Source of the DNA: Escherichia coli
GTDB lineage: Bacteria; Pseudomonadota; Gammaproteobacteria; Enterobacterales; Enterobacteriaceae
Direction: 5' to 3' (one strand)
Assembly (NCBI RefSeq): GCF_003334385.1
Contig: NZ_QOWN01000015.1
Length of the DNA stretch: 64,000 bases
Each line of letters starts with the position of its first letter. Positions within the stretch are counted from its first letter, which is position 1. Below, piece by piece: positions 1 through 64,000 of the stretch. The notes beneath the pieces were generated by a model. The model was given only the letters and a program-made list of their open reading frames with translations, ran no database searches and was not told the origin of the DNA. The position numbers were made by a program, and so were the translations under genes.

Positions 1-734
1 ACCAGTTCTGGCACTATATCAGCAATGCTGTGCAGGGGGATTTTGGCCTGTCGATGGTGTCGCGTCGTCCGGTTGCCGATGAGATTGCCAGCCGCTTTAT
101 GCCAACGCTGTGGCTGACCATAACCAGTATGGTCTGGGCGGTTATATTTGGTATGGCGGCGGGAATTATCGCCGCCGTCTGGCGTAACCGTTGGCCGGAT
201 CGATTGAGTATGACCATTGCGGTGTCGGGGATCTCGTTTCCGGCATTTGCTCTGGGGATGCTTTTAATTCAGGTATTCTCCGTTGAACTGGGCTGGCTGC
301 CTACCGTGGGAGCAGACAGTTGGCAGCACTACATTTTACCCTCCCTGACGCTCGGCGCGGCAGTGGCCGCCGTGATGGCGCGCTTTACCCGCGCGTCGTT
401 TGTCGATGTTTTAAGCGAAGATTATATGCGTACCGCGAGGGCGAAAGGGGTGAGCGAAACCTGGGTTGTCCTCAAACACGGGCTACGTAACGCGATGATC
501 CCGGTAGTGACCATGATGGGCTTACAGTTTGGCTTTTTGCTCGGTGGTTCCATCGTTGTGGAGAAAGTTTTCAACTGGCCGGGACTTGGACGCTTACTCG
601 TTGACTCCGTAGAAATGCGTGATTACCCGGTGATTCAGGCGGAAATTCTGCTTTTCTCGCTGGAATTTATTCTTATCAACTTAGTGGTGGATGTGCTTTA
701 CGCCGCCATTAACCCGGCTATCAGGTACAAGTAA
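1..734 (+). CDS. gsiC: Glutathione ABC transporter permease GsiC, 5'-truncated by window edge
   Basis: Frame of ORF 30..734 is open back to position 3 with no stop; translation is DppB/OppB-like permease; followed 2 nt later by gsiD. Confidence 0.9.
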
Positions 735-736
735 GG

Positions 737-1648
737 ATGCGACTATTTAACTGGCGACGTCAGGCGGTGTTAAACGCCATGCCACTGGTCAAACCTGACC
801 AGGTACGTACACCGTGGCATGAATTCTGGCGACGATTTCGCCGTCAGCATATGGCGATGACCGCCGCATTATTCGTTATTTTATTGATTGTGGTGGCCAT
901 TTTTGCACGCTGGATCGCTCCCTATGACGCCGAAAATTATTTTGATTATGACAATCTGAATAACGGACCTTCTTTGCAGCACTGGTTTGGCGTCGATTCA
1001 CTGGGGCGTGACATTTTCAGCCGTGTCCTGGTTGGTGCGCAAATCTCGCTGGCGGCGGGCGTGTTTGCCGTGTTTATCGGTGCGGCGATCGGGACGTTGC
1101 TGGGCTTGCTCGCTGGATATTATGAAGGCTGGTGGGATCGGCTGATCATGCGCATTTGCGATGTGCTGTTTGCCTTCCCGGGTATTTTACTGGCGATCGC
1201 TGTTGTTGCGGTGTTGGGAAGCGGCATTGCTAACGTGATTATTGCAGTCGCCATTTTTTCCATCCCCGCGTTTGCCCGCCTGGTGCGCGGCAACACGCTG
1301 GTGTTGAAACAGCAAACCTTTATTGAGTCAGCACGCAGTATTGGTGCCAGCGATATGACCGTTTTGTTGCGTCATATCCTGCCTGGGACCGTCTCTTCTA
1401 TCGTGGTGTTTTTCACCATGCGCATTGGTACCTCGATTATCTCTGCCGCCAGCCTCTCATTTCTCGGCCTCGGTGCGCAGCCGCCGACACCAGAGTGGGG
1501 AGCAATGCTCAATGAGGCTCGAGCGGATATGGTTATCGCGCCGCATGTCGCTGTTTTTCCGGCCCTGGCTATTTTTCTGACCGTACTGGCGTTCAATTTG
1601 TTGGGCGATGGTTTACGCGATGCGCTGGATCCGAAAATTAAAGGATAG
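737..1648 (+). CDS. gsiD: Glutathione ABC transporter permease GsiD
   Basis: ORF track 303 aa, DppC-like permease; length matches GsiD. Confidence 0.93.
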
Positions 1649-1825
1649 TTACGTTTGAATATTGCTTGAAAGGGTAATCACCTCACAGGAAATTATTGCC
1701 CTAAGCAAGTGTTGTAACTTTCTGCTGATTTTGTAGAATCGGGTAATTTGGTTAAAAAGCCGCAGCAAGGGACAATTTTTGCAGCGGCACAGCGTTCAGA
1801 TAGTTATTTTGTTAAATGTATTAAC

Positions 1826-4174
1826 ATGCTGAGTTTATACGAAAAGATAAAGATAAGGCTGATAATTTTATTTTTATTGGCAGCACTGTCATTTATTGGT
1901 CTTTTTTTCATCATTAACTATCAACTGGTATCGGAGCGCGCGGTAAAACGTGCCGATAGCCGCTTTGAACTTATTCAGAAAAACGTTGGCTATTTCTTTA
2001 AAGATATTGAACGTTCGGCCCTGACATTAAAGGACTCACTGTATTTATTAAAAAATACAGAGGAGATTCAACGCGCCGTGATTCTTAAAATGGAAATGAT
2101 GCCATTTTTAGACTCGGTGGGACTGGTACTTGATGATAATAAATATTATCTTTTTTCGCGGAGGGCGAATGATAAAATCGTTGTTTATCATCAGGAACAA
2201 GTAAATGGACCGCTTGTCGACGAGTCAGGGCGGGTTATTTTTGCCGATTTTAACCCATCGAAACGACCGTGGTCGGTGGCTTCAGATGACTCTAACAACA
2301 GCTGGAATCCGGCATACAATTGCTTTGATCGTCCGGGTAAAAAATGTATCTCTTTTACGCTACACATCAACGGCAAAGATCACGATTTGTTAGCGGTGGA
2401 TAAAATTCATGTCGATTTAAACTGGCGATATCTGAACGAGTATCTTGATCAAATCAGCGCTAATGATGAAGTTCTATTTTTGAAACAAGGCCATGAGATC
2501 ATTGCCAAGAATCAACTCGCTCGTGAAAAACTGATTATTTATAATAGCGAAGGTAATTATAATATTATTGATTCTGTCGATACTGAATATATCGAAAAAA
2601 CATCAGCGGTGCCAAACAACGCATTATTCGAAATCTATTTTTATTATCCTGGCGGTAATTTATTGAACGCATCAGATAAACTTTTTTATCTGCCGTTTGC
2701 GTTCATTATTATCGTATTGCTGGTGGTTTATTTAATGACCACTCGTGTGTTCCGTCGGCAATTTTCTGAAATGACAGAGCTGGTTAATACGCTGGCGTTT
2801 TTGCCTGACTCAACGGATCAAATCGAGGCTCTGAAAATTCGTGAAGGCGATGCGAAAGAGATTATCAGCATCAAAAATTCGATCGCGGAAATGAAAGATG
2901 CCGAAATTGAACGGTCAAATAAATTGCTCTCACTGATCTCTTACGATCAGGAAAGTGGTTTTATTAAAAATATGGCGATTATTGAGTCTAACAATAATCA
3001 GTATCTGGCTGTGGGGATCATCAAACTGTGTGGTCTGGAAGCCGTGGAAGCGGTGTTTGGTGTTGATGAGCGCAATAAAATCGTCAGGAAATTGTCTCAG
3101 CGAATTGCCGAGAAATATGCGCAATGCTGCGATATCGTGACATTCAATGCCGATCTCTATTTACTTCTGTGTCGGGAAAATGTACAGACATTTACCCGTA
3201 AAATAGCGATGGTAAACGATTTTGACAGCAGCTTTGGCTACCGCAATCTGCGCATCCATAAGTCTGCCATTTGTGAACCTTTGCAGGGGGAAAACGCCTG
3301 GAGTTACGCAGAAAAACTGAAACTGGCGATTTCCAGTATCCGTGACCATATGTTCTCAGAGTTTATTTTCTGTGATGACGCGAAACTCAACGAAATAGAA
3401 GAGAATATCTGGATTGCGCGTAATATTCGCCATGCAATGGAAATTGGCGAACTATTCCTCGTCTATCAACCGATCGTTGATATTAACACCCGCGCCATTC
3501 TGGGCGCGGAGGCGTTGTGCCGTTGGGTGTCTGCGGAGCGGGGGATCATTTCACCGCTGAAGTTCATTACCATTGCTGAAGATATCGGGTTTATCAATGA
3601 GCTGGGTTATCAGATTATTAAAACGGCAATGGGTGAATTCAGACATTTTAGTCAGCGTGCGTCGCTGAAGGATGATTTCTTACTGCATATTAATGTTTCG
3701 CCCTGGCAGTTAAACGAACCACACTTTCATGAGCGTTTTACCACCATCATGAAAGAAAATGGCCTGAAGGCGAACAGCCTCTGTGTTGAGATCACTGAAA
3801 CCGTGATCGAGCGAATTAATGAACATTTTTATCTCAATATTGAACAACTGCGTAAACAAGGGGTACGGATATCGATTGATGACTTTGGCACCGGTTTGTC
3901 AAACCTGAAACGTTTTTATGAAATTAATCCAGACAGCATAAAGGTGGACTCGCAATTCACCGGCGATATTTTCGGTACTGCGGGAAAAATTGTGCGCATT
4001 ATTTTCGACCTGGCACGCTATAACCGGATCCCGGTGATTGCGGAAGGCGTAGAGAGCGAAGACGTTGCGCGCGAATTAATCAAATTAGGATGTGTTCAGG
4101 CTCAGGGGTATCTGTACCAGAAACCCATGCCATTCTCCGCCTGGGATAAAAGTGGAAAATTAGTAAAAGAGTAG
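1826..4174 (+). CDS. pdeI: c-di-GMP phosphodiesterase PdeI (YliE), EAL domain with N-terminal membrane/periplasmic region
   Basis: ORF 1748..4174 trimmed to ATG at 1826 (782 aa); C-terminal EAL domain with intact EAL motif (GAEALCRW). Confidence 0.88.
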
Positions 4175-4181
4175 TTTACGT

Positions 4182-5510
4182 ATGTCCAGAATCAATAAGT
4201 TCGTACTTACAGTCAGTCTGCTGATTTTTATCATGATTTCAGCAGTTGCCTGCGGGATCTACACTCAAATGGTAAAGGAACGGGTGTATAGCCTGAAACA
4301 GTCCGTTATTGATACTGCTTTTGCGGTGGCAAATATTGCTGAATATCGGCGTAGCGTGGCAATTGATCTTATCAACACGCTAAATCCCACGGAGGAACAG
4401 CTGTTGGTTGGTTTGCGCACAGCTTACGCCGACTCGGTTTCCCCCTCTTATTTGTACGATGTCGGTCCTTATCTGATTTCCAGTGACGAATGTATTCAGG
4501 TAAAGGAGTTCGAGAAAAATTATTGTGCAGATATTATGCAGGTTGTGAAGTATCGACATGTCAAAAATACAGGGTTTATCTCTTTTGACGGTAAAACCTT
4601 CGTCTATTACCTCTATCCGGTAACTCACAATCGTAGTCTGATATTTTTGCTTGGTCTGGAGCGTTTTTCTTTACTGTCAAAATCGCTGGCGATGGACAGC
4701 GAGAACCTGATGTTCTCTCTATTTAAGAACGGTAAACCGGTGACCGGTGATGAATATAATGCTAAAAACGCCATCTTCACCGTTTCGGAAGCGATGGAGC
4801 ACTTCGCCTATTTGCCGACCGGATTGTATGTATTTGCGTATAAAAAAGATGTTTATTTGCGGGTTTGTACATTGATTATTTTCTTTGCCGCATTGGTGGC
4901 AGTGATATCGGGTGCCAGTTGCCTCTATCTGGTACGCAGAGTGATTAATCGTGGTATTGTGGAGAAAGAAGCCATCATTAATAACCATTTTGAACGCGTA
5001 CTGGATGGCGGGCTTTTCTTTTCGGCTGCCGATGTCAAAAAACTCTACAGTATGTATAACTCGGCGTTCCTGGACGACCTGACCAAAGCAATGGGCAGAA
5101 AATCCTTTGACGAAGATTTAAAAGCGCTGCCGGAAAAAGGCGGTTATTTGTGCCTGTTTGACGTCGATAAATTCAAAAACATTAACGACACCTTCGGTCA
5201 TTTGCTGGGCGATGAAGTGTTGATGAAAGTGGTGAAAATCCTTAAATCACAGATCCCGGTAGATAAAGGTAAAGTCTACCGCTTCGGCGGTGACGAATTT
5301 GCGGTGATTTATACGGGTGGAACGCTGGAAGAGTTGCTATCGATTCTAAAAGAAATCGTTCATTTCCAGGTGGGAAGCATTAATTTAAGTACCAGTATCG
5401 GTGTAGCACATTCAAATGAATGTCCTACCGTCGAACGCTTGAAAATGCTGGCGGATGAGCGGCTGTATAAGAGTAAGAAAAACGGCAGGGCACAGATTAG
5501 CTGGCAGTAA
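4182..5510 (+). CDS. dgcI: Diguanylate cyclase DgcI (YliF), GGDEF domain
   Basis: ORF 442 aa; canonical GGDEF motif (RFGGDEF); starts 8 nt after pdeI stop. Confidence 0.92.
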
Positions 5511-5556
5511 TCATTATTCGCAGGCCGGACAAATGATTTTGCCCGGCCTGAATTAA

Positions 5557-6882
5557 TTAAACCCGGCTACCCCACAAATCGTACTCATCGGCGTGCTCGA
5601 CTTTCACACGCAGGATATCACCCGGCTTAACGTTGGTTTCACCATTGAGATAAACCGCGCCGTCGATTTCCGGTGCATCTGCCATGCTGCGACCAATCGC
5701 GCCTTCTTCGTCCACTTCGTCGATAATCACCAGAATTTCACGGCCCACTTTCTCTTGCAGGCGCTCGGCGGAAATCTGCTGCTGCAGCTGCATGAAACGG
5801 TTCCAGCGTTCTTCTTTAACTTCTTCCGGAACCTGGTCAGGCAGGGCATTGGCGTCTGCACCTTCAACCGGGCTGTATTTAAAGCAGCCAACGCGATCCA
5901 GACGCGCTTCTTTCAGGAAGTCGAGTAGCATCTGGAAATCTTCTTCTGTCTCGCCAGGGAAGCCGACAATAAAGGTTGAGCGTAGGGTCAGTTCCGGGCA
6001 GATTTCGCGCCACTGTTTGATGCGCGCCAGTTGGCGATCTACAGAACCCGGACGCTTCATCAGTTTGAGAATGCGCGGGCTGGCGTGCTGCAACGGAATG
6101 TCCAGATACGGCAGGATTTTGCCTTCTGCCATCAGTGGGATGACGTCGTCCACATGCGGATAAGGGTAAACGTAGTGCAGACGTGTCCAGATCCCCAGTT
6201 TCGATAACTGTTCGCACAGGCTGACCATGCTGGTTTTTACCGGCTCGCCGTTGTGGAAGCCAGTACGATGTTTAACATCAACGCCATAGGCGGAAGTATC
6301 CTGCGAGATCACCAGAATCTCTTTAACGCCCGCATCTACCAGACGTTTCGCTTCACTTAACACTTCGCCAATCGGACGGCTCACCAGGTCGCCGCGCATA
6401 GACGGAATAATGCAGAAGGTGCAGCGGTGATTACAGCCTTCAGAAATTTTCAGATAGGCATAATGACGCGGCGTCAGTTTCACACCTTGTTCTGGCACCA
6501 GGCTCAGGAATGGGTTGTGTTTCGGTTTTGGCACGTAGTGATGAACGTGCTCCAGAACCTGCTCATAGCTATGAGGCCCGGTGATTTCCAGCACTTTCGG
6601 GTGGACTTCGCGGATCTGATCTTCTTTTGCCCCCAGACAACCGGTCACAATAACCTTGCCGTTTTCATTCAACGCTTCACCAATGGCTTCCAGTGATTCT
6701 TGTACCGCGCTGTCAATAAAGCCGCAGGTGTTGACGATCACCATGTCCGCATCGTCATAGCTCGGTACCACGTCATAACCTTCAGTGCGGAGTTCGGTGA
6801 GAATACGCTCTGAATCAACAAGGTTTTTCGGACAGCCAAGGGAAACAAAGCCGATTTTCGGCTGGGGAGTTACTTTGCTCAT
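5557..6882 (-). CDS. rimO: Ribosomal protein S12 methylthiotransferase RimO
   Basis: ORF 441 aa; radical-SAM CxxxCxxC motif (CNHRCTFC), MiaB-like. Confidence 0.95.
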
Positions 6883-7094
6883 AGCTTAAAAAATATTCAG
6901 TTACAGGAAAGGTCAGGGCAGGGATTCTACAGAGTTCTGGATAAAATTTGTATCGCAATCTCATTCGCTGGCGGAGGCGAAGGAAATGTAAATTTTGTTA
7001 ATTCGGCGTGAAGAATTGATCCTGGACAGCATTTTGCTCAAAAAATAGCCATACTATTTAATTGCAACAAGGCAGGGAAGAGGAGGATCGAAGT

Positions 7095-7478
7095 ATGTTC
7101 GTTGACAGACAGCGAATCGATCTGCTGAACCGGTTGATCGACGCACGCGTTGACCTCGCCGCATACGTGCAACTGAGGAAGGCAAAAGGATACATGTCCG
7201 TCAGCGAAAGCAATCATCTACGAGATAACTTTTTTAAACTGAATCGCGAACTGCACGATAAATCGCTGCGGTTGAATCTTCATCTGGATCAGGAAGAGTG
7301 GAGTGCTCTTCATCATGCTGAAGAAGCATTAGCGACAGCCGCAGTATGTTTGATGAGTGGGCACCATGATTGCCCGACTGTTATTACCGTCAACGCCGAT
7401 AAGCTTGAAAATTGTCTGATGAGCTTAACGCTGAGTATCCAGAGCCTGCAGAAGCACGCCATGCTTGAGAAGGCCTGA
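7095..7478 (+). CDS. bssR: Biofilm regulator BssR
   Basis: ORF 7062..7478 trimmed to ATG 7095 (127 aa); AGGAGG RBS at 7081-7086. Confidence 0.9.
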   Translation: MFVDRQRIDLLNRLIDARVDLAAYVQLRKAKGYMSVSESNHLRDNFFKLNRELHDKSLRLNLHLDQEEWSALHHAEEALATAAVCLMSGHHDCPTVITVNADKLENCLMSLTLSIQSLQKHAMLEKA

Positions 7479-7485
7479 AAACTAA

Positions 7486-7525
7486 GGGGGAGAAAGCGTC
7501 TCCCCCTTCATGTTTAAGTTTTTGT
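7486..7525 (+). terminator. Rho-independent terminator downstream of bssR
   Basis: Perfect 8-bp stem GGGGGAGA/TCTCCCCC with 5-nt loop followed by T-rich tract. Confidence 0.8.
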
Positions 7526-7588
7526 AAAAATGAATTTGTTATCTCCTCCACTGACTACGCTTTAAGCCAGAGTCAATCCGGAGGCGTT

Positions 7589-8704
7589 ATGCATCGACAA
7601 TCCTTTTTCCTTGTGCCCCTTATTTGTCTTTCTTCCGCTCTCTGGGCGGCTCCTGCAACGGTAAATGTCGAAGTACTGCAAGACAAACTCGACCATCCCT
7701 GGGCACTGGCCTTTTTACCCGATAATCACGGTATGTTAATCACTCTGCGCGGCGGCGAGTTGCGTCACTGGCAAGCAGGAAAAGGATTATCTGCGCCGCT
7801 TTCCGGAGTTCCGGACGTTTGGGCGCACGGGCAGGGCGGCCTGCTGGACGTGGTTTTAGCGCCTGATTTTGCTCAGTCTCGCCGCATCTGGTTAAGTTAT
7901 TCCGAAGTTGGCGATGATGGCAAAGCCGGAACTGCTGTGGGTTATGGCCGCTTAAGTGATGATCTCTCAAAAGTGACCGACTTCCGCACCGTCTTTCGCC
8001 AGATGCCAAAACTGTCTACCGGCAACCATTTTGGCGGGCGGCTGGTATTCGACGGTAAAGGTTATCTTTTTATTGCTCTGGGCGAAAACAATCAGCGCCC
8101 GACGGCGCAGGATCTGGATAAATTACAGGGCAAACTGGTGCGTCTGACCGACCAGGGCGAAATCCCGGATGATAATCCTTTTATAAAGGAATCCGGTGCG
8201 CGCGCCGAGATCTGGTCTTATGGCATTCGTAATCCGCAAGGAATGGCGATGAATCCGTGGAGTAATGCACTGTGGCTGAATGAACATGGCCCGCGCGGTG
8301 GTGATGAAATTAATATCCCGCAAAAAGGCAAAAACTACGGCTGGCCGCTGGCAACCTGGGGAATCAACTATTCAGGCTTTAAGATACCGGAAGCGAAAGG
8401 GGAGATCGTCGCCGGGACCGAGCAACCTGTTTTTTACTGGAAAGATTCGCCCGCTGTGAGCGGCATGGCCTTCTATAACAGCGATAAATTCCCCCAGTGG
8501 CAGCAAAAATTATTTATTGGCGCGCTGAAAGATAAAGATGTCATTGTGATGAGCGTCAACGGCGACAAAGTGACAGAAGATGGCCGTATTTTAACGGACA
8601 GAGGGCAGCGAATTCGTGATGTTCGCACTGGACCCGACGGTTATTTATACGTTCTCACCGACGAGTCCAGTGGGGAATTACTTAAAGTTAGCCCACGCAA
8701 TTAG
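7589..8704 (+). CDS. yliI: Soluble aldose sugar dehydrogenase YliI (PQQ-dependent beta-propeller)
   Basis: ORF 371 aa with N-terminal signal peptide; length matches YliI. Confidence 0.9.
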
Positions 8705-9327
8705 CTAACGGGAATCATCACCACTTTGCGCACTGCGGGGCGTTCAGTGAGTTGCTGATACCAGCGTTGCAGATTTGGACGCGGTGTCCAGGTCAGGCCA
8801 ACGTTAAACAAATTGTAGATGAACGGTGCGATAGCGATATCGCCCACACCAAACTCGTCGCCAGAGAACCATTTTACTTTTGCCAGTTCCGCATCGAGCA
8901 GGGCAAACAGGGCGTCGCACTCTTTGCAACTGGCATCAATGGCGGCCTGATCGCGCTCTTCCGGTGGTGTTCTGACTAATCCCATCAGGATCCCGCGATG
9001 AGCATTACTGAGCGTCTGGTTTGCCCAGTCCATCCATTTTTCCGCTTCCGCACGACGTGCCGGTGAGTCGATCCACAGGCGTTTTTGCCCGTACTGTGCC
9101 GCCAGATAGCGGACAATGGCGTTTGATTCCCAAAGAATGAGATCACTTTCGTCGTCACGCAACAACGGCACCAGCCCGTTAGGGTTCATCGCCAGAAAAT
9201 CAGCATCGTGATTTATCCCAAACTCACGGCCCGCGAGAATTTGCTCATAAGGTAGTTCCAGTTCTTCGAGCGTCAGCAATACTTTTTTTACGTTAGTTGA
9301 ATTATTCCGACCCCACAGCGTAATCAT
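8701..9327 (-). CDS. gstB: Glutathione S-transferase GstB
   Basis: ORF 8701..9333 trimmed to ATG (208 aa); GST fold; stop overlaps yliI stop. Confidence 0.9.
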
Positions 9328-9573
9328 ACTCACCCCTTTTCCGACAGGCAGCCACAGGCTGAACAGGACTCCGATGGTGAAGTAAAGTTAACTTTTAAGC
9401 AACAGCTGGCAAAAAAATGACACCAGAAGCAGCGAAGCGGCAGGATATTGCATAAACTTTAAAAACTTTACCAACTTACGGTTTCTTTAAGTTTGTGTGT
9501 GCGTTATTAATCACCAAACTTATCATACGGCGATATAACGTATTTTTTTTGAATGGATACTCGGGTGGCATTT

Positions 9574-10776
9574 ATGACGCAATACTCCTCTCTCCTTCGT
9601 GGTCTTGCAGCGGGTTCTGCATTTTTATTCCTTTTTGCCCCAACGGCATTCGCGGCGGAACAAACCGTTGAAGCGCCGAGCGTGGATGCGCGTGCATGGA
9701 TTTTAATGGATTACGCCAGCGGTAAAGTGCTGGCAGAAGGCAATGCGGATGAGAAACTGGATCCCGCGAGCCTGACTAAAATCATGACCAGCTATGTGGT
9801 TGGGCAGGCGCTTAAGGCCGATAAGATTAAACTCACCGATATGGTGACGGTCGGTAAAGATGCCTGGGCGACGGGAAATCCGGCACTGCGTGGTTCATCG
9901 GTAATGTTCCTCAAACCGGGCGATCAGGTTTCGGTGGCAGACTTGAACAAAGGTGTGATTATCCAGTCCGGTAATGACGCCTGTATTGCGCTGGCTGATT
10001 ACGTTGCCGGGAGCCAGGAGTCATTTATTGGTCTGATGAATGGTTATGCCAAAAAACTGGGTCTGACCAACACTACCTTCCAGACGGTGCACGGCCTGGA
10101 TGCGCCGGGGCAGTTCAGCACCGCGCGCGATATGGCATTGCTGGGTAAAGCATTGATCCACGATGTGCCGGAAGAGTACGCCATTCATAAAGAGAAAGAG
10201 TTCACCTTCAACAAAATTCGTCAGCCTAACCGTAACCGTCTGCTGTGGAGCAGCAATCTGAATGTTGATGGCATGAAGACAGGAACCACGGCAGGCGCGG
10301 GATATAATCTGGTTGCTTCGGCTACCCAGGGCGATATGCGTTTAATCTCCGTAGTGTTGGGGGCGAAAACCGACCGTATCCGTTTTAATGAGTCTGAGAA
10401 ATTATTGACCTGGGGTTTCCGCTTCTTTGAAACCGTGACGCCAATTAAACCTGATGCCACCTTTGTGACTCAGCGCGTCTGGTTTGGTGATAAGAGCGAA
10501 GTGAATCTCGGGGCAGGTGAAGCGGGCTCAGTGACCATACCGCGTGGGCAGCTGAAAAACCTGAAAGCGAGTTATACGTTAACGGAACCGCAGCTTACCG
10601 CACCGCTGAAAAAAGGTCAGGTTGTCGGGACCATTGATTTCCAGCTTAACGGTAAATCCATTGAGCAGCGTCCGCTGATCGTGATGGAAAATGTGGAAGA
10701 GGGCGGATTCTTTGGTCGGGTGTGGGATTTCGTGATGATGAAATTCCATCAGTGGTTCGGCAGCTGGTTCTCTTAA
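9574..10776 (+). CDS. dacC: D-alanyl-D-alanine carboxypeptidase DacC (PBP6)
   Basis: ORF 9553..10776 trimmed to ATG 9574 (400 aa); signal peptide, SxxK motif (SLTK). Confidence 0.92.
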
Positions 10777-10822
10777 TCTTCTGATAACCGGATGGCGCGA
10801 AACGTCATCCGGTTATACGTCA

Positions 10823-11581
10823 TTAATACATCAACTTAATGCGCTGCGTCTGCGCGTACTTCACATACTCATCTTCCGGGCAACAATCGCTCACCACAAT
10901 ATCAAAGCGTTTCAGGTCACCCATGCGCGCCGGACGCACCTTGCCAAATTTACTGTGGTCGACAACCAGCACATGCTTTTGCGCCATCGACATGGCCCAG
11001 TGTTTTACCGGCAACTCTTCAAGATTAAAACAGGTAGCGCCTTTACTGACATGCACGCCCGCCGCAGAATAAAAAGCGATATCCGGGCAAAAATTATTCA
11101 GCGTTTGCTGAAAATCGATGGGTTTGAAAATGGCGTTGCTGGCGTGAAATTCACCACCGCAAAGAAACGCGCGGCAATGGGGTTTCTCTTTCAGCGCCAG
11201 AAAGGTATTTAGCGAATAACAAACGGCGGTAAAAGGGATTTCATTATCAATCGCTTCAATAATCCACGGCGTGGTGGTGCCACAGTCAAAAAAGAGGGTC
11301 TGATCGGGTTCTACCAGCGTCGCAGCCAGTTTTGCCGCCCGGCGTTTTTCTTCCACCAGGCGGGATTTTTGATCGCTTAACAGGTAATGGCTGGCACTGC
11401 GCGGTTCCAGAACAATATAGCCGCCGAGCAAAACGACGGGCGCACTGTGGTTGTTCAGATCGCGACGAATCGTCATCTCCGAAACCCCAAGCAGGGCGGC
11501 GGCGTCTTTAAGATGTAACTTATCGCTGCGTTTTAATTCTTGCAGCAGCTGCCCGATACGCTCTTCGCGACGTGTTTCCAT
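10823..11581 (-). CDS. deoR: Deoxyribose operon repressor DeoR
   Basis: ORF 252 aa; DeoR-family N-terminal HTH. Confidence 0.93.
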   Translation of the reverse strand: METRREERIGQLLQELKRSDKLHLKDAAALLGVSEMTIRRDLNNHSAPVVLLGGYIVLEPRSASHYLLSDQKSRLVEEKRRAAKLAATLVEPDQTLFFDCGTTTPWIIEAIDNEIPFTAVCYSLNTFLALKEKPHCRAFLCGGEFHASNAIFKPIDFQQTLNNFCPDIAFYSAAGVHVSKGATCFNLEELPVKHWAMSMAQKHVLVVDHSKFGKVRPARMGDLKRFDIVVSDCCPEDEYVKYAQTQRIKLMY

Positions 11582-11638
11582 AATCCCTCTGAATAGTTAT
11601 TGAAGCGAGCCGCTCAATACTACACTTTTTAGCAGAGA

Positions 11639-12235
11639 TCAGTCACGCACCCAGCCTTTGCGGATCGGTAATGCAAAACAGACGCGATACCACGATTGCA
11701 GACGTTGATAGAGTTTATGCCCCATCGCTTGCCAGATAATCTGGGCACTAAGGCAGCCAATCATACCTGCCAGCAATCCACCGAGCATATCCAGCGGCCA
11801 GTGGACGCCAAGATAAACGCGCGACCAGGCAATGACGACGGCCAGCACCATTAAAAGTGAGCCGGACCACAGGCGATGCCAGCATAAAAATGCCAGTGCA
11901 AAGGTGAAAATCACCGTACCGTGATCGCTTGGGAATGAGTCATCCGCCGCATGATGCAGGAAGTTATAGCCGATATTTTCGACAAAGGGTCGGTCGTGCG
12001 GAAAAAGATGTCCCATCGTCCAGGACACAAACAGGCTGACCGCCAGCGCGATAGCGATTTTTATCACCAGTTGCCGTTGTGCTGTAAGCCCCCACAACCA
12101 AAGTACCACGGCCAGCAACGGCACCACGGTAATCAAATCTTTAGCAATAAAAATCGCCAACGAGATCATCCACGGAGCCGAGTCTGGCGTCGCGTTAATA
12201 AGAGAGAATAGAGAGAGATTCAAATTTTCCAGCAT
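11639..12235 (-). CDS. ybjG: Undecaprenyl-diphosphate phosphatase YbjG (PAP2 family)
   Basis: ORF 11639..12250 trimmed to ATG (198 aa); PAP2 membrane phosphatase. Confidence 0.88.
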   Translation of the reverse strand: MLENLNLSLFSLINATPDSAPWMISLAIFIAKDLITVVPLLAVVLWLWGLTAQRQLVIKIAIALAVSLFVSWTMGHLFPHDRPFVENIGYNFLHHAADDSFPSDHGTVIFTFALAFLCWHRLWSGSLLMVLAVVIAWSRVYLGVHWPLDMLGGLLAGMIGCLSAQIIWQAMGHKLYQRLQSWYRVCFALPIRKGWVRD

Positions 12236-12519
12236 AACTTCCCGACGCAAAGTGATTAAAAGGGAGCCAATACAGGCAAGTCGTTGAGAATAAAGTGCAG
12301 GTTAAACTGGGTAAAGCGGCATCGTCTTATTTCCCTCAAGCGGCCTGTTTACGGTGGGTGATTGTAACGGGCATAGGTTAAATAAAACTTAAAGAAAGCG
12401 TAGCTATACTCGTAATAATGTAAGAATGTGCTTAACCGTGGTTTCAGCTACAAAATTCGCTTTCTCGTTAGCTGCGCTTTTATTAAACTCTGCGCGATTA
12501 TTATTGGCGAAGAAATTGC

Positions 12520-23837: not shown

Positions 23838-24971
23838 GTGAATGACGCTATCCCTCGCCCGCAGGCGAAAACCCGTAAGGCGCTGACGCCGCTATTAGAA
23901 ATCCGCAACCTGACCAAATCCTACGATGGTCAACATGCGGTGGATGATGTCAGCCTGACCATCTACAAAGGTGAAATCTTCGCGCTGCTGGGCGCATCCG
24001 GCTGTGGCAAGTCCACGCTGCTGCGTATGCTGGCAGGTTTCGAACAACCTTCTGCCGGACAGATAATGCTTGATGGCGTCGATTTGTCACAGGTTCCGCC
24101 TTACCTGCGCCCCATCAATATGATGTTTCAGTCTTACGCGCTGTTTCCGCATATGACCGTGGAACAGAACATCGCTTTTGGCCTGAAACAGGACAAACTA
24201 CCGAAAGCGGAAATTGCCAGCCGGGTCAATGAGATGCTCGGCCTGGTGCATATGCAGGAGTTCGCCAAACGCAAACCGCATCAGCTTTCCGGTGGTCAGC
24301 GACAACGTGTGGCCCTGGCCCGAAGCCTTGCGAAGCGCCCGAAACTATTACTGCTCGATGAGCCGATGGGCGCGCTGGATAAAAAGCTGCGTGACCGGAT
24401 GCAGCTTGAAGTGGTGGATATTCTGGAGCGCGTCGGTGTGACTTGTGTGATGGTCACCCACGATCAGGAAGAGGCGATGACCATGGCGGGGCGCATCGCC
24501 ATTATGAATCGTGGGAAATTTGTCCAGATTGGCGAACCGGAAGAGATCTACGAGCATCCGACTACCCGCTATAGCGCCGAATTTATTGGCTCGGTAAACG
24601 TCTTTGAAGGCGTACTCAAAGAGCGTCAGGAAGATGGCCTGGTGCTTGATTCGCCGGGGCTGGTGCATCCACTGAAAGTCGACGCGGATGCCTCGGTGGT
24701 CGATAACGTGCCGGTACATGTGGCGCTGCGCCCGGAAAAAATCATGCTTTGCGAAGAGCCGCCCGCCAATGGTTGTAACTTCGCGGTGGGGGAGGTGATA
24801 CACATTGCCTATCTCGGCGATCTTTCGGTGTATCACGTTCGTCTGAAAAGTGGGCAGATGATTAGCGCCCAGCTACAAAACGCCCATCGTCATCGTAAAG
24901 GGTTACCGACCTGGGGCGACGAAGTGCGTTTGTGCTGGGAAGTGGACAGCTGTGTGGTGCTGACGGTTTAA
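23838..24971 (+). CDS. potG: Putrescine ABC transporter ATPase PotG
   Basis: ORF 23757..24971 trimmed to GTG 23838 (377 aa); Walker A GASGCGKST, LSGGQ signature. Confidence 0.88.
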   Translation: MNDAIPRPQAKTRKALTPLLEIRNLTKSYDGQHAVDDVSLTIYKGEIFALLGASGCGKSTLLRMLAGFEQPSAGQIMLDGVDLSQVPPYLRPINMMFQSYALFPHMTVEQNIAFGLKQDKLPKAEIASRVNEMLGLVHMQEFAKRKPHQLSGGQRQRVALARSLAKRPKLLLLDEPMGALDKKLRDRMQLEVVDILERVGVTCVMVTHDQEEAMTMAGRIAIMNRGKFVQIGEPEEIYEHPTTRYSAEFIGSVNVFEGVLKERQEDGLVLDSPGLVHPLKVDADASVVDNVPVHVALRPEKIMLCEEPPANGCNFAVGEVIHIAYLGDLSVYHVRLKSGQMISAQLQNAHRHRKGLPTWGDEVRLCWEVDSCVVLTV

Positions 24972-24980
24972 GGAGCAAAG

Positions 24981-25934
24981 ATGAGTACACTTGAACCTGC
25001 TGCCCAGTCGAAACCGCCGGGCGGATTTAAGCTGTGGTTGTCGCAGCTGCAAATGAAGCATGGGCGCAAACTGGTCATTGCGTTGCCATATATCTGGTTG
25101 ATCTTGCTGTTTCTGCTGCCATTTCTGATTGTCTTTAAAATAAGCCTGGCGGAGATGGCGCGCGCTATTCCACCTTATACCGAACTGATGGAGTGGGCTG
25201 ACGGGCAACTGTCCATCACTCTTAATCTCGGTAATTTTCTGCAACTGACCGACGATCCGCTCTATTTCGATGCTTATCTCCAGTCGCTACAGGTGGCTGC
25301 GATTTCGACATTTTGCTGTTTACTGATCGGCTATCCGCTGGCGTGGGCGGTGGCGCACAGTAAGCCTTCGACCCGTAATATTTTATTACTACTGGTGATC
25401 CTGCCGTCGTGGACCTCGTTTCTGATCCGCGTTTATGCCTGGATGGGAATATTAAAAAACAACGGTGTGCTGAATAATTTTCTGCTGTGGCTGGGGGTTA
25501 TCGATCAACCGCTGACCATTCTGCATACCAATCTGGCCGTTTATATCGGCATTGTTTACGCTTACGTGCCGTTTATGGTACTGCCGATTTATACCGCGTT
25601 GATTCGTATTGATTATTCGCTGGTGGAAGCAGCGCTGGATCTCGGTGCACGACCGCTGAAAACGTTCTTTACTGTGATCGTGCCGCTGACTAAAGGTGGG
25701 ATTATTGCCGGATCGATGCTGGTGTTTATCCCGGCTGTGGGCGAGTTTGTGATCCCGGAACTGCTCGGTGGCCCGGACAGCATCATGATCGGGCGCGTGC
25801 TATGGCAAGAGTTTTTCAATAACCGCGACTGGCCGGTGGCCTCGGCGGTAGCGATCATCATGTTGCTGCTGCTAATTGTGCCGATAATGTGGTTCCACAA
25901 ACACCAGCAAAAAAGCGTGGGAGAACACGGATGA
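24981..25934 (+). CDS. potH: Putrescine ABC transporter permease PotH
   Basis: ORF 317 aa. Confidence 0.93.
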   Translation: MSTLEPAAQSKPPGGFKLWLSQLQMKHGRKLVIALPYIWLILLFLLPFLIVFKISLAEMARAIPPYTELMEWADGQLSITLNLGNFLQLTDDPLYFDAYLQSLQVAAISTFCCLLIGYPLAWAVAHSKPSTRNILLLLVILPSWTSFLIRVYAWMGILKNNGVLNNFLLWLGVIDQPLTILHTNLAVYIGIVYAYVPFMVLPIYTALIRIDYSLVEAALDLGARPLKTFFTVIVPLTKGGIIAGSMLVFIPAVGEFVIPELLGGPDSIMIGRVLWQEFFNNRDWPVASAVAIIMLLLLIVPIMWFHKHQQKSVGEHG

Positions 25935-26776
25935 ATAATTTACCGGTAGTTCGTTCGCCCTGGCGGATTGTGATTTTGCTGCTGGGCTTTACCTTTCTCT
26001 ACGCGCCAATGCTGATGCTGGTTATCTATTCGTTTAACAGCTCGAAGCTGGTGACGGTGTGGGCCGGCTGGTCAACGCGCTGGTATGGTGAGTTATTGCG
26101 CGATGACGCGATGATGAGTGCGGTTGGTTTAAGTCTGACAATTGCGGCCTGTGCGGCGACGGCGGCGGCGATCCTCGGAACTATTGCGGCGGTGGTGCTG
26201 GTGCGCTTTGGCAGGTTTCGCGGATCAAATGGCTTTGCCTTTATGATCACCGCGCCGCTGGTAATGCCAGATGTCATCACGGGCTTGTCGCTGTTGTTAT
26301 TATTCGTCGCGCTTGCTCATGCCATTGGCTGGCCTGCGGACCGCGGTATGCTCACCATCTGGCTGGCGCATGTCACTTTTTGTACGGCTTATGTGGCGGT
26401 CGTTATTTCTTCAAGATTGCGGGAACTGGATCGCTCGATAGAAGAAGCAGCGATGGATCTCGGTGCGACGCCGCTGAAAGTGTTTTTCGTCATTACGCTA
26501 CCGATGATCATGCCCGCGATCATTTCTGGCTGGTTACTGGCTTTTACTTTGTCGCTTGATGATCTGGTGATCGCCAGCTTTGTTTCCGGGCCGGGAGCCA
26601 CCACGTTACCGATGCTGGTCTTTTCCAGCGTGCGGATGGGGGTGAATCCGGAAATCAACGCCCTGGCAACATTGATCCTCGGCGCGGTCGGAATTGTCGG
26701 ATTTATCGCCTGGTATCTGATGGCTCGCGCAGAAAAACAGCGGATACGCGACATCCAGCGTGCAAGACGTGGCTGA
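25931..26776 (+). CDS. potI: Putrescine ABC transporter permease PotI
   Basis: ORF 25889..26776 trimmed to ATG 25931 (281 aa); ATGA overlap with potH stop. Confidence 0.92.
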   Translation: MNNLPVVRSPWRIVILLLGFTFLYAPMLMLVIYSFNSSKLVTVWAGWSTRWYGELLRDDAMMSAVGLSLTIAACAATAAAILGTIAAVVLVRFGRFRGSNGFAFMITAPLVMPDVITGLSLLLLFVALAHAIGWPADRGMLTIWLAHVTFCTAYVAVVISSRLRELDRSIEEAAMDLGATPLKVFFVITLPMIMPAIISGWLLAFTLSLDDLVIASFVSGPGATTLPMLVFSSVRMGVNPEINALATLILGAVGIVGFIAWYLMARAEKQRIRDIQRARRG

Positions 26777-26835
26777 AGACACTAAAATTTGCCAACCTGG
26801 CTACATAATGCCGCGCATGTCGCGGCATTGTTTTC

Positions 26836-27324
26836 ATGGAAGACGAAACGTTGGGATTTTTTAAGAAAACATCTTCATCTCATGCTCGCCTGAATGTGCC
26901 TGCGCTGGTGCAGGTGGCGGCGCTCGCCATTATTATGATCCGTGGCCTCGACGTGCTGATGATTTTCAATACGCTGGGCGTGCGCGGTATTGGCGAGTTC
27001 ATTCATCGCAGCGTACAAACCTGGAGTTTAACGCTGGTCTTTTTAAGCAGTCTGGTGCTGGTTTTCATTGAGATCTGGTGTGCGTTTTCACTGGTGAAAG
27101 GGCGTCGCTGGGCGCGCTGGCTATATCTGCTGACACAAATCACCGCCGCAAGTTACTTGTGGGCGGCTTCGCTGGGGTACGGTTATCCGGAGCTGTTCAG
27201 CATTCCCGGTGAATCAAAACGTGAAATCTTCCATAGCCTGATGCTGCAGAAGCTGCCGGATATGCTCATCCTGATGCTGCTGTTCGTTCCCTCGACCAGT
27301 CGGCGGTTCTTCCAGTTGCAATAA
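26836..27324 (+). CDS. ybjO: Inner membrane protein YbjO
   Basis: ORF 162 aa, hydrophobic, length matches. Confidence 0.85.
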   Translation: MEDETLGFFKKTSSSHARLNVPALVQVAALAIIMIRGLDVLMIFNTLGVRGIGEFIHRSVQTWSLTLVFLSSLVLVFIEIWCAFSLVKGRRWARWLYLLTQITAASYLWAASLGYGYPELFSIPGESKREIFHSLMLQKLPDMLILMLLFVPSTSRRFFQLQ

Positions 27325-27364
27325 TGTGTATAATCGTCGCCCCTGATGATGTGAAGGTCAATGT

Positions 27365-28492
27365 ATGCAGTGCGCACTTTACGACGCGGGTCGCTGTCGT
27401 TCCTGTCAGTGGATAATGCAGCCGATTCCAGAGCAACTCTCCGCTAAAACCGCCGATCTTAAAAATCTGCTCGCCGACTTTCCGGTTGAGGAATGGTGCG
27501 CGCCGGTGTCAGGCCCGGAACAAGGGTTTCGTAATAAAGCCAAAATGGTGGTGAGTGGTAGCGTTGAAAAACCACTGCTCGGTATGCTGCATCGCGATGG
27601 CACACCAGAAGACCTTTGTGACTGCCCGCTTTATCCTGCCTCATTTGCGCCCGTTTTTGCGGCGCTAAAACCGTTTATCGCCCGAGCGGGGTTAACGCCC
27701 TACAACGTGGCGCGTAAGCGTGGCGAACTGAAATACATTCTGCTGACTGAAAGCCAGAGTGATGGAGGCATGATGCTGCGCTTTGTACTGCGTTCTGATA
27801 CCAAGCTGGCGCAACTGCGTAAGGCGCTGCCGTGGTTACACGAACAACTACCGCAGCTGAAAGTTATTACCGTCAATATTCAGCCGGTACATATGGCGAT
27901 TATGGAAGGGGAGACGGAGATCTACCTGACCGAACAACAGGCACTGGCGGAGCGTTTTAATGACGTACCGCTGTGGATCCGTCCGCAAAGTTTCTTCCAG
28001 ACTAATCCGGCGGTCGCCAGCCAGTTGTACGCCACCGCGCGCGACTGGGTACGACAGCTGCCGGTTAAACATATGTGGGATCTGTTCTGCGGTGTGGGGG
28101 GCTTTGGTTTACACTGCGCGACGCCTGACATGCAGTTAACCGGGATCGAAATTGCATCAGAGGCCATTGCCTGTGCAAAGCAGTCAGCCGCTGAACTGGG
28201 CTTAACGCGTTTGCAATTTCAGGCGCTGGACTCCACTCAGTTTGCCACCGCTCAGGGGGATGTGCCGGAGCTGGTGCTGGTTAACCCGCCGCGCCGCGGC
28301 ATTGGTAAACCGCTGTGTGATTATCTCTCAACGATGGCACCGCGTTTTATCATCTACTCCAGCTGTAACGCCCAAACTATGGCGAAAGATATCCGCGAAC
28401 TGCCTGGGTTTCGTATTGAACGGGTGCAGCTTTTCGATATGTTCCCGCATACCGCGCACTATGAAGTGCTGACGCTGCTGGTGAAGCAATAA
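27365..28492 (+). CDS. rlmC: 23S rRNA (uracil747-C5)-methyltransferase RlmC (RumB)
   Basis: ORF 375 aa; N-terminal Cys cluster, SAM-dependent MTase. Confidence 0.93.
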
Positions 28493-28542
28493 AAAAGCCG
28501 CATGTGCGGCTTCAGATTGCTGACAAAGTGCGCGTTGTTTAT

Positions 28543-28641
<99 letters not shown>

Positions 28642-28690
28642 ATTTTACCTTTGTCATCAGTCTCAAGCCGCGGTTGCGGCTTTCTGAATC

Positions 28691-29422
28691 TTACTGTGGG
28701 AACCACTGGTCACTGATTTTTTGATAAGTACCGTCAGCTTTAATTGCTGCCAGCGCGTTATTCAGTTTTTCCAGCAGGGCTTTGTTATCCGGACGTACAG
28801 CGATGCCCAGGCCGGTGCCAAAATATTGCGGATCGGTCACTTTCTCAGTAGCAACACCAAGTTGTGGATTGGTTTTCAGCCATTCGTTTACCACCGCTGT
28901 GTCACCAAATACCCCATCAATACGACCATTTTTCAGATCGATAAAGGCATTCTGATAACTGTCATAAGAGACAGTTTTCACTTCCGGGTGCTGATCCTGA
29001 ATATATTTCTGGTGCGTAGTACCGTTTTCCATCCCAATACGTTTGCCTTTCAGATCGGCAAACGTTTTGTAGGTATCTTTTTTGGCAATCACGACGGCTG
29101 AGTTTTCATAGTAGGGCGTGGTAAACGATACCTGTTTGCTACGCTCCGGGGTGATATCCATACCGGAGATTACGGCGTCATATTTTCTGAATTTCAGGGA
29201 CGGGATCAGGCTGTCGAACGCGTGATTAGTAAAAGTACATTCTGCCTGCATTTGTTTGCACAAGGCTTTTGCCAGATCGATATCAAAGCCGACAATCTCA
29301 TTATTAGCACCTATAGATTCAAAGGGTGGATAGGTGGCTGAAACGCCAAAATTGATTTTCTCTGCGGCAGAAGCACCGAAAGTAAAGGAAGCAAGTAAAG
29401 CGGCAAGAACTAACTTTTTCAT
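28691..29422 (-). CDS. artJ: Arginine ABC transporter periplasmic binding protein ArtJ
   Basis: ORF 28691..29473 trimmed to ATG (243 aa); paralogue of ArtI. Confidence 0.92.
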   Translation of the reverse strand: MKKLVLAALLASFTFGASAAEKINFGVSATYPPFESIGANNEIVGFDIDLAKALCKQMQAECTFTNHAFDSLIPSLKFRKYDAVISGMDITPERSKQVSFTTPYYENSAVVIAKKDTYKTFADLKGKRIGMENGTTHQKYIQDQHPEVKTVSYDSYQNAFIDLKNGRIDGVFGDTAVVNEWLKTNPQLGVATEKVTDPQYFGTGLGIAVRPDNKALLEKLNNALAAIKADGTYQKISDQWFPQ

Positions 29423-29532
29423 GATGGAACTCCCGTCTGTCAATCTTATGATTTTTGGCCGTGTCTGCGGCATGGGATAACAATGCCATCAAGTGAATTT
29501 ATATGCAATAAACATGATTAAATAATTTAAAT

Positions 29533-29569
29533 GAAATAAAAAAGACGGACAACTTAGTGGGTTGTCCGT
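29533..29569 (-). terminator. Rho-independent terminator between artM and artJ (end of artPIQM transcript)
   Basis: Perfect 10-bp stem GACGGACAAC/GTTGTCCGTC, 7-nt loop; on minus strand followed by TTTTTTATTT. Confidence 0.8.
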
Positions 29570-29594
29570 CTTCATTATAAGAATTTATGCACTA

Positions 29595-29683
29595 TGTAGG
29601 CCGGATAAGGCGTCCCCGCCGCATCCGGCACAGGCACCGTGCTGATGTCTGATGCGACGCTGGCGCGTCTTATCAGACCTACA
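29595..29683. repeat. REP/BIME element: two REP copies in opposite orientation
   Basis: TGTAGGCCGGATAAGGCGTCCCCGCCGCATCCGGCA at 29595-29630 and GATGCGACGCTGGCGCGTCTTATCAGACCTACA at 29651-29683. Confidence 0.85.
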
Positions 29684-29712
29684 AAACCCCCCGGCGAATG
29701 TACGCAGCCACA

Positions 29713-30381
29713 TTAATTTCGCCGTTCGAATGCCAGCGCTTTGCGCTCGATCAGACGCATCATCAGCGTCAGCAGGCCGTTAACGACCAGGTAAATAATC
29801 CCTGCCGCACCGAACACCATTACATCGTAGGTGCGTCCGTACAACAACTGGCTGTATCCCATCACTTCCATCAGCGTAATGGTGTATGCCAGAGAGGTAC
29901 TTTTGAATACCAGCACCACTTCGTTGGAATAAGAAGAGAGCGAGCGTTTAAAGGCATACGGCAGCAGGATCGCCAGCGTATCTTTTTTGCTCATTCCCAG
30001 GGCGCTACAGGACTGCCACTGACCTTCCGGGATCGCACGAATTGCACCGTAAAACAGCTGCGTGGTATACGCCGCACTATTCAGCGACAACGCAATCAGC
30101 GCACATAACCACGGTTCTGACAACAAATGCCACAGTGCCGGATACTCCTGCAAAGTCGGAAACTGGCCCGGCCCGTAATAAATCAGGAAGATCTGCACCA
30201 GCAGCGGCGTACCGGTAAACAGCGTGATATAACCCCGCACCAGCCACACCAGCACCGGCGTTTTCAGCGTCAGGATGATGGTAAAAATCAATGCCAGAAT
30301 CAGTGCCACAATCAGCGAGGCAACGGTTAGCGTCAGGCTGGTGTGTAGCCCTTTCATCAGTTCGGGTAAATACTCAAACAT
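29713..30381 (-). CDS. artM: Arginine ABC transporter permease ArtM
   Basis: ORF 222 aa. Confidence 0.93.
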   Translation of the reverse strand: MFEYLPELMKGLHTSLTLTVASLIVALILALIFTIILTLKTPVLVWLVRGYITLFTGTPLLVQIFLIYYGPGQFPTLQEYPALWHLLSEPWLCALIALSLNSAAYTTQLFYGAIRAIPEGQWQSCSALGMSKKDTLAILLPYAFKRSLSSYSNEVVLVFKSTSLAYTITLMEVMGYSQLLYGRTYDVMVFGAAGIIYLVVNGLLTLMMRLIERKALAFERRN

Positions 30382-31097
30382 TAGCTGGGCCTCCGCTCAA
30401 AACGTGTCGCGCGCAGGTCAATGCGTTTGAGAATGTACTGACTGAGCAGGGTGATCACCAGGTAAATCGCCGCCGCCACAATGTACCAGGTAAATGGTTC
30501 CTGGGTACGAGTAGCGATGCTTTTTGTTTGCAGCATTAAATCATTCACACTAATCAAACTGACCAGCGCGGTATCTTTCAGCAGCACCAGCCACTGGTTA
30601 CCGAGGCCAGGCAGCGCATGACGCCACATCTGCGGCATCACCAGACGGAAAAAGATAGCCGATTTCGACAGCCCCAGCGCCTGACCAGACTCCCACTGAC
30701 CCACCGGCACCGCTTTCAACGCGCCCCGAAGCGTTTGCGAGGCATAGGCGGCATACAGCAGTGACAGAGCGATGACACCACAAAGGAACGGGCTAACGTC
30801 GAAGTCCTCAATGTCCATCTGCACTGGGATCTGCACGAACCCAAGATTGATAGTGAAGCCATCCGAAAGCGTCAGCAGCAGCTGCGAGGAGCCAAAATAG
30901 ATAAACAGCACCACCAGAATTTCTGGCAGGCCACGCAGAATGGTTACCAGCGCTGAACCTGCCCACGCGACAGGACGCCATTTTGCCGACTCCCATACCG
31001 CAAAGAACATCGCCAGCGCCAGCCCGACAATCAATGCACAAACGGCAAGGCCGACGGTCATCCCGGCGGCGCTTGCTAAAGGAAAAAATTCATTCAT
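30381..31097 (-). CDS. artQ: Arginine ABC transporter permease ArtQ
   Basis: ORF 238 aa; 1-nt overlap with artM. Confidence 0.93.
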
Positions 31098-31103
31098 CAG
31101 GAA

Positions 31104-31835
31104 TTACTTCTGGAACCATTTGTTGTAGATGGTTTCGTAAGTGCCATCTTTCTTCACTTTTTCCAGCGCAGTGTTGAGTTTCTGCTGCAGCTCAGTGTTG
31201 CCCTGACGTACCGCGATGCCGAGGCCAGTGCCGAAGTAATCTTTATCGGTCACTTTGTCGCCCACCGCCGCCAGTTTCGGGTTATCTTTCAGCCACTCAG
31301 TGACCACTGCGGTGTCACCGAAGACGCCGTCGATACGCCCGTTTTGCAGATCCAGTTTTGCGTTCTGGTAGCTGTCATACGGAACGGTAGTGATTTCCGG
31401 GTGCTTATCCATAATGAATTTCTGGTGTGTCGTCCCGTTCTGTACGCCGACTTTTTTGCCTTTCAGCTGATCAACACTGGTGTATTTGCCTTGCTGACCC
31501 ACAAACAGGGCAGAGTTGTCATAGTACGGGGTGGTAAACAGCACCTGCTTTTCACGCTCCGGAGTGATATCCATGCCCGCCATCACGGCTTCTACGCGAC
31601 GGAATTTCAGGCTTGGGATCAGGCTGTCAAACGCCTGGTTAGAGAAAGTGCAGGTTGCATCAATCTCTTTACACAGCGCTTGTGCCAGGTCGACGTCAAA
31701 ACCAACGATCTGGTTGTTTGCATCAATCGATTCAAACGGAGGATAGGAGGCTTCGGTAGCAAAACGAATGGTTTCGGCAGCTGTGGCGGAAAGACTAAAA
31801 CCTGCAATTAACGCGGCAATCAGAACTTTTTTCAT
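31104..31835 (-). CDS. artI: Arginine ABC transporter periplasmic binding protein ArtI
   Basis: ORF 243 aa with signal peptide. Confidence 0.93.
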   Translation of the reverse strand: MKKVLIAALIAGFSLSATAAETIRFATEASYPPFESIDANNQIVGFDVDLAQALCKEIDATCTFSNQAFDSLIPSLKFRRVEAVMAGMDITPEREKQVLFTTPYYDNSALFVGQQGKYTSVDQLKGKKVGVQNGTTHQKFIMDKHPEITTVPYDSYQNAKLDLQNGRIDGVFGDTAVVTEWLKDNPKLAAVGDKVTDKDYFGTGLGIAVRQGNTELQQKLNTALEKVKKDGTYETIYNKWFQK

Positions 31836-31852
31836 TGTTGTTATCCCGAATC

Positions 31853-32581
31853 TTAGTGAGAGAGATAGTTTTTAAATGCTTCGGTTTGCGGCTCGGTAAA
31901 GCAGCTCGCGTCGCCTTGTTCTACGATATGACCATTTTCCATATACACCACTCGGCTGGCGGTTTTACGCGCCACTTCAACTTCGTGGGTGACGATCACC
32001 TGGGTAATATTCGTTTCTGCCAGCTCACGAATGATGCTGACGATTTGTGCCGTAATTTCCGGGTCCAGTGCGGCGGTCGGTTCATCGAACAGCAGTACCT
32101 GCGGTTCCATCATCAACGCACGGGCAATAGCAACACGCTGCTGCTGACCACCAGAAAGATGCAGCGGGTAACGATCGCTATAAGGTTTGAGACGCAGACG
32201 TTCCAGCAGTTTTTCTGCACGGGCCAGCGCCTGATCTTTACTCAACCCCAGTACACGGCAGGGCGCTTCAATCAGGTTTTGCTGCACGGTCAGATGCGGC
32301 CACAGGTTGTATTGCTGAAACACCATGCCAACGTTACGACGCAAATCGCGAATCGCTTTGTCAGAGGGTGTTTTGGTGAAATCGAAATGGTTGCCTACAA
32401 TGTTGAGCGTACCGGAGCGCGGCATCTCAAGCAGATTGAGTACACGCAGCAGCGAGCTTTTACCCGCGCCGCTGGGGCCAAGTAACACCAGCGTTTCGCC
32501 CTGTGGGCAATCCAGCGTGATATCGAACAGCGCCTGATGCGCGCCGTAGAAGCAATTAATGCCGTTTAATTGAATACTCAT
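31853..32581 (-). CDS. artP: Arginine ABC transporter ATPase ArtP
   Basis: ORF 31853..32680 trimmed to ATG (242 aa); Walker [18 protein letters not shown]. Confidence 0.92.
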
Positions 32582-32798
32582 TGACACTCGTATACTGGCA
32601 GTCTGATAGCTATTGAGGTCGAAGATAGTACCTTTGACAGAATAATTATGCAATATTTCTGCTTTAAAAGTTAAAAGCAAAGCGCATTATTCAATAAACA
32701 TAGCACAAAATAACGGGGGCGGTGGTCGGCGAGCATAAATGTCGGCATTCCTCACGAAATGCCGGACAATTTACGGGGTTTATTGGTTGATCAAGGCG

Positions 32799-33314
32799 TT
32801 AGCGATTCTCGATGGACTGACGGAGCGTACCCGCCGTGGCATGAACGCTACCGCCTAAGTAACGCACATCGTCGATGACCCAACACTGGCCTTCCTGAAT
32901 CATTAACACTTCATCCTGCCAACCCTGGTCACCCTGTTTGAGATCCACGCGCAATGGAATGTTACGGGCATCACGATTAGGGATAGTCGATGCACTGGCA
33001 ACGTGGGCGCTATCTGGCAAGGTGGTTCGACTGGAGAATGGATCGTTGGTCAGTAGTTCCCGATGGTTATTATCCCGGGAGGCATCGCTAAGCAGTGTCG
33101 CCAGTTTGTCGCTCAGATAAGGGCGCAAGGCGGTGATGTCGTTGCTGCGGTGCAAAATGCGGTAGTCATAAAATTGCTGGGCCACGTTATCCGGGCCTCC
33201 TTCAACGCAAGGACCACTGCGTGTGCCGTTATCTTTATAAGCTGGAGTGACTGTGGTGCAGGCACTGAGGAGCAGTGCGCAGGGGATAAGCATTGTCAAT
33301 TTGCTGTAGCGCAT
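32799..33314 (-). CDS. ybjP: Putative lipoprotein YbjP
   Basis: ORF 171 aa; lipobox LLSAC near N-terminus. Confidence 0.88.
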   Translation of the reverse strand: MRYSKLTMLIPCALLLSACTTVTPAYKDNGTRSGPCVEGGPDNVAQQFYDYRILHRSNDITALRPYLSDKLATLLSDASRDNNHRELLTNDPFSSRTTLPDSAHVASASTIPNRDARNIPLRVDLKQGDQGWQDEVLMIQEGQCWVIDDVRYLGGSVHATAGTLRQSIENR

Positions 33315-33439
33315 AATGATTTCCTTATAAGCGATCGCTCTGAAAGCGTTCTACGATAATAATGATATCCTTTCAATAATAGCGTATCAGTCTGATAATG
33401 CTTTTGAGATCGAAGGCTTAGCAAACAAGGAGATCGATC

Positions 33440-33763
33440 ATGCAATTTTCTACAACCCCAACTCTGGAAGGCCAGACCATCGTTGAATATTGCGGTGTGG
33501 TGACCGGCGAAGCGATTTTAGGTGCCAATATTTTCCGTGATTTCTTTGCCGGTATCCGCGATATCGTTGGCGGACGTTCCGGTGCGTATGAAAAAGAACT
33601 GCGTAAAGCACGGGAGATCGCCTTTGAGGAATTAGGCTCCCAGGCGCGGGCGCTGGGGGCCGATGCCGTCGTCGGTATTGATATCGACTACGAAACGGTC
33701 GGGCAAAACGGCAGTATGCTGATGGTTAGCGTCAGCGGTACGGCGGTGAAAACGCGTCGATGA
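33440..33763 (+). CDS. ybjQ: UPF0145 family protein YbjQ
   Basis: ORF 107 aa; ATGA overlap with amiD. Confidence 0.88.
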
Positions 33764-34590
33764 GAAGATTCTTCTGGCTGGTCGCTGCCGCTCTGTTATT
33801 GGCAGGGTGTGCAGGCGAAAAAGGCATTGTCGAGAAAGAGGGATATCAGCTTGATACCCGACGCCAGGCGCAGGCGGCGTATCCGCGCATTAAAGTGCTG
33901 GTGATCCACTACACCGCAGATGATTTTGATAGCTCGCTGGCGACACTGACCGATAAGCAGGTCAGCTCGCATTATCTGGTCCCTGCGGTACCACCGCGAT
34001 ACAACGGTAAACCGCGCATCTGGCAACTGGTGCCGGAACAAGAACTGGCCTGGCATGCGGGGATTAGCGCCTGGCGCGGGGCAACGCGCCTTAACGACAC
34101 CTCTATTGGCATTGAGCTGGAAAACCGTGGCTGGCAAAAATCGGCCGGAGTGAAATATTTTGCCCCGTTTGAACCGGCACAGATTCAGGCGCTTATTCCA
34201 CTGGCGAAAGATATTATTGCCCGTTATCACATCAAGCCGGAAAACGTAGTGGCACATGCGGATATCGCACCGCAGCGCAAAGACGATCCGGGGCCATTAT
34301 TTCCCTGGCAGCAACTGGCGCAGCAGGGGATTGGTGCCTGGCCGGATGCGCAGCGGGTTAACTTTTACCTTGCCGGGCGCGCGCCGCACACACCGGTAGA
34401 TACCGCGTCATTGCTGGAGCTTTTGGCGCGCTACGGTTATGACGTTAAACCTGATATGACACCGCGCGAGCAGCGGCGCGTGATTATGGCATTCCAGATG
34501 CATTTCCGCCCGACGTTATATAACGGCGAAGCGGATGCAGAAACTCAGGCGATTGCCGAAGCATTGCTGGAGAAATACGGGCAGGATTAG
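33760..34590 (+). CDS. amiD: N-acetylmuramoyl-L-alanine amidase AmiD (lipoprotein)
   Basis: ORF 276 aa; lipobox LLAGC; amidase_2 domain. Confidence 0.92.
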
Positions 34591-35600
34591 CGCGGCAGTT
34601 TTCCGTGGTCGCGTAGCCAGGCGGCAGTTTTCTCGATACCTTCATCCAGGGTGATGACCGGCTGATAACCTAACTCTTCCTGCGCACGCGTAATATCCAG
34701 CGTAAAGTCAAAATTCAACTTGGAGACGCCGTAGTGGGTCAGCGGCGGCTCTTTTGCTGACTTGCGGCCTAAACGCTCCATGCTGCGGGCGATCATATCC
34801 AGCATCGGGTAGGGGACGGAACGAATACGACAGTCAATATTCAACTCGTCGATCAGCTTCTGCACGATGCTGCGCAGTGTGCGATGCTCGCCGTTGGTGA
34901 TGTTGTACACACGCCCGGAAGGTAGCTTATCGCAGGCTTCCTGGCTTGCCAGCCACATTGCGTGCACGGCATTTTCATAGTAGGTCATATCGACCAGCGC
35001 ACTGCCGCCATGCGGTAACAGAATACTGCCGTAGTGGTGCATCATATGCGCCAGACGGGGAATAAAGACTTTATCGTGCGGTCCGAACAGACTTTGTGGG
35101 CGCAGAATAGTAAAGCGCGTTTGTGGATTCGCCTGCGAAAGCATATTGATCACTTCTTCGCTGGCTGCTTTGCTGCGGGCAAACTCGTTGGCGAAGCGGT
35201 GAGGGCGAAAATCTTCTTTAATATCGCGATGGTGGTGATAATCGAAGTACAGGGAGGGGGAAGAGATATGAATAAAGTTACGCACACCCCAGGCGACAGC
35301 CCATTCACCCAGGCGGCGAGTGGCGCGAACGTTAGCCAGATCGAAAGCCTGTTGTGTCCCCCAGGGTGAGGTAAAGCTGGAGCAGTGCCACAGCGTATCA
35401 ATGCCCGCGAGCATCACTTTAGCTTGTGATGAAACCAGCTCGGTCAGATCCGCCGGAACAAACTCTGCGCCCATTTTTTCCAGCAATTTGCCCATTGCCT
35501 CGTTGCGACCGGTCGCTCGCACGCTGATGCCTTTCTGGCATAAAAACTCTACCGCGTTTCGACCTAAGCCGCTGGTGGCGCCGGTAACCAGTACCTTCAT
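34587..35600 (-). CDS. ybjS: NAD-dependent epimerase/dehydratase family protein YbjS
   Basis: ORF 34587..35663 trimmed to ATG (337 aa); Rossmann GATSGLG motif; stop overlaps amiD stop. Confidence 0.88.
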
Positions 35601-35698
35601 ATCAATCCACTGTTGTTGAGAAAATAACGTGCGCATTCTTCCGTGATTTCCCCCATGATGCAATGGGAAACATGAAAGAATAACGCAGGTTTTGTCGA

Positions 35699-37129
35699 TT
35701 AATCTGTGCTTTGTTCTGCCAGTCTGGCGATTTGTTTTGCCATTCCGCGAAAAATAAACAGATGCGCGGGGATCATCAATAACCAGTAAAACAGCCCCGG
35801 CATACCGTGCGGATGCCAGAAAGCGCGGACATCGATAGTACGATAGTCGCCTTTATCTTCCAGGCTAAAACACAGTCGTCCCAGCCCCGGCGCTTTCATG
35901 CCAAATAACAACGTAAGTTGTTTTTCCGGTTCAACGACAATCACTTTCCAGCTATCCACCGCATCGCCAGTCTGTAAATATTCGCGCTCCGGGCGGCCTT
36001 TCGCCAGCTTATGACCGATCGCGCGGTCCATCAACGCCCGTGTCTGCCACAAAATATTGCCAAAGAAATAACGCTCTTTACCGCCGATTTGGTTCACTAC
36101 CTGCCATAAAGCAGCAAGGCTGGCGGACGTTTTAACGGTAAACCCCGCCTGTTTGGCAAAATAACCGTACTCCGGTCGCCAGCGGGCAAAGGCCTGAGCG
36201 TCGTAGCCCCAGTCGCTGGAGTTGACCAGTTTTTCCTCCTCTTTCAACGTGCTACGTACCGCGTCATCGAAAGCGATCAGCCGTTGTGGGATGAGTGCAC
36301 GTAGCGCGGTATCATCCGCCAGCAGATCGTGTTTCAGCCCCTGAATCAACGCCCTGGCGGTGGTGGGCGGTACGGAAGTAATCACATTGAGAAACCACAC
36401 CGAAATCCAGCGGGTGGGGAGGGGGATGGGGATCAACCAGCGGCGCTTACCGCTCACCGCCATAAAATGTTCAAACTGTTGCTGATAACTGAGCACCTCT
36501 GGTCCGGCGGCTTCGAAGATGCGGTGTTCGCTGGCCGGATGATCTAACAACGCAACCAGATAGTGCAGCAAGTTTTCCAGCGCAATGGGCGTGGTGCGTG
36601 AACGAACCCAGCGCGGAGGCGTTAAGACTGGCAGGTTGTAGACCATATCGCGCATGACTTCGAACGCCGCGGAACCTGCGCCAACGATAATTCCGGCCCG
36701 CAGTTCGGTCACGGGTACATTCGCTTCACGCAGAATGTCCGCCGTAGCCTGACGAGCACGCAGATGATCCGACTGCTCATGTGGCGGGGCCTGCAACGAA
36801 CTAAGAAAGATTAATTGCTTAACTGGTACTTCACGTAGCGCATCGCGGACGTTGAGAGCCACCTGGCGCTCCTGAGCGATAAAATCGCCGCCTTCGCCCA
36901 TGCTGTGCACCAGAAAATAGACCGTATCGATATCCTGCAACAGGGCCGGTAGGTTATCCGGCCAGCTGAGATCGACTTTATGGCAACTGACGTTTGCCAG
37001 TTGCAGCTTTGCAAGCCTGTCGACATGACGTGCCGCCGCCAGGATCTGATGCCCTTGCTGGCTGAGTGTGCGCACCAGATGCTGACCAATGTAGCCACTG
37101 GCACCGAGAACTAAAATGCGTTGCGGCAC
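35699..37129 (-). CDS. ybjT: NAD(P)-binding protein YbjT
   Basis: ORF 35699..37204 trimmed to GTG at 37127-37129 (476 aa) with AAGGAGAG RBS; Rossmann motif GASGYIG. Confidence 0.8.
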
Positions 37130-37139
37130 GTCTCTCTCC

Positions 37140-38141
37140 TTAACGCGCCAGGAATGCACGCCAGTGGGCGGCGACTTCCGCCAGTTGTTCGCGCGAGACG
37201 TCAAGATGCGTCACCAGGCGGACAATCGGCGAGGCGTTAATCAGCACGTTTCTCGCTTTCATGTATTCGCCTAACGCGGCAGCATTTTCTTCCCCGACGC
37301 GAACAAACAGCATATTGGTGTCCTGACGCATCACATCCGCGCCTGCTTCACGCAGCTGCTCCGCCATCCAGGCAGCGTTGTCGTGGTCTTCCTGCAAGCG
37401 CGCAACGTTATTTTTCAGGGCATATATCCCGGCGGCAGCCAGAATGCCGGACTGGCGCATCCCGCCACCTGTCATTTTCCGCCAGCGAATGGCACGTTTA
37501 ATGTAATCACGATTACCGACGAGTAATGAACCGACTGGCGTCCCAAGACCTTTCGACAGGCAAATGGTGAACGAATCACAATATTGCGTGATCTCTTTCA
37601 GTTCGCAGCCGTAAGCCACCACGGCATTAAAGATGCGCGCACCGTCAACATGCAGCGCCAGATTGCGCTCGCGGGTAAATTCCCATGCTTCTTTCAGGTA
37701 TTCCCGCGGCAACACTTTGCCGTTGTGGGTGTTTTCCAGACTGAGTAATTTGGTGCGGGCGAAATGGATATCGTCGGGTTTGATTTTCATCGCCACTTTA
37801 TCCAGCGGTAGCGTGCCGTCGGCAGCCGCGTCTATGGGTTGCGGTTGAATACTGCCCAGCACCGCCGCGCCACCGGCTTCAAACAGATAGTTATGCGCGG
37901 CCTGACCGACAATATACTCTTCGCCGCGTTCGCAGTGACTGAGCAGAGCGACCAGGTTGGCCTGAGTGCCGGTAGGCAGAAAAATGGCGGCTTCTTTACC
38001 GGAAAGCTCTGCTGCGTAGTCCTGCAGAGCATTAACGGTAGGGTCGTCTCCGTAAACGTCGTCCCCAACCGGGGCGGCCATCATCGCTTCGAGCATGGCG
38101 CGGCTTGGTCGGGTAACGGTATCACTGCGTAAATCAATCAT
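37140..38141 (-). CDS. ltaE: Low-specificity L-threonine aldolase LtaE
   Basis: ORF 333 aa, PLP-dependent aldolase. Confidence 0.93.
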
Positions 38142-38177
38142 GGCATGTCCTTATTATGACGGGAAATGCCACCCTTT

Positions 38178-39896
38178 TTACCTTAGCCAGTTTGTTTTCG
38201 CCAGTTCGATCACTTCATCACCGCGTCCGCTGATGATTGCGCGCAGCATATACAGGCTGAAACCTTTGGCCTGTTCGAGTTTGATCTGCGGTGGAATGGC
38301 TAACTCTTCTTTGGCGACCACCACATCCACCAACACCGGACCGTCGATGGAGAAGGCGCGTTGCAGGGCTTCATCAACTTCAGACGCTTTTTCTACACGG
38401 ATACCCGTAATGCCGCACGCTTCGGCAATGCGGGCAAAGTTTGTGTCGTGTAGTTCGGTGCCGTCAGTCAAATAGCCACCAGCTTTCATCTCCATCGCCA
38501 CAAAGCCCAGCACGCTGTTGTTAAAGACGACAATTTTCACTGGCAGTTTCATCTGCACTACTGAGAGGAAATCGCCCATCAACATGCTAAAACCGCCATC
38601 GCCGCACATGGCGACCACCTGACGTTCTGGCTCTGTCGCCTGCGCACCCAGCGCCTGCGGCATGGCGTTAGCCATCGAACCGTGGTTAAACGAACCTAAC
38701 AGGCGACGCTTGCCGTTCATTTTTAGATAACGTGCCGCCCACACCGTTGGCGTACCAACGTCACAGGTGAAAATAGCGTCATCGGCGGCAAAATGACTAA
38801 TTTGCTGCGCCAGATATTGCGGGTGAATGGCTTTCTCGCTCGGTTTAGCTAAATCGTCCAGCCCTTTGCGGGCGTCGCGGTAATCTTCCAGCGCTTTATC
38901 CAGAAACTTGCGATCGGCTTTTTCTTCCACCAATGGAAGCAATGCACGCAGAGTCGACTTGATATCGCCGACCAGTGCCATATCCACCTTGCTGTGAGCG
39001 CCGATGCTGGCTGGGTTGATATCAATCTGAATGATTTTGGCATCGGTCGGGTAGAAGGCGCGGTAGGGAAATTGCGTGCCGAGTAGCACTAACGTGTCGG
39101 CGTTCATCATGGTATGGAAACCTGACGAGAAGCCGATTAACCCGGTCATTCCAACATCATACGGATTATCGTATTCGACATGTTCTTTACCGCGCAGGGC
39201 ATGAACAATAGGCGCTTTAATTTTCCCGGCAAACTCAACTAACTCTTTATGCGCCCCCGCGCAGCCGCTGCCACACATCAGGGCGATATTGCTGGAATAA
39301 CGCAGCAGTTGCGCCAGTTTGCGTAACTCTTCTTCTTCCGGCGTCACGACTGGTTGTGGCGCATGATACCAGTGCATGGTTGCCCCTTCTGGCGCAGGTT
39401 TTAACGCCACGTCGCCTGGTAACACGACAACCGAAACGCCACGGTTAAGCACCGCTTTGCGCATGGCAATCGCCAGTACTTGTGGGATCTGCTCCGGGCT
39501 GGAAACCAGCTCGCAATAGTGACTACATTCGCGGAATAGCTCTTGTGGGTGGGTTTCCTGGAAATAGCCGCTGCCAATTTCGCTGGAGGGAATATGAGCG
39601 GCAATCGCCAGTACCGGAACGTGATTGCGGTGGCAATCGAACAGGCCGTTGATTAAGTGCAGGTTGCCGGGGCCGCACGATCCGGCGCAGACCGCCAGTT
39701 CTCCGCTAAGTTGTGCTTCAGCGCCAGCGGCAAAGGCCGCCACTTCTTCGTGGCGGGTGGACATCCACTCGATGGTGCCCATGCGATTAAGACTGTCACT
39801 AAGACCGTTCAGAGAGTCGCCTGTGACTCCCCAGATGCGTTTCACCCCTGCCGATTCGAGTGTTTTGGCGATATAAGCTGCAACCGTTTGTTTCAT
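38178..39896 (-). CDS. poxB: Pyruvate oxidase (ubiquinone) PoxB
   Basis: ORF 572 aa, ThDP/FAD enzyme. Confidence 0.95.
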
Positions 39897-40028
39897 GGTT
39901 CTCCATCTCCTGAATGTGATAACGGTAACAAGTTTAGTTCATCTGACGGAGGGGGAAGGGATGGGAGAGAAAGGAGGCGCTAACGGTTAAATAGCCCGAT
40001 GAAAGGAATATCATCGGGCATAAGGCGA

Positions 40029-40997
40029 TTATGCGAGAACCAAATCCCCCTGCGGATGGCAGGAGCAGGCCAGTACGTAACCTTCAGCGATTTCGGCGTC
40101 GGTCAGCGTCATTGTGCTGCTCACCGTATATTCACCGGAAACCACTTTTGTCTTACAGCAGCCGCAAACACCCGCACGGCAGGCAGCGACAACCGGAACG
40201 TTATTGCTTTCCAGCGCCTCCAGTAGCGTGGTGCCAACCGGGGCGTAAAATTCTCGTGCCGGTTGCAGTTTGGTGAATTTCAGACCGCTGGTCGCCGCTT
40301 CTGCTACTGGGGTGAAGAATTTCTCTTTAAAGAAACGCGTCACGCCGAGCGCTTTCACTTCCTGCTCTACCCAATCCATATACGGAGCCGGGCCGCAGGT
40401 CATCACGGTACGTGAAGCTAAGTCAGGTACACCTGCCAGCAGTTCGCGAGTGAGACGACCAGCGATAAAGCCTTCGGTAACGTTATTTTCTGCCACCAGC
40501 GTTACCGGATAGTTACGCCACTCATCGGCGAAAATAACATCCTGCGGCGTACGCACGTTGTAGATCACCCGCACATCGGCCTGTGGACGGTTCTTCGCAA
40601 GCCAGCGACGCATCGACATAATCGGCGTGACGCCGCAGCCTGCCGCCAGCAACAGGAATTTATCTTCTGCTTTATCGTCGCAGGTAAATTCCCCCATCGC
40701 GTCCGAAAGCCAGAGATAATCACCGCGTTTTACATCGCGCGTCAGCCACTGGGAGCCGACACCGTCATCAATCCGCCGCACGGTCAGGGTGATATATTCA
40801 CTCACGCCTGGCGTGGAGGAAATGGTGTAAGCACGCAGCGTTTCCGCTGAGTTTCGCACGCTGACCAGTGCATATTGCCCGGCGCGATATGGGTAGTAAT
40901 CGTGGCAAATCAGGGAAATCGTCCACACATCCGGCGTTTCTTGCGTAATGTGATGAACCTGCATCCGCCACGGGCATTGATTCGTTGGCATCGTCAT
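40029..40997 (-). CDS. hcr: NADH oxidoreductase Hcr (partner of hybrid-cluster protein)
   Basis: ORF 40029..41003 trimmed to ATG (322 aa); C-terminal 2Fe-2S ferredoxin Cys motif. Confidence 0.9.
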   Translation of the reverse strand: MTMPTNQCPWRMQVHHITQETPDVWTISLICHDYYPYRAGQYALVSVRNSAETLRAYTISSTPGVSEYITLTVRRIDDGVGSQWLTRDVKRGDYLWLSDAMGEFTCDDKAEDKFLLLAAGCGVTPIMSMRRWLAKNRPQADVRVIYNVRTPQDVIFADEWRNYPVTLVAENNVTEGFIAGRLTRELLAGVPDLASRTVMTCGPAPYMDWVEQEVKALGVTRFFKEKFFTPVAEAATSGLKFTKLQPAREFYAPVGTTLLEALESNNVPVVAACRAGVCGCCKTKVVSGEYTVSSTMTLTDAEIAEGYVLACSCHPQGDLVLA

Positions 40998-41008
40998 CGA
41001 CAAACTCC

Positions 41009-42661
41009 TTACGCGCTCAACAGTTGCTTCATGTCTTCTTCAACAGTGGTGATAGAACGCAGGCCGAATTTCTCGTTCAGCACCGCCAGCAGGTCTGGTG
41101 TCAGGAAACCAGGTGCAGTCGGGCCGGTGACGATATTTTTCACGCCCAGAGAAAGCAGCGTCAGCAGAATGACGATCGCTTTCTGTTCAAACCAGGAGAG
41201 CACCAGCGACAGCGGCAGATCGTTGACACCGCAGCCCAGTTTCTCTGCCAGAGTGACAGCCAGAATAATCGCTGAGTAAGCATCGTTACATTGACCTGCA
41301 TCTACCAGACGCGGCAGACCTTCGATATCGCCAAACTCAAGTTTGTTAAAGCGATATTTACCACAGGCGAGGGTCAGGATCAGGCAGTCATCCGGCACGC
41401 TGGTGGCGAAATCGGTGAAGTAGTGGCGCTCGCCGCGTGCGCCGTCACAGCCACCAAGCAGGAAGATATGACGCAGTTTTTCACGGCTCACCAGATCAAT
41501 CAGCGTATCAGCAGCGCCAAGCAGCGTCTGGCGACCAAAACCCACGGTGATAAGGTGCGGAATTTCGCTGTACGGGAAGCCTGCCATCTGTTGCGCCTGG
41601 GTGATAACCGCAGAGAAATCATCACCGTCCAGATGACGCACGCCAGGCCAGCCAACAATGCTGCGGGTCCAGATACGATCGTCATAAGCGCCTACGGTTG
41701 GGTCGATGATGCAGTTCGAGGTCATCACGATGGGGCCAGGGAAACGAGCGAACTCCACTTGCTGATTCTGCCAGCCGCTGCCGTAGTTACCGACCAGATG
41801 CTTGAATTTACGCAGCTCCGGGTAGCCATGCGCAGGCAGCATTTCGCCGTGGGTGTAGACATTAACGCCCGTGCCTTCGGTCTGTTCCAGCAGGTTGTAG
41901 AGATCTTTGAGATCGTGACCGGAAATCAGAATGCATTTACCCGCCGTCGCTTTGACGTTGACCTGGGTTGGCGTCGGGTGACCGTATTTACCGGTTTCGC
42001 CTGCATCCAGAATGCTCATCACTTTGAAGTTCATCTGGCCGATTTCCATTGAACACTCAAGAAGCGCGTTCATATCGGCAGGCCAGGTCCCCAGCCACGC
42101 CATGATTTTATGGTACTGGGCATAAATATCGTTGTCGTATTGACCGAGAACATGCGCGTGTTCCATATAGGCCGCCGCACCTTTCAGGCCATACAGGCAC
42201 AGCAGACGCAGGCCGAGAATGTTTTCGCCAATCGCCGCTTTATCTTTGTTAGGGGTAAATTCTGCTGCCTGACGTTGCAGCTCGCCGAGATCGTCGCTCA
42301 CCAGTTGCAGGTCAGCCATCGGGTTATCGACGCGCGCGTTGGCATCTACAGCCAGGCATTGCGCTTTCAGCGCCTCGCGCAGGGCAATCGCTTCACGAGC
42401 GTAGCCGACAATACGCGGAGAATCGAAGTTAACGTTGGTCAGGGTTGAGAAAAAGGCACGTGGCGCGAAGCTGTCAACATCGTGGTTGATGATGCCGTAT
42501 TCACGCGCTTTTACCGCCCAGGCAGAAAGCCCTTGCAGCGCCGCGATGAGTAAATCCTGAAGGTCAGAAGTTTCCGCCGTTTTACCACACATCCCCTGCG
42601 CGTATGAGCAGCCGTTTCCTGCCGGAGTACGGATAGTTTGTTCACATTGCACACAAAACAT
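41009..42661 (-). CDS. hcp: Hybrid-cluster protein Hcp
   Basis: ORF 41009..42667 trimmed to ATG (550 aa); N-terminal Cys motif MFCVQCEQT. Confidence 0.93.
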
Positions 42662-42757
42662 GATCACACCTTTTAAAGTTATATTTAATATACATGTTTA
42701 AGGTTAAGACGCTTAACGCGGGGATAAAAGGGATTTTTCATGCAACTTTAAGGGAGA

Positions 42758-42771
42758 TTGATTTAGCGCAA
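42758..42771 (-). promoter_or_regulatory. Candidate FNR-type site upstream of hcp
   Basis: TTGAT-TTAG-CGCAA about 100 nt upstream of hcp ATG; 8/10 match to TTGAT-N4-ATCAA. Confidence 0.35.
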
Positions 42772-42804
42772 TTTTGGCGGCAGGGATCTACCGCCAGAGA
42801 GGTA

Positions 42805-43704
42805 TTACGCAGAGAAAAAGGCGATGAGGATCGGCACTAACAGGCTAAGAATAAAACCGTGAACAATTGCCGCCGGGACCATATCCAGCCCGCCAGTACG
42901 TTGAAGAACGGGCAGGGTGAAATCCATTGATGTGGCACCGCATAAGCCCAGTGCAGTAGAGCGGCTGCGGCGAATCAGCCCAGGGATCAACATAATAGCA
43001 ATCAGTTCACGGGCCAGATCATTAAAAAACGCCGCGCTCCCGATTACCGGACCAAAAGATTCGGTCAATAAAATACCGGAAAGAGAATACCAGCCGAAAC
43101 CGGAGGCCATTGCCAGCGCGGTATTGATGGGGAGATCAAGAATAAAGGCGTTAATTAAACCACCAATTAATGAACTGACAACCACCACCACGGCGACAAT
43201 CATTCCCCGGCGATTAAGGACAATCTGCTTTAAGGTCATGCCATTATTGCGCAACTGAATACCAACGAGGAAAAGTAGCAAAATTAACGTGTATTCACTG
43301 GCTTCGGTCGCGTGTTGTAAGAAAGCCAGTCCACTTAGACCAATGGCAAAACCAATCACTACTACGCCGCACAGTTTTAGCGACTCCAGCGCCATCGCAA
43401 TACGCGACGGGAGTTTTTCTTGCTGATGGTGGTTGCGCCACGGCAGGCCTCGCTCCAGCCACATCAGGGCGGCAATATTACACAGTAAAATAACGGTAAT
43501 ACTGACGGCAGAATAATGCAGAATCGCCAACAGGTTACTGGCGAGGTTATCGAGAAACGCCAGACTGATACCCATAAAAAAGAGAATAAGGTAAACCATC
43601 CAGCTTAATAGCTGATTAATAACTTTTAACGCAGCTTGTTGGCGGAGCGGAATGAGGTAACCCACAATCAGGGGAACCAGAATGATTAACAGCCCAGAAA
43701 ACAT
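42805..43704 (-). CDS. lysO: L-lysine exporter LysO (YbjE)
   Basis: ORF 42805..43752 trimmed to ATG (299 aa); multi-TM. Confidence 0.88.
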   Translation of the reverse strand: MFSGLLIILVPLIVGYLIPLRQQAALKVINQLLSWMVYLILFFMGISLAFLDNLASNLLAILHYSAVSITVILLCNIAALMWLERGLPWRNHHQQEKLPSRIAMALESLKLCGVVVIGFAIGLSGLAFLQHATEASEYTLILLLFLVGIQLRNNGMTLKQIVLNRRGMIVAVVVVVSSLIGGLINAFILDLPINTALAMASGFGWYSLSGILLTESFGPVIGSAAFFNDLARELIAIMLIPGLIRRSRSTALGLCGATSMDFTLPVLQRTGGLDMVPAAIVHGFILSLLVPILIAFFSA

Positions 43705-43916
43705 GAAAACCCAGTCCTTGCAAAGATGAAGTCGAAATGCGCGATGACACACTACTGAAAGCGGAAGGACGAGTAAAGTTGCAATTAAAAGGAAATGTTA
43801 TGCATAAGGAGCAGTAGAGTATTCGTTTTCATTTAAAGATATTCTTGCGCTTTAATTACAAACTGCACCGATGTTGGTGGCGTCAAAATCGCCGAGGCGT
43901 TCCCTGAAGGCCGGGG

Positions 43917-43938
43917 CAGCCCACATGGATGTGGGCTG
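43917..43938. repeat. Perfect palindrome (10-bp arms) in GC-rich lysO-aqpZ intergenic region
   Basis: CAGCCCACAT-GG-ATGTGGGCTG. Confidence 0.9.
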
Positions 43939-44043
43939 AGGGCGCGTTTTACAGGGATGTTACCTCGCGCCCGACCCGGTAGCCGTAAGGGATAAGTCGA
44001 GGGCACCGCGCAGCGGCGATTTTGTTCGCCAGAGCCCGGGGGT

Positions 44044-44075
44044 GCAGGGGGCGGCGGCGATTGGCCGCCCCCTGC
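44044..44075. repeat. Perfect GC-rich palindrome (12-bp arms, 8-nt spacer) in lysO-aqpZ intergenic region
   Basis: GCAGGGGGCGGC-GGCGATTG-GCCGCCCCCTGC. Confidence 0.9.
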
Positions 44076-44158
44076 GCGCTCCTTGCGCCAGTGGCAATAT
44101 GTTGCTTAGCTCATGAAAGGAGCGCAACAAGATGATGAATCAACATATAACAACATCT

Positions 44159-44188
44159 TAAAAAAAGGCCTGACATTACGCCAGGCCT
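44159..44188 (-). terminator. Rho-independent terminator of aqpZ
   Basis: Stem AGGCCTG/CAGGCCT with 9-nt loop; on minus strand followed by TTTTTT. Confidence 0.8.
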
Positions 44189-44198
44189 TCTGCGTTAA

Positions 44199-44894
44199 TT
44201 AATCACGCTTTTCCAGCAGGGGCCGGTAAATCAGACCACCGATAATGCCGCCGACAATTGGCACCACCCAGAAGAACCACAGTTGTTCTAATGCCCAGCC
44301 GCCCTGGAAGATAGCAACCGCGGTGCTGCGCGCCGGGTTAACAGAAGTGTTAGTCACCGGAATACTAATTAAGTGAATCAGGGTTAAGGCCAGACCAATA
44401 GCGATCGGCGCAAAACCTGCCGGCGCGAATTTGTCGGTTGCGCCGTGGATCACCAACAGGAAACCTGCACTCAATACCAGTTCAACTACCAGCGCGGAAA
44501 GCATGGAATAACCGCCTGGTGAATGCTCGCCATAACCGTTAGAAGCAAAACCGCTGGCTGCCGCGTCAAAACCCGTTTTACCACTGGCAATTAAATACAG
44601 CAGCGCCGCTGCAACAATACCGCCGACAACCTGGGCAATTACGTAGCCAACGACTTCTTTTGCCGGAAAACGTCCGCCAGCCCATAAACCAATAGTGACC
44701 GCCGGGTTAAAATGACCACCAGAAATATGACCAACAGCAAAGGCCATCGTCAGAACGGTCAGACCGAACGCCAACGCCACGCCGGCAAAACCAATGCCTA
44801 ATTCCGGGAAGCCTGCGGCCAGTACAGCACTACCACAGCCACCAAAAACAAGCCAGAAAGTACCAAAACATTCAGCTGCTAATTTTCTGAACAT
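44199..44894 (-). CDS. aqpZ: Aquaporin Z
   Basis: ORF 44199..44900 trimmed to ATG (231 aa); MIP-family NPA motifs (HFNPAV, SVNPAR). Confidence 0.95.
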
Positions 44895-45319
44895 ATCCAC
44901 CTCAATTAAAAATTGACCCTGTGAAAAATATGGTCGTTTTATAGGGTCGTCGTAAAAAAGTGACGACGGAAATAATGCGCGGCTATTTTAAAAACGAAGG
45001 CGAGTCATTCACCAGATAAATAAATCCAGTAAATTTGATTTAGGGCAACAGCGGGTTGCCCCATATAGTCATTTGTCTGATTGACAGTGTAGTGCACGCA
45101 AAAGATTTAATCCTTTAGGCGTAATAAAAAATAATTTATCATGCTAATTATTTGATTTTGTTGTTTTTGCAGACTTATCAGCAAGAGGGAGTATAACGCG
45201 ATTATTCGCTCATTTTTCAGACATTTGCCATGCTTAAATGTGATGTCATCACGTATTAGCAAGGCCTTTCCCGTTATACTGCCAGCGTAAAGGATAAGTC
45301 ACATATTTCTGGAGGGGAT

Positions 45320-46978
45320 ATGATTCTTGAGCGCGTTGAAATTGTGGGTTTTCGCGGTATCAACCGTTTGTCGTTGATGCTGGAACAAAACAACGTCCTG
45401 ATTGGGGAGAACGCGTGGGGTAAATCCAGCTTGCTGGACGCCTTAACTCTGCTGCTATCGCCAGAATCAGATCTCTACCATTTTGAGCGCGACGATTTCT
45501 GGTTCCCGCCGGGAGATATCAACGGGCGAGAACATCATCTGCATATTATTTTGACCTTCCGCGAATCGCTGCCAGGCCGACATCGGGTTCGCCGTTATCG
45601 GCCGCTGGAAGCGTGCTGGACGCCATGCACCGATGGCTATCACCGTATTTTTTATCGTCTGGAAGGGGAGAGTGCGGAAGACGGCAGCGTGATGACACTG
45701 CGCAGTTTTCTCGATAAAGACGGACATCCGATTGATGTCGAGGATATTAACGATCAGGCACGCCATCTGGTGCGTTTAATGCCGGTGCTGCGCTTGCGTG
45801 ATGCCCGTTTTATGCGCCGTATTCGTAACGGCACGGTGCCAAATGTCCCTAATGTGGAAGTCACCGCGCGCCAGCTCGATTTCCTCGCCCGTGAGTTATC
45901 CTCACATCCGCAAAATCTCTCTGATGGGCAGATTCGTCAGGGACTTTCCGCAATGGTACAGCTGCTTGAGCATTATTTCTCTGAGCAGGGGGCCGGACAG
46001 GCGCGATATCGTTTAATGCGGCGGCGAGCCAGCAATGAGCAACGAAGCTGGCGCTATCTGGATATCATCAACCGGATGATTGACCGACCTGGTGGGCGCT
46101 CGTATCGGGTTATTTTGCTCGGCCTATTTGCTACTTTGTTGCAGGCAAAAGGCACATTGCGACTGGATAAAGACGCCCGTCCATTGTTGCTGATCGAAGA
46201 TCCAGAAACCCGTTTACACCCCATTATGCTTTCAGTTGCCTGGCATCTGTTGAATCTTCTGCCATTGCAGCGCATTGCCACCACCAACTCGGGTGAGTTG
46301 CTTTCGTTAACGCCGGTAGAGCATGTTTGCCGACTGGTACGTGAGTCCTCGCGCGTTGCCGCCTGGCGTCTGGGGCCGAGTGGCTTGAGTACCGAAGATA
46401 GCCGACGCATATCCTTTCACATTCGTTTTAACCGTCCGTCATCGCTGTTTGCACGCTGCTGGTTGCTGGTGGAAGGGGAAACGGAAACCTGGGTTATCAA
46501 TGAACTGGCGCGTCAGTGCGGACATCATTTTGATGCCGAAGGGATCAAGGTCATTGAGTTTGCCCAGTCCGGGCTAAAGCCACTGGTTAAATTTGCCCGC
46601 CGAATGGGGATTGAATGGCATGTACTGGTCGATGGCGATGAAGCAGGGAAGAAATATGCCGCTACGGTACGCAGCCTGTTGAATAACGATCGGGAAGCCG
46701 AACGAGAACATTTAACGGCGTTACCGGCGCTGGATATGGAACATTTTATGTATCGCCAGGGATTTTCCGATGTGTTCCACCGCATGGCGCAAATCCCGGA
46801 AAATGTACCGATGAATCTACGCAAAATTATCTCGAAAGCGATCCATCGCTCTTCCAAACCCGATCTTGCCATTGAAGTGGCAATGGAGGCAGGACGTCGT
46901 GGTGTGGACTCCGTACCGACGCTGCTGAAAAAAATGTTCTCACGCGTGCTGTGGCTGGCGCGCGGTCGCGCGGATTAA
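45320..46978 (+). CDS. ybjD: OLD-family ATPase-Toprim protein YbjD (predicted ATP-dependent nuclease, function unknown)
   Basis: ORF 552 aa; N-terminal Walker A GENAWGKSS (nt 45404-45430), Walker B-like LLLIEDPE, C-terminal Toprim-like motifs (LLVEGETE, VLVDGDEAG). Confidence 0.9.
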   Translation: MILERVEIVGFRGINRLSLMLEQNNVLIGENAWGKSSLLDALTLLLSPESDLYHFERDDFWFPPGDINGREHHLHIILTFRESLPGRHRVRRYRPLEACWTPCTDGYHRIFYRLEGESAEDGSVMTLRSFLDKDGHPIDVEDINDQARHLVRLMPVLRLRDARFMRRIRNGTVPNVPNVEVTARQLDFLARELSSHPQNLSDGQIRQGLSAMVQLLEHYFSEQGAGQARYRLMRRRASNEQRSWRYLDIINRMIDRPGGRSYRVILLGLFATLLQAKGTLRLDKDARPLLLIEDPETRLHPIMLSVAWHLLNLLPLQRIATTNSGELLSLTPVEHVCRLVRESSRVAAWRLGPSGLSTEDSRRISFHIRFNRPSSLFARCWLLVEGETETWVINELARQCGHHFDAEGIKVIEFAQSGLKPLVKFARRMGIEWHVLVDGDEAGKKYAATVRSLLNNDREAEREHLTALPALDMEHFMYRQGFSDVFHRMAQIPENVPMNLRKIISKAIHRSSKPDLAIEVAMEAGRRGVDSVPTLLKKMFSRVLWLARGRAD

Positions 46979-47967
46979 CCGCGAAACATCGTGGCCATTT
47001 GTGGCTGAATAGCGTCGAGCATCTCATAGCGCCGACGGTATTCAGCCCGTTTTTTACTGGCGATTTCGGCAATCTCTTTTCGTGCTATCTGTGCTGGAAG
47101 GCGGTAATGGCGTTCAGCATCACATACGCCGCCAACCGATTCCCAGAAAGCGTTGTAATCAGCGTGGATCTTGCCTTCTTTATCGCGATAACGCAGGCTG
47201 CGGTAAATATGCGTTTCATTGCTGACGGCAATAATCTGCTCTACCTGCAAACGTTGGGCAAACAGACAGGCCGCTTCCATCACGAGGCGTTTGGGAAATA
47301 GCCCGTGGCAGGCTTTCGTCGCATTCTGGATTTCCTGATGTGGAATTTCCCATTTTGCGCCTTGCAGTCCGCCAATAAACATCGTTCTTTTCCCCTGATA
47401 TTCACACAGGGTAAACGTGATCTCTGCCAGAGGAATACCTTCGCTGTTGCGGAACAGGATTGTGCTGTCACCTTCTTTATCCATTGAGATCATCATGGTC
47501 AGCTCAAGCGTGAACTGCTCGCCGTTTTTGCCTTCCAGCTTCGCCAGTTGCAGCCCGGGGGTATTCAAATATAAGCTGAATTCTTCCGCCGACATACATT
47601 CGCGGAGTAACGCATAATGGTAACGTAACGCCTCCAGCAATTGCTTACGGCTAAGATTCGCCGCAAGGTAAGGGCGATGCAGACGCACAGGCAGTCGCGG
47701 CTGGCGCGTTAACAATACATTGAGATTAGGCCAGTGGGAAAGTTCGTTCATCCACTCAACGCTTAAACGCGGCATAATCAACGAGCGCAGCAAAAATTTC
47801 TGGCGAAAACTACGGCGATGCCAGAATTTACCCGGCCGACACTGTCCACGTGCCAGACTAAGAAAAAGTGACAGGCTGCTGAGAGATTCAGATGGCGTAA
47901 AGGTCCGTTCAGTTAGCTGCGACATATTCATGAAATCAATGGTTATACATGGCGTCGATTTCACCAT
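46975..47967 (-). CDS. ybjX: VirK/DUF535-family protein YbjX
   Basis: ORF 330 aa; length and position match ybjX; stop overlaps ybjD stop. Confidence 0.88.
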   Translation of the reverse strand: MVKSTPCITIDFMNMSQLTERTFTPSESLSSLSLFLSLARGQCRPGKFWHRRSFRQKFLLRSLIMPRLSVEWMNELSHWPNLNVLLTRQPRLPVRLHRPYLAANLSRKQLLEALRYHYALLRECMSAEEFSLYLNTPGLQLAKLEGKNGEQFTLELTMMISMDKEGDSTILFRNSEGIPLAEITFTLCEYQGKRTMFIGGLQGAKWEIPHQEIQNATKACHGLFPKRLVMEAACLFAQRLQVEQIIAVSNETHIYRSLRYRDKEGKIHADYNAFWESVGGVCDAERHYRLPAQIARKEIAEIASKKRAEYRRRYEMLDAIQPQMATMFRG

Positions 47968-48081
47968 TGCGTATCTTAACCAAACATCAATAGTGTGATT
48001 ACTAACGTAAATTTTAGGGTTTTGTTGATATTTCGTTGAAGTTAATGACCCGGATTGGCATATGGAGTATTCAGAAAATTT

Positions 48082-49197
48082 ATGAAAAAGCGGAAAACCG
48101 TGAAGAAGCGTTACGTTATTGCGCTGGTGATAGTCATCGCCGGACTGATTACGTTATGGAGAATTCTTAACGCACCCGTGCCGACTTATCAGACGCTGAT
48201 TGTGCGCCCCGGTGATTTACAGCAAAGCGTGCTGGCGACCGGAAAGCTGGACGCGCTGCGTAAGGTTGATGTGGGCGCGCAGGTCAGCGGTCAGTTGAAA
48301 ACTCTGTCGGTGGCGATTGGCGATAAAGTAAAAAAAGACCAGCTTTTAGGGGTTATTGATCCTGAACAGGCTGAAAACCAGATTAAGGAGGTCGAAGCAA
48401 CGCTGATGGAGCTACGTGCGCAGCGGCAGCAGGCGGAAGCGGAGCTGAAACTGGCGCGGGTGACGTATTCCCGTCAGCAACGTCTGGCACAAACGAAGGC
48501 TGTTTCACAGCAGGATCTCGACACCGCCGCGACGGAGATGGCTGTGAAACAGGCGCAAATTGGCACCATTGACGCGCAAATCAAGCGCAATCAGGCTTCT
48601 CTCGATACGGCTAAAACCAATCTCGATTACACTCGCATCGTTGCCCCGATGGCCGGGGAAGTCACGCAAATCACCACTCTGCAAGGCCAGACGGTGATTG
48701 CCGCACAACAAGCACCGAACATTCTGACGCTGGCAGATATGAGCACCATGCTGGTAAAAGCGCAGGTTTCTGAAGCGGATGTAATCCACCTGAAGCCGGG
48801 GCAAAAAGCCTGGTTTACGGTGCTTGGCGATCCACTGACGCGCTACGAGGGGCAAATCAAGGATGTACTACCGACGCCGGAAAAGGTTAACGACGCTATT
48901 TTCTATTACGCCCGTTTTGAAGTCCCCAACCCCAATGGTTTGCTGCGGCTGGATATGACTGCGCAAGTGCATATTCAGCTCACCGATGTGAAAAATGTGC
49001 TGACGATCCCTCTGTCGGCGTTAGGCGATCCGGTTGGCGATAATCGTTATAAAGTCAAATTGTTGCGTAATGGTGAAACACGCGAGCGTGAAGTGACGAT
49101 TGGCGCACGTAACGATACCGATGTTGAGATTGTCAAAGGGCTTGAAGCGGGCGATGAAGTGGTGATTGGTGAGGCCAAACCAGGAGCTGCACAATGA
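48082..49197 (+). CDS. macA: Macrolide efflux membrane fusion protein MacA
   Basis: ORF 48055..49197 trimmed to ATG 48082 (371 aa). Confidence 0.92.
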
Positions 49198-51140
49198 CGC
49201 CTTTGCTCGAATTAAAGGATATTCGTCGCAGCTATCCTGCCGGTGATGAGCAGGTTGAGGTGCTGAAGGGCATCAGCCTCGATATTTATGCGGGTGAGAT
49301 GGTCGCGATTGTTGGCGCTTCGGGTTCCGGTAAATCGACCCTGATGAATATTCTCGGCTGTCTGGATAAGGCCACCAGCGGCACCTATCGCGTCGCCGGT
49401 CAGGATGTTGCCACGCTGGACGCCGATGCGCTGGCGCAACTGCGCCGCGAGCATTTCGGCTTTATTTTCCAGCGTTACCATTTGCTTTCGCATTTAACCG
49501 CCGAGCAGAACGTTGAAGTACCCGCCGTCTATGCTGGTCTTGAGCGGAAACAGCGACTGCTTCGTGCCCAGGAGTTGCTGCAACGGCTGGGGCTGGAAGA
49601 CCGTACAGAGTATTATCCGGCACAGCTTTCGGGTGGTCAGCAACAGCGCGTCAGCATCGCGCGGGCATTGATGAACGGTGGTCAGGTAATTCTTGCCGAT
49701 GAACCAACCGGCGCACTGGACAGCCATTCTGGCGAAGAGGTGATGGCGATCCTGCATCAGCTGCGCGATCGTGGGCATACGGTGATTATCGTCACCCACG
49801 ATCCGCAGGTCGCTGCTCAGGCCGAGCGGGTGATCGAAATTCGCGACGGCGAAATTGTGCGCAATCCTCCCGCCATTGAAAAAGTGAATGTTACTGGCGG
49901 GACGGAACCTGTTGTCAACACGGTGTCTGGCTGGCGGCAGTTTGTCAGCGGTTTTAACGAGGCGCTGACGATGGCATGGCGGGCGCTGGCAGCGAATAAA
50001 ATGCGTACTTTACTGACCATGCTGGGGATTATTATCGGTATTGCGTCGGTGGTTTCCATTGTCGTGGTGGGTGACGCCGCCAAACAAATGGTGCTGGCGG
50101 ATATTCGTTCTATTGGTACGAATACTATTGATGTCTATCCCGGGAAAGATTTTGGCGATGACGATCCGCAATATCAGCAGGCGCTGAAGTACGACGACTT
50201 AATCGCCATCCAAAAACAACCGTGGGTCGCCTCAGCCACACCTGCCGTCTCGCAAAACCTGCGCCTGCGTTATAACAATGTTGATGTTGCTGCCAGTGCC
50301 AATGGCGTGAGCGGCGATTATTTTAATGTCTATGGCATGACCTTCAGTGAAGGAAACACCTTTAATCAGGAGCAGCTGAACGGTCGTGCGCAGGTCGTGG
50401 TTCTCGACAGTAATACTCGCCGCCAGCTTTTCCCCCATAAAGCAGATGTGGTTGGCGAGGTGATTCTGGTCGGCAATATGCCCGCCAGAGTCATTGGTGT
50501 GGCGGAAGAAAAACAGTCGATGTTTGGTAGCAGTAAAGTGCTGCGTGTCTGGCTACCTTACAGCACGATGTCCGGGCGAGTTATGGGCCAGTCGTGGCTT
50601 AACTCCATTACTGTCAGGGTGAAAGAAGGATTTGACAGCGCCGAGGCGGAACAGCAACTCACGCGTTTACTTTCACTGCGCCACGGAAAGAAGGATTTCT
50701 TTACCTGGAACATGGACGGCGTCTTGAAAACTGTTGAAAAGACCACACGTACTTTACAACTGTTTCTGACGCTGGTGGCGGTGATTTCGCTGGTGGTGGG
50801 CGGTATTGGTGTAATGAATATTATGCTGGTGTCAGTGACCGAGCGGACGCGGGAAATTGGCATTCGCATGGCTGTAGGTGCGCGAGCAAGCGATGTTTTG
50901 CAACAGTTCCTGATCGAAGCCGTACTGGTTTGCCTGGTCGGTGGCGCGTTGGGAATAACACTGTCACTGTTAATTGCTTTCACCTTGCAGCTTTTCTTAC
51001 CCGGCTGGGAGATTGGTTTTTCACCGTTGGCGCTGCTGCTGGCGTTTCTCTGCTCGACGGTCACCGGGATTTTATTTGGCTGGTTACCCGCACGAAATGC
51101 GGCACGACTGGATCCAGTAGATGCTCTGGCACGAGAGTAA
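49194..51140 (+). CDS. macB: Macrolide efflux ABC transporter MacB (ATPase-permease fusion)
   Basis: ORF 648 aa; Walker [18 protein letters not shown]; ATGA overlap with macA. Confidence 0.95.
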
Positions 51141-51212
51141 TTTTTGAGATAAAAATGCCAGCCGATCGGGCTGGCATTTTGCCTTTAGGATGTACACAAT
51201 GAGACAGAAGAG

Positions 51213-51437
51213 CTATGCGACTGCCGCTTCTACTTCGACGGGCACAATAACACTGGCGTGATTGCCTTTTGGCCCCTGGTGGACATCAAACTGAACGGAT
51301 TGTCCAGCTTTTAGCGTTCTGTAACCATCCATCTGAATGGTGGAATAATGAGCGAAAATATCTTCGCCGCCGCCTTCAGGGCAGATGAAACCAAACCCTT
51401 TGGCATTGTTGAACCACTTAACAGTACCCTTTTCCAT
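51213..51437 (-). CDS. cspD: Stationary-phase cold-shock-like protein CspD (replication inhibitor)
   Basis: ORF 51213..51467 trimmed to ATG (74 aa); cold-shock domain motifs KGFGFI and VHF. Confidence 0.93.
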   Translation of the reverse strand: MEKGTVKWFNNAKGFGFICPEGGGEDIFAHYSTIQMDGYRTLKAGQSVQFDVHQGPKGNHASVIVPVEVEAAVA

Positions 51438-51759
51438 GCTTCGACATCCTTCGCAAATCTTATACAAGTAAGATGGAATAAACCGGGGTCAGAGAGGGGG
51501 CTGTTCAAAACCTCGCCAACTCTAGAAATACAATTTAGAGAATTAGGGCGAGCCGTCAAGCATTTGACAGGGGACAAGGGGCAGGTATGAATCAAAAATT
51601 TGAAGCAGTTAACGCTATTGACAGGAATGTGACAGATGTCGCTGATGCCAACGATAGATGATAGTTATCTATCATGTGGAGTAGATTGGTCAGGCAAATA
51701 AGCTCTTGTCAGCGGCAGGGCGTTCTGCCGATAACCGTAACCGAAGATGATAACTGACA

Positions 51760-52080
51760 ATGGGTAAAACGAACGACTGGCTGGACTTTGATCAACTGGC
51801 GGAAGAAAAAGTTCGCGACGCGCTAAAACCGCCATCTATGTATAAAGTGATATTAGTCAATGATGATTACACTCCGATGGAGTTTGTTATTGACGTGTTA
51901 CAAAAATTCTTTTCTTATGATGTAGAACGTGCAACGCAATTGATGCTCGCTGTTCACTACCAGGGGAAGGCCATTTGCGGAGTCTTTACCGCCGAGGTTG
52001 CAGAAACCAAAGTGGCGATGGTGAACAAGTACGCGAGGGAGAATGAGCATCCATTGCTGTGTACGCTAGAAAAAGCCTGA
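51760..52080 (+). CDS. clpS: ClpA adaptor protein ClpS
   Basis: ORF 106 aa. Confidence 0.95.
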
Positions 52081-52110
52081 ATGCAGGCATAAAAATTGGG
52101 GGAGGTGCCT

Positions 52111-54387
52111 ATGCTCAATCAAGAACTGGAACTCAGTTTAAATATGGCTTTCGCCAGAGCGCGCGAGCACCGTCATGAGTTTATGACCGTCGAGCACTTG
52201 TTACTGGCGCTGCTCAGTAACCCATCTGCCCGGGAGGCGCTGGAAGCGTGTTCTGTGGATTTGGTTGCGCTCCGTCAGGAACTGGAAGCCTTTATTGAAC
52301 AAACCACACCCGTTCTGCCTGCCAGTGAAGAGGAGCGCGACACACAGCCGACGCTGAGTTTTCAGCGTGTACTGCAACGTGCGGTCTTCCATGTCCAGTC
52401 CTCCGGTCGCAATGAGGTTACCGGTGCAAACGTTCTGGTCGCTATCTTTAGCGAACAGGAGTCGCAGGCGGCATATCTGTTGCGTAAACATGAAGTCAGC
52501 CGTCTCGATGTGGTGAACTTTATCTCTCATGGCACGCGTAAAGACGAGCCGACACAGTCTTCTGATCCTGGCAGCCAGCCAAACAGCGAAGAACAAGCTG
52601 GTGGGGAGGAACGTATGGAGAATTTCACGACGAACCTGAATCAGCTTGCGCGCGTGGGCGGAATCGACCCACTGATTGGTCGTGAGAAGGAGCTGGAGCG
52701 TGCTATTCAGGTTCTCTGCCGTCGCCGTAAAAACAACCCGCTGCTGGTGGGGGAATCTGGTGTCGGTAAAACCGCGATTGCGGAAGGTCTTGCCTGGCGA
52801 ATTGTTCAGGGCGATGTGCCGGAAGTGATGGCTGACTGTACGATTTACTCTCTCGATATCGGTTCTCTGTTAGCGGGCACAAAATATCGCGGCGACTTTG
52901 AAAAACGTTTTAAAGCGTTGCTCAAGCAGCTGGAGCAGGACACTAACAGCATCCTGTTTATTGATGAGATCCACACCATTATCGGTGCGGGTGCAGCGTC
53001 TGGTGGTCAGGTCGATGCGGCTAACCTAATCAAACCGTTGCTCTCCAGCGGTAAAATTCGTGTAATTGGTTCGACAACCTATCAGGAGTTCAGCAACATT
53101 TTCGAGAAAGACCGTGCTCTGGCGCGTCGCTTCCAGAAAATTGATATTACTGAACCGTCGATCGAAGAAACTGTTCAAATCATCAATGGCCTGAAACCGA
53201 AGTATGAAGCGCACCACGACGTGCGTTATACCGCAAAAGCGGTGCGTGCGGCGGTAGAGCTGGCGGTGAAATACATTAACGATCGTCATCTGCCGGATAA
53301 AGCCATTGATGTTATCGACGAAGCGGGCGCTCGCGCACGCCTGATGCCGGTAAGCAAACGCAAGAAAACCGTTAATGTGGCGGATATTGAGTCCGTGGTG
53401 GCCCGTATTGCACGCATTCCAGAGAAGAGTGTTTCTCAGAGTGATCGTGATACCCTGAAAAACCTCGGCGATCGCTTGAAAATGCTGGTCTTCGGTCAGG
53501 ATAAAGCCATTGAGGCGCTGACTGAAGCCATTAAGATGGCGCGTGCAGGTTTAGGTCACGAACATAAACCGGTTGGTTCGTTCCTGTTTGCCGGCCCTAC
53601 CGGGGTCGGGAAAACAGAGGTGACGGTACAGCTTTCGAAAGCTTTGGGCATTGAGCTTCTGCGCTTTGATATGTCCGAGTATATGGAACGCCATACCGTC
53701 AGCCGTCTTATTGGTGCGCCTCCGGGATACGTTGGTTTTGATCAGGGCGGTTTGCTGACTGATGCGGTCATCAAGCATCCACATGCGGTGCTGCTGCTGG
53801 ACGAAATCGAGAAAGCGCACCCGGACGTGTTCAATATTCTGTTGCAGGTGATGGATAACGGTACGCTGACCGATAACAACGGACGCAAAGCAGACTTCCG
53901 TAACGTGGTGCTGGTGATGACCACCAACGCCGGGGTACGGGAAACTGAGCGCAAATCCATTGGTCTTATCCACCAGGATAACAGCACCGATGCGATGGAA
54001 GAGATCAAGAAGATCTTTACACCGGAATTCCGTAACCGTCTCGACAACATTATCTGGTTTGATCATCTGTCAACCGACGTGATCCATCAGGTGGTGGATA
54101 AATTCATCGTCGAGTTGCAGGTTCAGCTGGATCAGAAAGGTGTTTCTCTGGAAGTGAGCCAGGAAGCGCGTAACTGGCTGGCCGAGAAAGGTTACGACCG
54201 GGCAATGGGCGCTCGTCCGATGGCGCGTGTCATCCAGGACAACCTGAAAAAACCGCTCGCCAACGAACTGCTGTTTGGTTCGCTGGTGGACGGCGGTCAG
54301 GTCACCGTCGCGCTGGATAAAGAGAAAAATGAGCTGACTTACGGATTCCAGAGTGCACAAAAGCACAAGGCGGAAGCAGCGCATTAA
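52111..54387 (+). CDS. clpA: ATP-dependent Clp protease ATP-binding subunit ClpA
   Basis: ORF 52096..54387 trimmed to ATG 52111 (758 aa); two AAA+ modules with Walker A GESGVGKT and GPTGVGKT. Confidence 0.95.
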
Positions 54388-54412
54388 TCTGATTGTTAGG
54401 TAGGTTGGTCAA

Positions 54413-54450
54413 GTCCGTAATCTCGAAAGAGGTTACGGACTTTTTGTTTA
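54413..54450 (+). terminator. Rho-independent terminator of clpSA
   Basis: Stem GTCCGTAA/TTACGGAC followed by TTTTTGTTTA. Confidence 0.8.
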
Positions 54451-54599
54451 TGGGGTGGAGGAGGTTCAGACCCTTTTTTTAATGATGATGGTAAGTTGTT
54501 GATAATTAGTGCTGCGGGAAGGTAAGGATAAAAAAGGGTGCTGCAGGAGAATGGGATGGTTTTGCTTTATTAACAACGGGCTAAACGTGTAGTATTTGA

Positions 54600-54687
54600 G
54601 TTCACTGCCGTACAGGCAGCTTAGAAATTCACAGGTAACATACTCCACCCGCCCACCATGTTCACTGCCGTACAGACAGATAAAATG
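54600..54687 (+). CRISPR. Vestigial type I-F CRISPR array: 2 repeats, 1 spacer of 32 bp, no cas genes
   Basis: Repeat 1 GTTCACTGCCGTACAGGCAGCTTAGAAA (54600-54627) matches the I-F consensus; spacer 54628-54659; repeat 2 (54660-54687) identical in the first 16 nt then degenerate, as expected for a terminal repeat. Confidence 0.85.
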
Positions 54688-54688
54688 C

Positions 54689-54718
54689 GAAAAAAAAGCT
54701 CGCACTTTCGTACGAGCT
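54689..54718 (-). terminator. Rho-independent terminator of serW
   Basis: On minus strand stem AGCTCG/CGAGCT with 10-nt loop followed by TTTTTTTT; abuts the degenerate CRISPR repeat. Confidence 0.75.
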
Positions 54719-54730
54719 CTTCTTTAAATA

Positions 54731-54818
54731 TGGCGGTGAGGGGGGGATTCGAACCCCCGATACGTTGCCGTATACACACTTTCCAGGCGTGCTCCTTCAG
54801 CCACTCGGACACCTCACC
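54731..54818 (-). tRNA. serW: tRNA-Ser (anticodon GGA)
   Basis: Reverse complement reads GGTGAGGTGTCCGAGTGGCTGAAGGAGCACGCCTGGAAAGTG...GGTTCGAATCCCCCCCTCACCGCCA; long variable arm, encoded CCA. Confidence 0.95.
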
Positions 54819-55002
54819 AAATTGTTTTGCTACCAAACCTCATGGGTGGCAACGGGGCGCTACTATAGGGAGTTGGAGTAAAACGGTCAAGAAGAATTTT
54901 AATGATAATTATTGTTTGCTCATACTGTAAACAAGTTGTGCAGTATATCTACATCGAGACAAGTTACGGACTTATACTTCCAAAGTACTTCATACATATC
55001 AC

Positions 55003-55030
55003 AAAATAAAAAGGCCGGTTAAACCGACCT
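55003..55030 (-). terminator. Probable rho-independent terminator of infA
   Basis: On minus strand GGTCGG-TTTAA-CCGGCC hairpin (one G-U pair) followed by TTTTTATTTT. Confidence 0.5.
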
Positions 55031-55071
55031 TTTACTCGTTCTTTCTCTTCGCCCATCAGGCGGTAAAACAA

Positions 55072-55293
<222 letters not shown>

Positions 55294-55574
55294 ATCCTCT
55301 GGGGTATCACTACCGTAATTTGAACCGGCAAGATAATGCCGAAGTTCTGTAAATAAGTAAAGATTTGCGCGCTAAATCGCAACAAACAGGTTCGGCACAT
55401 TACTCCGAAAACACACGGCTAAGCCGCACCAAAAGCGCAACGTATAAGGGAGCGGTGAGATAAACGATGGGCGTTACCTGACGCGAAAAATTCCTTATCG
55501 GCAGCGGGGTAATGAGCGTAACCAACTCTGCGACCGCAATTATAACACTCTGGGGAGAAATGTGCCGAAAACAT

Positions 55575-56279
55575 TCATTCTTGTGGTGAAAACAAGCATC
55601 GTGGTACCCAGAAATTATTCGGCAATCGTCCGAGGCGCATTTGATTGAGATAATTAAGGTAATCCCGGCGGGGAATTTCGCAGGCACCAAGCGATGCTGT
55701 GTGATCGTTAAGGACCTGGCAGTCGATAAGCTTACCGCCATGACCGATAAATTCCTCACAGAATACCAGAAGCGCCGTTTTAGACGCATTTTCCATCCGG
55801 CTGAACATGGACTCGCCACAAAATAGCGTTCCCTGGGCCACGCCGTACATACCGCCGACAAGCTCATCTTCACGCCAGACTTCAATGGAGTGGGCATGGC
55901 CGAGTTCGTGAAGGCGATGGTAGGCTTCGACCACGCCACGCGTGATCCAGGTTCCTTCTTCGCGATCGCTGGCACAGCCTTCAATGACCTGACCAAAAGC
56001 GTAATTCATCGTGACACGATAGGGCGAGCGTTTATGAAATCGCTTCATACTACGGCTGATATGCAGTGATTCTGGCCATAGCACCGCGCGGGGATCGGGC
56101 GACCACCAGAGGATGGGGTCGCCTGGAGAAAACCACGGAAAAATACCACGCTGGTAAGCCATTAACAGGCGCGCAGGGCTAAGATCGCCCCCAAGTGCCA
56201 GCAGGCCGTTAGGCTCACGTAATGCGCCTTCCGGGGAAGGGAAGGCTATTGAATGGCGAGAAAGCTGAACCAGGCGCAT
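55575..56279 (-). CDS. aat: Leucyl/phenylalanyl-tRNA--protein transferase
   Basis: ORF 234 aa. Confidence 0.93.
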
Positions 56280-56320
56280 GACCGCAAAACTCCACGCAAG
56301 TCGGATCGTTCAATAATAGC

Positions 56321-58042
56321 TTACAAACCCTGCTTGAACTGGTAATAACGCCCCTGTCTGGCAAGCAGTTCTGCGTGAGTACCTTGCTCAATAATTTGCC
56401 CGTTGTCCATCACTATTATTTGTTGGAAACGAGAGAGTCCGCGAAGTCGATGGGTGACCATTAACACCGTTTTCTCACGCATCATTTCTGCAAGCAATTC
56501 AAGGATCTGGCTTTCGGTTGTGGCATCTAAGCCTTCGGTAGGTTCATCCAGCAACACCAGTGGCGCATCATGTAACAGCGCACGGGCGATAGCCAGACGG
56601 CGCAGTTCACCACCGGAGAGCTGGCGTCCGCCTTCACCTAACCAACTGTTGAGACCTGCATCCTCGAGCAGCTTTTCCAGGCCAACGCGACGCAAGATCT
56701 CCGACAGAGCCTCATCACTACTGCCAGGCGAGGCGAGTAAAAGATTATCACGCAGCGTGGCGCTAAACAGATGCACTCGCTGAGGAACAACGCTGATGGT
56801 CTGTCGTAGAGCCGCTTCATTCAGGCTGGCTATGGGGCTATCGTTAAGCAAAATCTCGCCCTGTTGCGGGTCCCATGCGCGGGTCAGCAGTTGTAACAGT
56901 GTTGATTTGCCGCATCCGGTTCGCCCGAGAATCGCTATATGTTCCCCGGCGTTTACCTGAAGAGAAATCCCTTTAAGTGCCTGTTGAGATTGCTCCGGAT
57001 AAGTGAACTGAACATCCCGTAACGTCAGCGAAACGCGATCGGCAACACGAGTTTGGGTATCAGGAAAGGTGACCTCCGGTTTTTGATCCGTTAAGTCAGA
57101 GATACGTACGGCAGAGGCAATGACTTGCCCCAGATGCTGAAATGCACCCGTTACTGGTGCCAGTGCTTCAAACGCGGCTAACGCGCAGAAGACAAACAGG
57201 GCAATTAACGCGCCGGGTTGAGCATTGCCGCCAACGCCGCCAGACGCCATCCACAGCATCAGGATCACCGCTAACGCGCCAATGAGCAGCATTATCGCTT
57301 GCGACAATGCGGTCAGTTCAGATTGACGGCGTTGCGCTTCCAGCCATTGAATTTCTGTATTCTCTAGTTGCGTGCGATAACGATCGCTGGCACCAAAAAT
57401 GGTCAGCTCAGCTTGCCCTTGCAGCCAGGCCGTCAGTTGTTGGCGATACTGTCCGCGAAGATGAGTCAGATTTTGCCCGGTGCTTTTTCCCGCACGATAA
57501 AACAGCGGTGGCATCAGGAAAAGCGTCAGTAACATAATGCCGCCCAGCGTAAAGGCGAGGGTGAAATCAAGGAAACTTAACCCGATTGTCACCACCATAA
57601 TCACCACAAAAGCGCCCACCAGCGGCGAGATAACGCGCAGGTAAAGATGATCGAGCGTATCAACATCCGCCACCACGCGATTGAGCAATTCGCCCTGACG
57701 ATAGCGCGCCAGTCCGGCAGGGGAGAGGGGCAGCAATTTGCTGAAGGTGTAAATGCGCAGATGCTGCAACACGCGGAAAGTCGCGTCGTGACTTACCAGA
57801 CGTTCAAAATAGCGCCCGGCAGTACGGGTGATTGCTGCGCCACGCACGCCCGCAGCGGGTAGCATATAGTTGAAGCTGTACAGTCCGGCAACCCCCGCAA
57901 CCGCTGAGGCCGAGAGGAACCAGCCGGAAAGTGTCAACAGACCGATACTGGCGAGCAGCGTCACAATTGCCAGCACAATACCAAGACTTAACATCCATTT
58001 ATGACGTTTATACAGTGCCAGATAGGGTAGCAAAGCGCGCAT
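56321..58042 (-). CDS. cydC: Cysteine/glutathione ABC exporter subunit CydC
   Basis: ORF 573 aa; TMD plus NBD with Walker A GRTGCGKST. Confidence 0.95.
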   Translation of the reverse strand: MRALLPYLALYKRHKWMLSLGIVLAIVTLLASIGLLTLSGWFLSASAVAGVAGLYSFNYMLPAAGVRGAAITRTAGRYFERLVSHDATFRVLQHLRIYTFSKLLPLSPAGLARYRQGELLNRVVADVDTLDHLYLRVISPLVGAFVVIMVVTIGLSFLDFTLAFTLGGIMLLTLFLMPPLFYRAGKSTGQNLTHLRGQYRQQLTAWLQGQAELTIFGASDRYRTQLENTEIQWLEAQRRQSELTALSQAIMLLIGALAVILMLWMASGGVGGNAQPGALIALFVFCALAAFEALAPVTGAFQHLGQVIASAVRISDLTDQKPEVTFPDTQTRVADRVSLTLRDVQFTYPEQSQQALKGISLQVNAGEHIAILGRTGCGKSTLLQLLTRAWDPQQGEILLNDSPIASLNEAALRQTISVVPQRVHLFSATLRDNLLLASPGSSDEALSEILRRVGLEKLLEDAGLNSWLGEGGRQLSGGELRRLAIARALLHDAPLVLLDEPTEGLDATTESQILELLAEMMREKTVLMVTHRLRGLSRFQQIIVMDNGQIIEQGTHAELLARQGRYYQFKQGL

Positions 58043-59809
58043 TTAAATCTCCTCCTGACGATGGGCCAGTAATGTGGCGAATGGGCCACCAGCCACACTT
58101 AATTCCGCGTAACGTCCTTGCTCAATAATCCGGCCATCCTGCATAACCCAAATGACATCCCAGTCAGCAAGATCTTCTAACTGGTGGGTGACCATTAACG
58201 TTGTCTGGCGCAGAGAGGCGGCATTCAGCGCCTCCATTACGCGCTGTTCACTGTGAGCATCAAGGCTGGCAGCGGGTTCATCCAACAGTAATAGCGAACA
58301 GGGATTTAGTAACGCACGGGCCACCGCCACGCGCTGCGCCTGCCCCACGGAAAGGCGGGCAGCCTGGTCGCCAACAGGCGTATCAACGCCTTGTGGGAGG
58401 AGCGGTAGAAACTCGCTGACCCAGGCGTTATCCAGCGCTGCTTGTAATTCTTGTTCGCTGGCATCAGGTCGCGCCAGTAGTACGTTATCCCGCAATGTTG
58501 CTGCCGGTAATTGTGGGTTTTGCCCAACCCAGGAGAGATGTTTACGCCATGATTCTGGTGATAAATCGCGTAATTCTATCCCGTTGATTCGTAGCGATCC
58601 CTGATATGAGAGAAAACCAGAAAGCGCGTTCAGCAGTGAGCTTTTACCTGAACCGCTGCGACCAACCAACACCGCACGTTGGCCTGCTGGCAAAGTAAAG
58701 TTCAGCGGTCCGGCCAGCGTTTTACCTTCCGGCGACGTGATAAACAGCTCCTCGGCCTCAATGGTCACCGGATCGGTCGATGCTAATTCCGCCTCACCAC
58801 GTTGCGGATGGGCGAGCGGGGTTTCCATAAACGTTTTCAGACTGTCAGCTGCGCCAACAGCCTGGGCTTTAGCATGATAAAACGTACCGAGATCGCGTAA
58901 TGGCTGGAAAAACTCTGGCGCAAGGATCAGGGCCAGAAAACCCGCAGCCAGCGTCACACCGGTATCGTAGTGACCAAAATCCAGCTCGCCGAGATAGGAA
59001 AAACCAAAGTAGACCGCCACCAGAGCAATTGACAGCGAGGTAAAAAATTCGAGAATGCCGGAGGATAAAAACGCCAGCCGTAGCACTTCCATTGTCCGTT
59101 GGCGGAAATCTTCCGAAGCAGAACGAATACTTTCAATTTCAGCTTCACCACGACCAAAAATACGCAATGTTTCCATGCCGCGCAGGCGATCGAGGAAATG
59201 CCCACTTAAGCGAGCAAGAGCGAGAAAGTTACGTCGGTTAGCATCGGCAGCCCCCATTCCAACCAGCGCCATAAACAACGGAATTAACGGTGCAGTGCCC
59301 AGCAGAATGAGCGCCGCAGCCCAGTTAGAGGGGAAGATTGCCACCACAATCAGCAACGGCACCGACACTGCCAGCGCCATTTGCGGCAGATAGCGTGCAT
59401 AGTAATCATGCATATCGTCAATTTGCTCGAGTACCAGCGTCGCCCAGCTCCCCGCAGGTTTACCCTGAATCCACGCTGGCCCTGCTTGTTGCAGACGGTC
59501 GAGAACCTGACGGCGGATGGCAAAGCGGATATGCTGCCCGGCGTGATAACCCACCCGTTCGCGTAACCAGACCACCCATGCGCGCAGTACAAAGGTCAGA
59601 ACCAGTAACGTAAAGGGAAGCAGCAGGGCTTCACGGGGAATATTCTCCATAATCATATGTTGCAGAATTCGCGCCATGAACCAGGCCTGGGCAATGATCA
59701 ATATGCCGCTCACAAAGCCCAGCAGACGAGAAATATTCAGCCAACGTTGGGAGATGACGCTTTGCTGTTTTAACCAGCGGGTTAACTCTTTTTGACGAGA
59801 TTTATTCAT
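58043..59809 (-). CDS. cydD: Cysteine/glutathione ABC exporter subunit CydD
   Basis: ORF 588 aa; Walker A GRSGSGKSS; directly abuts cydC. Confidence 0.95.
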   Translation of the reverse strand: MNKSRQKELTRWLKQQSVISQRWLNISRLLGFVSGILIIAQAWFMARILQHMIMENIPREALLLPFTLLVLTFVLRAWVVWLRERVGYHAGQHIRFAIRRQVLDRLQQAGPAWIQGKPAGSWATLVLEQIDDMHDYYARYLPQMALAVSVPLLIVVAIFPSNWAAALILLGTAPLIPLFMALVGMGAADANRRNFLALARLSGHFLDRLRGMETLRIFGRGEAEIESIRSASEDFRQRTMEVLRLAFLSSGILEFFTSLSIALVAVYFGFSYLGELDFGHYDTGVTLAAGFLALILAPEFFQPLRDLGTFYHAKAQAVGAADSLKTFMETPLAHPQRGEAELASTDPVTIEAEELFITSPEGKTLAGPLNFTLPAGQRAVLVGRSGSGKSSLLNALSGFLSYQGSLRINGIELRDLSPESWRKHLSWVGQNPQLPAATLRDNVLLARPDASEQELQAALDNAWVSEFLPLLPQGVDTPVGDQAARLSVGQAQRVAVARALLNPCSLLLLDEPAASLDAHSEQRVMEALNAASLRQTTLMVTHQLEDLADWDVIWVMQDGRIIEQGRYAELSVAGGPFATLLAHRQEEI

Positions 59810-59931
59810 TGCACGCTTAGCAGGTGAGTTATCAGAATTATTTGCAGAGCAATGTTACAACGGGGAAAAAATAAAGGCGACCCATAGTCGCATGGTGTCG
59901 CCTTCTTTACTTTTGTTACTGATTTGTAAAA

Positions 59932-61014
<1,083 letters not shown>

Positions 61015-61441
61015 TCAAATTCTCCCGTCATTATCACCTCTGCTACTTAAATTTCCCGCTTTATAAGCCGATTAAATGATGAATAAACGCCCCTGTTAAT
61101 GAATATCTGGCATGTTGTACTAAAAATCGATGTTTTGCTTTGACAATCCCCTGGTGTTTTGCGAAAACATTCGAGGAAGAAAAAAAACAGTATTCTTATA
61201 TGCGCATAACCATGCATGTAAATACCATGTTTACCGTGCTAGTGAAATCTACGTATGGCGTGGACAGACGCCATTCGTGATGTCGATAGCTGCCACAAGG
61301 CAACGGTCTTCTCACCGTAGACCCAGGCATTGCGCGCCGTGAATCTTCATGATTTCGGTCTATCGTGACGGGTAGCGACTCTGAACAGTGATGTTTCAGG
61401 GTCAGACAGGAGTAGGGAAGGAATACAGAGAGACAATAATA

Positions 61442-61936
61442 ATGGTAGATAGCAAGAAGCGCCCTGGCAAAGATCTCGACCGTATCGATCGTAACATTCT
61501 TAATGAGTTGCAAAAGGATGGGCGTATTTCTAACGTCGAGCTTTCTAAACGTGTGGGACTTTCCCCAACGCCGTGCCTTGAGCGTGTGCGTCGGCTGGAA
61601 AGACAAGGGTTTATTCAGGGCTATACGGCGCTGCTTAACCCCCATTATCTGGATGCATCACTTCTGGTATTCGTTGAGATTACTCTGAATCGTGGCGCAC
61701 CGGATGTGTTTGAACAATTCAATACCGCTGTACAAAAACTTGAAGAAATTCAGGAGTGTCATTTAGTATCCGGTGATTTCGACTACCTGTTGAAAACACG
61801 CGTGCCGGATATGTCAGCCTACCGTAAGTTGCTGGGGGAAACCCTGCTGCGTCTGCCTGGCGTCAATGACACACGGACATACGTTGTTATGGAAGAAGTC
61901 AAGCAGAGTAATCGTCTGGTTATTAAGACGCGCTAA
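61442..61936 (+). CDS. lrp: Leucine-responsive regulatory protein Lrp
   Basis: ORF 61388..61936 trimmed to ATG 61442 (164 aa). Confidence 0.95.
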   Translation: MVDSKKRPGKDLDRIDRNILNELQKDGRISNVELSKRVGLSPTPCLERVRRLERQGFIQGYTALLNPHYLDASLLVFVEITLNRGAPDVFEQFNTAVQKLEEIQECHLVSGDFDYLLKTRVPDMSAYRKLLGETLLRLPGVNDTRTYVVMEEVKQSNRLVIKTR

Positions 61937-61976
61937 CACGGAACAGGTGCAAAATCGGCGTATTTTGATTACACTC

Positions 61977-61992
61977 CTGTTAATCCATACAG
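61977..61992 (+). promoter_or_regulatory. LexA box (SOS operator) in the lrp-ftsK intergenic region
   Basis: CTGT-TAATCCAT-ACAG fits CTGT-N8-ACAG, about 80 nt upstream of ftsK start. Confidence 0.7.
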
Positions 61993-62070
61993 CAACAGTA
62001 CTGGGGTAACCTGGTACTGTTGTCCGTTTTAGCATCGGGCAGGAAAAGCCTGTAACCTGGAGAGCCTTTC

Positions 62071-64000
62071 TTGAGCCAGGAATACACTGAAGACAAAGAA
62101 GTCACATTGACAAAGTTAAGTAGCGGCCGCCGCCTTCTGGAGGCGTTGCTGATCCTTATTGTCCTGTTTGCCGTCTGGTTGATGGCTGCCTTACTAAGCT
62201 TTAACCCTTCGGACCCCAGCTGGTCGCAAACGGCCTGGCATGAACCTATCCATAATTTAGGTGGGATGCCCGGTGCGTGGTTGGCAGATACGCTGTTCTT
62301 TATTTTTGGCGTGATGGCTTACACCATTCCCGTCATTATTGTCGGCGGTTGTTGGTTTGCCTGGCGTCATCAGTCCAGCGACGAATACATTGATTATTTT
62401 GCCGTTTCGCTACGCATCATTGGCGTTTTGGCGCTCATCCTTACCTCCTGTGGTCTGGCGGCAATCAACGCTGACGATATCTGGTATTTTGCCTCCGGTG
62501 GCGTCATTGGCAGCTTACTAAGCACTACGCTACAACCACTGCTACACAGTAGCGGGGGAACTATTGCGCTGCTCTGCGTTTGGGCAGCGGGCCTGACGTT
62601 GTTCACCGGTTGGTCATGGGTGACCATTGCTGAAAAACTCGGCGGCTGGATTTTAAACATTCTCACCTTCGCCAGTAATCGTACCCGTCGCGATGATACC
62701 TGGGTCGATGAAGATGAGTATGAAGACGACGAAGAGTATGAAGATGAAAATCACGGCAAACAGCATGAATCACGCCGTGCCCGTATTCTTCGCGGCGCGC
62801 TAGCGCGTCGTAAACGGTTGGCGGAAAAATTCATTAATCCGATGGGGCGGCAAACAGACGCTGCGTTGTTCTCCGGTAAGCGGATGGATGATGACGAAGA
62901 GATTACCTACACTGCACGCGGTGTGGCTGCCGACCCGGACGACGTCCTATTTTCGGGCAATCGTGCAACGCAGCCAGAATATGACGAATACGATCCATTA
63001 TTAAACGGTGCGCCAATTACCGAACCTGTCGCTGTAGCAGCTGCTGCTACCACGGCGACACAAAGCTGGGCTGCGCCGGTTGAACCTGTGACTCAGACGC
63101 CGCCTGTTGCCTCTGTTGATGTTCCACCTGCGCAACCTACAGTAGCCTGGCAGCCTGTACCGGGTCCACAAACGGGAGAGCCGGTTATTGCTCCTGCACC
63201 GGAAGGTTACCCACAGCAGTCACAATATGCGCAGCCTGCAGTGCAATATAATGAGCCGCTGCAACAACCAGTACAGCCGCAGCAGCCGTATTATGCACCT
63301 GCAGCTGAACAACCTGCGCAACAGCCGTATTATGCCCCTGCGCCAGAACAACCGGTGGCAGGTAACGCCTGGCAAGCCGAAGAGCAGCAATCCACTTTTG
63401 CTCCACAGTCTACATACCAGACTGAGCAAACTTATCAGCAGCCAGCCGCTCAGGAGCCGTTGTACCAACAGCCGCAACCCGTTGAACAGCAGCCTGTTGT
63501 GGAGCCTGAACCCGTTGTAGAAGAGACAAAACCCGCGCGTCCGCCGCTTTACTACTTTGAAGAAGTTGAAGAGAAGCGAGCCCGTGAACGTGAACAACTT
63601 GCGGCCTGGTATCAACCGATTCCAGAACCGGTTAAAGAACCAGAACCGATCAAATCTTCGCTGAAAGCACCTTCTGTTGCAGCAGTACCTCCAGTAGAAG
63701 CCGCTGCCGCTGTTTCCCCGCTGGCATCTGGCGTGAAAAAAGCGACACTGGCGACGGGGGCTGCCGCAACCGTTGCCGCGCCAGTCTTCAGTCTGGCAAA
63801 TAGCGGTGGACCGCGTCCTCAGGTCAAAGAGGGGATTGGTCCGCAGTTGCCACGACCGAAACGTATCCGCGTGCCAACTCGTCGTGAACTGGCGTCTTAC
63901 GGTATTAAGCTGCCCTCACAGCGTGCGGCGGAAGAAAAAGCCCGTGAAGCCCAGCGCAATCAGTACGATTCTGGCGATCAGTACAACGATGATGAAATCG
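62071..64000 (+). CDS. ftsK: DNA translocase FtsK, N-terminal membrane domain and Pro/Gln-rich linker; 3'-truncated by window edge
   Basis: Frame 1 open from TTG at 62071 (GGAG RBS at 62059-62062) to window end; translation (M)SQEYTEDKEVTLTKLSSGRRLLEALLILIV... recognised; absent from ORF track because there is no in-window stop. Confidence 0.9.
   Translation, partial: MSQEYTEDKEVTLTKLSSGRRLLEALLILIVLFAVWLMAALLSFNPSDPSWSQTAWHEPIHNLGGMPGAWLADTLFFIFGVMAYTIPVIIVGGCWFAWRHQSSDEYIDYFAVSLRIIGVLALILTSCGLAAINADDIWYFASGGVIGSLLSTTLQPLLHSSGGTIALLCVWAAGLTLFTGWSWVTIAEKLGGWILNILTFASNRTRRDDTWVDEDEYEDDEEYEDENHGKQHESRRARILRGALARRKRLAEKFINPMGRQTDAALFSGKRMDDDEEITYTARGVAADPDDVLFSGNRATQPEYDEYDPLLNGAPITEPVAVAAAATTATQSWAAPVEPVTQTPPVASVDVPPAQPTVAWQPVPGPQTGEPVIAPAPEGYPQQSQYAQPAVQYNEPLQQPVQPQQPYYAPAAEQPAQQPYYAPAPEQPVAGNAWQAEEQQSTFAPQSTYQTEQTYQQPAAQEPLYQQPQPVEQQPVVEPEPVVEETKPARPPLYYFEEVEEKRAREREQLAAWYQPIPEPVKEPEPIKSSLKAPSVAAVPPVEAAAAVSPLASGVKKATLATGAAATVAAPVFSLANSGGPRPQVKEGIGPQLPRPKRIRVPTRRELASYGIKLPSQRAAEEKAREAQRNQYDSGDQYNDDEI

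Follow-up and report, generated by a model that had tools for sequence, protein, structure and literature searches.

The pdeI-dgcI pair of Escherichia coli is best explained, with a probability of about 0.75 for the joint reading, as a horizontally acquired unit that became fixed in the genus Escherichia, an orphaned member of a mobile module family and a source-and-sink pair for c-di-GMP. The 64,000 nt stretch of DNA analysed here (the window) is E. coli K-12 sequence, 100% identical to K-12 derivatives in which pdeI and dgcI are annotated, and the locus is this already-annotated pair, yliE-yliF. We take pdeI (yliE) to be b0833 and dgcI (yliF) to be b0834. Compared with K-12 pdeI and dgcI in RefSeq and the literature, the sequence is identical and the domains are the same (CHASE9 and EAL; GAPES2 and GGDEF).

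As both genes have long been annotated, and a link to plasmids and cellulose was made in a 2025 preprint in which yliE/yliF homologues adjoin plasmid bcs clusters (bioRxiv 10.1101/2025.05.09.653004), the finding is not new. What is added is an evolutionary history, in which the pair entered the gsiD/rimO junction of the Escherichia lineage and a GC3 gradient is suggestive of a low-GC donor; this history favours one of the two hypotheses left open by the preprint. Also added are the co-divergence of pdeI and dgcI as a unit under purifying selection, a sequence-level case against PdeI being a cyclase, and predicted dCache folds for both orphan sensors, which make ligand screening a defined experiment.

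Gene layout and borders of the pair

The two genes lie head to tail on the + strand, with pdeI at 1826–4174 (782 aa from ATG) and dgcI at 4182–5510 (442 aa). The pdeI stop codon is separated from the dgcI start by 7 nt (TTTACGT, 4175–4181, + strand) rather than by the 8 nt given in the earlier note. As the N-terminal sequence MxSxxEK is conserved among relatives, the ATG at 1826 is likely the true start of pdeI. A longer, TTG-started ORF from 1748 is unlikely.

The 177 bp gsiD-pdeI intergenic region (1649–1825, + strand; 37% GC) is the left-hand limit of the AT-rich block as well as the 5' regulatory region of pdeI. At the other end, where dgcI and rimO converge, a REP-like GC-rich hairpin (5521–5550; free energy −20.3 kcal/mol, z = −4.4) separates their stop codons; it probably terminates transcription in both directions and marks the right-hand limit of the insertion. 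The pair was found in all complete E. coli genomes (5426/5426), and at least 80% of the stretch was covered in 5381 of them.

Evidence for insertion between gsiD and rimO

In Citrobacter werkmanii and two Enterobacter species, the stop codons of gsiD and rimO are ~45 bp apart with nothing inserted between them, and the empty Citrobacter site includes a REP-like hairpin at the position that matches 5521–5550. The pair is also absent from this junction in Mangrovibacter, Erwinia psidii, Enterobacter sp. Ag1 and Superficieibacter. E. albertii and E. fergusonii have it there, as does E. coli, and among the matches listed only Escherichia species do. The RimO-anchored genome scan covered at least ~13 Enterobacterales loci among the matches listed, a small sample with no Salmonella or Klebsiella chromosomes among them. 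Syntenic conservation is thus not universal, with empty or pair-less gsiD/rimO junctions in several of the non-Escherichia genera sampled.

The borders carry none of the usual hallmarks of mobility (integrase, tRNA gene, direct repeats or IS). No tRNA gene was found in positions 1–9000, no direct or inverted repeats of ≥9 nt are shared by the insertion edges, no integrase is present at those edges and there is no transposase among the ORFs. Homologues are, though, found on mobile elements (see below). A sensitive profile search for a donor among 1.84 billion representatives returned only 52 matches, with no low-GC lineage carrying the module among them; the named matches checked all came from E. 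coli or Salmonella, except for a distant protein of Hafnia/Obesumbacterium.

The earlier note had described the pair as markedly more AT-rich than its flanks, and the GC content agrees. Values of 0.416 for pdeI and 0.435 for dgcI, against 0.525 ± 0.026 in the other 48 genes of the window (z = −4.2 and −3.4), make them the two lowest of the 50. GC content falls within ~100 bp of the stop codon of gsiD and rises again at that of dgcI, so that the compositional edges coincide with the boundaries of the insert. The amino acids FYMINK make up 35% and 33% of the pdeI and dgcI products compared with 23% (z = 3.7 and 3.1). The codon-usage distance to neighbouring genes (Karlin B; z = −1.4 and −0.7 for pdeI and dgcI) and the rare-codon fraction (z = +0.5 and +0.6) are ordinary, and GC3 is reduced to some extent (z = −2.8 and −1.8). 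The outliers are GC1, GC2 and amino-acid composition, and the AT bias is located mainly in the amino-acid composition of the two products. Comparison with E. albertii gave dN/dS values of 0.059 for pdeI and 0.049 for dgcI, which indicate strong purifying constraint on both.

Two origins had been suggested for this bias, older horizontal acquisition or relaxed codon usage. As neither Karlin B nor the rare-codon fraction is anomalous, relaxed codon usage is rejected, and the location of the bias in amino acids and the dN/dS of 0.05–0.06 tell against it as well. A native, vertically inherited pair that became AT-rich through weak expression and relaxed codon selection would fit the very low expression in K-12 (PMC5635695), the somewhat low GC3, the presence of the pair in the E. 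coli core and the edges without mobility genes or repeats. It does not fit the empty junction in related genera, outlying GC1, GC2 and amino acids next to ordinary codon measures, the strong constraint, or plasmid homologues that are even more AT-rich, and we regard it as highly improbable and largely refuted. Horizontal acquisition is supported by the deviating composition and the empty sites in related genera. We conclude that the pair appears to have been inserted long ago, by horizontal acquisition, between the convergent gsiD and rimO, that it became fixed in the genus Escherichia, and that this old, foreign origin would be the reason for its AT-richness. An alternative history, given a sample of ~10 genomes that included no Salmonella or Klebsiella chromosomes, would be repeated loss from other genera of a pair already present in their ancestor.

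Divergent copies on plasmids and beside bcs operons

When 5.8 billion proteins were searched for full-length homologues of DgcI, only Escherichia/Shigella orthologues and a few clades at 33–43% identity were returned. A PdeI homologue is found immediately upstream in every clade examined, and the gene junctions in the divergent copies are +9, +4, −11 and −4 nt. These divergent pairs are either on plasmids, with a CcdAB/KfrA backbone or flanked by IS, or directly upstream of bcsA(PilZ)-bcsB-bcsC, and an accessory bcsA-bcsB-bcsC operon directly follows the pair in two lineages. The arrangement pdeI2-dgcI2-bcsA2B2C is carried by E. ruysiae GCA_019839365.1 and by plasmid p40EC-3. In locus L084, the last gene of the bcs cluster is PdeK-like (GAPES3-GGDEF-EAL). 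The divergent EAL-then-GGDEF units are located on E. coli and Salmonella plasmids; copies at 33–41% identity were found on ~100 plasmids, with 107 of 108 records from Escherichia.

The plasmid and bcs-linked pairs share gene order, domain architectures, near-abutting or overlapping genes and catalytic residues with the K-12 copy. However, they are only 29–43% identical to it, have a GC content of 33–34% and occur on plasmids or next to bcsA2/3. The K-12 copy, by contrast, is on the chromosome, belongs to the core genome, has been partly ameliorated and lacks an adjacent effector. GC3 is 28% in the divergent copies, 40% and 37% in E. fergusonii pdeI and dgcI, and 45% and 50% in those of K-12. 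This gradient, from 28% via 37–40% to 45–50%, points to a putative low-GC donor.

Gene order, adjacency and near-zero spacing have been kept across five lineages at 29–43% identity and in unrelated genomic contexts. The pairwise identity matrices of the PdeI and DgcI families correlate with r = 0.92, a value reached by only 1 of 120 permutations, indicating that the two genes co-diverge and appear to be inherited as a unit. The K-12 pair is most likely an 'orphaned' chromosomal member of a small family of mobile two-gene modules in which an EAL gene always precedes a GGDEF gene.

PdeI: domains and activity

The earlier note had attributed to each protein a large N-terminal membrane/periplasmic sensor region, and two hydrophobic segments do bracket the sensor in both. 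In PdeI (all features on the + strand), TM segment 1 (1859–1915; aa 12–30; Kyte-Doolittle 3.1, and a long N-terminal helix in the AF2 model) and TM segment 2 (2681–2737; aa 286–304; Kyte-Doolittle and AF2 model) flank the periplasmic sensor (1922–2674; aa 33–283), which at 37.6% GC is the most AT-rich part. Pfam matches in PdeI are limited to CHASE9 (35–150) and EAL (532–767), and the whole periplasmic region is predicted to adopt a dCache (tandem PAS-like) fold. Only eight columns of this region are invariant in the family alignment; C166 and C174 are invariant.

The EAL domain (3401–4150; aa 526–775) has both the fold and the profile match expected of its family, and the motif, said earlier to be intact, is part of a complete catalytic set: E562-A-L-x-R566, N623, E655/E658, D685-D686, K706/D708, E740/E743 and Q760-G761. 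These residues do not vary among seven sequences with identities as low as 29% (29–39% within the PdeI family) and agree with a published table (PMC3484386). Loop 6 reads DDFGTGLSN, compared with the common DFG(T/A)GYSS.

A third PdeI domain, absent from the earlier note, is found at 2996–3340 (aa ~391–505, including G412) and appears to be a degenerate GGDEF-fold domain. FNADLY occupies the position of GGDEF, and its counterparts in the family are FNSNTY, LSSDLY, ISTETY, LSPYKY, INKNKY and ISDKIF. The domain has neither metal- nor GTP-binding residues, with the DxD and the base-binding N and D all missing. It was not matched as GGDEF by Pfam, and profile-profile comparison with hhalign gave E = 0.17. 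As it lacks GG(D/E)EF and the metal-binding aspartates that define a cyclase, it is GGDEF-like in predicted fold alone.

PdeI has been called a diguanylate cyclase, acting via a divergent GGDEF domain, after its overexpression raised c-di-GMP 11-fold (eLife 2024; PMC11651652), and the locus would then encode two cyclases and not a make-and-break pair. In that study the c-di-GMP level tracks PdeI-BFP and the rise is abolished by G412S, a result that conflicts with a simple sink role for PdeI. The degenerate domain argues against the cyclase claim, since the sequence at the GGDEF position is different in every family member, the residues that bind metal and base are missing and neither Pfam nor profile-profile comparison recognises the domain. 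Likewise, the EAL catalytic residues have all stayed invariant in a family that is only 29–39% identical, and pdeI overexpression confers resistance to phage N4, as that of other PDEs does (PMC7553319). The eLife paper is apparently silent on the adjacent dgcI, being absent from the literature matches that name both genes, and a literature search found no PdeI/HipH paper. We consider it very unlikely that PdeI is a cyclase.

DgcI: domains and activity

In DgcI (also on the + strand), hydrophobic segments at aa 8–26 and 224–242 bracket the periplasmic sensor (4269–4844; aa ~30–221), which matches Pfam GAPES2 (26–229), includes the invariant C104 and C115, and has a predicted dCache-like fold. 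As predicted for the PdeI and DgcI sensors, the fold consists of tandem PAS-like modules on a long stalk helix between two TM segments. The GGDEF domain (5064–5492; aa 295–437, as in the Pfam match) retains an intact active site, as the earlier note had read from the motif. The full set of metal- and GTP-binding residues, D327/D329, K332, N335, D344, R367, GGDEF (369–373), K432 and R436, is present and invariant in the family, and would qualify DgcI as a cyclase. At the RxxD inhibitory site, K-12 has V-D-K-G and RxxD is absent from all seven family members; a non-consensus I-site is listed for DgcI in PMC3484386.

DgcI of Shigella flexneri is reported, as cited in PMC13320778, to be a c-di-GMP producer. 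In K-12, DgcI was undetectable and its overexpression was toxic (PMC5635695). As it was toxic from the higher-copy vector, the two-hybrid survey data in that study come without a vector swap.

Transcription of the pair

A candidate sigma-70 promoter for pdeI-dgcI was identified at 1712–1739 on the + strand (TTGTAA, 16 nt, TAGAAT; 9/12 consensus matches). In a general promoter and terminator scan, counts were equal to chance and sigma-70-like sites in the region were not above chance. The site at 1712–1739 alone was kept because it is conserved across species: the block ATTTTGTAGAATC, which includes the −10-like TAGAAT, is invariant in E. coli, E. albertii and E. fergusonii. It may be the promoter of both genes, which are likely co-transcribed. 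Nothing decisive on H-NS binding at yliE was found in the literature.

Adjacent but independent genes, with a separate promoter (possibly sigma-54) within pdeI driving dgcI and the two products feeding the global pool separately, would account for an RpoN-holoenzyme peak assigned to yliF by genomic SELEX (PMC8743547) and for deletion phenotypes in CFT073 that were reported for yliF and not yliE (PMC3484386). However, a scan of the window for TGGCAC-N5-TTGCW (≤3 mismatches) returned 298 matches, fewer than the chance mean of 341, and no convincing sigma-54 element. The best candidate, at 3886–3901 in pdeI, corresponds to the DDFGTGLS codons and is off the published SELEX peak. Independence is also at odds with the adjacency, order and spacing kept in five divergent lineages and with the co-divergence of the two families. 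Further, pdeI and dgcI respond jointly, being up-regulated together by BolA (PMC5605933) and at 37 °C (PMC12890032). Independent genes are therefore unlikely.

A proposed source-and-sink pair

Under the reading we prefer, the insert would have come from a donor with ~33% GC and been partly ameliorated since. Both products would be anchored in the inner membrane, each with a dCache-like ligand-binding domain in the periplasm, but of a different family (CHASE9-containing in PdeI, GAPES2 in DgcI). DgcI would synthesise c-di-GMP without a product-inhibition site and PdeI would break it down via its complete EAL site. The most likely role of the GGDEF-fold domain in PdeI, which is catalytically dead, is in regulation or in protein contacts. 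A single transcript would yield the two proteins in fixed proportion, as a signal-gated source-and-sink pair that sets the local level of c-di-GMP seen by a dedicated effector.

The most likely effector in relatives is BcsA, a PilZ-containing protein encoded in the accessory cellulose synthase operon that directly follows the pair. The divergent pairs directly upstream of such operons lend indirect support to the idea of a local circuit, and the linkage to bcsA(PilZ) in two lineages, together with the co-divergence of the PdeI and DgcI families, is consistent with physical coupling. In K-12, where expression is very low, no effector gene is encoded beside the pair, and the target may have disappeared or been replaced.

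A rather doubtful variant is that the pair forms a split bifunctional enzyme, in which the dead domain of PdeI contacts the GGDEF domain or dimer interface of DgcI and a ligand of the PdeI sensor gates both DgcI and the EAL domain of PdeI itself. If true, it would explain the constant co-inheritance of both genes, the tolerance of a cyclase without product inhibition, and the 11-fold rise in c-di-GMP caused by an EAL protein without GGDEF and its reversal by G412S. The overexpression paradox would be solved because the additional c-di-GMP would come from chromosomal DgcI.

Comparison with other cyclase and phosphodiesterase pairs

The dgcO-pdeO (dosC-dosP) operon of E. coli also encodes a co-transcribed cyclase and phosphodiesterase (PMC5635695). 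PdeO (DosP) likewise has a degenerate GGDEF domain followed by EAL, and PdeI could be aligned to the DosP model from residue 388 onward. However, in dgcO-pdeO the cyclase gene comes first and there is no membrane anchoring. The sensors also differ, being cytoplasmic haem-based O2 sensors in dgcO-pdeO and periplasmic, predicted dCache domains in pdeI-dgcI. DgcC (AdrA) and PdeK (YhjK) are a dedicated membrane-bound cyclase and phosphodiesterase that act on one PilZ synthase, the core BcsA. Unlike pdeI and dgcI, their genes are not adjacent, they have other sensors (MASE2 and GAPES3) and their interaction has been demonstrated.

The CSS-domain PDEs (PdeC, PdeB, PdeD, PdeG and PdeN) resemble PdeI in being membrane EAL proteins with a periplasmic domain flanked by two TM segments and with two conserved cysteines, but PdeI has no CSS match in Pfam and its periplasmic domain is predicted to be dCache-like. 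On the doubtful split-enzyme reading, the invariant periplasmic cysteine pairs in both PdeI and DgcI might provide a further, shared redox input.

Location and composition of the pdeI-dgcI pair

The window comes from E. coli K-12, with 1649-5556 sharing 100% identity with RP437 and other K-12 derivatives in which the two matching ORFs are annotated as pdeI and dgcI, and the locus is the known pdeI-dgcI pair. The pdeI gene (1826-4174, + strand, 782 aa) probably begins at the ATG rather than at a TTG at 1748 that would open a longer ORF, as relatives conserve the MxSxxEK N-terminus that the ATG gives. It is followed, after 7 nt (TTTACGT; previously given as 8 nt), by dgcI (4182-5510, + strand, 442 aa). 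The upstream neighbour of pdeI is gsiD (737-1648, + strand) and rimO (5557-6882, - strand) is convergent, downstream of dgcI, with a GC-rich REP-like hairpin at 5521-5550 (-20.3 kcal/mol, z = -4.4) between the dgcI and rimO stop codons.

Among the 50 genes in the window, none is lower in GC than pdeI (0.416) and dgcI (0.435); the remaining 48 have a mean of 0.525 +/- 0.026 (z = -4.2 and -3.4, respectively). Measured in 200-bp windows, GC drops from 0.55 to 0.35 over the first 100 bp or so past the gsiD stop codon, and by the dgcI stop codon it is 0.52-0.55 again. The edges of the profile match the pair, and the earlier note's impression that it is more AT-rich than the flanking genes holds. 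The most AT-rich part encodes the periplasmic part of PdeI (GC 0.376), while the catalytic domains are at about 0.45. The next lowest genes, artJ (28691-29473, - strand; 0.451) and a Cof-type HAD-IIB hydrolase gene (14163-14978, - strand; 0.456), are less extreme.

Relaxed codon usage had been proposed as an alternative cause of the AT bias. Karlin codon-usage distances to the pooled neighbours are ordinary (0.21 for pdeI and 0.25 for dgcI, against a mean of 0.30), as is the share of classical rare codons (4.2% and 4.5%, against 3.5%). GC3 is moderately reduced (0.45 and 0.50, compared with 0.575), the pair has the window's lowest GC1 and GC2, and FYMINK residues make up 35% of PdeI and 33% of DgcI, compared with 23% in the other proteins (z = 3.7 and 3.1). 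As the codon measures are ordinary and the bias is not mainly synonymous, relaxed codon usage was rejected.

The gsiD/rimO junction in other genomes

Species-representative genomes were anchored on RimO, and the region past its stop codon was searched with the window proteins using tblastn. Only a hairpin, in a gap of approximately 45 bp, separates the stop codons of gsiD and rimO in Citrobacter werkmanii and two Enterobacter species. The gap is approximately 100 bp in Mangrovibacter, 500 bp in Erwinia psidii and 880 bp in Enterobacter sp. Ag1, and tblastn found no PdeI or DgcI match at the junction in these three. In Superficieibacter the junction holds 3 kb with four unrelated genes and lacks the pair. 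The order in E. albertii is rimO, an extra HEAT-repeat ORF, dgcI (93% identity), pdeI (88%) and gsiD (97%), and a contig with E. fergusonii proteins carries gsiC, gsiD, pdeI (69%), dgcI (78%) and rimO. All of the complete E. coli genomes (5426/5426) contain a match, with at least 80% of the stretch covered in 5381; IS insertions and an IS1-associated deletion account for some of the exceptions. Thus, the pair is core in Escherichia and, among the loci listed, missing from this junction in the other sampled genera. Presence at this junction across the family had been named as evidence against acquisition, and the pair is absent from the Citrobacter, Enterobacter, Mangrovibacter, Erwinia and Superficieibacter loci listed. 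The edges of the pair carry no integrase, tRNA gene or flanking repeat.

IS elements have removed or interrupted the pair in a few E. coli genomes: in HCP30S3_I2 (L088 5292-6120), IS1 stands in place of all the sequence between a point just past gsiD and the final ~114 nt of dgcI, and in others IS1 or IS903B is inserted inside the pair. The E. albertii HEAT-repeat ORF (L001 2016-2729; 237 aa) has weak similarity, under the curated cut-off, to the 'putative lyase' model PRK09687. As a homologue lies inside the unrelated 3-kb, four-gene insert of Superficieibacter electus (L002 11448-14286), the convergent gsiD/rimO junction looks like a recurrent insertion spot.

Divergent copies form a mobile two-gene module

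When 5.8 billion proteins were searched, full-length DgcI homologues (GAPES2 plus GGDEF) were limited to two groups, the Escherichia/Shigella orthologues and a small number of clades at 33-43% identity. In all four of the divergent clades examined, the gene directly before the dgcI homologue, in the same orientation, encodes a PdeI homologue (770-782 aa, 29-39% identical), and the two genes meet at junctions of +9, +4, -11 and -4 nt. The contexts of the four pairs are mutually unrelated. One belongs to a Salmonella/E. coli plasmid backbone that also carries CcdAB and KfrA, and lies beside raffinose/sucrose genes; one is in an E. ruysiae contig and has bcsA (encoding a PilZ domain), bcsB and bcsC starting 84 nt downstream; one is in the E. 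coli plasmid p40EC-3, followed by bcsA-bcsB-bcsC; and one is in an IS-flanked position in plasmid pSF10EC-2. PLSDB holds approximately 100 plasmids with divergent copies, and Escherichia accounts for 107 of the 108 records matched. The PdeI and DgcI identity matrices for five deep lineages correlate (r = 0.92, reached by 1 of 120 permutations, the true labelling), and thus pdeI and dgcI diverged as a unit.

The divergent modules have 33-34% GC and a GC3 of 28% in host loci of 45-49% GC. GC3 is intermediate in the chromosomal pairs of E. fergusonii (0.40/0.37) and K-12 (0.45/0.50), a gradient that would be expected if the module came from a low-GC donor and then ameliorated, most rapidly at synonymous sites. 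When the PdeI sensor region was used as a search profile, 52 of 1.84 billion representative proteins matched; the named matches checked were from E. coli and Salmonella, plus one distant Hafnia/Obesumbacterium protein, and no donor lineage was found among these. Homologues of yliE/yliF (pdeI/dgcI) adjoining plasmid bcs clusters were first reported in a 2025 preprint, which left two hypotheses open, diversification within the genus and import from an unidentified species (bioRxiv 10.1101/2025.05.09.653004). The composition data favour import. With the composition shift, the empty junctions in the sampled genera and the low-GC plasmid relatives, we conclude that the horizontal acquisition suggested in the earlier note is correct and now better grounded. 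The locus and its genes are already known, and this reading will not surprise specialists.

In E. ruysiae (L084 11426-21196), GC climbs downstream of the pair, from 38% in the accessory cellulose-synthase gene bcsA2 to 43% in bcsB2 and 58% in bcsC, with 52% in a PdeK-like GAPES3-GGDEF-EAL gene, which suggests a boundary between imported and resident bcs DNA.

Both enzymes appear complete

Pfam matches place CHASE9 at residues 35-150 and EAL at 532-767 (E = 2e-69) of PdeI, and GAPES2 at 26-229 (E = 2e-143) and GGDEF at 295-437 (E = 1.6e-24) of DgcI. In each protein two strongly hydrophobic segments flank the sensor region, in agreement with the N-terminal membrane/periplasmic sensors claimed for both; both are anchored by two TM segments around predicted dCache-like periplasmic domains, which belong to different families. 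Each family was aligned using seven members, namely K-12, E. albertii, E. fergusonii and the four deeply divergent copies. Down to 29% identity, PdeI retains EALxR, N623, E655/E658, D685-D686, K706, E740/E743 and Q760, which include all residues known to matter for EAL catalysis. Down to 33% identity, DgcI retains D327, D329, K332, N335, D344, R367, GGDEF, K432 and R436; no active-site residue varies, and the RxxD inhibitory site is absent from all seven. Published residue tables for CFT073 agree (PMC3484386). The motifs described as intact therefore belong to full catalytic sets, and the alignments indicate that PdeI is a complete EAL phosphodiesterase and DgcI a complete GGDEF cyclase that lacks the inhibitory site.

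Periplasmic cysteine pairs are invariant family-wide, C166/C174 in PdeI (2321-2347), at the base of a predicted beta-hairpin, and C104/C115 in DgcI (4491-4526), in a C-x10-C pattern. By analogy with the CSS-domain phosphodiesterases, a looser analogue, they suggest disulfides or a redox input.

PdeI also has a middle domain (approximately 391-505) that the earlier note does not mention. The NCBIfam tandem GGDEF-EAL models GepA and DosP align to PdeI from residues 376 and 388, respectively, yet FNADLY occupies the signature position, which is different in every family member, the seven-member alignment lacks the metal-binding aspartates, and neither Pfam, a PDB profile search nor hhalign recognised the domain as GGDEF. 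It is therefore, as far as sequence can tell, a degenerate, non-catalytic GGDEF-fold.

This bears on a recent, contested report (eLife 2024) that PdeI overexpression raises c-di-GMP approximately 11-fold and that G412S abolishes the effect, on which basis the authors assigned cyclase activity to PdeI through a divergent GGDEF domain (PMC11651652). That PdeI is itself a cyclase seems very improbable, as the GGDEF motif and metal ligands are missing in every aligned member and the EAL site is invariant; overexpressed pdeI also confers resistance to the c-di-GMP-dependent phage N4, as other phosphodiesterases do (PMC7553319). The sequence argues against a direct role. The 2024 paper was not among the full-text matches requiring both gene names, and seems to leave the adjacent dgcI unconsidered. 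Regulation of DgcI by the dead GGDEF-fold domain of PdeI would reconcile the observations, though we consider it unlikely. A cheap genetic test of the cyclase claim is the most useful by-product of this analysis.

Expression and possible role

The 7-nt spacing leaves no space for a terminator or promoter, and the arrangement is kept across very deep divergence. The genes are therefore probably co-transcribed, with output in fixed proportion. A -35/-10-like element at 1712-1739, inside a block conserved in three Escherichia species, is a candidate promoter. Both genes rise together with BolA and at 37 C (PMC5605933; PMC12890032). A sigma-54-like sequence, TGGCACCGGTTTGTCA (3886-3901, + strand), corresponds to codons of the conserved EAL loop DDFGTGLS, and a published RpoN SELEX peak assigned to yliF (PMC8743547) falls instead at approximately 3415 in the window, if the published genome coordinate fits this strain.

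The pair may act as a ligand-gated source and sink of a local c-di-GMP pool. As two independent lineages place it directly before bcsA, its ancestral client would most likely be the PilZ domain of the accessory cellulose synthase; no effector gene adjoins it in K-12. DgcC and PdeK provide local control of the core cellulose synthase, and the dgcO-pdeO products are cytoplasmic haem sensors. DgcC/PdeK, dgcO-pdeO and the plasmid-borne and bcs-linked yliE/yliF-like pairs are the closest analogues of the K-12 pair. Like pdeI-dgcI, dgcO-pdeO pairs a cyclase with a phosphodiesterase, but in reversed gene order; it is co-transcribed, and stated to be an operon (PMC5635695). In K-12, DgcI is undetectable and toxic when overproduced (PMC5635695), which fits a cyclase without product inhibition that needs its own phosphodiesterase.

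Selection within Escherichia

Comparison with E. albertii gives dN/dS values of 0.059 (pdeI) and 0.049 (dgcI), compared with 0.020 for gsiD and 0.002 for rimO, and the dS ranges are alike (0.66-1.10 for the pair, 0.60-0.87 for flanking genes). These values fit a K-12 pair inherited vertically from the common ancestor, with selection that is purifying but less strict, and indicate a functional rather than decaying pair. In E. albertii NBRC 107761, the 5' end of pdeI (L001 6283-6400) has its frame broken at a T run in the region encoding TM segment 1, leading to a stop after approximately 30 codons; the type strain has a pseudogene here or the draft assembly a homopolymer error. The whole gsiC-gsiD-pdeI-dgcI segment of E. 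fergusonii (L085 762-6783) is unusually distant from K-12, with gsiCD at 75-81% nucleotide identity and a dS of approximately 2.06, compared with 0.87 for both the E. fergusonii rimO 3' end and E. albertii gsiD, and may represent allelic replacement from a more distant lineage.

Follow-up and report, generated by a model that had tools for sequence, protein, structure and literature searches.

The region analyzed in this work lies in a 64-kb stretch of Escherichia coli DNA (64,000 nt, hereafter the window) and represents the artP-artI-artQ-artM / artJ locus of E. coli K-12, an already known arginine ABC importer locus. The locus, its two transcription units, their control by ArgR and Lrp, and the similarity between ArtI and ArtJ were published in 1993-1995 and have been refined since (PMC6640053). 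All five art genes are located on the minus strand, at the coordinates given in an earlier sequence-only reading of this DNA. They follow the order P-I-Q-M-J, not I-Q-J-M or I-J-Q-M. The features listed in that reading, namely a pair of binding proteins, a pair of permeases, REP/BIME elements and a terminator, are all present (Table 1). The region is collinear with the MG1655 genome, with two point differences across 4.4 kb; relative to MG1655, ArtP of the window carries A62V and ArtQ carries N98D. Of 5426 complete E. coli genomes, 5401 contain 80% or more of the 4.4-kb query, and the locus thus belongs to the E. coli core. The same gene order was found in nearly all of 80 Enterobacterales loci; the contig scan used very specific peptide patterns and recovered Enterobacterales only.

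Table 1. Genes and regulatory features of the art locus (positions in the window)
Feature	Position	Strand	Description	Basis
artP	31853..32581	-	ABC ATPase subunit, 242 aa	ORF, annotation; NCBIfam ArtP equivalog 500 bits (cut-off 369)
artI	31104..31835	-	in-operon periplasmic binding protein, 243 aa	NCBIfam ArtI equivalog 537 bits (cut-off 522)
artQ	30381..31097	-	permease subunit, HisQ-type, 238 aa	NCBIfam ArtQ 467 bits (cut-off 277)
artM	29713..30381	-	permease subunit, HisM-type, 222 aa	NCBIfam ArtM 424 bits (cut-off 248)
artJ	28691..29422	-	binding protein, own transcription unit, 243 aa	NCBIfam ArtJ equivalog 535 bits (cut-off 510)
artP control region	32637..32675	-	ARG-box match 32637-32654 and candidate partner 32658-32675	
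artJ operator	29492..29530	-	ARG box 29492-29509 (ATTGCATATAAATTCACT) and weaker candidate partner 29513-29530	
artPIQM terminator	29531..29573	-	predicted intrinsic terminator, 13-bp stem, 7-nt loop, T tract	hairpin prediction and RNA fold
BIME in artM 3' UTR	29595..29683	.	inverted REPs 29595-29632 and 29648-29683	motif search, fold, Rfam naRNA4
artJ/rlmC 3' region	28494..28683	.	second BIME, REPs 28541-28577 and 28611-28645	repeat, motif, fold

In a profile search, all five Art proteins exceeded the curated NCBIfam equivalog cut-offs. Two distinct permease subunits and one ABC ATPase are encoded by contiguous or overlapping genes within one operon, as is characteristic of the PAAT type, and both ArtI and ArtJ are SBP_bac_3-type binding proteins with a signal peptide, their N-termini consisting of MKK, a hydrophobic stretch and then AAE. 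PF00497 is precomputed on homologues.

The 3' end of artM has the predicted hairpin and T tract of a Rho-independent terminator. The hairpin (29573..29541, minus strand) comprises 13 pairs, six of them GC, with a 7-nt loop, and is followed by TTTATTTCAT. It overlaps positions 29533-29569, where a strong terminator between artM and artJ had been noted previously. Folded as RNA (z = -5.4), the 3' region of artM contains the terminator together with two REP hairpins; the terminator is present in both the minimum-energy and the centroid structures, and a terminator-like hairpin was found 3' of artM in most other genera.

ArgR operators consist of two boxes spaced 3 bp apart and are bound by hexameric ArgR. 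Upstream of artJ, the first ARG box has two mismatches to the 18-bp consensus TNTGAATWWWWATTCANW, while the candidate partner, read by eye, has five and abuts the T tract of the terminator. An ARG box at this location is kept in 76 of 77 loci, as compared to 7 of 77 shuffles, with the distance to the gene fixed within each family. Because of this conservation, we conclude that the separate ArgR-type regulation of artJ is old. Binding of ArgR to the two-box artJ operator and ArgR repression of PartJ have been reported (PMC6640053). A sigma-70 consensus scan of the minus strand upstream of artJ gave no promoter at the scan threshold, and the promoter of artJ is assigned from the literature. In the artP control region, the ARG-box match shows three mismatches and its candidate partner, also read by eye, shows four; a sigma-70-like site (32674..32645) overlaps this region. 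Both promoters are under ArgR, and Lrp acts on the artP promoter only (PMC6640053). The earlier proposal that artJ is a separate unit beyond the terminator agrees with the predicted hairpin, the conserved ARG box and the published ArgR control (PMC6640053, PMC2228313). Co-duplication of the two promoters was considered and rejected: when the 123 nt 5' of artJ and the 139 nt 5' of artP were compared, the highest-scoring local alignment covered 14 AT-rich nt, and its score of 23 was equaled by 3.6% of shuffles (p about 0.04), which we do not regard as significant.

The REP tail motif CTTATCMGRCCTAC occurs four times in the window, versus 0.04 copies expected, and all REP copies in the window are intergenic. 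Two inverted copies are located between artM and artJ (29596-29609, minus; 29669-29682, plus) and two between artJ and rlmC (28563-28576, plus; 28612-28625, minus), and the arms are similar between both sites. These elements are imperfect palindromes of ~35 nt with a GTAGG...CTTATC tail, extragenic and repeated genome-wide; the 4.4-kb query matches at least 40 places per genome. Their arrangement as an inverted pair with a short linker is that of a BIME, and we take the REPs to be of the Y and Z2 subtypes according to consensus sequences. Rfam naRNA4, a REP-pair RNA, matches 29599-29679 with 75.5 bits (gathering threshold 59.5), its best-scoring orientation being antisense to art transcription. 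The inverted copies and this match confirm the REP/BIME reported earlier between artM and artJ. As in naRNA4, the artM-artJ BIME has two REP hairpins and is extragenic in a 3' UTR; however, REP325/naRNA4 is a 12-unit array of alternating Z2 and Y elements, whereas the artM-artJ BIME is a single pair, and a nucleoid or HU role is not implied for it. The second BIME, in the convergent artJ/rlmC region, is flanked by a 35-nt inverted repeat with an AAGCCGC-N4-GCGGCTT hairpin in each arm, and the rlmC-side arm corresponds to the predicted artJ terminator on the minus strand (28513..28494). This region has an RNA fold with z = -7.6 and an Rfam match to ES036 on the linker of the BIME, and is polymorphic in E. 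coli.

The taxonomic distribution of the junction REPs is narrow: these motifs are confined to Escherichia, with single copies in a few Citrobacter. In 72 artM-artJ junctions from Enterobacteriaceae, Yersiniaceae and Pectobacteriaceae, gene order does not change and, outside these taxa, the spacers lack REPs. The REPs are therefore younger than this gene order and could not have mediated it, contrary to what had been suggested. Nor did they create it, since the gene order, the terminator and the artJ ArgR box are conserved far more widely. The REP/BIME elements would rather be late, Escherichia-specific insertions into the artM and artJ 3' UTRs, and their role, if any, may be that of a local 3'-UTR element (a block to RNA decay or a modulator of termination), not that of a duplication agent. 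REPs have been described as 3'-UTR regulators, and about 40% of E. coli REPs are located between tandem genes (bioRxiv 10.64898/2026.03.23.713779).

The two binding proteins, both of 243 aa and described earlier as near-collinear, can be aligned gap-free with 65% identity (343 bits, E 2e-125). Within E. coli, each is the best paralogue of the other, as compared to at most 169 bits to HisJ, ArgT, TcyJ and GlnH, and the closest-paralogue relationship by which the sequence-only reading had proposed to judge their duplication thus holds. The split between artI and artJ is old: identity at third codon positions is 45%, the longest stretch of identical DNA measures 14 nt, and synonymous sites approach saturation. 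Gene conversion between the two genes was rejected, as long identical tracts are absent and the identity profile is even. Across 20 species from three Enterobacterales families, ArtI and ArtJ each form a clade that excludes the other (bootstrap 94/100), and the species branching of one clade is mirrored in the other. One representative (P0132, 275 aa, encoded on a contig of 1.1 kb) was removed as a probably chimeric rogue that spoiled bootstrap splits. A word-indexed search with ArtI returned relatives of at least 84% identity among the matches listed and no outgroups, which were taken from a representative-library search and from cluster and contig look-ups.

These outgroups include loci with only one binding protein. 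In Vibrio vulnificus YJ016 and on a contig of the marine TARA metagenome, the locus comprises an ATPase, a binding protein and two permeases with no second binding protein gene 3' of artM, and the art loci of Pasteurellaceae are reported to have a single binding protein as well (PMC2228313). All of these operons share the ATPase-SBP-Q-M order. The four Art components are one-to-one orthologs of those in the Vibrio and TARA loci at 54-64% identity, and argR adjoins the art operon divergently on the TARA contig. Such single-SBP loci likely represent the state before duplication.

A different picture emerged for the permeases. ArtM and ArtQ share 30% identity (99 bits, 17 gap positions), and the best E. 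coli paralogue of ArtQ is HisQ, with 134 bits versus 99 to ArtM. In the comparison of E. coli paralogues, the scores of HisQ, TcyL and HisM equal or exceed the mutual score of ArtQ and ArtM, and the second-best profile family is HisQ for ArtQ and HisM for ArtM. An ArtQ+ArtM clade obtained 9% bootstrap; the ArtM+HisM grouping, at 30% bootstrap, follows mainly from bit-score and profile ranking. Both permeases have one-to-one orthologs in Vibrio vulnificus (58% identity for ArtQ and 59% for ArtM), and the Q/M pair is already present in the Vibrio and TARA loci with one binding protein. On these sequence comparisons, ArtQ and ArtM are assigned to an ancient family-wide pair that is older than the Art/His split and not specific to this locus. 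Hence, of the ancient duplication and subsequent specialization proposed for both gene pairs, the part concerning ArtI and ArtJ stands, given their old split and clade-fixed differences at predicted ligand-contact positions, whereas ArtM and ArtQ are not a local duplicate.

Taken as a whole, the locus is best explained, with a probability of roughly 0.85, as an artPIQM-artJ importer with two duplications of unlike age and late Escherichia-specific REP/BIME elements. The Q/M pair would be ancient, and artI and artJ would have duplicated later, in the Enterobacterales lineage after it parted from the Vibrio-type single-binding-protein artPIQM. The new copy would have been placed 3' of artM, past the intrinsic terminator of the operon, with its own ArgR-repressed promoter. 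The simplest route may have been that I-Q-M was duplicated in tandem and the distal Q'M' was then lost; no trace of duplication and subsequent deletion was detectable, and the artJ and artP upstream regions lack significant similarity. The locus is ordinary, already explained and of little importance beyond housekeeping. The useful corrections are that two duplications of very different age are involved, not one, and that the REPs are recent Escherichia-specific 3'-UTR passengers, not architects of the arrangement.

Other scenarios account for less of the evidence. The sequence-only reading derived artI/artJ and artQ/artM from one tandem duplication of a binding protein and permease module, with REPs mediating or stabilizing the junction. 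Both pairs are detectably homologous, and the REPs and terminator do occur at the artM-artJ junction, but the two pairs have diverged unequally (65% versus 30% identity), ArtQ is nearer HisQ and ArtM nearer HisM or TcyL, and the Q/M pair exists where only one binding protein is found. Moreover, I-Q-M-J is not a head-to-tail repeat of such a module, and together with the narrow distribution of the junction REPs this makes a single-module origin extremely improbable. Acquisition of artJ by horizontal transfer, as a diverged artI-type gene inserted beside the operon, would fit its own promoter and its position beyond the terminator. Islands or IS elements separate artJ from artPIQM in Raoultella planticola and Yersinia similis, and horizontal transfer has been considered for the stand-alone artJ-like lapT of Mannheimia haemolytica (PMC2228313). 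Against this, enterobacterial ArtI is the sister group of ArtJ and the Vibrio-type proteins branch outside both, the two clades mirror each other's species branching, and the site beside artM, convergent with rlmC, is kept in three families; we consider such an origin quite improbable.

Somewhat less remote, though still unlikely, is a duplication that preceded the split of Enterobacterales and Vibrionales, with artJ lost later in Vibrio, Pasteurellaceae and others. The neighbor-joining node that places the single-copy Vibrio and TARA binding proteins outside the ArtI+ArtJ clade has 64% bootstrap, and these proteins are slightly nearer ArtI than ArtJ (58% versus 54% identity), with the ArtI state at 9-10 and the ArtJ state at 4 of 18 diagnostic sites. 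However, only 6% of bootstraps recovered a clade of ArtI with the Vibrio-type group, artJ would have to be lost several times independently, and ArtI-like outgroup states are equally expected if ArtI retains ancestral residues.

The argT-hisJQMP system of E. coli and Salmonella belongs to the same transporter family as art and likewise combines one QMP2 translocator with two paralogous binding proteins, HisJ and ArgT being 68-69% identical and ArtI and ArtJ 65%. At both loci, one binding protein gene belongs to the operon and the other is transcribed on its own and regulated differently (PMC6640053), and ArtQ and ArtM find their nearest paralogues or profile families in HisQ and HisM. In contrast, argT is located directly upstream of hisJ and has a sigma-54/NtrC promoter, whereas artJ lies downstream of the permeases, past the terminator, with a sigma-70/ArgR promoter. 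The HisJ/ArgT and ArtI/ArtJ duplications were independent, each pair being monophyletic with 100% bootstrap.

[quoted passage not shown] An STM4351-like protein from Salmonella has 70% identity with ArtJ, joins the ArtJ clade with 85% bootstrap and carries 14 of the 18 residues diagnostic for ArtJ, S28 and E132 among them. STM4351 is encoded away from the art locus as a third paralogue, and in Salmonella it is nearer to ArtJ than ArtI is. The representative cluster of this family contains only Salmonella sequences, and one paper lists STM4351 as absent from E. coli.

Clade-fixed differences between ArtI and ArtJ fall on predicted ligand-contact positions, presumably mapped correctly by LAO numbering, which a paper confirms for Y14, F52 and L117. 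ArtI has E28, F111 and Q132, the same as the outgroup-like states in the comparison with single-copy outgroups, while ArtJ has the derived states S28, V111 and E132. ArtI would thus keep an outgroup-like pocket, and that of ArtJ would be derived, matching the serine and guanidinium-binding glutamate of arginine-specific binders. In an arginine-specific homologue, the glutamate equivalent to L117 forms a bidentate salt bridge with the guanidinium (bioRxiv 10.1101/350942). We tentatively suggest, at a little under even odds, that ArtJ became an arginine specialist after the duplication, its acidic residue moving from 28 to 132 (E28 to S, Q132 to E, F111 to V), while the ancestral pocket persists in ArtI and in all single-copy relatives; the ligand of ArtI would then reflect an ancestral specificity broader than, or different from, arginine alone. 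If so, ArtI and ArtJ should each acquire the specificity of the other when those two or three residues are exchanged. The polarity of the pocket difference, with ArtI ancestral and ArtJ derived, provides one modestly useful lead on the disputed ligand of ArtI. The literature gives a Kd of 0.4 uM for arginine binding by ArtJ, and describes ArtI either as an arginine/ornithine binder (PMC6640053) or as a weak, non-specific binder (PMC2228313). The RefSeq annotation labels ArtI 'putative'.

The art locus of the window comprises the artPIQM operon and artJ, which encode an arginine ABC importer, and in a profile search all five Art products scored above the curated NCBIfam equivalog threshold of their own name. 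The locus is core to E. coli: in 5401 of 5426 complete genomes a 4.4-kb query was covered to 80% or more. The best E. coli matches have two mismatches and a bit score of 8117, their listed identity of 100.0% being a rounded value. The window is collinear with MG1655 (NC_000913.3 871,154-935,153), with no indels and 16 scattered single-base differences. The art locus is already known, and nothing in it departs from established knowledge of such systems.

Genes of the art locus and elements of the artM-artJ junction (window coordinates)
Feature	Position	Strand	Remarks
artJ	28691-29422	minus	ORF/annotation
artM	29713-30381	minus	ORF/annotation
artQ	30381-31097	minus	ORF/annotation
artI	31104-31835	minus	ORF/annotation
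artP	31853-32581	minus	ORF/annotation
artM-REP spacer		minus	29 nt; first element after artM
REP	29683-29648		minus-strand order, after the spacer
Linker between the two REPs			15 nt
Second REP	29632-29595		orientation opposite to the first REP
Terminator hairpin	29573-29541	minus	13-bp stem, then T tract
ARG box	29509-29492	minus	directly preceded by a weaker candidate box

The substitutions relative to MG1655 (positions 3096, 7074, 15917, 18298, 19348, 19860, 24396, 30806, 32397, 39979, 43645, 44222, 44902, 48745, 56889 and 62087) are evenly spread and half of them are transversions. Two of the 16 lie in the art operon and alter conserved residues, ArtQ N98D and ArtP A62V, alleles found in none and one of the 5426 complete E. 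coli genomes, respectively. Natural polymorphism seems a less likely source of this pattern than sequencing errors, mutagenesis or introduced noise; the art finding is not affected.

The periplasmic binding proteins (SBPs) ArtJ and ArtI, 243 aa each, align over their full length at 65% identity with no gap. They are reciprocal best matches (343 bits) when the proteins of the E. coli K-12 polar-amino-acid ABC systems (art, his/argT, gln, glt, tcy and yhd) are all compared with one another; HisJ and ArgT come next at 158-176 bits. The genes artI and artJ share 67% of their nucleotides overall and 45% at third positions, and their longest identical run is 14 nt. A tree built from the ArtI and ArtJ sequences of 20 species and the E. 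coli paralogues separates the two proteins into reciprocally monophyletic clades (bootstrap 94 and 100), each mirroring the other, which argues for a single duplication before family divergence and no later homogenisation. Across Enterobacteriaceae, Yersiniaceae and Pectobacteriaceae the gene order ybjP-artP-artI-artQ-artM-artJ, with rlmC convergent, is kept, as found in a survey of 80 Enterobacterales loci taken from one genome per species. A sequence-only reading of this region had proposed that artI and artJ are closest paralogues of ancient origin; both points are borne out, the split predating the divergence of the three families.

Some Enterobacteriaceae carry a third ArtJ-like paralogue, such as the STM4351-type protein of Salmonella enterica (P0123), 70% identical to ArtJ, and the Intestinirhabdus alba protein P0290 (58% identity); the SBP family therefore went on duplicating after the I/J split. 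Proteins of ~1000-2990 aa with 4-9 tandem ArtJ-like domains (P0124-P0128 and many others), whose summed scores exceed those of many single-domain relatives, are presumably multi-domain sensor or transporter fusions.

The likely form of the locus before duplication was found among more distant single-domain relatives, retrieved by a search of 1.84 billion cluster representatives. Cluster look-up identified one of them as the arginine binding protein of Vibrio vulnificus. On the V. vulnificus YJ016 chromosome the genes run ATPase-SBP-permease-permease and are followed by unrelated genes, with no second SBP gene found within 6 kb of the locus; a TARA ocean contig holds the same set with a divergent argR adjoining. 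The Vibrio products correspond one-to-one to ArtP, ArtI/J, ArtQ and ArtM at 64, 58/54, 58 and 59% identity, respectively. Pasteurellaceae are likewise single-SBP according to a published survey (PMC2228313). In a neighbour-joining tree, these single-copy SBPs fall outside the ArtI+ArtJ clade with a bootstrap of only 64%, and the Salmonella STM4351-like protein groups with ArtJ (85%).

The permeases do not share this history, although the sequence-only reading had derived artQ and artM from the same duplication as the SBP genes. ArtM (222 aa) and ArtQ (238 aa) are 30% identical in a gapped alignment. Among E. coli paralogues, the best match of ArtQ is HisQ (134 bits), followed by TcyL and then ArtM (99 bits), while ArtM shows a near-tie of TcyL, HisM and ArtQ (115, 102 and 99 bits). 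When ArtQ and ArtM are scored against curated profiles, HisQ and HisM, respectively, rank second, and the other Art permease ranks fourth each time; the same ranking is clearer still with the Vibrio orthologues, where Q is followed by HisQ and M by HisM. The permease tree gives a bootstrap of 9% for ArtQ and ArtM as sisters and 60% for ArtQ with HisQ. Since Q and M are, in addition, both present already in the single-SBP Vibrio locus, the Q/M pair predates the Art/His split, and the I/J pair is much younger. Nor is the I-Q-M-J order a head-to-tail repeat of a two-gene module, so the proposed tandem-module layout does not hold. The simplest path to today's gene order would be that the I-Q-M segment was duplicated in tandem and the distal Q'M' copies were then lost, a step that has left no trace.

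A 496-aa protein of Candidatus Regiella insecticola (P0131/P0307) is annotated as ArtQ, and its N-terminal half is 59% identical to ArtJ over residues 1-247; it appears to be an ArtI-ArtQ fusion. It belongs to a 14-member cluster from several assemblies. The artI-artQ gap of E. coli is only 6 bp, so that loss of a stop codon could yield such a fusion. Binding domains are also fused to permeases in Gram-positive GlnPQ-type systems.

Separate transcription of artJ after a terminator, as had been suggested, agrees with published promoters and with a conserved ArgR operator element (ARG box). The artJ gene and artPIQM each have their own sigma-70 promoter, and ArgR represses both, while Lrp represses PartP only (PMC6640053); separate promoters are also described in PMC2228313, citing Wissenbach et al. 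A consensus scan located the ARG box ATTGCATATAAATTCACT upstream of artJ. At no more than 3 mismatches this box is kept in 76 of 77 loci, versus 7 of 77 shuffled controls, and its distance to the artJ start codon is fixed within families (-87 in Enterobacteriaceae, -137 in Yersinia, -92/-95 in Pectobacterium). It also accompanies an intact artJ where unrelated DNA parts the gene from artM, in Raoultella planticola and Yersinia similis. The sole exception of the 77 is a Brenneria sp. (locus L078, 5936-6001) with a 61-bp artM-artJ spacer, in which neither a terminator-like hairpin nor an ARG box was found (best match 4 mismatches); here artJ may be co-transcribed, re-absorbed into the operon.

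In R. planticola (L053, 1-6000) and Y. similis (L079, 1-6000) artJ lies >6 kb from artPIQM with its ARG box retained. The R. planticola insert is a sugar-acid island (genes for a GntP-family transporter, a PdxA-like dehydrogenase, a D-threonate-kinase-like protein, DeoR and KpsF-GutQ), and that of Y. similis holds an IS110-family transposase fragment, an HflC/K-like gene and other genes.

The inverted REP pair (BIME) and terminator reported between artM and artJ are present, the earlier terminator coordinates being off by a few bases only. Against an expectation of 0.04, the REP tail motif has 4 copies in the 64-kb window, each of them in one of the two intergenic regions on either side of artJ. 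The Rfam model naRNA4 (RF02564, REP325-based) matches the artM-artJ BIME at 29599-29679 (+) with 75.5 bits, above gathering, and the fold of the artM 3' region contains the terminator hairpin and a hairpin for each of the two REPs (z = -5.4). Of 72 artM-artJ junctions, those of Escherichia contain REP motifs and three of Citrobacter a single copy each. All remaining genera show the same gene order, and their spacers are free of REPs and measure ~155-340 bp, with longer ones in Yersinia and Siccibacter and one of 61 bp in a Brenneria. Most genera have a terminator-like hairpin and T tract 20-60 nt past the artM stop codon; in Escherichia the BIME is inserted between the stop codon and this hairpin. 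The REPs are thus late, lineage-specific arrivals, and the evidence is against their having mediated or stabilised the arrangement, as had been suggested as a possibility. According to bioRxiv 10.64898/2026.03.23.713779, REPs between tandem genes act locally and depending on context as 3'-UTR elements, blocking RNA decay or modulating termination, a general role which, by analogy, those at the artM-artJ junction likely share. The naRNA4 match scores highest in antisense orientation to the art transcripts.

Specialisation after duplication, another element of the sequence-only reading, is supported by a comparison of 72 ArtI and 80 ArtJ sequences, in which 18 positions are fixed differently between the clades, predicted ligand contacts among them. 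One, aligned with ligand contact L117 in LAO numbering (ArgT-type binding protein), is E132 in ArtJ and Q132 in ArtI; another, which we take to align with contact D11, is S28 in ArtJ and E28 in ArtI. At what is presumably contact S69, ArtJ has S86 and ArtI mostly A86, the latter only 86% conserved and hence outside the 18. Single-copy outgroups carry the ArtI states E28, F111 and Q132, and the arginine-specific STM4351-type protein carries ArtJ states. In an arginine-specific treponemal homologue the L117 equivalent is a glutamate forming a bidentate salt bridge to the guanidinium, its mutation raises Kd ~5000-fold, and a serine three residues ahead of the stacking position also touches the ligand (bioRxiv 10.1101/350942). 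Since outgroups share ArtI states and the STM4351-type and treponemal arginine binders share ArtJ-like ones, ArtI looks ancestral and ArtJ derived on the alignments, a polarity that fits the in-operon position of ArtI and the high arginine affinity of ArtJ. Descriptions of the ArtI ligand are inconsistent: arginine/ornithine in PMC6640053, weak and non-specific binding in PMC2228313, and a "putative" function in RefSeq.

The closest analogue of the art locus is argT-hisJQMP, of the same transporter family. There, too, one translocator is served by two binding proteins (68-69% identical), and one binding-protein gene is a separately regulated unit, as is artJ. However, the extra gene lies upstream of and adjacent to its own paralogue, and the binding-protein duplication is independent of the I/J one.

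The second BIME, located between the convergent genes rlmC and artJ, is enclosed by a 35-nt inverted repeat (28494-28528 / 28649-28683, 83% complementary). An AAGCCGC-N4-GCGGCTT hairpin is present in each arm, which makes the full 190 nt (28494-28683) a single long imperfect palindrome (fold z = -7.6). In Citrobacter amalonaticus one hairpin of this type lies in a 44-bp spacer, and the artJ-proximal copy is absent from some E. coli lineages; among the 5426 complete genomes, 1702 have the K-12 form, ~1460 a 93%-identical variant and ~2260 no match. The arrangement suggests that a bidirectional terminator was duplicated in inverted orientation across a palindromic REP pair, with template switching as one possible mechanism. 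Its BIME linker has an IHF-like site by eye (TTCAATACATTG) and matches Rfam ES036/CssrF (RF02751) at 28577-28619 (+) with 42.2 bits, above gathering; this "sRNA" family and naRNA4 both seem to model REP/BIME sequence.

The artJ-rlmC junction is variable, with inserts of 2.2-4.1 kb in ~28 of 60 loci. It seems to be a repeated landing place of lineage-specific extragenic repeats: the spacers of Buttiauxella, Enterobacter sp. (L048, L054, L064, L071) and Yersinia aleksiciae (L077) hold palindromic or tandem repeats that differ by genus. They include CCCTCTCCC...GGGAGAGGG palindromes, in up to 4 copies in Buttiauxella sp. A111, and in Y. aleksiciae a run of ~12-nt CCCAAAGGGATA / CCAAAGAGATAT-like units between long direct repeats.

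Follow-up and report, generated by a model that had tools for sequence, protein, structure and literature searches.

FNR and NsrR operators at the promoter of the Escherichia coli hcp-hcr operon

Which regulators act on the promoter of the hcp-hcr operon, and how might they bring about its response to anaerobiosis and nitrosative stress? We have addressed this in a stretch of E. coli DNA of 64,000 nucleotides (the whole of which we call the window) that is 100% identical to E. coli K-12 MG1655. Within it a gap of 143 bp separates hcp from lysO, the stop codon of which lies at 42805–42807. We are highly confident that this segment is where hcp-hcr has its native promoter in E. coli K-12, switched on by FNR and off by NsrR by the mechanism that we propose below. 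A sequence-only reading of the locus had placed an FNR-like half-site pair and an NsrR operator here, and had put forward scoring with weight matrices and comparison with ChIP-seq data as checks. It omitted two features, a NarL/NarP site at 42789–42804 and an NsrR-like element at 42726–42748. The features of the locus are collected in Table 1.

Table 1. Features of the hcp-hcr locus, with positions in the window; signed positions are relative to the transcription start
Feature	Position	Strand	Remarks
Hairpin GCCCGATGA-N8-TCATCGGGC followed by TATTT	39994–40019	−	10 nt past the hcr stop; read directly from the sequence
hcr coding sequence	40029–40997	−	322 aa, NADH oxidoreductase, reduces Hcp; RefSeq annotation of the identical MG1655 DNA
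hcp coding sequence	41009–42661	−	550 aa, hybrid cluster protein, ATG at 42661; RefSeq annotation of MG1655
NsrR operator, 11-1-11 inverted repeat AAGTTATATTT-A-ATATACATGTT	42676–42698		−6 to +17, centre +6
hcp-hcr transcription start (+1)	42692	−	Marked as experimentally mapped in Fig. S1 of Rodionov 2005 (PMC1274295), AAACATG(T)A
Probable −10 hexamer TAACCT	42701–42706	−	−14 to −9; inferred
Second, weaker NsrR-like 23-mer AAGTTGCATGA-A-AAATCCCTTTT (hcp strand)	42726–42748		−56 to −34, centre −45
FNR site TTGCGCTAAATCAA (hcp strand)	42758–42771		Centre −72.5; the + strand reads TTGATTTAGCGCAA
Stem-loop GGCGGTAG-ATCC-CTGCCGCC, lysO 3′ end	42776–42795	−	No U tract; overlaps the promoter-proximal NarL/NarP heptamer
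NarL/NarP 7-2-7 heptamer pair TACCTCT-CT-GGCGGTA (hcp strand)	42789–42804		Centre −104.5, directly after the lysO stop

The two genes are adjacent and co-oriented, and the 11-nt gap between them contains a GGAG Shine-Dalgarno sequence, with the hcp stop codon, the GGAG and the hcr ATG all within 11 nt. The hcp product scores 815 bits against the NCBIfam model NF003658 (cutoff 367) and 767 bits against TIGR01703, and the hcr product 640 bits against NF007964 (cutoff 383). The equivalog models for Hcp and Hcr are both above their curated cutoffs, identifying a hybrid cluster protein/Hcr reductase operon, and with the MG1655 annotation this confirms the assignment made in the sequence-only reading. 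The hairpin beyond hcr probably forms the 3′ end of the operon. It was missed by a consensus terminator scan, the sole match of which lies inside the hcr coding sequence.

We scored the window with NsrR and FNR weight matrices trained on published ChIP sites from which those of hcp had been left out. The 23-bp 11-1-11 core AAGTTATATTTAATATACATGTT scores 25.9 bits, ranking first of 63,978 window positions and above 96% of the training sites. This value was attained in none of 100 dinucleotide shuffles of the window, the mean maximum of which was 14.1 bits. The motif had been called correctly, but its coordinates (approximately 42676–42699) were out by one base, as AACATGTATATTAAATATAACTTT is the reverse complement of the 24-mer at 42675–42698, with the core at 42676–42698. 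For hcp, Table 4 of Mehta et al. 2015 (PMC5320621) gives exactly this 23-mer, which in CFT073 lies under an NsrR ChIP-seq peak. It is the second-best 11-1-11 site of that genome, and hcp is up 44-fold in nitrate respiration; as relayed by Mehta et al., hcp was bound in the K-12 ChIP-chip experiment of Partridge 2009 too. In a Salmonella nsrR mutant hcp mRNA is 284-fold higher, and the promoter is a routine reporter of cytoplasmic nitric oxide, the Phcp::lacZ fusion pNF383 serving for NsrR and NO. The operator overlaps the core promoter, as it runs from −6 to +17 when counted from the published start, and this position suggests that NsrR would repress by occluding the start point.

The FNR 14-mer scores 12.8 bits with a matrix of 61 ChIP-bound sites (hcp excluded), ranking third of about 64,000 positions. 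It departs from TTGAT-N4-ATCAA in two places, and only 8% of the training sites score lower. Matches this good are expected by chance at 1.43 ± 1.21 positions per 64 kb in shuffles, and three are observed; by sequence alone the match at hcp is weak and not significant. Sequence statistics do not suffice to call the FNR site, which needs context, conservation or ChIP data, and the call is convincing because the site lies in the 143-bp intergenic region, is conserved and is covered by published ChIP data. For hcp, the sequence listed by Myers et al. 2013 (PMC3688515) is exactly TTGATTTAGCGCAA; it falls beneath a peak in FNR ChIP-seq, and its PatSer ln p of −11.6 passes their threshold of −10.75 (Table S6). 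All four peak callers recovered this peak, which an earlier ChIP-chip study had also seen (Table S5), and their Table 1 gives an FNR site at −72.5 and places hcp-hcr in category 1, that of direct FNR activation. The exact FNR 14-mer and the exact NsrR 23-mer therefore both lie under published peaks, and the interval 42758–42771 proposed for the half-site pair was right to the base. Subtracting the published start at 42692, a literature value, from the FNR centre at 42764.5 gives 72.5, and thus a site at −72.5, one of the distances at which activation by FNR is possible (−41.5, or about −61.5, −71.5/−72.5, −82.5 and so on). By the same arithmetic the start is consistent with the −72.5 of Myers 2013.

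The FNR sites of hcp and aqpZ/ybjD agree at 13 of 14 positions. We rejected a longer module duplicated between them, since only the 14-mer is common.

Conservation was followed in 101 distinct Enterobacterales hcp upstream regions, the identity of which to E. coli has a median of 0.77 and a minimum of 0.40. The FNR and NsrR sites stand out as conserved blocks within variable flanks. Most columns of the FNR 14-mer are at least 80–95% identical, with one spacer column at 60–80%, and the adjoining columns fall below 60%. The proximal NsrR site scores at least 18.3 bits in all 101 loci. The spacing between the centers of the two sites is 77.5 bp in most loci; in the others whose best NsrR match is the proximal operator it ranges from 75.5 to 83.5 bp, with one outlier at 89.5 bp that has a weak FNR site (L028).

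The hcp leader, counted from 42692, is 31 nt long and contains AAAGGTG. From its position TAACCT is probably the −10 hexamer; it agrees with TATAAT in three of six bases, A2 and T6 among them. Conservation of T(−14) is at least 95%, and TATGCT or TATCCT is found at the same place in other genera. A strict σ70 consensus scan of 42500–43000 returned no promoter, as one would expect of a promoter that needs an activator and has a poor −35 element, and an intrinsic terminator scan of the same interval found none. An Rfam search of 42400–43100 at E ≤ 1 gave no match, and the leader and the lysO hairpin therefore lie outside the curated RNA families.

We propose that one promoter, starting at 42692 on the minus strand, drives hcp-hcr. 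Without oxygen, [4Fe-4S]-FNR would bind its site at −72.5 and activate RNA polymerase in a class I manner, which is activation via the C-terminal domain of the α subunit. Holo-NsrR on the palindrome would block initiation because the palindrome adjoins the probable −10 element, just downstream of it, and covers the start point. Reduction of nitrate or nitrite generates nitric oxide, which inactivates NsrR; the nitrosylated iron–sulfur cluster would cause the protein to leave the DNA, and the FNR-dependent promoter would then fire. NarL/NarP at −104.5 may add a further nitrate- and nitrite-dependent boost. The operon encodes Hcp, which acts as an anaerobic nitric oxide reductase and as a hydroxylamine reductase, and Hcr, its NADH-dependent reductase. 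Under dual control by FNR and NsrR, hcp-hcr would therefore be expressed only in cells that lack oxygen and are at the same time exposed to nitrosative stress. Such control had been suggested in the sequence-only reading, and it is supported by direct FNR activation, NsrR ChIP and derepression in published data. The identity, scores, conservation and in vivo occupancy of the sites come from this analysis or the cited papers. Class I activation, the binding of NarL/NarP at −104.5 and what site mutations do are taken from secondary citations and background knowledge, and inactivation of NsrR by NO is likewise background.

Could the conserved sites have another explanation? At 12.8 bits, with about 1.4 equal matches expected per 64 kb and three seen, the FNR-like 14-mer might be a chance consensus match and the anaerobic control of hcp indirect or exerted through another site. 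We find this barely credible for a 14-mer that lies exactly under a peak called four ways and seen earlier by ChIP-chip, and that is nearly invariant in 101 loci with divergent flanks and at a nearly fixed distance from the NsrR site. In Aeromonas, where no NsrR-like site was found in the hcp upstream region, a consensus FNR site is kept there at the equivalent distance from the ATG. The palindrome overlaps the start point and is rich in A and T, as sequence there often is, and NsrR belongs to the same (Rrf2) family as IscR. It is nonetheless a very slim chance indeed that it is part of the core promoter or the leader, or is bound by another member of this family such as IscR, given the score from a matrix trained without it, which exceeds nearly all training sites and every shuffle, the NsrR ChIP-seq peak above it, the conservation of both half-sites and the strong derepression of hcp in nsrR mutants. 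A further suggestion arises from Myers et al. 2013 (PMC3688515), where there is no σ70 ChIP peak at hcp, a “sigma-E site” is annotated, and Rhodius 2006 is cited for σE dependence. The operon might then be transcribed mainly from a σE promoter, with FNR and NsrR acting on a different holoenzyme. We regard this as most improbable. The best match to GGAACTT-N15–17-TCAAA/TCTGA on the hcp strand within 42600–43000 is only 8/12, a quality shared by 1,490 sites in the window, and we have rejected a σE promoter at hcp as without support. Neither hcp nor ybjW appears in the main text of Rhodius 2006, and the conserved TAxxCT hexamer at −14 to −9 fits a σ70 −10 element. Repression by NsrR could explain the missing polymerase signal, as the cultures were grown without nitrate or nitrite.

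The remaining alternative is that nitrate and nitrite induce hcp chiefly via NarL/NarP at 42789–42804, with NsrR in a minor role. NarL/NarP binding at the hcp promoter has reportedly been observed (Filenko in 2007, Chismon in 2010). The heptamer pair at −104.5 differs from TACYYMT-NN-AKRRGTA at two positions; five matches of this type occur in the window against 2.8 expected, at least five arise in 16 of 100 shuffles, and taken on its letters the pair is not significant. A NarP site is marked at this position in Fig. S1 of Rodionov 2005 (PMC1274295), and the pair is conserved in the Enterobacteriaceae with lysO upstream. Yet the four genera Yersinia, Serratia, Dickeya and Proteus lack it while keeping the FNR and NsrR sites, and part of its conservation can be accounted for by the overlapping lysO hairpin, the left arm of which is common to the heptamer. 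Moreover, deletion of nsrR alone gives a very large derepression. We therefore hold a leading role for NarL/NarP to be very unlikely, and prefer control by FNR and NsrR with NarL/NarP perhaps in an accessory role.

The lysO hairpin itself is conserved. The folding energy of the stem-loop alone, in a 50-nt context, is −16.5 kcal/mol; that of the 76-nt region around it is −21.7 kcal/mol, with z = −4.9. Across 38 distinct sequences every cell of the stem is paired, with compensatory changes at two pairs, and the covariation score was attained in none of 500 shuffles. The E. coli fold also offers an outer stem between the lysO stop region and the TTGCGC half of the FNR site. We dismissed this by inspection, since in most other species its upstream arm is not the same, reading for example GCCTGAT where E. 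coli has GCGTAAT.

The hcp-hcr promoter has reportedly been described by Filenko, Browning & Cole 2005, Filenko et al. 2007 and Chismon et al. 2010. Both operators are already known and neither is new; Rodionov et al. 2005 (PMC1274295) predicted the FNR and NsrR sites and marked them in Fig. S1 with the NarP site and the mapped start, and the sites are described also by Myers et al. 2013 (PMC3688515) and Mehta et al. 2015 (PMC5320621). The published E. coli K-12 promoter is the same DNA at 100% identity, with the FNR 14-mer, NsrR 23-mer, NarP site and start as printed, and there is no difference for the FNR or main NsrR site. As this promoter is among the best-characterized NsrR targets the result adds nothing to its biology. 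Its value is one of calibration, since two operators that experiments have validated were located from the bare letters with an error of at most one base.

The operator can be compared with those of E. coli ytfE and hmp, with which it has in common the 11-1-11 repeat AAGATGCATTT-N-AAATGCATCTT. All three overlap core promoter elements and belong to the same ChIP-defined regulon. The hcp operator differs in T/A substitutions in both halves (AAGTTATATTT and AACATGTATAT), and in being paired with an upstream FNR activator site. The E. coli nrf and nir promoters, like that of hcp, combine an anaerobic signal through FNR with a nitrate and nitrite signal through NarL/NarP. FNR binds at −41.5 (class II) in nrf and nir, in contrast to −72.5 in hcp, where the main NsrR site overlaps the start point. 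Like hcp, pnrf responds to NsrR, which reportedly acts there at an upstream site (Browning et al. 2010). Elsewhere hcp is controlled by HcpR in anaerobes, by NorR2 with σ54 in Vibrionales and by DNR in some γ-proteobacteria (Rodionov 2005, PMC1274295). These systems regulate the same gene (hcp, often with hcr) with the same logic of induction by nitrogen oxides at low oxygen, but the regulators and motifs are different.

Finally, the second NsrR-like element scores 18.0 bits, the second-best match in the window. Flanked by the FNR site and the −35 region, it is 51 bp, or about five helical turns, away from the main operator, and always begins 9 nt after the FNR 14-mer. It is partly conserved: of the 101 loci, 43 have a score of at least 12 bits here and 26 one of at least 18 bits, where the null frequency is at most 0.00075, and in several genera (some Yersinia, Trabulsiella) it outscores the proximal operator. 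Its distal 11-mer is listed for CFT073 by Mehta 2015 (PMC5320621). We suggest tentatively, and with more doubt than conviction, that this is a second functional NsrR operator, and separately that the lysO hairpin may link termination or read-through of lysO to the activation of hcp. With NsrR bound at −45, FNR could then be kept from contacting the α subunit of the polymerase, or the two operators could act cooperatively; pnrf would be a precedent, because there too NsrR reportedly acts upstream of the core promoter (Browning et al. 2010). The 23-mer at −45 or the hairpin may already have been described elsewhere, notably in Chismon 2010 or Partridge 2009, and both are small refinements, of interest only to those working on the hcp promoter.

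The hcp promoter contains a strong match to an NsrR operator and a much weaker match to an FNR site. We scored the entire window, together with 100 dinucleotide shuffles of it, using weight matrices built from published sites with those of hcp left out: 61 ChIP-bound 14-mers for FNR (Myers 2013, Table S6; PMC3688515) and 25 23-mers for NsrR (Mehta 2015, Table 4; PMC5320621). The NsrR operator scores 25.9 bits, the highest of 63,978 positions and above 96% of the training sites. None of the 100 shuffles reached this score, the mean shuffle maximum being 14.1 bits. At 12.8 bits the FNR site comes third in the window, with only 8% of the training sites below it, and the shuffles contain 1.43 equally good positions per 64 kb. 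Judged by these scores against the shuffles, the NsrR operator is therefore unmistakable as a sequence match, and the FNR site matches weakly and depends on further evidence.

Both elements had been proposed in a sequence-only reading. Its FNR-like TTGATTTAGCGCAA lies exactly where it was placed, at 42758-42771. Its NsrR string is present as the reverse complement of 42675-42698, with the coordinates (approximately 42676-42699) one base off; the canonical 11-1-11 element is 23 bp in length, and the matrix score upholds it.

Comparison with ChIP data, which that reading had suggested as a check, agrees for both sites. The exact 14-mer lies beneath an FNR ChIP-seq peak, with ln p of -11.6 against a threshold of -10.75, and the peak was called by all four peak callers and in an earlier ChIP-chip study (Myers 2013, PMC3688515). 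Table 1 of the same paper places the FNR site at -72.5 and lists hcp-hcr as directly FNR-activated, citing Filenko, Browning & Cole 2005. In strain CFT073 the exact 23-mer lies beneath an NsrR ChIP-seq peak and is the second-best palindromic site of the genome; hcp was up 44-fold in nitrate respiration, and the K-12 ChIP-chip of Partridge 2009 likewise showed hcp bound (all from Mehta 2015, PMC5320621). In a Salmonella nsrR mutant hcp mRNA is 284-fold higher, and a Phcp::lacZ fusion is a routine reporter for inactivation of NsrR by cytoplasmic NO. Rodionov 2005 (PMC1274295) predicted FNR, NsrR and NarP sites from seven enterobacteria, with the mapped transcription start at the T of AAACATGTA, window 42692. 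Thus the observation of FNR and NsrR sites at hcp-hcr is confirmed and its regulatory interpretation supported, and both sites are already known, having been described and experimentally validated between 2005 and 2015.

The 3-kb stretch around the hcp promoter is 100% identical to that of E. coli K-12 MG1655, and is found in 5,425 of 5,426 complete E. coli genomes, one lacking the region. In this collection it also maps to six places in plasmid-labelled records, and in strain O169:H41 2014EL-1345-2 the hcp intergenic region is divided between two places. RefSeq annotates ybjT, ltaE, poxB, hcr, hcp, lysO (ybjE) and aqpZ, all on the minus strand of the window. An 11-nt gap containing GGAG separates hcp from hcr. 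The hairpin beyond hcr likely marks where the operon ends, ahead of poxB, which is a separate gene; a strict terminator scan did not report this hairpin. The regulatory region comprises the 143 bp from the hcp ATG (42661) to the lysO stop codon (42805-42807).

Features of the hcp-hcr operon and its promoter (window coordinates; promoter positions relative to the transcription start)
Feature	Window	Strand	Promoter position	Remarks
hcr	40029-40997	-		NF007964, 640 bits (cutoff 383)
hcp	41009-42661	-		ATG start, 550 aa; NCBIfam hydroxylamine reductase NF003658, 815 bits (cutoff 367)
Hairpin GCCCGATGA-N8-TCATCGGGC, then TATTT	39994-40019			10 nt past hcr stop codon
NsrR operator	42676-42698		-6 to +17	
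Probable -10 hexamer TAACCT			-14 to -9	inferred from position
Second NsrR-like 23-mer	42726-42748		centre -45	hcp strand AAGTTGCATGA-A-AAATCCCTTTT; between FNR site and -35 region
FNR site	42758-42771		centre -72.5	
NarL/NarP 7-2-7 pair TACCTCT-CT-GGCGGTA	42789-42804		centre -104.5	

The architecture fits the textbook mechanism. Under anaerobic conditions FNR activates hcp-hcr from its upstream, class I position, and holo-NsrR bound over the start point would keep transcription from initiating until its cluster is destroyed by NO. With nitrate or nitrite, NarL/NarP would provide an additional boost. Class I activation by FNR and the NO chemistry of the NsrR cluster are established. Site identity, scores, conservation and occupancy come from this analysis or the cited papers; occlusion of the start point by NsrR, and TAACCT as the probable -10 hexamer, are proposed from position. 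A remark in Myers 2013 (PMC3688515) hints that a sigma-E promoter drives hcp-hcr, but the sequence gives this no support: the best match is 8 of 12, and the window has 1,490 sites scoring as well. The lack of a sigma-70 ChIP peak at hcp in that study would be explained more simply by NsrR repression in a medium without nitrate or nitrite.

The window has five matches to the NarL/NarP consensus where 2.8 are expected, so that the hcp match alone is not significant, and its occurrence at hcp is restricted to the Enterobacteriaceae. Its promoter-proximal heptamer is also the left arm of a stable stem-loop at the 3' end of lysO (GGCGGTAG-N4-CTGCCGCC, 42776-42795), and therefore part of the heptamer conservation may reflect the hairpin. 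The 76-nt region around the stem-loop has a folding z of -4.9, and full pairing is retained in 38 distinct sequences, with compensatory changes at two pairs. No U tract follows it.

Conservation was examined at hcp loci found with a 20-nt pattern within the first hcp codons, one genome per species; as this pattern carries no upstream information, the test is unbiased for upstream DNA. It gave 120 loci, of which 114 extended 230 nt or more upstream. All Enterobacterales loci have their best FNR match 101-128 nt before the ATG and an NsrR-like palindrome near the ATG. Most loci have 77.5 bp between the centres of the FNR and NsrR sites, and the remainder having the proximal operator as top NsrR match have 75.5 to 83.5 bp; the one outlier, L028, at 89.5 bp, has a weak FNR site. 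We aligned 101 distinct non-Aeromonas upstream regions (identity to E. coli median 0.77, minimum 0.40). Three sharp conserved blocks, separated by variable DNA, emerge: the FNR 14-mer, the NsrR palindrome and, at -14 to -9, a TAxxCT hexamer. The proximal NsrR site scores at least 18.3 bits in all 101. In the Aeromonas loci (L007, L010, L012, L014, L015, L021, L027, L033, L034, L047, L089, L091, L107 and L111) a consensus FNR site, mostly TTGATCTGCATCAA at -108.5 relative to the ATG, comes immediately after a canonical terminator. The matrix scan found no NsrR-like site in their upstream regions, so NO control there is either exerted by another regulator or absent. One record titled Martelella alba BGMRC 2031, an alphaproteobacterial name (L086), has an hcp start and promoter of Enterobacterales type, with TTGCGCTATATCAA and an NsrR palindrome, AAGATGCATATTAAATGCATCTT, that is nearly perfect and scores 30 bits; the record may be misnamed or contaminated.

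The candidate NsrR element at -45 scores 18 bits, the second-best NsrR match of the whole window. Its start invariably falls 9 nt past the FNR 14-mer in the species compared. Of the 101 Enterobacterales loci, 43 reach 12 bits or more at this element and 26 reach 18 bits or more; the null frequency is at most 0.00075. It outscores the proximal operator in several loci (some Yersinia, Trabulsiella), and has degenerated in Salmonella, Citrobacter and Enterobacter. Its distal 11-mer is listed for CFT073 (Mehta 2015, PMC5320621), and pnrf offers a precedent for NsrR acting from further upstream.

Elsewhere in the window, trxB is preceded by its published NsrR site (ATGTTGTACTAAAAATCGATGTT, 61112-61134), one of the training sites, which scores 13.7 bits. 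NsrR-like AAGTTGCAATTAAAAGGAAATGT (43776-43798), 72-94 nt upstream of the lysO start, has a half-site similar to that at -51 of hcp; its 15.5 bits are close to the best chance match in 64 kb, and it is therefore probably fortuitous. The best FNR match of the window, TTGATTTAGGGCAA in the aqpZ/ybjD intergenic region (45035-45048, 13.75 bits), coincides with an FNR ChIP-seq peak reported by Myers 2013 (PMC3688515). It agrees with the hcp FNR site at 13 of 14 positions, and outside the 14-mer the two regions have nothing in common. A NarL-like 7-2-7 match (45108-45123) lies 74 bp from it.

What the first reader, a model, noticed from the sequence alone, without database searches (positions are those of the whole stretch)
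43900..44110. Unexplained GC-rich, highly structured element between lysO and aqpZ
The roughly 490-bp lysO-aqpZ intergenic region contains a conspicuously GC-rich block unlike the AT-rich promoter regions elsewhere in the window. It carries two perfect palindromes: CAGCCCACAT-GG-ATGTGGGCTG (43917-43938) and GCAGGGGGCGGC-GGCGATTG-GCCGCCCCCTGC (44044-44075). It lies upstream of lysO (minus strand) and just beyond the aqpZ terminator. It could be a structured 5' leader controlling lysO, a member of a small intergenic repeat family (boxC-like), or a protein-binding site. It is not a REP element; the REP copies elsewhere in this window look different.
Basis: seen in the sequence. Interest (0 to 1): 0.45.

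Follow-up and report, generated by a model that had tools for sequence, protein, structure and literature searches.

The report
Known replication-gap repeat TRIP1a / RRS-lysO
The GC-rich block between lysO and aqpZ is the already catalogued TRIP1a repeat, also called the lysO "replication risk sequence": a tightly folding DNA element shown in E. coli to make the replication machinery leave a short single-stranded gap, not a lysO regulator.

Summary
Both perfect palindromes sit at the stated coordinates in a 65% GC block with 33-37% GC flanks.

It is not unexplained. It is TRIP1a (Rudd 1999; Li 2024), identical to RRS-lysO (Pham/Cox/Goodman 2023, 2024; 2026 preprint). Those papers show it blocks lagging-strand synthesis and creates ssDNA gaps of up to 2 kb. 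A lysO-leader role is very unlikely.

New results here:
- Across Escherichia, Klebsiella, Citrobacter and Enterobacter, 25 of 49 base pairs show compensatory changes, and 99% of cells are paired.
- The 5' domain is a sub-threshold look-alike of Rfam TwoAYGGAY (30.6 bits against a threshold of 43). Its two GGA hairpin loops are conserved and close to the CsrA-binding consensus.
- The proposed G-quadruplex tract is strong only in the Escherichia/Klebsiella lineage, but the hairpin it overlaps is kept everywhere by covariation.
- Orientation is dimorphic in nature: about 24% of complete E. coli genomes are flipped at lysO and 37% at dusC. One O157:H7 genome is flipped at both.
- Citrobacter carries head-to-head pairs.

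Novelty: already known. The loop-recognition and RNA reading is unproven.

The parts
43857..44132 (+). The whole repeat unit, TRIP1a = RRS-lysO. By the published distances, Li et al.'s TRIP1a is 43863-44128 (158 bp upstream of the lysO start, 70 bp downstream of the aqpZ stop). Pham et al.'s RRS-lysO is 43872-44093 (168-389 bp upstream of lysO). 'Sense' means the + strand, which carries the G-tract and the TwoAYGGAY-like match.
   Evidence: Similarity to the other copies and to the flipped allele begins at TTACAAAC... and ends at ...GCAACAA. Every one of 5426 complete E. coli genomes has a match, with a median of 3 places per genome. The coordinates follow from PMC10888264 and PMC11194060.
43875..44035 (+). 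Domain 1: a long closing stem P1 (43878-43891 with 44017-44031). Inside it are a junction stem (43912-43915 with 43975-43978) holding two adjacent hairpins, and a small hairpin CCGC-GCA-GCGG (44006-44016). This is the TwoAYGGAY-like part.
   Evidence: Rfam RF01731 gives 30.6 bits (gathering score 43), E = 0.043, full model length, at 43883-44022 on +. My covariance model R1 gives 186.1 bits. Compensatory changes occur in helices 1, 2, 4, 6 and 7.
43917..43938 (+). Hairpin 1: a perfect 10-bp palindrome. The loop region is C-AUGGAU-G, with GGA at 43927-43929.
   Evidence: I9. Six of its 9 pairs show double changes across genera (helix 4). The loop keeps GGA even in copies found without requiring it.
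43940..43972 (+). Hairpin 2: outer stem GGGCGCG/CGCGCCC, inner stem UAC/GUA, loop AGGGAU. The 12-mer UUACAGGGAUGU at 43949-43960 matches 11 of 12 positions of the CsrA SELEX consensus RUACARGGAUGU. That consensus is quoted from memory (Dubey 2005).
   Evidence: CA-N-GGA-Y-G is conserved in 46 homologues although it was not part of the search pattern. The direct repeat ACATGGATGT/ACAGGGATGT has 28-nt spacing (D5).
44038..44057 (+). G-tract GGGGGTGCAGGGGGCGGCGG, the G-quadruplex-forming sequence of Pham et al. 2024. It overlaps the 5' arm of the palindrome listed next.
   Evidence: It is an exact match to the sequence printed in PMC11194060. G4Hunter score is 1.84. There is no canonical G3+N1-7 x4 motif.
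44044..44075 (.). Perfect 12-bp GC palindrome with an 8-nt loop (hairpin P4).
   Evidence: I4. Six of 8 consensus pairs show double changes, for example CAGGGGGCGG/CCGCCCCCTG in E. coli against TAAAGGGCGT/ACGCCCTTTA in Citrobacter (helix 9).
44076..44125 (+). Hairpin P5: GCGCTCCTT pairs with AAGGAGCGC around a variable interior. The Shine-Dalgarno-like GGAG is simply the 3' strand of this stem.
   Evidence: I12. Covariation is GCGCTCC/GGAGCGC against CGTTCAC/GTGAACG (helix 10: three pairs with double changes).
44158..44189 (-). Context only, not part of the repeat: the aqpZ intrinsic terminator (AAGGCCTG...CAGGCCTT followed by a T-run on the - strand). It is absent from the flipped allele.
   Evidence: (I20) and the sequence. 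The flipped allele in L027 lacks it.

Best explanation
The block is TRIP1a, one copy of the enterobacterial TRIP1 repeat family. It is the same object as RRS-lysO, one of the two 'replication risk sequences' of E. coli K-12.

Shown by others, experimentally: when the replication fork unwinds it, the exposed single strand folds into a very stable structure. The lagging-strand polymerase cannot copy through that structure. The Okazaki fragment is abandoned and a transient ssDNA gap of up to about 2 kb is left, which SSB and RecA load onto. [quoted passage not shown]

Shown here:
- The identity of the element.
- The + strand, which carries the G-tract, is the lagging-strand template in this window.
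- A five-helix fold is conserved by compensatory substitutions across four genera.

Inferred here: what selection preserves family-wide is the base-paired fold together with its two GGA hairpin loops. It is not the G-quadruplex tract, and it is not a fixed orientation to the fork.
For: Identity:
- The block sits 158 bp upstream of the lysO start and 70 bp downstream of the aqpZ stop. It is 266 bp and 65% GC. Sister copies lie at dusC-yohP and putP-efeU.
- It contains the published sequence GGGGGTGCAGGGGGCGGCGG at 44038-44057.

Function, from the literature:
- ssGap-seq shows RecA/SSB peaks on the lagging strand at the lysO and dusC loci, and they disappear when the RRS is deleted (PMC10287960).
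- Pol I, II and IV are blocked on the G-strand. The element works at ectopic sites. The double deletion is recovered only with an insH7-8 amplification (PMC11194060).
- In a reconstituted replisome, gaps form at nearly every encounter when the G-strand is the lagging template, and at about 66% for the complementary strand (preprint 10.64898/2026.06.16.732529).

- GC skew of the window + strand is +0.030, so the + strand is the lagging-strand template.
- Folding z-scores are -5.3 to -7.5.
- 99.1% of cells are paired, against 86% in shuffles and 36-48% when partners are slid. 25 of 49 pairs carry double changes, against 2-5 when slid.
Against: - Nothing argues against the identity.
- Against the G4-specific version of the mechanism: the tract is not a canonical G3+ quadruplex motif.
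- G4Hunter reaches 1.5 or more in only 20 of 46 homologues. Citrobacter and most Enterobacter score 1.2 or less, yet they keep the overlapping hairpin by covariation.
- Hairpin thermodynamics are the same on both strands.
- Against a fixed lagging-strand orientation: 1286 of 5426 E. coli genomes carry the flipped allele at lysO and 2003 of 5426 at dusC.
- One O157:H7 genome has both copies with the G-strand on the leading-strand template, judged by GC skew.
- Ten of 12 Klebsiella copies show the opposite flank skew. This is a noisy measure.
- Loop sequences that stay conserved while stems covary are not explained by a purely structural roadblock.
Confidence: 0.87

Rival explanations
1. The element, or at least its 5' domain, also acts as a transcribed structured RNA of the TwoAYGGAY kind. 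Its two GGA hairpin loops would be bound by a dimeric loop-specific protein, most plausibly CsrA, so the RNA would act as a sponge or a CsrA-controlled 3'/5' UTR module.
For: - TwoAYGGAY (RF01731) is the recurring best Rfam family for copies from Escherichia and Citrobacter. The matches are always full length and on the sense strand, at 27.9-36.4 bits.
- Rfam places TwoAYGGAY in clan CL00106 with PrrB/RsmZ. Gardner and Eldai 2015 proposed it binds CsrA (PMC4333381).
- Hairpin 2 reads UUACAGGGAUGU and hairpin 1 CACAUGGAUGUG, with the GGAs 28 nt apart.
- GGA is retained in both loops of pattern-independent partner copies whose stems are entirely different.
- In three of the four E. coli allele types the sense strand lies directly downstream of a gene and is co-directional with it: dusC, yohP or aqpZ.
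Against: - All Rfam scores are below the gathering threshold of 43.
- No sigma-70 promoter or intrinsic terminator was found for the sense strand in the window or in a Citrobacter pair.
- In this window the sense strand is antisense to both neighbours.
- The CsrA CLIP-seq gene table of Potts 2017 lists ybjE and dusC as 'No' in all binding columns. Intergenic peaks were not examined.
- G:U against A:C cells (23 against 7, few independent events) favour the sense strand only weakly.
- The DNA-level effect is reproduced with purified replisome alone.
Confidence: 0.15
2. It is a structured 5' leader, or another cis-regulator, of lysO that responds to lysine or arginine.
For: It lies upstream of lysO and is highly structured.
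Against: - It ends 158 bp upstream of the start codon.
- Near-identical copies flank unrelated genes.
- The locus occurs with the element in either orientation, or with the core deleted, next to the same lysO.
- No riboswitch or leader family matches on the - strand.
- Structure conservation is not tied to lysO in Klebsiella, Citrobacter or Enterobacter.
Confidence: 0.03
3. It is chiefly a relic of a non-autonomous mobile element (MITE- or REP-like). On this view its copies, orientation polymorphism and deletions reflect past transposition or recombination rather than selected function.
For: - It is multi-copy, with presence/absence, orientation and internal-deletion polymorphism.
- There are 6 or more copies in K. 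pneumoniae ATCC 13883, usually next to a REP-like palindrome.
- Citrobacter carries head-to-head pairs.
- Li 2024 documents rearrangements between copies.
Against: - No terminal inverted repeats, target duplications or associated transposase were seen.
- No copies were found in phages, and the 'plasmid' hits inspected carry chromosomal genes.
- Each E. coli subtype is tied to one locus.
- Strong compensatory evolution and invariant loops across genera indicate purifying selection on the fold.
- K-12 shows conditional essentiality.
Confidence: 0.08

Closest known systems
TRIP1 repeats of E. coli K-12 (Rudd 1999; Li et al. 2024, PMC10888264)
   Same: Same object. The position relative to ybjE/lysO and aqpZ, the length, the GC content, and the sister copies at putP-efeU (TRIP1b) and yohI/dusC (TRIP1c) all match.
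   Different: Nothing differs.
Replication risk sequence RRS-lysO (Pham et al. 2023, PMC10287960; 2024, PMC11194060; Kusi-Appauh et al. 2026 preprint)
   Same: Same object. It lies 168-389 bp upstream of lysO and contains GGGGGTGCAGGGGGCGGCGG, and the G-strand is the lagging-strand template.
   Different: Those papers attribute the block to a G-quadruplex and describe positioning as highly conserved. Here the G-tract is lineage-specific, the hairpin fold and GGA loops are the conserved features, and orientation is dimorphic among natural E. coli.
TwoAYGGAY RNA motif (Rfam RF01731; Weinberg 2010)
   Same: Both have a long closing stem around two adjacent hairpins whose loops read AC-AUGGAU-GU and UAC-AGGGAY-GUA. 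Both are multi-copy within a gamma-proteobacterial genome (Psychromonas). The function of both as RNA is unknown. The match is strand-consistent and covers the full model length.
   Different: Scores are 27.9-36.4 bits, below the gathering score of 43. No enterobacterial sequences were found in the stored part of Weinberg's alignment. The element here carries two additional 3' hairpins and is far more GC-rich.
CsrA/RsmA-sequestering sRNAs (CsrB, CsrC, RsmZ, McaS)
   Same: GGA motifs are presented in hairpin loops with near-consensus flanks. Two sites lie at a spacing a CsrA dimer could bridge.
   Different: There are only two loop GGAs. No promoter or terminator was found, no expression or binding evidence exists, and CLIP-seq gene tables are negative for the neighbouring genes.
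Neisseria gonorrhoeae pilE G4 and REP/BIME elements
   Same: The pilE G4 is the other known bacterial sequence that triggers gap formation during replication (cited). BIMEs are GC-rich intergenic palindromic repeats with topological roles.
   Different: The pilE element is a canonical G4 that needs a dedicated sRNA transcript. REPs are about 35-bp units recognised by gyrase, IHF and RAYT. Neither shows sequence or covariance-model similarity to this element.

Membership tests
TRIP1 repeat family (TRIP1a) | [quoted passage not shown] | tested here: met
   The lysO start is at 43704 and the aqpZ stop at 44199, which gives 43863-44128. GC is 0.65.
TRIP1 repeat family (TRIP1a) | Paralogous copies at putP-efeU (often with an internal deletion) and at dusC(yohI)-yohP | tested here: met
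   L001/L002 are at dusC-yohP. L006 (full length) and L007 (deleted) are at efeU-putP. The median is 3 places per genome.
Replication risk sequence (RRS) | Contains 5'-GGGGGTGCAGGGGGCGGCGG-3' within the 222 bp lying 168-389 bp upstream of lysO | tested here: met
   Exact match at 44038-44057 on the + strand, inside 43872-44093.
Replication risk sequence (RRS) | The G-rich strand is the lagging-strand template | tested here: met
   The window + strand has GC skew +0.030 over 64 kb and gene order collinear with the K-12 right replichore. This is not met in the O157:H7 genome examined.
Replication risk sequence (RRS) | Triggers RecA/SSB-bound ssDNA gaps on replisome passage | not testable with these tools
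   Published for this exact K-12 sequence.
TwoAYGGAY RNA (RF01731) | Score at or above the Rfam gathering threshold (43 bits) | tested here: not met
   30.6 bits in the window and 27.9-36.4 bits in 9 other copies.
TwoAYGGAY RNA (RF01731) | Two hairpins with AYGGAY terminal loops | tested here: inconclusive
   Hairpin 1 has AUGGAU, which fits. Hairpin 2 has AGGGAU here, with R at position 2. Homologues have AUGGAC, ACGGAC, AAGGAC and AGGGAC. At least one of Weinberg's own Psychromonas sequences also has AGGGAC.
TwoAYGGAY RNA (RF01731) | Closing P1 stem, often long | tested here: met
   P1 is 43878-43891 with 44017-44031, with compensatory changes: TGGCG/CGCCA in E. coli, TGGCC/GGCCA in Klebsiella, CCGGC/GCCGG in Citrobacter.
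CsrA-binding RNA (clan CL00106 type) | Transcribed, and bound by CsrA through GGA loops | tested here: inconclusive
   The GGA loops are present and conserved. No promoter or terminator was found. The CLIP-seq gene table is negative for ybjE and dusC.
Canonical G-quadruplex | Four runs of three or more G separated by loops of 1-7 (or 1-12) nt | tested here: not met
   The regular expression finds none in any of 46 homologues on either strand. G4Hunter is 1.84 here, and 1.5 or more in 20 of 46.
REP/BIME | Similarity to the REP palindromic unit or naRNA4 | tested here: not met
   naRNA4 matches at 29599-29679, not here. There is no REP-type match in 42500-45500 at E up to 1.
boxC | Similarity to the 56-bp boxC consensus | not tested
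   No reference sequence was available in the tools. The TRIP1 identity makes the test moot.

The most novel reading that the evidence does not exclude
TRIP1/RRS elements are the enterobacterial branch of the orphan TwoAYGGAY family. On this reading, what selection maintains is a two-GGA-loop fold read by a loop-specific factor, not a G-quadruplex. That factor could be CsrA acting on a sense transcript, or an unknown protein acting on the exposed single strand. Conversely, the TwoAYGGAY 'RNAs' of Psychromonas, Clostridia and gut metagenomes may be DNA-level replication-gap elements. Either way, the replication and topology phenotype of RRS and an unexplained Rfam motif would be two views of one element class.
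Probability: 0.2. Interest if true: 0.75.

Novelty: already known. Interest (0 to 1): 0.4.

Why it matters
RRS elements are one of only two described bacterial sequences that programme post-replication gaps, and they are conditionally essential in K-12. Recognising the block as RRS-lysO closes the finding.

The comparative results here sharpen an open mechanistic question: is the active structure the G-quadruplex or the multi-hairpin fold?
- The G-tract is lineage-specific, while the hairpins and two GGA loops are conserved by covariation.
- Both RRS loci are naturally inverted in a large minority of E. coli, including one O157:H7 genome inverted at both.
- Citrobacter uses head-to-head pairs.

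These facts give direct, cheap tests: loop, stem and G-tract mutants, and ssGap-seq in O157:H7 and Citrobacter. They also give a candidate link to an orphan Rfam motif.

Tried and rejected
- **Promoter and terminator scans.** Scans around the element (window 43650-44300; Citrobacter L017 6650-7450) found no sense-strand sigma-70 promoter or intrinsic terminator.
- **Phages and plasmids.** The phage collection gave no match. All 34 'plasmid' hits are typed non-mobilizable. The four I inspected carry chromosomal genes. There is therefore no evidence of carriage on mobile DNA.
- **Canonical G4 regular expressions.** They found nothing in any homologue.
- **Wobble-pair strand test.** G:T cells outnumber A:C cells 23 to 7, but these come from only about 10 against 5 independent events. 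That is too few to assign a strand.
- **Mapping the single-sequence MFE onto the alignment.** This gave many non-conserved pairs in the extended P1 and in the interior of P5. The RNAalifold consensus was used instead.
- **Weinberg's TwoAYGGAY alignment.** I checked it for enterobacterial accessions and found none in the stored part.
- **CsrA CLIP-seq tables.** ybjE and dusC are negative.
- **Coding potential.** The 37-57 aa ORFs overlapping the element are rejected. Homologues differ by 1-nt indels, and the substitutions follow base pairing, not codons.
- **Simple in-place inversion as the origin of the flipped alleles.** Rejected, because the roughly 50-bp flanks on both sides also differ between alleles and are not reverse complements of each other.
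- **GC-skew orientation test on the short Klebsiella and Enterobacter loci.** It is noisy and only suggestive.
Full report
**1. Observation**

The lysO (42805-43704, -) to aqpZ (44199-44894, -) spacer contains a sharply bounded GC-rich block. GC is 0.65 over 43863-44128, against 0.33 and 0.37 in the flanking spacer and 0.51 for the window.

The 64-kb window has only six perfect hairpins with stems of 10 bp or more, and two of them are here. Block shuffles give 0.47. The 275-nt stretch folds far better than dinucleotide shuffles, whether as RNA (z = -5.3) or as DNA on either strand (z = -7.4 and -7.5).

**2. It is a repeat**

A megablast of the spacer against 5426 complete E. coli genomes hits every genome, with a median of 3 places and up to 8. 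In 4030 genomes one place covers at least 80% of the spacer. Other copies lie between yohP and dusC (L001, L002) and between efeU and putP (L006 full length, L007 with an internal deletion). Some strains carry a 79-bp internal deletion at the lysO locus (L003). Relatives at 75-85% identity exist in Klebsiella and Citrobacter. None were found in phages.

**3. It is already named and studied**

A literature search on aqpZ/ybjE/intergenic returned Li et al. 2024 (PMC10888264). The element is TRIP1a of Rudd's 1999 repeat survey: 266 bp, 158 bp upstream of the ybjE start and 70 bp downstream of the aqpZ stop. TRIP1b lies at putP-ycdN and TRIP1c at yohI, with further types d and e in other strains.

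A second search showed that TRIP1a and TRIP1c are the 'replication risk sequences' RRS-lysO and RRS-dusC of Pham, Cox, Goodman and colleagues (PMC10287960, PMC11194060). They report:
- 222-bp GC-rich inverted copies, each about 650 kb from dif;
- strong RecA/SSB-ssDNA peaks on the lagging strand that vanish when the RRS is deleted;
- a block to Pol I, II and IV at a predicted G-quadruplex, GGGGGTGCAGGGGGCGGCGG;
- activity at ectopic sites;
- a double deletion that is recovered only with an insH7-8 amplification;
- altered global supercoiling.

A 2026 preprint reconstitutes the effect with purified replisome. Gaps form at nearly every encounter when the G-strand is the lagging template, and at about 66% for the complementary strand.

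The published G-tract is at 44038-44057 on the + strand. The + strand has GC skew +0.030 and K-12 gene order, so it is the lagging-strand template, as published.

**4. What the sequence comparison adds: structure**

A pattern scan of species-representative genomes returned 45 loci. They come from Escherichia, Klebsiella (6 or more copies in K. pneumoniae ATCC 13883), Citrobacter (3-4 copies), Enterobacter and Pseudocitrobacter. A 46-sequence alignment (A4) gives an RNAalifold consensus of 49 pairs in 10 helices, and 25 pairs carry changes on both sides.

Counting those pairs gives the following:

| Measure | Observed | Column shuffles | Partners slid by 1-3 columns |
|---|---|---|---|
| Cells forming a standard pair | 99.1% | 86.1% | 36-48% |
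| Pairs with double changes | 25 | 21.4 | 2-5 |
| Covariation score | 0.408 | 0.167 | 0.04-0.08 |

The fold has these parts:
- a long stem P1;
- a three-way junction bearing two adjacent hairpins;
- a small hairpin;
- the perfect 12-bp GC palindrome;
- a final hairpin whose 3' strand is the Shine-Dalgarno-like AAGGAGCGC.

This is selection on base pairing, and it holds across four genera. I found no covariation analysis in the TRIP1/RRS papers I read. They show only single-sequence folds.

**5. G-quadruplex versus hairpin**

The published G4 tract overlaps the 5' arm of the 12-bp palindrome. No homologue has a canonical G3+ quadruplex motif on either strand. G4Hunter reaches 1.5 or more at that site in only 20 of 46 sequences: Escherichia, Klebsiella, Pseudocitrobacter and one Enterobacter. 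Citrobacter and most Enterobacter copies score 1.2 or less. They nevertheless keep the hairpin through multiple compensatory changes, for example TAAAGGGCGTG/ACGCCCTTTA, TTAAGGGTGC/GCACCCTTAA and CCAGGGTAGC/GCTACCCTGG.

The feature conserved across the family is therefore the hairpin. The G-tract looks like a lineage-specific addition that may explain why the G-strand is the stronger block in E. coli. This is inference. The published strand asymmetry of polymerase arrest still favours some strand-specific structure in K-12, because hairpin energies are equal on both strands.

**6. Resemblance to TwoAYGGAY and to CsrA sites**

A permissive Rfam scan gives one match in the region. It is TwoAYGGAY (RF01731) at 43883-44022 on the + strand, over the full model length, at 30.6 bits (gathering score 43, E = 0.043). 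The same family is the recurring best hit, always on the sense strand, for nine other copies (27.9-36.4 bits).

Weinberg's description fits: two hairpins with AYGGAY loops closed by an often very long P1, multi-copy in the gamma-proteobacterium Psychromonas. The loop-plus-closing sequences are the same (AC-AUGGAU-GU and UAC-AGGGAY-GUA). Rfam groups TwoAYGGAY with PrrB/RsmZ in one clan, and Gardner and Eldai proposed it binds CsrA.

Hairpin 2 here reads UUACAGGGAUGU. That matches 11 of 12 positions of the CsrA SELEX consensus RUACARGGAUGU, which I quote from memory (Dubey 2005). The two GGAs are 28 nt apart.

My scan pattern fixed the first loop, so I built a covariance model of domain 1 (R1) and searched all loci. 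It recovered about 20 further matches that were found without the pattern. Most are head-to-head partners in Citrobacter and one in Pseudocitrobacter. Their stems are quite different, yet both loops still carry GGA: CAGGGAUG, CAGGAAUG and CAAGGAAG in hairpin 1, and GCAGGGACGC and GCAUGGACGC in hairpin 2. Conserved loops on covarying stems suggest something reads the loops.

Against an RNA or CsrA role:
- the Rfam threshold is not met;
- no sense promoter or terminator was found;
- in this window the sense strand is antisense to both neighbours;
- the CsrA CLIP-seq gene table lists ybjE and dusC as unbound;
- the wobble-pair strand test is inconclusive.

I therefore do not file the element as a TwoAYGGAY member or a CsrA ligand. 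I record it as the most interesting reading that remains open.

**7. Orientation is not conserved**

At the dusC locus the element occurs in both orientations relative to the same flanking genes (L001 against L002). Junction-specific megablast over the 5426 genomes gives these counts:

| Locus | K-12 type | Flipped type |
|---|---|---|
| dusC | 3418 | 2003 |
| lysO | 3577 | 1286 |

In the flipped lysO allele the order is aqpZ, element, lysO, all co-directional, and the aqpZ terminator hairpin is missing. The lysO proportions agree with Li et al.'s forward and reverse counts for TRIP1a.

In O157:H7 strain F8797 both loci are flipped. Synteny with K-12 is intact, and local GC skew puts the G-strand on the leading-strand template at both loci (-0.028 at lysO, +0.036 at dusC with the element on the - strand). 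This natural arrangement corresponds to the laboratory 'double inverted' strain of Pham et al. That strain is viable, lacks RecA/SSB peaks at the inverted loci and has altered supercoiling.

The alleles are not simple in-place inversions, because about 50 bp of flank on each side also differs. In Citrobacter the elements come as head-to-head pairs separated by an AT-rich spacer of about 90 bp, so one copy faces each way. Flank GC skew of the Klebsiella copies tends to the orientation opposite to K-12 in 10 of 12 cases, but this is a noisy measure. These data qualify the statement that RRS 'positioning' is highly conserved: the locus is conserved, the orientation is not.

**8. The lysO-leader idea**

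This idea is rejected, for the following reasons:
- The element ends 158 bp upstream of the lysO start.
- Its strand-specific features are on the opposite strand.
- Sister copies flank unrelated genes.
- The same lysO occurs with the element in either orientation or with the core deleted.
- No riboswitch or leader family matches.

**9. Verdict**

The finding is real but already explained: it is TRIP1a = RRS-lysO. The best-supported mechanism is the published one, a folded single strand that blocks lagging-strand synthesis and leaves a transient gap. The refinement inferred here is that the conserved active structure is the multi-hairpin fold with two GGA loops, not the G-tract, and that orientation to the fork is variable in nature.

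Novelty is 'already known' and the interest score is moderate to low. The open question worth testing is whether the conserved GGA loops, which look like TwoAYGGAY and CsrA sites, mean that a protein or an RNA form of the element is involved.

Noticed in passing
window 54600-54627 (+), next to tRNA 54734-54818 (-): Rfam CRISPR-DR4 gives a 28-nt match at 50.1 bits (gathering score 35) beside the tRNA (annotated tRNA-Ser at the same place in the O157:H7 locus L053). It is probably the orphan type I-F CRISPR repeat known between clpA and infA in E. coli; that identification is from memory.
   Followed up: no
window 29599-29679 (+), 28577-28619 (+), 16823-16901 (-): Rfam hits above threshold: naRNA4 (a REP325-type BIME), the ES036 sRNA and RybB. 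These are the genuine REP-type and sRNA elements of the window, and they are distinct from the TRIP1 element.
   Followed up: no
L017 6720-7364, and likewise L005, L012, L016, L029, L047, L049, L051, L052, L046: In Citrobacter and Pseudocitrobacter the TRIP1-like elements occur as head-to-head inverted pairs of two diverged subtypes. An AT-rich spacer of about 90 bp separates them, so each pair forms an imperfect palindrome of about 600 bp.
   Followed up: partly
L004, L022, L023, L033-L038, L040 (about 60-100 nt 5' of each element): Most of the Klebsiella-type copies listed here have a REP-like palindrome (for example GCCGGGTGGCGGCTGCGCCTTACCCGGCCTAC) just upstream. The conserved repeat unit extends about 60 nt further 5' than in E. 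coli. L040 is labelled a Sporobacter MAG, probably through contamination.
   Followed up: no
L008 484-642 (-), 750-949 (+): In an Enterobacter MAG a TRIP1-like copy lies about 120 nt from isrK, c4-a1b1 and C4 antisense RNA matches, which are prophage immunity-region RNAs. The element therefore abuts a prophage end.
   Followed up: no
L003 1501-1867; L007 4001-4154: These are internal-deletion alleles. A 79-bp deletion at the lysO locus removes exactly the two GGA hairpins, with CCGA microhomology at the junction. The TRIP1b-type deletion removes everything from just inside hairpin 1 up to the GC palindrome, which it keeps.
   Followed up: partly
L011 (labelled Desulfacinum MAG), L019 ('Proteobacteria bacterium' MAG), L040 (labelled Sporobacter termitidis MAG): Copies that are near-identical to the Klebsiella or Escherichia type appear in MAGs assigned to unrelated taxa. 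This is most likely contig contamination or mis-binning rather than true distribution.
   Followed up: no
L053 20023-20479 and L027 3837-4312: In the flipped lysO-locus allele, which includes O157:H7, the aqpZ intrinsic terminator hairpin of K-12 is absent. aqpZ, the element's sense strand and lysO are all co-directional, so aqpZ read-through could transcribe the element and lysO together.
   Followed up: partly

Follow-up and report, generated by a model that had tools for sequence, protein, structure and literature searches.

YbjD of Escherichia coli, a stand-alone OLD-family ATPase-Toprim protein encoded by a vertically inherited core gene

We analysed the gene ybjD within a stretch of 64,000 nucleotides of Escherichia coli DNA, referred to as the window, and conclude that its product almost certainly is a stand-alone enzyme of the OLD (overcoming lysogenization defect) family. 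The best explanation overall, held with high confidence, is an OLD enzyme encoded by a partnerless, vertically inherited core gene, the native role of which would depend on its nuclease. Identifying YbjD as a stand-alone OLD nuclease is correct but already published, and is not new: Schiltz et al. used YbjD as an OLD query in 2019 and termed it Class 1 (PMC6755086), and a micropublication by Atahualpa et al. of May 2026 reports the first experiments on YbjD and proposes the name oldB (PMC13261556). The remaining literature naming ybjD consists of strain-construction notes or gene lists only. What we add, and what is absent from the accessible parts of PMC6755086 and PMC13261556, is the distribution across populations and phylogeny, the conservation of individual residues, the structural comparison and the link to the GajA lineage. 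The gene in the window is the one known as YbjD/OldB in E. coli K-12 (b0876), and its ATPase and Toprim domains, Class 1 context and aqpZ/ybjX flanks match the publications.

The ORF listing contains ybjD as a single open reading frame of the predicted length with an ATG start, which is the earliest start codon downstream of an in-frame stop, and RefSeq labels the locus 'ybjD: ATP-dependent endonuclease'. The four motifs named in the original prediction were all recovered at the residues given for them (Table 1). The Walker B-like element among them is present, its pattern being hhhhED-PE (E293, D294) and not hhhhDE as had been written; E293 is aligned to E276, the glutamate established by experiment as Walker B residue of the Thermus OLD protein.

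Table 1. Features of the ybjD locus; positions refer to the window.
Feature	Position	Strand	Basis
ybjD (proposed oldB), OLD-family ATPase-Toprim protein, 552 aa	45320..46978	+	ORF, Pfam, RefSeq
aqpZ, divergent upstream	44199..44894	-	
ybjX, convergent downstream	46975..47931	-	
Candidate sigma-70 -10 hexamer TATACT	45275..45280	+	cross-genus alignment
Block CGTTATACTG enclosing TATACT	45272..45281		
Shine-Dalgarno GGAGG, 4 nt upstream of the ATG	45311..45315	+	read from sequence
Walker A/P-loop GENAWGKSS, residues 29-37, K35	45404..45430	+	motif; opposite Ts OLD K34 in alignment
Helical insertion in the ATPase fold, residues ~177-277, predicted counterpart of the OLD dimerisation domain	45848..46150	+	AlphaFold model
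LLLIEDPE, residues 289-296	46184..46207	+	
Walker B and D-loop LLLIEDPETRLHP, residues 289-301 (E293, D294, E296, H300)	46184..46222	+	alignment
H-loop position TTNSG, residues 321-325, Asn323 replacing the canonical His	46280..46294	+	alignment
Toprim core, residues 376-472	46445..46735	+	Pfam OLD-like_TOPRIM
LLVEGETE, residues 382-389	46463..46486	+	
VLVDGDEAG, residues 435-443	46622..46648	+	
D472-M-E474, proposed second half of metal site B, [S/T/D]xE	46733..46741	+	pattern, position
C-terminal helical bundle, residues 473-552	46736..46975	+	AlphaFold model
K513-P514 in the C-terminal bundle, invariant	46856..46861	+	family alignment
ybjD/ybjX tail-to-tail reading-frame overlap, 4 nt, no intergenic terminator	46975..46978	.	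ORF coordinates

Pfam, PADLOC, structure and alignment all support the proposed OLD-family domain order, with the ABC ATPase in front of the Toprim domain. In Pfam, DUF2813 covers residues 1-375 (E 3.5e-160) and OLD-like_TOPRIM residues 376-440 (E 7.8e-16), both matches being well above chance, and AAA_15, AAA_29, AAA_21, AAA_23 and SMC_N all match within residues 1-50. Searching OLD, Gabija and PARIS profiles, as had been suggested, gave the PADLOC profiles GajA PDLC00094 (E 6.8e-80) and Old (E 1.9e-24), and neither the Pfam nor the PADLOC searches assigned YbjD to another ABC-ATPase family lacking a Toprim domain. The suggested comparison with solved OLD structures points in the same direction: an AlphaFold model (pLDDT 88.5, pTM 0.87) retrieved in Foldseek the solved B. 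cereus GajA as top structural match (5e-20), followed by Ts OLD (2e-17) and Eco8 OLD (8.5e-15), so that the predicted overall fold resembles that of solved OLD proteins. After these, the ATPase fold is nearest to the heads of SMC, Rad50, RecF and RecN. The YbjD family profile matches Thermus scotoductus OLD (Ts OLD) at 6.7e-21, with the catalytic residues mapping onto those proven by mutagenesis (PMC7049728).

We counted conservation in a family alignment of 61 members, the relatives being 28-53% identical. Within the Walker A motif, G29 and E30 are invariant (61/61) and G34 is present in 60/61, with K35 being Lys in 55, Arg in five and Ser in one member. The Walker B and D-loop segment of YbjD aligns with VIIEEPEMYLHP of Ts OLD and YLIEEPEISLH of GajA; E293 is found in 56/61, E296 in 57/61 and H300 in 60/61 members, and E276 and H283 of Ts OLD are catalytic (PMC7049728). 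In the alignment TTNSG lies opposite STHSP, the segment found in Ts OLD and GajA, with N323 at Ts H310, and the family shows N in 37, H in ten, Q in eight, Y in five and A in one member at this H-loop position. An H-to-N swap is frequent here in Class 1 OLDs (PMC7049728), and we dropped the idea of the H-loop Asn and the Walker B ED being a novel trait of YbjD, these Class 1 variations having been described by Schiltz et al. 2020 (PMC7049728). By alignment, YbjD thus carries the set of residues typical of OLD ATPases, i.e. the P-loop lysine, the Walker B Glu-PE-His and a His or Asn in the H-loop. The model also predicts a helical dimerisation domain of the OLD type inserted into the ATPase fold, consisting of five helices with ATPase strands on both sides.

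For the Toprim domain, alignment to Ts OLD assigns E385, D438 and D440 as putative ligands of metal A and E389 as putative ligand of metal B, E385/E389 aligning with Ts E377/D381 and D438/D440 with Ts D431/D433. E385, E387, E389 and D440 are invariant (61/61) and D438 is present in 60/61 members. Both D472 and E474 are likewise invariant (61/61) and conform to a [S/T/D]xE pattern common to YbjD, Ts OLD (S478/E480), Bp OLD (T506/E508) and P2 Old (D541/E543), suggesting D472-x-E474 to be the equivalent of the OLD metal B half-site, an assignment made from pattern and position and not from a residue-level superposition. YbjD would accordingly possess the elements of an OLD Toprim active site, E...DxD for metal A and E/D together with [S/T/D]xE for metal B. 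The C-terminal part is modelled as four helices (residues 473-551) including K513, invariant in 61/61 members, and may set YbjD apart from Ts OLD; 164 residues align with the C-terminal region of the Class 2 Bp OLD at 2.4 A, a structural trait that does not define the class. Relatives of 780-1870 aa resemble YbjD along their whole length and contain large low-complexity insertions; we dropped their interpretation as fusions to partner domains, no extra domain being recognisable by eye.

The nearest relative of YbjD inside a defence system is the Gabija protein GajA (PDLC00094), a Class 2 OLD acting with the helicase GajB. GajA of one such locus (L092) is 31% identical to YbjD over residues 1-548 (E 4e-81), belongs to DUF2813 as well and shares FARCWLLVEGETE, VEFAQ-GLKPL, GIEWH-L-DGD and SKP. 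The sequence comparison places the nearest defence-system kin of YbjD in the GajA lineage and not with P2 Old. In 92 of 100 bootstrap replicates of a distance method, the YbjD clade excludes the GajB-linked proteins; these possess an H-loop His and an EE Walker B, whereas YbjD has Asn and ED. Their genes, of which those in loci L092 and L097 are accompanied by GajB, reside in defence islands that include HmaC and a Type IIG restriction enzyme, in contrast to ybjD, which lies in a conserved housekeeping block. Among single-gene OLDs, Ts OLD (PDB 6P74), the structural archetype of Class 1, is 21% identical to YbjD over the aligned residues. P2 Old shares its ATPase and Toprim motif set with YbjD, its identity of 28% being confined to residues 252-440; unlike YbjD it is phage-borne, kills recBC cells and cuts tRNA-Thr following ATP hydrolysis. 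Cran1, an OLD protein of Sulfolobales with a role in the cell cycle, is conserved throughout its lineage with fixed synteny and seems to play no part in defence, and its overexpression phenotype depends on the ATPase and not on the nuclease despite conserved nuclease residues (PMC12796447), a pattern also seen for YbjD. Cran1 is essential, archaeal and a proven nickase, whereas YbjD is dispensable and bacterial, the comparison being one of pattern.

The neighbourhood was described correctly in the original prediction: aqpZ is divergent upstream and ybjX, a VirK family gene, convergent downstream, overlapping ybjD by four nucleotides. This -4 spacing is also present in 45 of the 57 loci possessing ybjX, and the pair is included as a convergent excludon in an RNA-seq list (PMC12288877). 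The claimed lack of an adjacent helicase or other defence partner is borne out by PADLOC, which found no defence-profile match in aqpZ, ybjX, lysO or macA, and by the RefSeq annotation. A hidden partner among the neighbours was considered and dropped, there being no such matches and aqpZ and ybjX not being conserved together with ybjD; syntenic loci keep ybjD while often losing aqpZ (present in 62/80) or ybjX (57/80), and no neighbour is conserved together with ybjD across the 80 loci or among more distant relatives. Ten of eleven distant DUF2813 relatives checked are single genes amid unrelated housekeeping genes, one of these being ambiguous at a contig end, and the eleventh (P0144) is GajB-linked. 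A repair or replication gene was not found as conserved neighbour in the lineages examined. We also dropped the idea that family members with an H-loop His are of the Gabija type, since P0058, P0100 and P0133 are solo as well, one ambiguously so at a contig end. Lacking an adjacent UvrD-like helicase, reverse transcriptase or other partner, ybjD is therefore Class 1 by context, a statement on context and not on descent. Gabija consists of an OLD gene directly followed by the UvrD-like helicase gene gajB, and ybjD is followed by ybjX; YbjD thus resembles GajA profiles yet belongs to no Gabija system. PARIS has separate ATPase and Toprim proteins, whereas YbjD combines both domains in one polypeptide, of which the PADLOC AriA profile covers only residues 1-51.

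Our data further show that, unlike typical defence genes, ybjD belongs to the core genome of Enterobacterales and is inherited vertically. Assessed by BLAST coverage, it is full length in 5425 of 5426 complete E. coli genomes, in agreement with the predicted core-genome location, and the 4-kb region containing it matches several E. coli chromosomes at 100% identity; in the K-12 strain NCM3722 it is disrupted by IS1. The syntenic block hcp-lysO-(aqpZ)-ybjD-(ybjX)-macAB extends across Enterobacterales, with the identity of YbjD declining with phylogenetic distance from 99% to 66%. The dN of ybjD is 0.065 versus Salmonella and 0.057 versus Citrobacter, similar to lysO, macA and macB and unlike ybjX (0.34-0.37 for both genera), dS being saturated in the species comparisons and dN/dS ratios consequently rough. 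Within YbjD, the Toprim core has a dN of 0.016-0.030 versus 0.067-0.073 for the ATPase region and is the part with the lowest dN in four of five species comparisons, the exception being Buttiauxella. The same holds at greater distance, the nuclease-site residues being invariant while ATPase positions vary among the 61 relatives, and relatives with invariant nuclease residues span Gamma- and Betaproteobacteria.

No YbjD-type gene was found in true phage records among the 50,697 searched; the matches were P2 Old (28% identity), a 26% match in a phage contig from human faeces and a 2-kb fragment, probably of E. coli DNA. Only two of 2.9 million viral contigs carry a YbjD-type gene, the first of them being host DNA and the second a defence island, and near-identical matches in plasmid collections are chromosomal-sized records or fragments. 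In view of these searches of phage genomes and viral contigs, a strong PHROG match (phrog_4747) was dropped as a sign of a phage-borne YbjD. The gene called 'ybjD' in Salmonella genomic island 1 has only the name in common; it encodes a GajA that is accompanied by uvrD/GajB. Defence genes are typically patchy, accessory and located in defence islands or mobile elements, and ybjD is none of these.

As read from the upstream sequence, ybjD appears to be monocistronic, a conserved -10-like element and ribosome-binding site of its own lying in front of it; the gene is transcribed (PMC13261556). GGAGG is kept in 9/9 genera of a cross-genus alignment. TATACT, ~40 nt 5' of the ATG, is the sole conserved block in an otherwise unconserved upstream intergenic region, aligned in 7/9 genera, with Buttiauxella and Siccibacter carrying shifted copies; the block enclosing it occurs once in the window. 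We regard TATACT as a putative promoter element of ybjD, and a generic promoter scan made no call upstream of the gene because a -35 element is absent. Control by LexA/SOS was dropped: allowing one mismatch in CTGT-N8-ACAG, the window contains 20 sites, which equals chance expectation, and none is close to ybjD. A riboswitch or structured RNA was dropped as well, an Rfam scan of 43500-48500 yielding one sub-threshold match far upstream.

The phage plaquing and mutant experiments that had been proposed as a check were published in 2026 and revealed a weak effect on few phages upon overexpression only (PMC13261556). The gene is expressed, yet the Keio ybjD knockout equals its parent in sensitivity to 68 BASEL phages; induced ybjD lowers the plaquing of Bas18 and Bas20 and reduces the plaque size of Bas64-68 at a non-toxic inducer level (PMC13261556). 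This effect is independent of the Toprim domain and the Walker A lysine, K35A is more toxic than wild-type YbjD, and killing is independent of RecBC (PMC13261556). Neither removal of the Toprim domain nor mutation of its three acidic residues had a measurable consequence, and this lack of a phenotype in the sole experimental study stands against the nuclease claim (PMC13261556). Most Class 1 homologues purified poorly (PMC6755086). The statement that Class 1 OLD proteins have no established role no longer holds in general, P2 Old cleaving tRNA-Thr (PMC12445682) and Vibrio cholerae OLD (Vc OLD) being a defence nickase (PMC12392090); it still stands for YbjD itself.

Starting from the motifs and the fold, we infer the remaining steps of a mechanism. 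YbjD would combine an SMC/Rad50-like N-terminal ABC ATPase bearing the helical insertion with a Toprim two-metal nuclease and a helical bundle, and would assemble via the insertion, its oligomeric state and the role of K513 being predictions from the model. By analogy to characterised OLD enzymes, the proposition that YbjD is an ATP-gated nuclease is evenly balanced. Nucleotide bound at the P-loop (K35) would act as a restraining switch, and hydrolysis would probably be slow because of the H-loop Asn and the Asp at the second Walker B position. The released Toprim domain would then cut nucleic acid by a two-metal mechanism, with E385/D438/D440 holding metal A and E389/D472/E474 metal B, assisted by K513. 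This ATP-off model is proposed on the basis of one mutant, K35A, with its toxicity above wild type (PMC13261556), and of the analogy to GajA, which according to the discussion in PMC12796447 is inhibited by ATP. Against it, ATP has no effect on in vitro cleavage by Ts OLD, Vc OLD and Cran1, and ATP hydrolysis activates P2 Old (PMC12445682). Analogy also somewhat favours DNA over RNA as substrate, YbjD more likely nicking DNA, as do GajA, Vc OLD and Cran1, than cutting tRNA. The native role may be low-level surveillance or genome maintenance: the invariance of the Toprim catalytic residues across the family argues that the native function must use the nuclease, and the anti-phage effect seen without Toprim or K35 would be a side effect of the overexpressed ATPase domain and not the native mechanism.

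How such an enzyme serves the cell can be read in several ways. A dedicated single-gene anti-phage protein ('OldB') sensing infection and stopping phage replication or killing the cell is possible, if rather unlikely; it would explain the hampering of Bas18, Bas20 and Bas64-68 at a non-toxic inducer level (PMC13261556), the characterised bacterial OLD proteins all act in defence, GajA profiles are the top PADLOC matches, and the nearest in-system relatives share islands with GajB, HmaC and a Type IIG restriction enzyme. The parent-like knockout despite expression and the dispensability of Toprim and Walker A lysine for the overexpression effect argue against it, as do the non-defence neighbours and the housekeeping-like behaviour of the gene, i.e. 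its presence in 5425/5426 genomes, fixed synteny, neighbour-like rate and absence from true phage genomes. Core distribution, vertical inheritance and strong purifying selection support a domesticated OLD for genome maintenance, replication or the cell cycle, a bacterial counterpart of Cran1 with no real role in defence, which we entertain with equally low confidence. The proximity of the ATPase fold to SMC, Rad50, RecF and RecN heads, the basic nature of YbjD (computed pI 9.35) and the precedent of Cran1 with its ATPase-dependent, nuclease-independent overexpression pattern (PMC12796447) are consistent with it; ybjD is, however, non-essential (Keio knockout; IS1 insertion in NCM3722), no growth or DNA-damage phenotype was found in the literature searched, and the gene has neither a LexA box nearby nor a conserved repair or replication neighbour in the lineages examined. 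A more specific version, likewise doubtful, sees YbjD as domesticated descendant or sister of the GajA lineage, fixed without its helicase in the core chromosome of Gamma- and Betaproteobacteria, where the strictly conserved Toprim nuclease would serve a housekeeping role in DNA or RNA metabolism as counterpart of Cran1 and not defence; if true, overexpression of the ATPase domain would have produced the published anti-phage effect as an artefact.

That YbjD is an RNA- or tRNA-cutting Toprim nuclease acting on cellular or phage RNA, like P2 Old on the anticodon stem or AriB of PARIS, we consider improbable. P2 Old cuts tRNA-Thr(UGU) in a reaction requiring ATP hydrolysis (PMC12445682), AriB cleaves tRNA and the OLD active site mirrors that of RNase M5 (PMC6755086), but YbjD shares only ~28% identity with P2 Old, along a third of the YbjD sequence, recBC cells survive YbjD unlike P2 Old, and its nearest relatives are of the GajA type, GajA being a DNA nickase. 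One distant relative adjoins a beta-CASP RNase-type gene and another cysS, adjacencies without weight because neighbours are not conserved. Very improbable, and close to refuted by conservation, is a decaying or functionless relic of a defence system such as Gabija minus GajB. The lack of a known knockout phenotype (PMC13261556), occasional disrupting insertions and the relaxed ATPase positions (K35 replaced by R or S in 6/61; H-loop N, H, Q or Y) would fit decay, but ybjD is full length in nearly all E. coli genomes, its dN is as low as that of housekeeping neighbours with the Toprim core most constrained in most comparisons, all nuclease residues are invariant at 28-53% identity across Gamma- and Betaproteobacteria, and a transcribed gene retains a conserved ribosome-binding site and -10-like element.

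Taken together, YbjD presents a paradox: a protein with the build of an immune effector is encoded by a core gene of nearly every E. coli and of Enterobacterales with invariant nuclease residues, while no phenotype is known for the deletion and its sole reported activity is nuclease-independent. Our comparative data sharpen this paradox by establishing the core-gene status and the invariance of the nuclease residues. At stake is whether an OLD nuclease has been recruited for a cellular task, as Cran1 in Sulfolobales, or whether a defence gene persists as part of the core genome, and the answer would assign a function to one of the remaining uncharacterised genes of E. coli K-12.

YbjD belongs to the OLD family, an assignment in which we have very high confidence as all lines of evidence agree. 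The four motifs described in the original prediction, i.e. a P-loop, a Walker B-like element and two Toprim-like acidic motifs, lie at residues 29-37, 289-296, 382-389 and 435-443, the Walker B-like element being present not in the predicted hhhhDE spelling but as hhhhED-PE. Its E293 aligns in the family-profile alignment with E276 of Thermus scotoductus OLD (Ts OLD), the Walker B residue defined by experiment in that enzyme (PMC7049728). Pfam assigns residues 1-375 to DUF2813 (E 3.5e-160) and residues 376-440 to OLD-like_TOPRIM (E 7.8e-16), the profile search proposed earlier as a check matched the GajA and Old profiles of the defence-profile library PADLOC (best E 6.8e-80), and the AlphaFold model, calculated with 61 relatives as input, is confident (pLDDT 88.5, pTM 0.87); NCBIfam holds no equivalog model for YbjD. 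Aligning the family profile to the solved proteins, with reference residues that mutagenesis has established for Ts OLD, Bp OLD and P2 Old, places the ATPase residues at K35, E293 and H300, metal A at E385, D438 and D440, and metal B at E389 plus D472-x-E474. Pfam, PADLOC, the structural model and these mapped catalytic residues uphold the OLD-family reading.

The 4 kb around ybjD are 100% identical to several complete E. coli genomes, showing the window to be E. coli chromosome, and carry the annotations aqpZ, ybjD ('ATP-dependent endonuclease'), ybjX and macA. The ybjD ATG is the earliest start codon past an in-frame stop, and the TATACT and GGAGG elements are the sole conserved upstream blocks in an alignment of nine genera. 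The predicted lack of a partner gene was confirmed, the four neighbours giving zero matches in the defence-profile library; neither a LexA box near ybjD nor an Rfam element nearby was found. At their 3' ends ybjD and ybjX share 4 nt, a tail-to-tail arrangement present in 45 of the 57 loci having ybjX, and the pair was reported as a convergent excludon (PMC12288877). Judged from sequence, ybjD appears to form a transcription unit by itself. ybjX evolves 5-6 times faster than ybjD and the other neighbours (dN 0.34-0.50) and is missing from Klebsiella, Raoultella, Superficieibacter and others among the ybjD loci L001-L080. The repeat in the lysO-aqpZ spacer has 16-nt terminal inverted repeats, occurs in a median of 3 copies per E. 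coli genome (maximum 8) and scores below threshold against Rfam TwoAYGGAY (30.6 bits, gathering score 43).

Coordinates of features in the window and in related records
Feature	Record	Position	Strand	Remark
Small dispersed repeat	window	43850-44055		between lysO and aqpZ
Terminal inverted repeats	window	43884-43899, 44009-44024		
TATACT hexamer (candidate)	window	45275-45280	+	conserved upstream of ybjD
GGAGG before ybjD ATG	window	45311-45315	+	read from sequence
ybjD	window	45320-46978	+	single ORF, 552 codons, ATG
ybjX (VirK family)	window	46975-47931	-	
IS1A-interrupted ybjD (hit H11)	NZ_CP011495.1	2168852-2171287		NCM3722
E. coli-bearing contig classed viral	L091	1-6766		IMGVR_UViG_2534681697_000018
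Compact defence island	L092	135-11066		IMGVR_UViG_3300021604_000070
HmaC	L092	135-3497		
GajA	L092	3503-5215		PADLOC subfamily PDLC00094
GajB	L092	5212-7131		4-nt overlap with GajA
Type IIG restriction-modification enzyme	L092	7890-11066	-	
DUF1828/DUF1829 gene	L097	363-1133		upstream of P0144

ybjD is a vertically inherited core gene. It is present at full length with at least 96% identity in 5425 of 5426 complete E. coli genomes, and the best 80 loci of a cross-species scan using one genome per species are all from Enterobacterales, bearing out the core-genome context originally proposed. Identity declines along the phylogeny, from 97-99% in Escherichia to about 90% in Citrobacter and Salmonella, about 85% in Klebsiella and Enterobacter, 80% in Buttiauxella, 68% in Pectobacterium and 66% in Serratia. 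The block hcp-lysO-(aqpZ)-ybjD-(ybjX)-macAB is constant among these 80 loci, with aqpZ (62/80) and ybjX (57/80) as variable flanking genes. The dN of ybjD, 0.065 against Salmonella and 0.057 against Citrobacter, is at the level of lysO, macA and macB, dS being saturated and dN/dS ratios thus rough. Relatives at 28-53% identity occur in Vibrio, Motilimonas and the betaproteobacterium Chitinilyticum; ten of eleven such distant contexts are single genes amid unrelated housekeeping genes, the eleventh, P0144, being GajB-linked. In NCM3722, a strain derived from K-12, an IS1A element interrupts ybjD, whose annotation there consists of two DUF2813 fragments, and strain TW01221 (NZ_CP074725.1, hit H1) carries an IS1 inside the aqpZ-macA region; these insertions are natural knockouts showing that ybjD is dispensable in the laboratory.

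Among the 50,697 records searched, no true phage carries a protein of the YbjD type; the exceptions are P2 Old (28% identity over a third of the length), a human-faecal phage contig (26% match) and a fragment of 2 kb, probably E. coli DNA. Of 2.9 million viral contigs just two carry it, one of them being E. coli host DNA: contig L091 bears E. coli aqpZ-ybjD-ybjX-macA at one end, with the spacer repeat inverted and unrelated sequence past the lysO-aqpZ spacer, which suggests either that the prophage boundary was wrongly drawn or that an element inserted beside aqpZ in that strain. YbjD residues 233-538 strongly match phrog_4747 (E 4.6e-116), a PHROG family whose function is unknown; such a protein was found in none of the 50,697 phage genomes and on essentially no viral contigs, and the family probably stems from predicted prophage regions including host or defence-island genes. 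PLSDB 'plasmids' with ybjD (CP088669.1, CP061270.1, NZ_OL790696.1, NZ_CP141089.1 and others; hits H40-H50) are either 0.7-5.4 Mb in size or small fragments bearing ybjD-ybjX, and appear to be mislabelled chromosomes or chromosomal pieces.

The second viral contig, L092, encodes in its defence island a GajA sharing with YbjD 31% identity end to end (E 4e-81), the signature motifs and the DUF2813 match. P0144 is likewise followed by GajB; the DUF1828/DUF1829 gene overlapping this Gabija pair has a PADLOC match to the candidate defence protein PDC-M24B (E 6.5e-104). Neighbour joining (76 taxa, outgroup P2 Old, 100 replicates) recovers the YbjD clade as monophyletic in 92 replicates, pairs the two GajB-linked proteins in 98 and puts them outside that clade in 92; they are nested among other solo members in 73, a value that does not separate nested from basal. 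The C-terminal helical bundle of YbjD aligns with the C-terminal region of Class 2 Bp OLD (164 residues, 2.4 A), whereas Ts OLD lacks this domain, consistent with the placement of the GajB-linked relatives. 'Class 1' for YbjD is a statement on context, not descent.

Our data confirm the observation and support its interpretation, but the identification itself is not new: Schiltz et al. 2019 took YbjD of E. coli (b0876) as the starting point of their OLD survey and counted E. coli among those with Class 1, single-gene OLDs (PMC6755086), and a May 2026 micropublication is devoted to ybjD, proposing the name oldB (PMC13261556). It reports that ybjD is expressed, that the Keio knockout changes nothing on any of 68 BASEL phages, and that arabinose-induced YbjD lowers plaquing of Bas18 and Bas20 and yields smaller plaques of Bas64-68. 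The effect is unaltered by Toprim deletion or acidic-residue mutation, lost upon ATPase-domain deletion and retained with higher toxicity in K35A, and YbjD does not kill recBC cells, unlike P2 Old (PMC13261556). The experiments suggested in the original prediction are thereby largely done, in vitro biochemistry excepted.

The nuclease is, by sequence, the most constrained portion of YbjD. E385, E387, E389, D440, D472, E474 and K513 are invariant in all 61 family members and D438 is conserved in 60, while the positions of K35 (K55/R5/S1), residue 294 (D35/E18/N4/A2/T1/R1) and the H-loop (N37/H10/Q8/Y5/A1) vary; dN is 0.016-0.030 in the Toprim core versus 0.067-0.073 in the ATPase region. Selection thus keeps precisely the activity that is dispensable in the overexpression assay, an argument against the published phenotype being YbjD's native function. 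Family proteins of 780-1870 aa (P0030, P0042, P0043, P0045, P0050, P0055, P0059, P0060, P0070, P0072, P0076, P0086) have YbjD-like ends and every catalytic motif, with two very large low-complexity insertions each, in the ATPase insertion region and between Toprim core and C-terminal helices.

Beyond the motifs, predicted fold, absence of a partner and conservation pattern established here, we propose that YbjD may assemble through its helical insertion and that nucleotide binding at K35 would restrain it, given the greater toxicity of K35A (PMC13261556), with hydrolysis probably being slow; once released, the Toprim site would nick or cut nucleic acid, more probably DNA. We give an even chance to YbjD being an ATP-gated nuclease. 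Among its relatives, the Toprim sites of Ts OLD, Bp OLD and Cran1 perform two-metal cleavage, ATP inhibits GajA (PMC12796447), and P2 Old is activated by ATP hydrolysis (PMC12445682). GajA, Vc OLD and Cran1 nick DNA and P2 Old cleaves tRNA (PMC12445682); a DNA substrate is somewhat favoured over RNA. Dedicated defence and a Cran1-like housekeeping role are about equally likely as native functions, each being possible yet doubtful, and an RNA target is less likely than either and rather improbable. The conservation data leave almost no room for ybjD being a functionless relic. The remaining puzzle is that this core gene keeps its nuclease fully conserved although no known phenotype depends on that nuclease.

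What the first reader, a model, noticed from the sequence alone, without database searches (positions are those of the whole stretch)
46975..46978. Three convergent gene pairs share overlapping stop codons
Three convergently transcribed pairs terminate on the same four nucleotides. yliI/gstB share TTAG at 8701-8704, amiD/ybjS share TTAG at 34587-34590, and ybjD/ybjX share TTAA at 46975-46978. None has an intervening terminator, so the two transcripts must overlap at their 3' ends, which implies mutual antisense or transcriptional interference. Separately, several co-directional pairs show ATGA stop-start overlaps (potH/potI, macA/macB, ybjQ/amiD), consistent with translational coupling.
Basis: seen in the sequence. 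Interest (0 to 1): 0.25.

Follow-up and report, generated by a model that had tools for sequence, protein, structure and literature searches.

The report
Convergent genes sharing overlapping stop codons
Three pairs of E. coli genes that face each other end on the same four bases, which is a common, already catalogued way of packing genes tightly, and published RNA data already show that their transcripts run into each other and are mostly stopped by the Rho factor.

Summary
The window is an E. coli K-12-like chromosome (window position + 871153 = NC_000913.3). yliI/gstB (TTAG, 8701-8704), amiD/ybjS (TTAG, 34587-34590) and ybjD/ybjX (TTAA, 46975-46978) each share a 4-nt stop-stop overlap, and the three ATGA stop-start overlaps are also real.

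[CT]TA[AG] is the shortest possible convergent overlap. It constrains only two wobble positions and is a described class (Lillo & Krakauer 2007). In an evenly spaced 500-kb sample of MG1655, 5 of 74 convergent junctions had it. Three in 64 kb is therefore a mild fluctuation (P about 0.03; about two such windows expected per genome).

Transcript overlap is already documented. All three pairs are in the 2025 ExcludonFinder list. Bicyclomycin data place Rho termination regions 375-880 nt inside the partner gene for four of the six directions. Strand-specific RNA-seq shows raised antisense signal over yliI, ybjS and ybjD.

The ybjD/ybjX overlap holds in all 11 Enterobacteriaceae loci examined. The other two junctions vary between genera (-4, 0, +2, +39 with a bidirectional terminator).

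No data show mutual repression for these pairs. Verdict: real, ordinary and already known.

The parts
46975..46978 (.). TTAA shared by the ybjD stop (TAA, + strand, 46976-46978) and the ybjX stop (TAA, - strand, complement of 46975-46977)
   Evidence: The same 4-nt register is present in all 11 Enterobacteriaceae loci examined (TTAA, or CTAG in RIT691).
45320..46978 (+). ybjD CDS (OLD/GajA-like ATP-dependent endonuclease). The C-terminus ...MFSRVLWLARGRAD is invariant across genera.
46975..47967 (-). ybjX CDS (VirK/YbjX family, PhoPQ-activated). Its C-terminal residues vary between genera but the stop stays in the same place.
47001..47055 (+). Candidate intrinsic terminator for ybjD embedded in the ybjX ORF: a hairpin at 47001-47049 (-26.9 kcal/mol) followed by T6 at 47050-47055
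   Evidence: Pairing is kept in 90% of cells across 12 sequences, but there are no compensatory changes and the result is no better than shuffles. No Term-seq 3' end is listed under ybjX. Inferred, not shown.
46093..46093 (-). Published Rho termination region (NC_000913.3 917246, - strand) antisense to ybjD, 882 nt past the ybjX stop. Rho score 15.9, P 7e-53. Positional resolution is hundreds of nt.
   Evidence: PMC7815308 Supplementary file 2; distance computed
8701..8704 (.). TTAG shared by the yliI stop (TAG, +) and the gstB stop (TAA, -)
   Evidence: The junction 41-mer is present in 5388 of 5426 E. coli genomes.
7589..8704 (+). yliI CDS (aldose sugar dehydrogenase)
8701..9327 (-). gstB CDS (glutathione S-transferase; 208 aa in all orthologues listed)
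8253..8253 (-). Published Rho termination region (879406, - strand) antisense to yliI, 448 nt past the gstB stop
   Evidence: PMC7815308 Supplementary file 2
8626..8672 (-). Strong stem-loop (-25.5 kcal/mol) in the gstB read-through RNA, 29-75 nt past its stop. It has no U tract, so it is not an intrinsic terminator. It may act as a 3'-protective stem.
   Evidence: only partly kept in other genera. The role is inferred only.
34587..34590 (.). TTAG shared by the amiD stop (TAG, +) and the ybjS stop (TAA, -)
   Evidence: The junction 41-mer is present in 5412 of 5426 E. coli genomes.
33760..34590 (+). amiD CDS. Its start also overlaps the ybjQ stop in ATGA at 33760-33763.
34587..35600 (-). ybjS CDS (NAD-dependent epimerase/dehydratase family)
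34965..34965 (+). Published Rho termination region (906118, + strand) antisense to ybjS, 375 nt past the amiD stop
   Evidence: PMC7815308 Supplementary file 2
33936..33936 (-). Published Rho termination region (905089, - strand) antisense to amiD, 651 nt past the ybjS stop
   Evidence: PMC7815308 Supplementary file 2
25931..25934 (+). ATGA stop-start overlap, potH/potI
49194..49197 (+). ATGA stop-start overlap, macA/macB

Best explanation
These are ordinary zero-spacer convergent junctions. The stop codons TAA and TAG contain the self-complementary dinucleotide TA. Whenever a gene ends in Y-TA-R, the opposite strand therefore reads a stop codon (TAR) shifted by one base. This makes 4 nt the shortest possible tail-to-tail overlap. 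It fixes only the wobble base of each gene's last sense codon, so it costs almost nothing.

When the spacer between two converging genes is lost, an ORF in the right frame is caught by this ready-made antisense stop. In the other frames it would have to read tens of codons into the partner, and selection removes that outcome.

Because no terminator can sit between the genes, each RNA polymerase runs on into the partner's coding region. The ribosome has already left at the stop codon, so the RNA beyond it is untranslated and Rho can load and terminate within a few hundred nucleotides. For ybjD, an intrinsic terminator embedded in ybjX may do this job instead.

The resulting antisense RNA and double-stranded RNA are by-products. 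Any effect on the partner's expression is secondary and has not been demonstrated.

Shown: the geometry, the enrichment of the 4-nt class, the read-through, the Rho dependence and the small RNA duplexes. Inferred: the spacer-loss origin and the absence of a selected regulatory role.
For: Geometry and cost:
- Overlaps of 1-3 nt are impossible given stop-codon composition.
- 23 of 59 window genes (39%) already end in [CT]TA[AG].
- The run-in model gives P(4 nt) = 0.13 and otherwise a median overlap of 64 nt.
- Observed share of 4-nt overlaps among overlapping convergent pairs: 5/13 in the independent sample, 8/16 including the window.
- The class and its four tetramers are described in PMC2174442.

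Junction plasticity:
- yliI/gstB is -4 in E. coli. It is also -4 in Salmonella, but with a YliI tail 6 aa longer and a fragmented yliI. It is 0 in Cronobacter and Enterobacter and +2 in Klebsiella.
- amiD/ybjS is -4 in E. coli, Klebsiella and Enterobacter and 0 in Serratia. In Cronobacter it is +39, and the spacer is a textbook bidirectional terminator.
- So the exact overlap is dispensable and is reached repeatedly.

Termination:
- There are no terminator-like sites above shuffle expectation near the junctions.
- Rho termination regions lie 375-882 nt downstream for 4 of 6 directions.
- The read-through RNA has C/G of 1.08-1.28 in 5 of 6 directions, against 0.78-1.07 in the sense CDS.

Read-through:
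- Antisense RPM over the weaker partner is 16-38, against 1-8 for neighbouring genes.
- p19-captured small duplexes map in the 3' part of yliI and across ybjS.

No sign of strong interference: both partners are co-detected, and there is no rise in rnc mutants.
Against: - The ybjD/ybjX 4-nt register is kept in all 11 Enterobacteriaceae loci examined, down to 48% YbjX identity, even though the YbjX tail sequence changes. This could reflect selection for the arrangement rather than simple purifying selection on two stop codons.
- ExcludonFinder reports that, as a class, excludon pairs are co-expressed in single cells less often than other neighbouring pairs.
- Even where the exact overlap is lost, most relatives keep terminator-less junctions (0 to +2 nt). 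Transcript overlap itself is therefore more conserved than the 4-nt overlap.
- Rho regions were called for only 4 of 6 directions, with coarse (800-nt window) resolution.
Confidence: 0.8

Rival explanations
1. Selected excludons. The terminator-less overlap is maintained because read-through from one gene represses the other, by RNA polymerase collision or RNase III cleavage of the duplex, giving mutually exclusive expression of each pair.
For: - All three pairs are in the ExcludonFinder core list. That paper reports less single-cell co-expression for excludon pairs as a class.
- The ybjD/ybjX register is deeply conserved.
- Antisense over ybjD, yliI and ybjS is high.
- p19-captured duplexes map in yliI and ybjS.
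- ybjX is inducible through PhoPQ, so its read-through into ybjD would be conditional.
Against: - No pair-specific anticorrelation data were found.
- Both partners are detected together in bulk RNA-seq, and sense RPM does not rise in the rnc-14 or rnc-38 mutants.
- The functions of the paired genes have no evident reason to be exclusive.
- Two of the three junctions vary freely between genera, and one relative carries a bidirectional terminator.
- p19-captured dsRNA is on average far lower in convergent 3' overlaps than in divergent 5' overlaps.
Confidence: 0.12
2. The three overlaps cluster here because of a regional property of this part of the chromosome, such as local compaction, a deletion bias or a shared history, rather than by coincidence.
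For: - 3 of 11 convergent junctions in the window have the overlap, against 5 of 74 in the sample (P = 0.03).
- If the true genome-wide count is near the low end of the confidence interval (15), P falls to 0.001.
Against: - Two of the ten sampled 50-kb regions each hold two such pairs, so small clusters are common.
- About two windows with three or more are expected genome-wide at the point estimate.
- The three junctions have different phylogenetic depths, so they did not arise together.
- ExcludonFinder reports no regional enrichment of excludons.
Confidence: 0.05
3. Annotation artefact. One gene of each pair really ends earlier or later, and the shared tetramer is a product of ORF calling.
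For: Nothing specific. The YbjX C-terminal residues are poorly conserved.
Against: - Stop codons, unlike start codons, are unambiguous once the frame is known.
- Orthologues keep the same lengths and C-termini: GstB is 208 aa everywhere and ends ...IPV[ST]; AmiD ends ...LLEKYGQ[DG]; YbjS ends ...DHGKL[PH]R; YbjD ends ...GRAD.
- RefSeq annotates both genes at the junction in every E. coli record listed, and the junction 41-mers are present in 4360-5412 of 5426 genomes.
Confidence: 0.02

Closest known systems
4-nt convergent (tail-to-tail) gene overlaps, tetramers CTAA/TTAA/CTAG/TTAG (Lillo & Krakauer 2007, PMC2174442; earlier surveys by Fukuda 2003 and Johnson & Chisholm 2004 are cited from my own knowledge and)
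   Same: Exactly this arrangement: two stop codons on opposite strands sharing four bases. That paper counts 58 convergent overlaps in E. coli and notes that any terminator must lie in the partner's coding sequence.
   Different: Nothing structural. The only local feature is three instances within 64 kb, which is within sampling expectation.
Convergent excludons / overlapping 3' transcription of convergent operons (ExcludonFinder 2025, PMC12288877; Conway 2014, PMC4161252)
   Same: Neighbouring convergent genes whose transcripts overlap. yliI-gstB, amiD-ybjS and ybjD-ybjX are named in Table 1. Conway found that 276 of 370 convergent operons overlap, by 286 nt on average.
   Different: The defining functional feature, reciprocal repression, has not been shown for these pairs. 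Here the overlap is forced by overlapping coding sequences rather than by long 3' UTRs.
Rho-dependent termination of untranslated or antisense read-through (Peters 2012, as cited in PMC7815308; Adams 2021, PMC7815308)
   Same: Bicyclomycin-sensitive termination regions antisense to the partner gene, a few hundred nt past the stop. 51.5% of all Rho regions in that data set are antisense to genes.
   Different: None; these are four of the 1078 listed regions.
Bidirectional intrinsic terminators between convergent genes (Ju 2019, as cited; Wang et al. 2022, bioRxiv 10.1101/2022.10.23.513370)
   Same: They solve the same problem of ending two converging transcripts. The Cronobacter amiD/ybjS junction has one.
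   Different: It is absent in the window, because there is no intergenic DNA and no A-tract/hairpin/T-tract element at the junctions.
ATGA stop-start overlaps and translational coupling by termination-reinitiation (Huber et al. 2023, PMC10666635)
   Same: potH/potI, macA/macB and ybjQ/amiD have the canonical -4 co-directional overlap. Two of the three pairs encode subunits of one complex.
   Different: Coupling was not measured here.

Membership tests
4-nt convergent stop-stop overlap class | Two protein-coding genes on opposite strands whose stop codons both lie within one [CT]TA[AG] tetramer | tested here: met
4-nt convergent stop-stop overlap class | Both ORFs are real genes with conserved C-termini, not spurious antisense ORFs | tested here: met
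   Orthologue lengths and C-termini; RefSeq annotation across E. coli
Convergent excludon | Transcripts of the two neighbouring genes overlap | tested here: met
   From published data read here, not from a new experiment: ExcludonFinder Table 1; antisense RPM; Rho regions inside the partner genes
Convergent excludon | Expression of one gene lowers expression of the other (mutually exclusive expression) | not testable with these tools
   No pair-specific data were found. Bulk RNA-seq shows both partners expressed together, which neither proves nor excludes exclusion at the single-cell level.
Convergent excludon | The duplex is processed by RNase III, with an effect on mRNA level | tested here: inconclusive
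   p19-captured ~21-nt duplexes map in yliI, ybjS and amiD. Sense RPM does not increase in rnc-14 or rnc-38. These are single data sets normalised as RPM.
Bidirectional intrinsic terminator | G+C-rich hairpin flanked by an A tract and a T tract, lying between the two stops | tested here: not met
   There is no intergenic DNA. Scans and folds show none at the junctions. Cronobacter has one at the amiD/ybjS junction.
Intrinsic terminator embedded in the partner ORF (ybjD only) | Stable hairpin immediately followed by a U tract downstream of the stop, with a mapped 3' end | tested here: inconclusive
   Hairpin of -26.9 kcal/mol plus U6 at 47001-47055; z = -2.6 for the 140-nt region. No covariation. 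No Term-seq 3' end is listed under ybjX.
Rho-dependent terminator | Read-through increases on bicyclomycin treatment | tested here: met
   PMC7815308 Supplementary file 2 covers the gstB, amiD, ybjS and ybjX directions. The yliI and ybjD directions are not listed.
Rho-dependent terminator | C-rich, G-poor untranslated RNA upstream of the termination region | tested here: met
   C/G is 1.08-1.28 in 5 of 6 read-through RNAs. The amiD direction is 0.93.
Translationally coupled co-directional pair (ATGA) | The stop of the upstream gene and the start of the downstream gene share ATGA | tested here: met
Translationally coupled co-directional pair (ATGA) | Downstream translation depends on upstream translation | not testable with these tools
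   Requires reporter or ribosome-profiling experiments

The most novel reading that the evidence does not exclude
The ybjD/ybjX overlap is conserved at the same register across Enterobacteriaceae despite a changing YbjX tail. It could be a selected conditional switch. PhoPQ-induced ybjX transcription reads about 0.9 kb antisense into ybjD, a core-genome GajA/OLD-like nuclease, and would lower its expression under low Mg2+ or host conditions. That would tie an envelope-stress regulon to the control of a defence-like nuclease.
Probability: 0.08. Interest if true: 0.45.

Novelty: already known. Interest (0 to 1): 0.1.

Why it matters
It matters little beyond housekeeping. The result is a useful reminder that in E. 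coli roughly one convergent junction in ten to fifteen has no spacer at all. At such junctions termination is handed to Rho, or to a terminator hidden in the partner's coding sequence, so knock-outs, insertions or promoter swaps in one gene of such a pair can disturb the other. If the excludon reading were true for ybjD/ybjX, it would link PhoPQ signalling to a GajA-like nuclease, but nothing here shows that.

Tried and rejected
- SMRT-Cappable-seq supplements (PMC6131387) hold no entry for any of the six genes.
- The supplements of Conway 2014 and of ExcludonFinder are not held as text. Per-pair overlap lengths and single-cell ratios could therefore not be read.
- The Adams 2021 Term-seq tables list no 3' end under these gene names. 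Only the Rho table does.
- Terminator-like consensus hits near the junctions are no more frequent than in shuffled sequence.
- The small palindrome CGCGG-ATTAA-CCGCG that centres on the TTAA (46969-46983) looked like a possible signal. It is broken in another E. coli lineage (L003) and has no U tract on either strand, so I rejected it as chance.
- The covariation test on the ybjD-downstream hairpin gave 0 compensatory pairs and no excess over shuffles. The structure may simply reflect ybjX coding constraints.
- Rfam finds nothing at any junction.
- The genome-contig scan with YbjX returned only 13 loci and missed Salmonella and Klebsiella because of its exact-peptide seeds. The conservation statement therefore rests on 11 loci.
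- A full-genome count of -4 convergent pairs was not possible, because annotation can only be read 50 kb at a time. A pre-planned design of ten evenly spaced regions was used instead.
Full report
**Identity of the window and check of the observation**

The window is an Escherichia coli K-12-like chromosome segment. It aligns without indels to NC_000913.3, with window position + 871153 equal to the genome coordinate. It differs by 13 bases in the first 46.8 kb and 4 in the last 19 kb.

- yliI (7589-8704, +) and gstB (8701-9327, -) share TTAG at 8701-8704.
- amiD (33760-34590, +) and ybjS (34587-35600, -) share TTAG at 34587-34590.
- ybjD (45320-46978, +) and ybjX (46975-47967, -) share TTAA at 46975-46978.

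RefSeq annotates the same gene ends in MG1655. The three ATGA stop-start overlaps (potH/potI at 25931, macA/macB at 49194, ybjQ/amiD at 33760) are also present.

**Why four bases**

A plus-strand stop (TAA, TAG or TGA) and a minus-strand stop (seen on the plus strand as TTA, CTA or TCA) cannot share 1, 2 or 3 bases, because the letters are incompatible. The first possible overlap is 4 nt, and only as [CT]TA[AG].

In this register, the only bases shared with sense codons are the wobble base of each gene's last codon. I tested how special this is with the 59 annotated genes of the window:
- 23 genes (39%) already end in [CT]TA[AG], so they carry a ready-made stop for a gene arriving on the other strand.
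- A converging ORF entering in a random frame would end at exactly 4 nt in 13% of cases.
- Otherwise it would not end until a median of 64 nt (mean 99 nt) inside the partner.

The 4-nt state is therefore the one cheap outcome of losing the spacer. The class and its four tetramers are described in the literature. Lillo & Krakauer (PMC2174442) report a discontinuity at length 4 in convergent overlaps and count 58 convergent overlaps in E. coli. They also note that any terminator must then lie in the partner's coding sequence.

**Is three in one window unusual?**

I read the MG1655 annotation at ten evenly spaced 50-kb regions fixed in advance, 100001 + k x 450000. These 500 kb hold:
- 74 convergent junctions in total.
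- 5 with a 4-nt overlap: zapC/ycbX, yccX/tusE, mntP/rlmA, exoX/ptrB and gutQ/norR. The tetramers of the first four (CTAA, TTAA, TTAA, TTAG) were checked.
- 8 with longer overlaps (7-38 nt).

That is about 10 per Mb, or roughly 46 genome-wide (95% interval 15-108). It gives 0.64 expected per 64 kb, P(>=3) = 0.027, and about two such windows per genome. Two of the sampled 50-kb regions each contain two. The cluster is a mild fluctuation, not a signal. By contrast, the share of 4-nt overlaps among overlapping convergent pairs (5 of 13 in the independent sample) exceeds the 13% of the run-in model (P = 0.02). This fits selection against longer overlaps.

**Conservation**

Within E. coli the junctions are essentially fixed. 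41-mers centred on the tetramers are found in 5388, 5412 and 4360 of 5426 complete genomes. The lineages that lack the exact ybjD/ybjX 41-mer and were read still have TTAA.

Across genera the three junctions behave differently.

*ybjD/ybjX.* It keeps the 4-nt register in all 11 Enterobacteriaceae loci recovered. These are several Escherichia species, three Citrobacter, and two deep-branching isolates in which YbjX is only 48% identical. One of those two uses CTAG instead of TTAA. YbjD always ends ...GRAD. Because Asp is GAY, Asp plus TAR always creates the antisense stop. The last residues of YbjX change freely.

*yliI/gstB*:
- -4 in E. coli.
- -4 in Salmonella, but with a YliI tail six residues longer, in a strain where yliI is broken into fragments.
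- 0 in Cronobacter and Enterobacter.
- +2 in Klebsiella.

*amiD/ybjS*:
- -4 in E. coli, Klebsiella and Enterobacter.
- 0 in Serratia.
- +39 in Cronobacter, where the spacer is a textbook bidirectional terminator (A tract, AACGCCGC/GCGGCGTT hairpin, T tract).

So the exact overlap is dispensable. It is gained with different tails in different lineages, and in one relative it is replaced by the conventional solution. This is what the antisense stop trap predicts. The steady ybjD/ybjX register can be explained by purifying selection on two stops that cannot be moved independently. Selection for the arrangement itself is not excluded.

**What the transcripts do**

There is no intergenic DNA, and terminator-like consensus sites near the junctions are no more frequent than in shuffled sequence. 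Published data, read here, show the consequences.

*Rho.* In the bicyclomycin DirectRNA-seq data of Adams et al. (PMC7815308, Supplementary file 2), Rho termination regions lie at four places:

| Genome position and strand | Antisense to | Distance past the upstream stop |
|---|---|---|
| 879406 (-) | yliI | 448 nt past gstB |
| 906118 (+) | ybjS | 375 nt past amiD |
| 905089 (-) | amiD | 651 nt past ybjS |
| 917246 (-) | ybjD | 882 nt past ybjX (Rho score 15.9, P 7e-53) |

Positions are approximate, because the scores use 800-nt windows. The read-through RNAs are C-rich relative to G in five of six directions, as expected for antisense of coding sequence.

*Antisense RNA.* In the strand-specific RNA-seq of Huang et al. 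(PMC7373196, Table S1c), WT sense/antisense RPM are as follows:

| Gene | Sense RPM | Antisense RPM |
|---|---|---|
| yliI | 33.6 | 32.8 |
| gstB | 105.9 | 4.1 |
| amiD | 95.7 | 2.1 |
| ybjS | 47.0 | 15.9 |
| ybjD | 80.8 | 38.5 |
| ybjX | 519 | 7.4 |

In each pair the stronger gene lays antisense RNA over the weaker one. p19-captured ~21-nt duplexes map in the 3' part of yliI and across ybjS.

*Catalogues.* All three pairs, and mdfA-ybjH from the same window, appear in the ExcludonFinder list of 165 convergent excludons of MG1655 (PMC12288877). Conway et al. had already found that 276 of 370 convergent operons overlap at their 3' ends, by 286 nt on average.

**One refinement**

Folding the RNA downstream of each stop shows a good candidate intrinsic terminator for ybjD inside the ybjX ORF. 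It is a hairpin at 47001-47049 (-26.9 kcal/mol) followed by T6 at 47050-47055, and z = -2.6 for the surrounding 140 nt.

Pairing potential is kept in 90% of cells across 12 Enterobacteriaceae sequences. There are no compensatory changes and no excess over shuffles, so coding constraints on YbjX may explain it. No Term-seq 3' end is listed there.

If the terminator is real, it would explain why no Rho region is listed for the ybjD direction and why antisense signal over ybjX is low. Even then the two mRNAs overlap by about 80 nt.

A strong stem-loop without a U tract lies 29-75 nt past the gstB stop (8626-8672, - strand). It is not a terminator.

**Interference**

- Both partners are detected together in bulk RNA.
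- Sense levels do not rise in two RNase III mutants.
- p19-captured dsRNA is on average much lower in convergent 3' overlaps than in divergent 5' overlaps.
- ExcludonFinder reports reduced single-cell co-expression for excludons as a class, with acknowledged low coverage. No per-pair values were available.

**Verdict**

The structural inference, that transcripts must overlap, is right and already documented. The functional inference, mutual interference, is untested. The arrangement is a known, frequent by-product of stop-codon sequence and spacer loss, with termination delegated mainly to Rho.

The most novel reading left open is that PhoPQ-induced ybjX conditionally silences the GajA-like nuclease gene ybjD through the conserved overlap. 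I give this a probability of about 8%.

Noticed in passing
window 45320-46978 (+): YbjD matches the PADLOC Gabija GajA model PDLC00094 at E 6.8e-80, and also an Old model. It is nevertheless a core gene, present in 5425 of 5426 E. coli genomes. It has no adjacent GajB-like helicase; its only tight neighbour is ybjX.
   Followed up: partly
window 54600-54627 and 54660-54679 (+): Two copies of a CRISPR-like direct repeat spaced 60 nt apart lie between clpA and tRNA-Ser (serW). The first scores 50 bits against Rfam CRISPR-DR4. No cas genes are nearby. From my own knowledge this looks like the known orphan I-F array remnant of K-12.
   Followed up: partly
L022 3518-3556 (Cronobacter dublinensis): The amiD/ybjS junction here carries a 39-nt spacer that is a textbook bidirectional intrinsic terminator (AAAAAATAACGCCGC-GTTCT-GCGGCGTTTTCAT). 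E. coli, Klebsiella and Enterobacter have a 4-nt overlap instead.
   Followed up: yes
L016 3124-3811 (Salmonella enterica): yliI is broken into three short GSDH fragments (57, 52 and 51 aa) in this Salmonella contig. The last fragment still overlaps the gstB stop by 4 nt (CTAA), with a tail six residues longer than in E. coli.
   Followed up: partly
window about 47824-47848 (NC_000913.3 918977-919001): The very high p19-captured dsRNA signal for ybjX (1252-3424 RPM) comes from a hot spot near its 5' end, not from the 3' junction. This suggests a separate antisense or divergent overlap on the macA side.
   Followed up: no
window 16823-16901 (-): The RybB sRNA (Rfam, 105 bits) sits in the convergent junction between rcdA and ybjL, 19 nt after the rcdA stop. 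A Rho region at 887972(-) is listed as antisense to rcdA.
   Followed up: no
window 28577-28619 and 29599-29679 (+): Rfam hits to ES036 (CssrF) and naRNA4 (CssrE) lie on either side of artJ. They were not examined further.
   Followed up: no
   Followed up: partly
window 46969-46983: A perfect small palindrome, CGCGG-ATTAA-CCGCG, is centred on the shared TTAA. It has no U tract on either strand and is broken in another E. coli lineage (L003), so it is judged to be chance.
   Followed up: yes
whole window: The window is not MG1655 itself. It differs from NC_000913.3 by about 17 substitutions over 64 kb, with no indels.
   Followed up: partly
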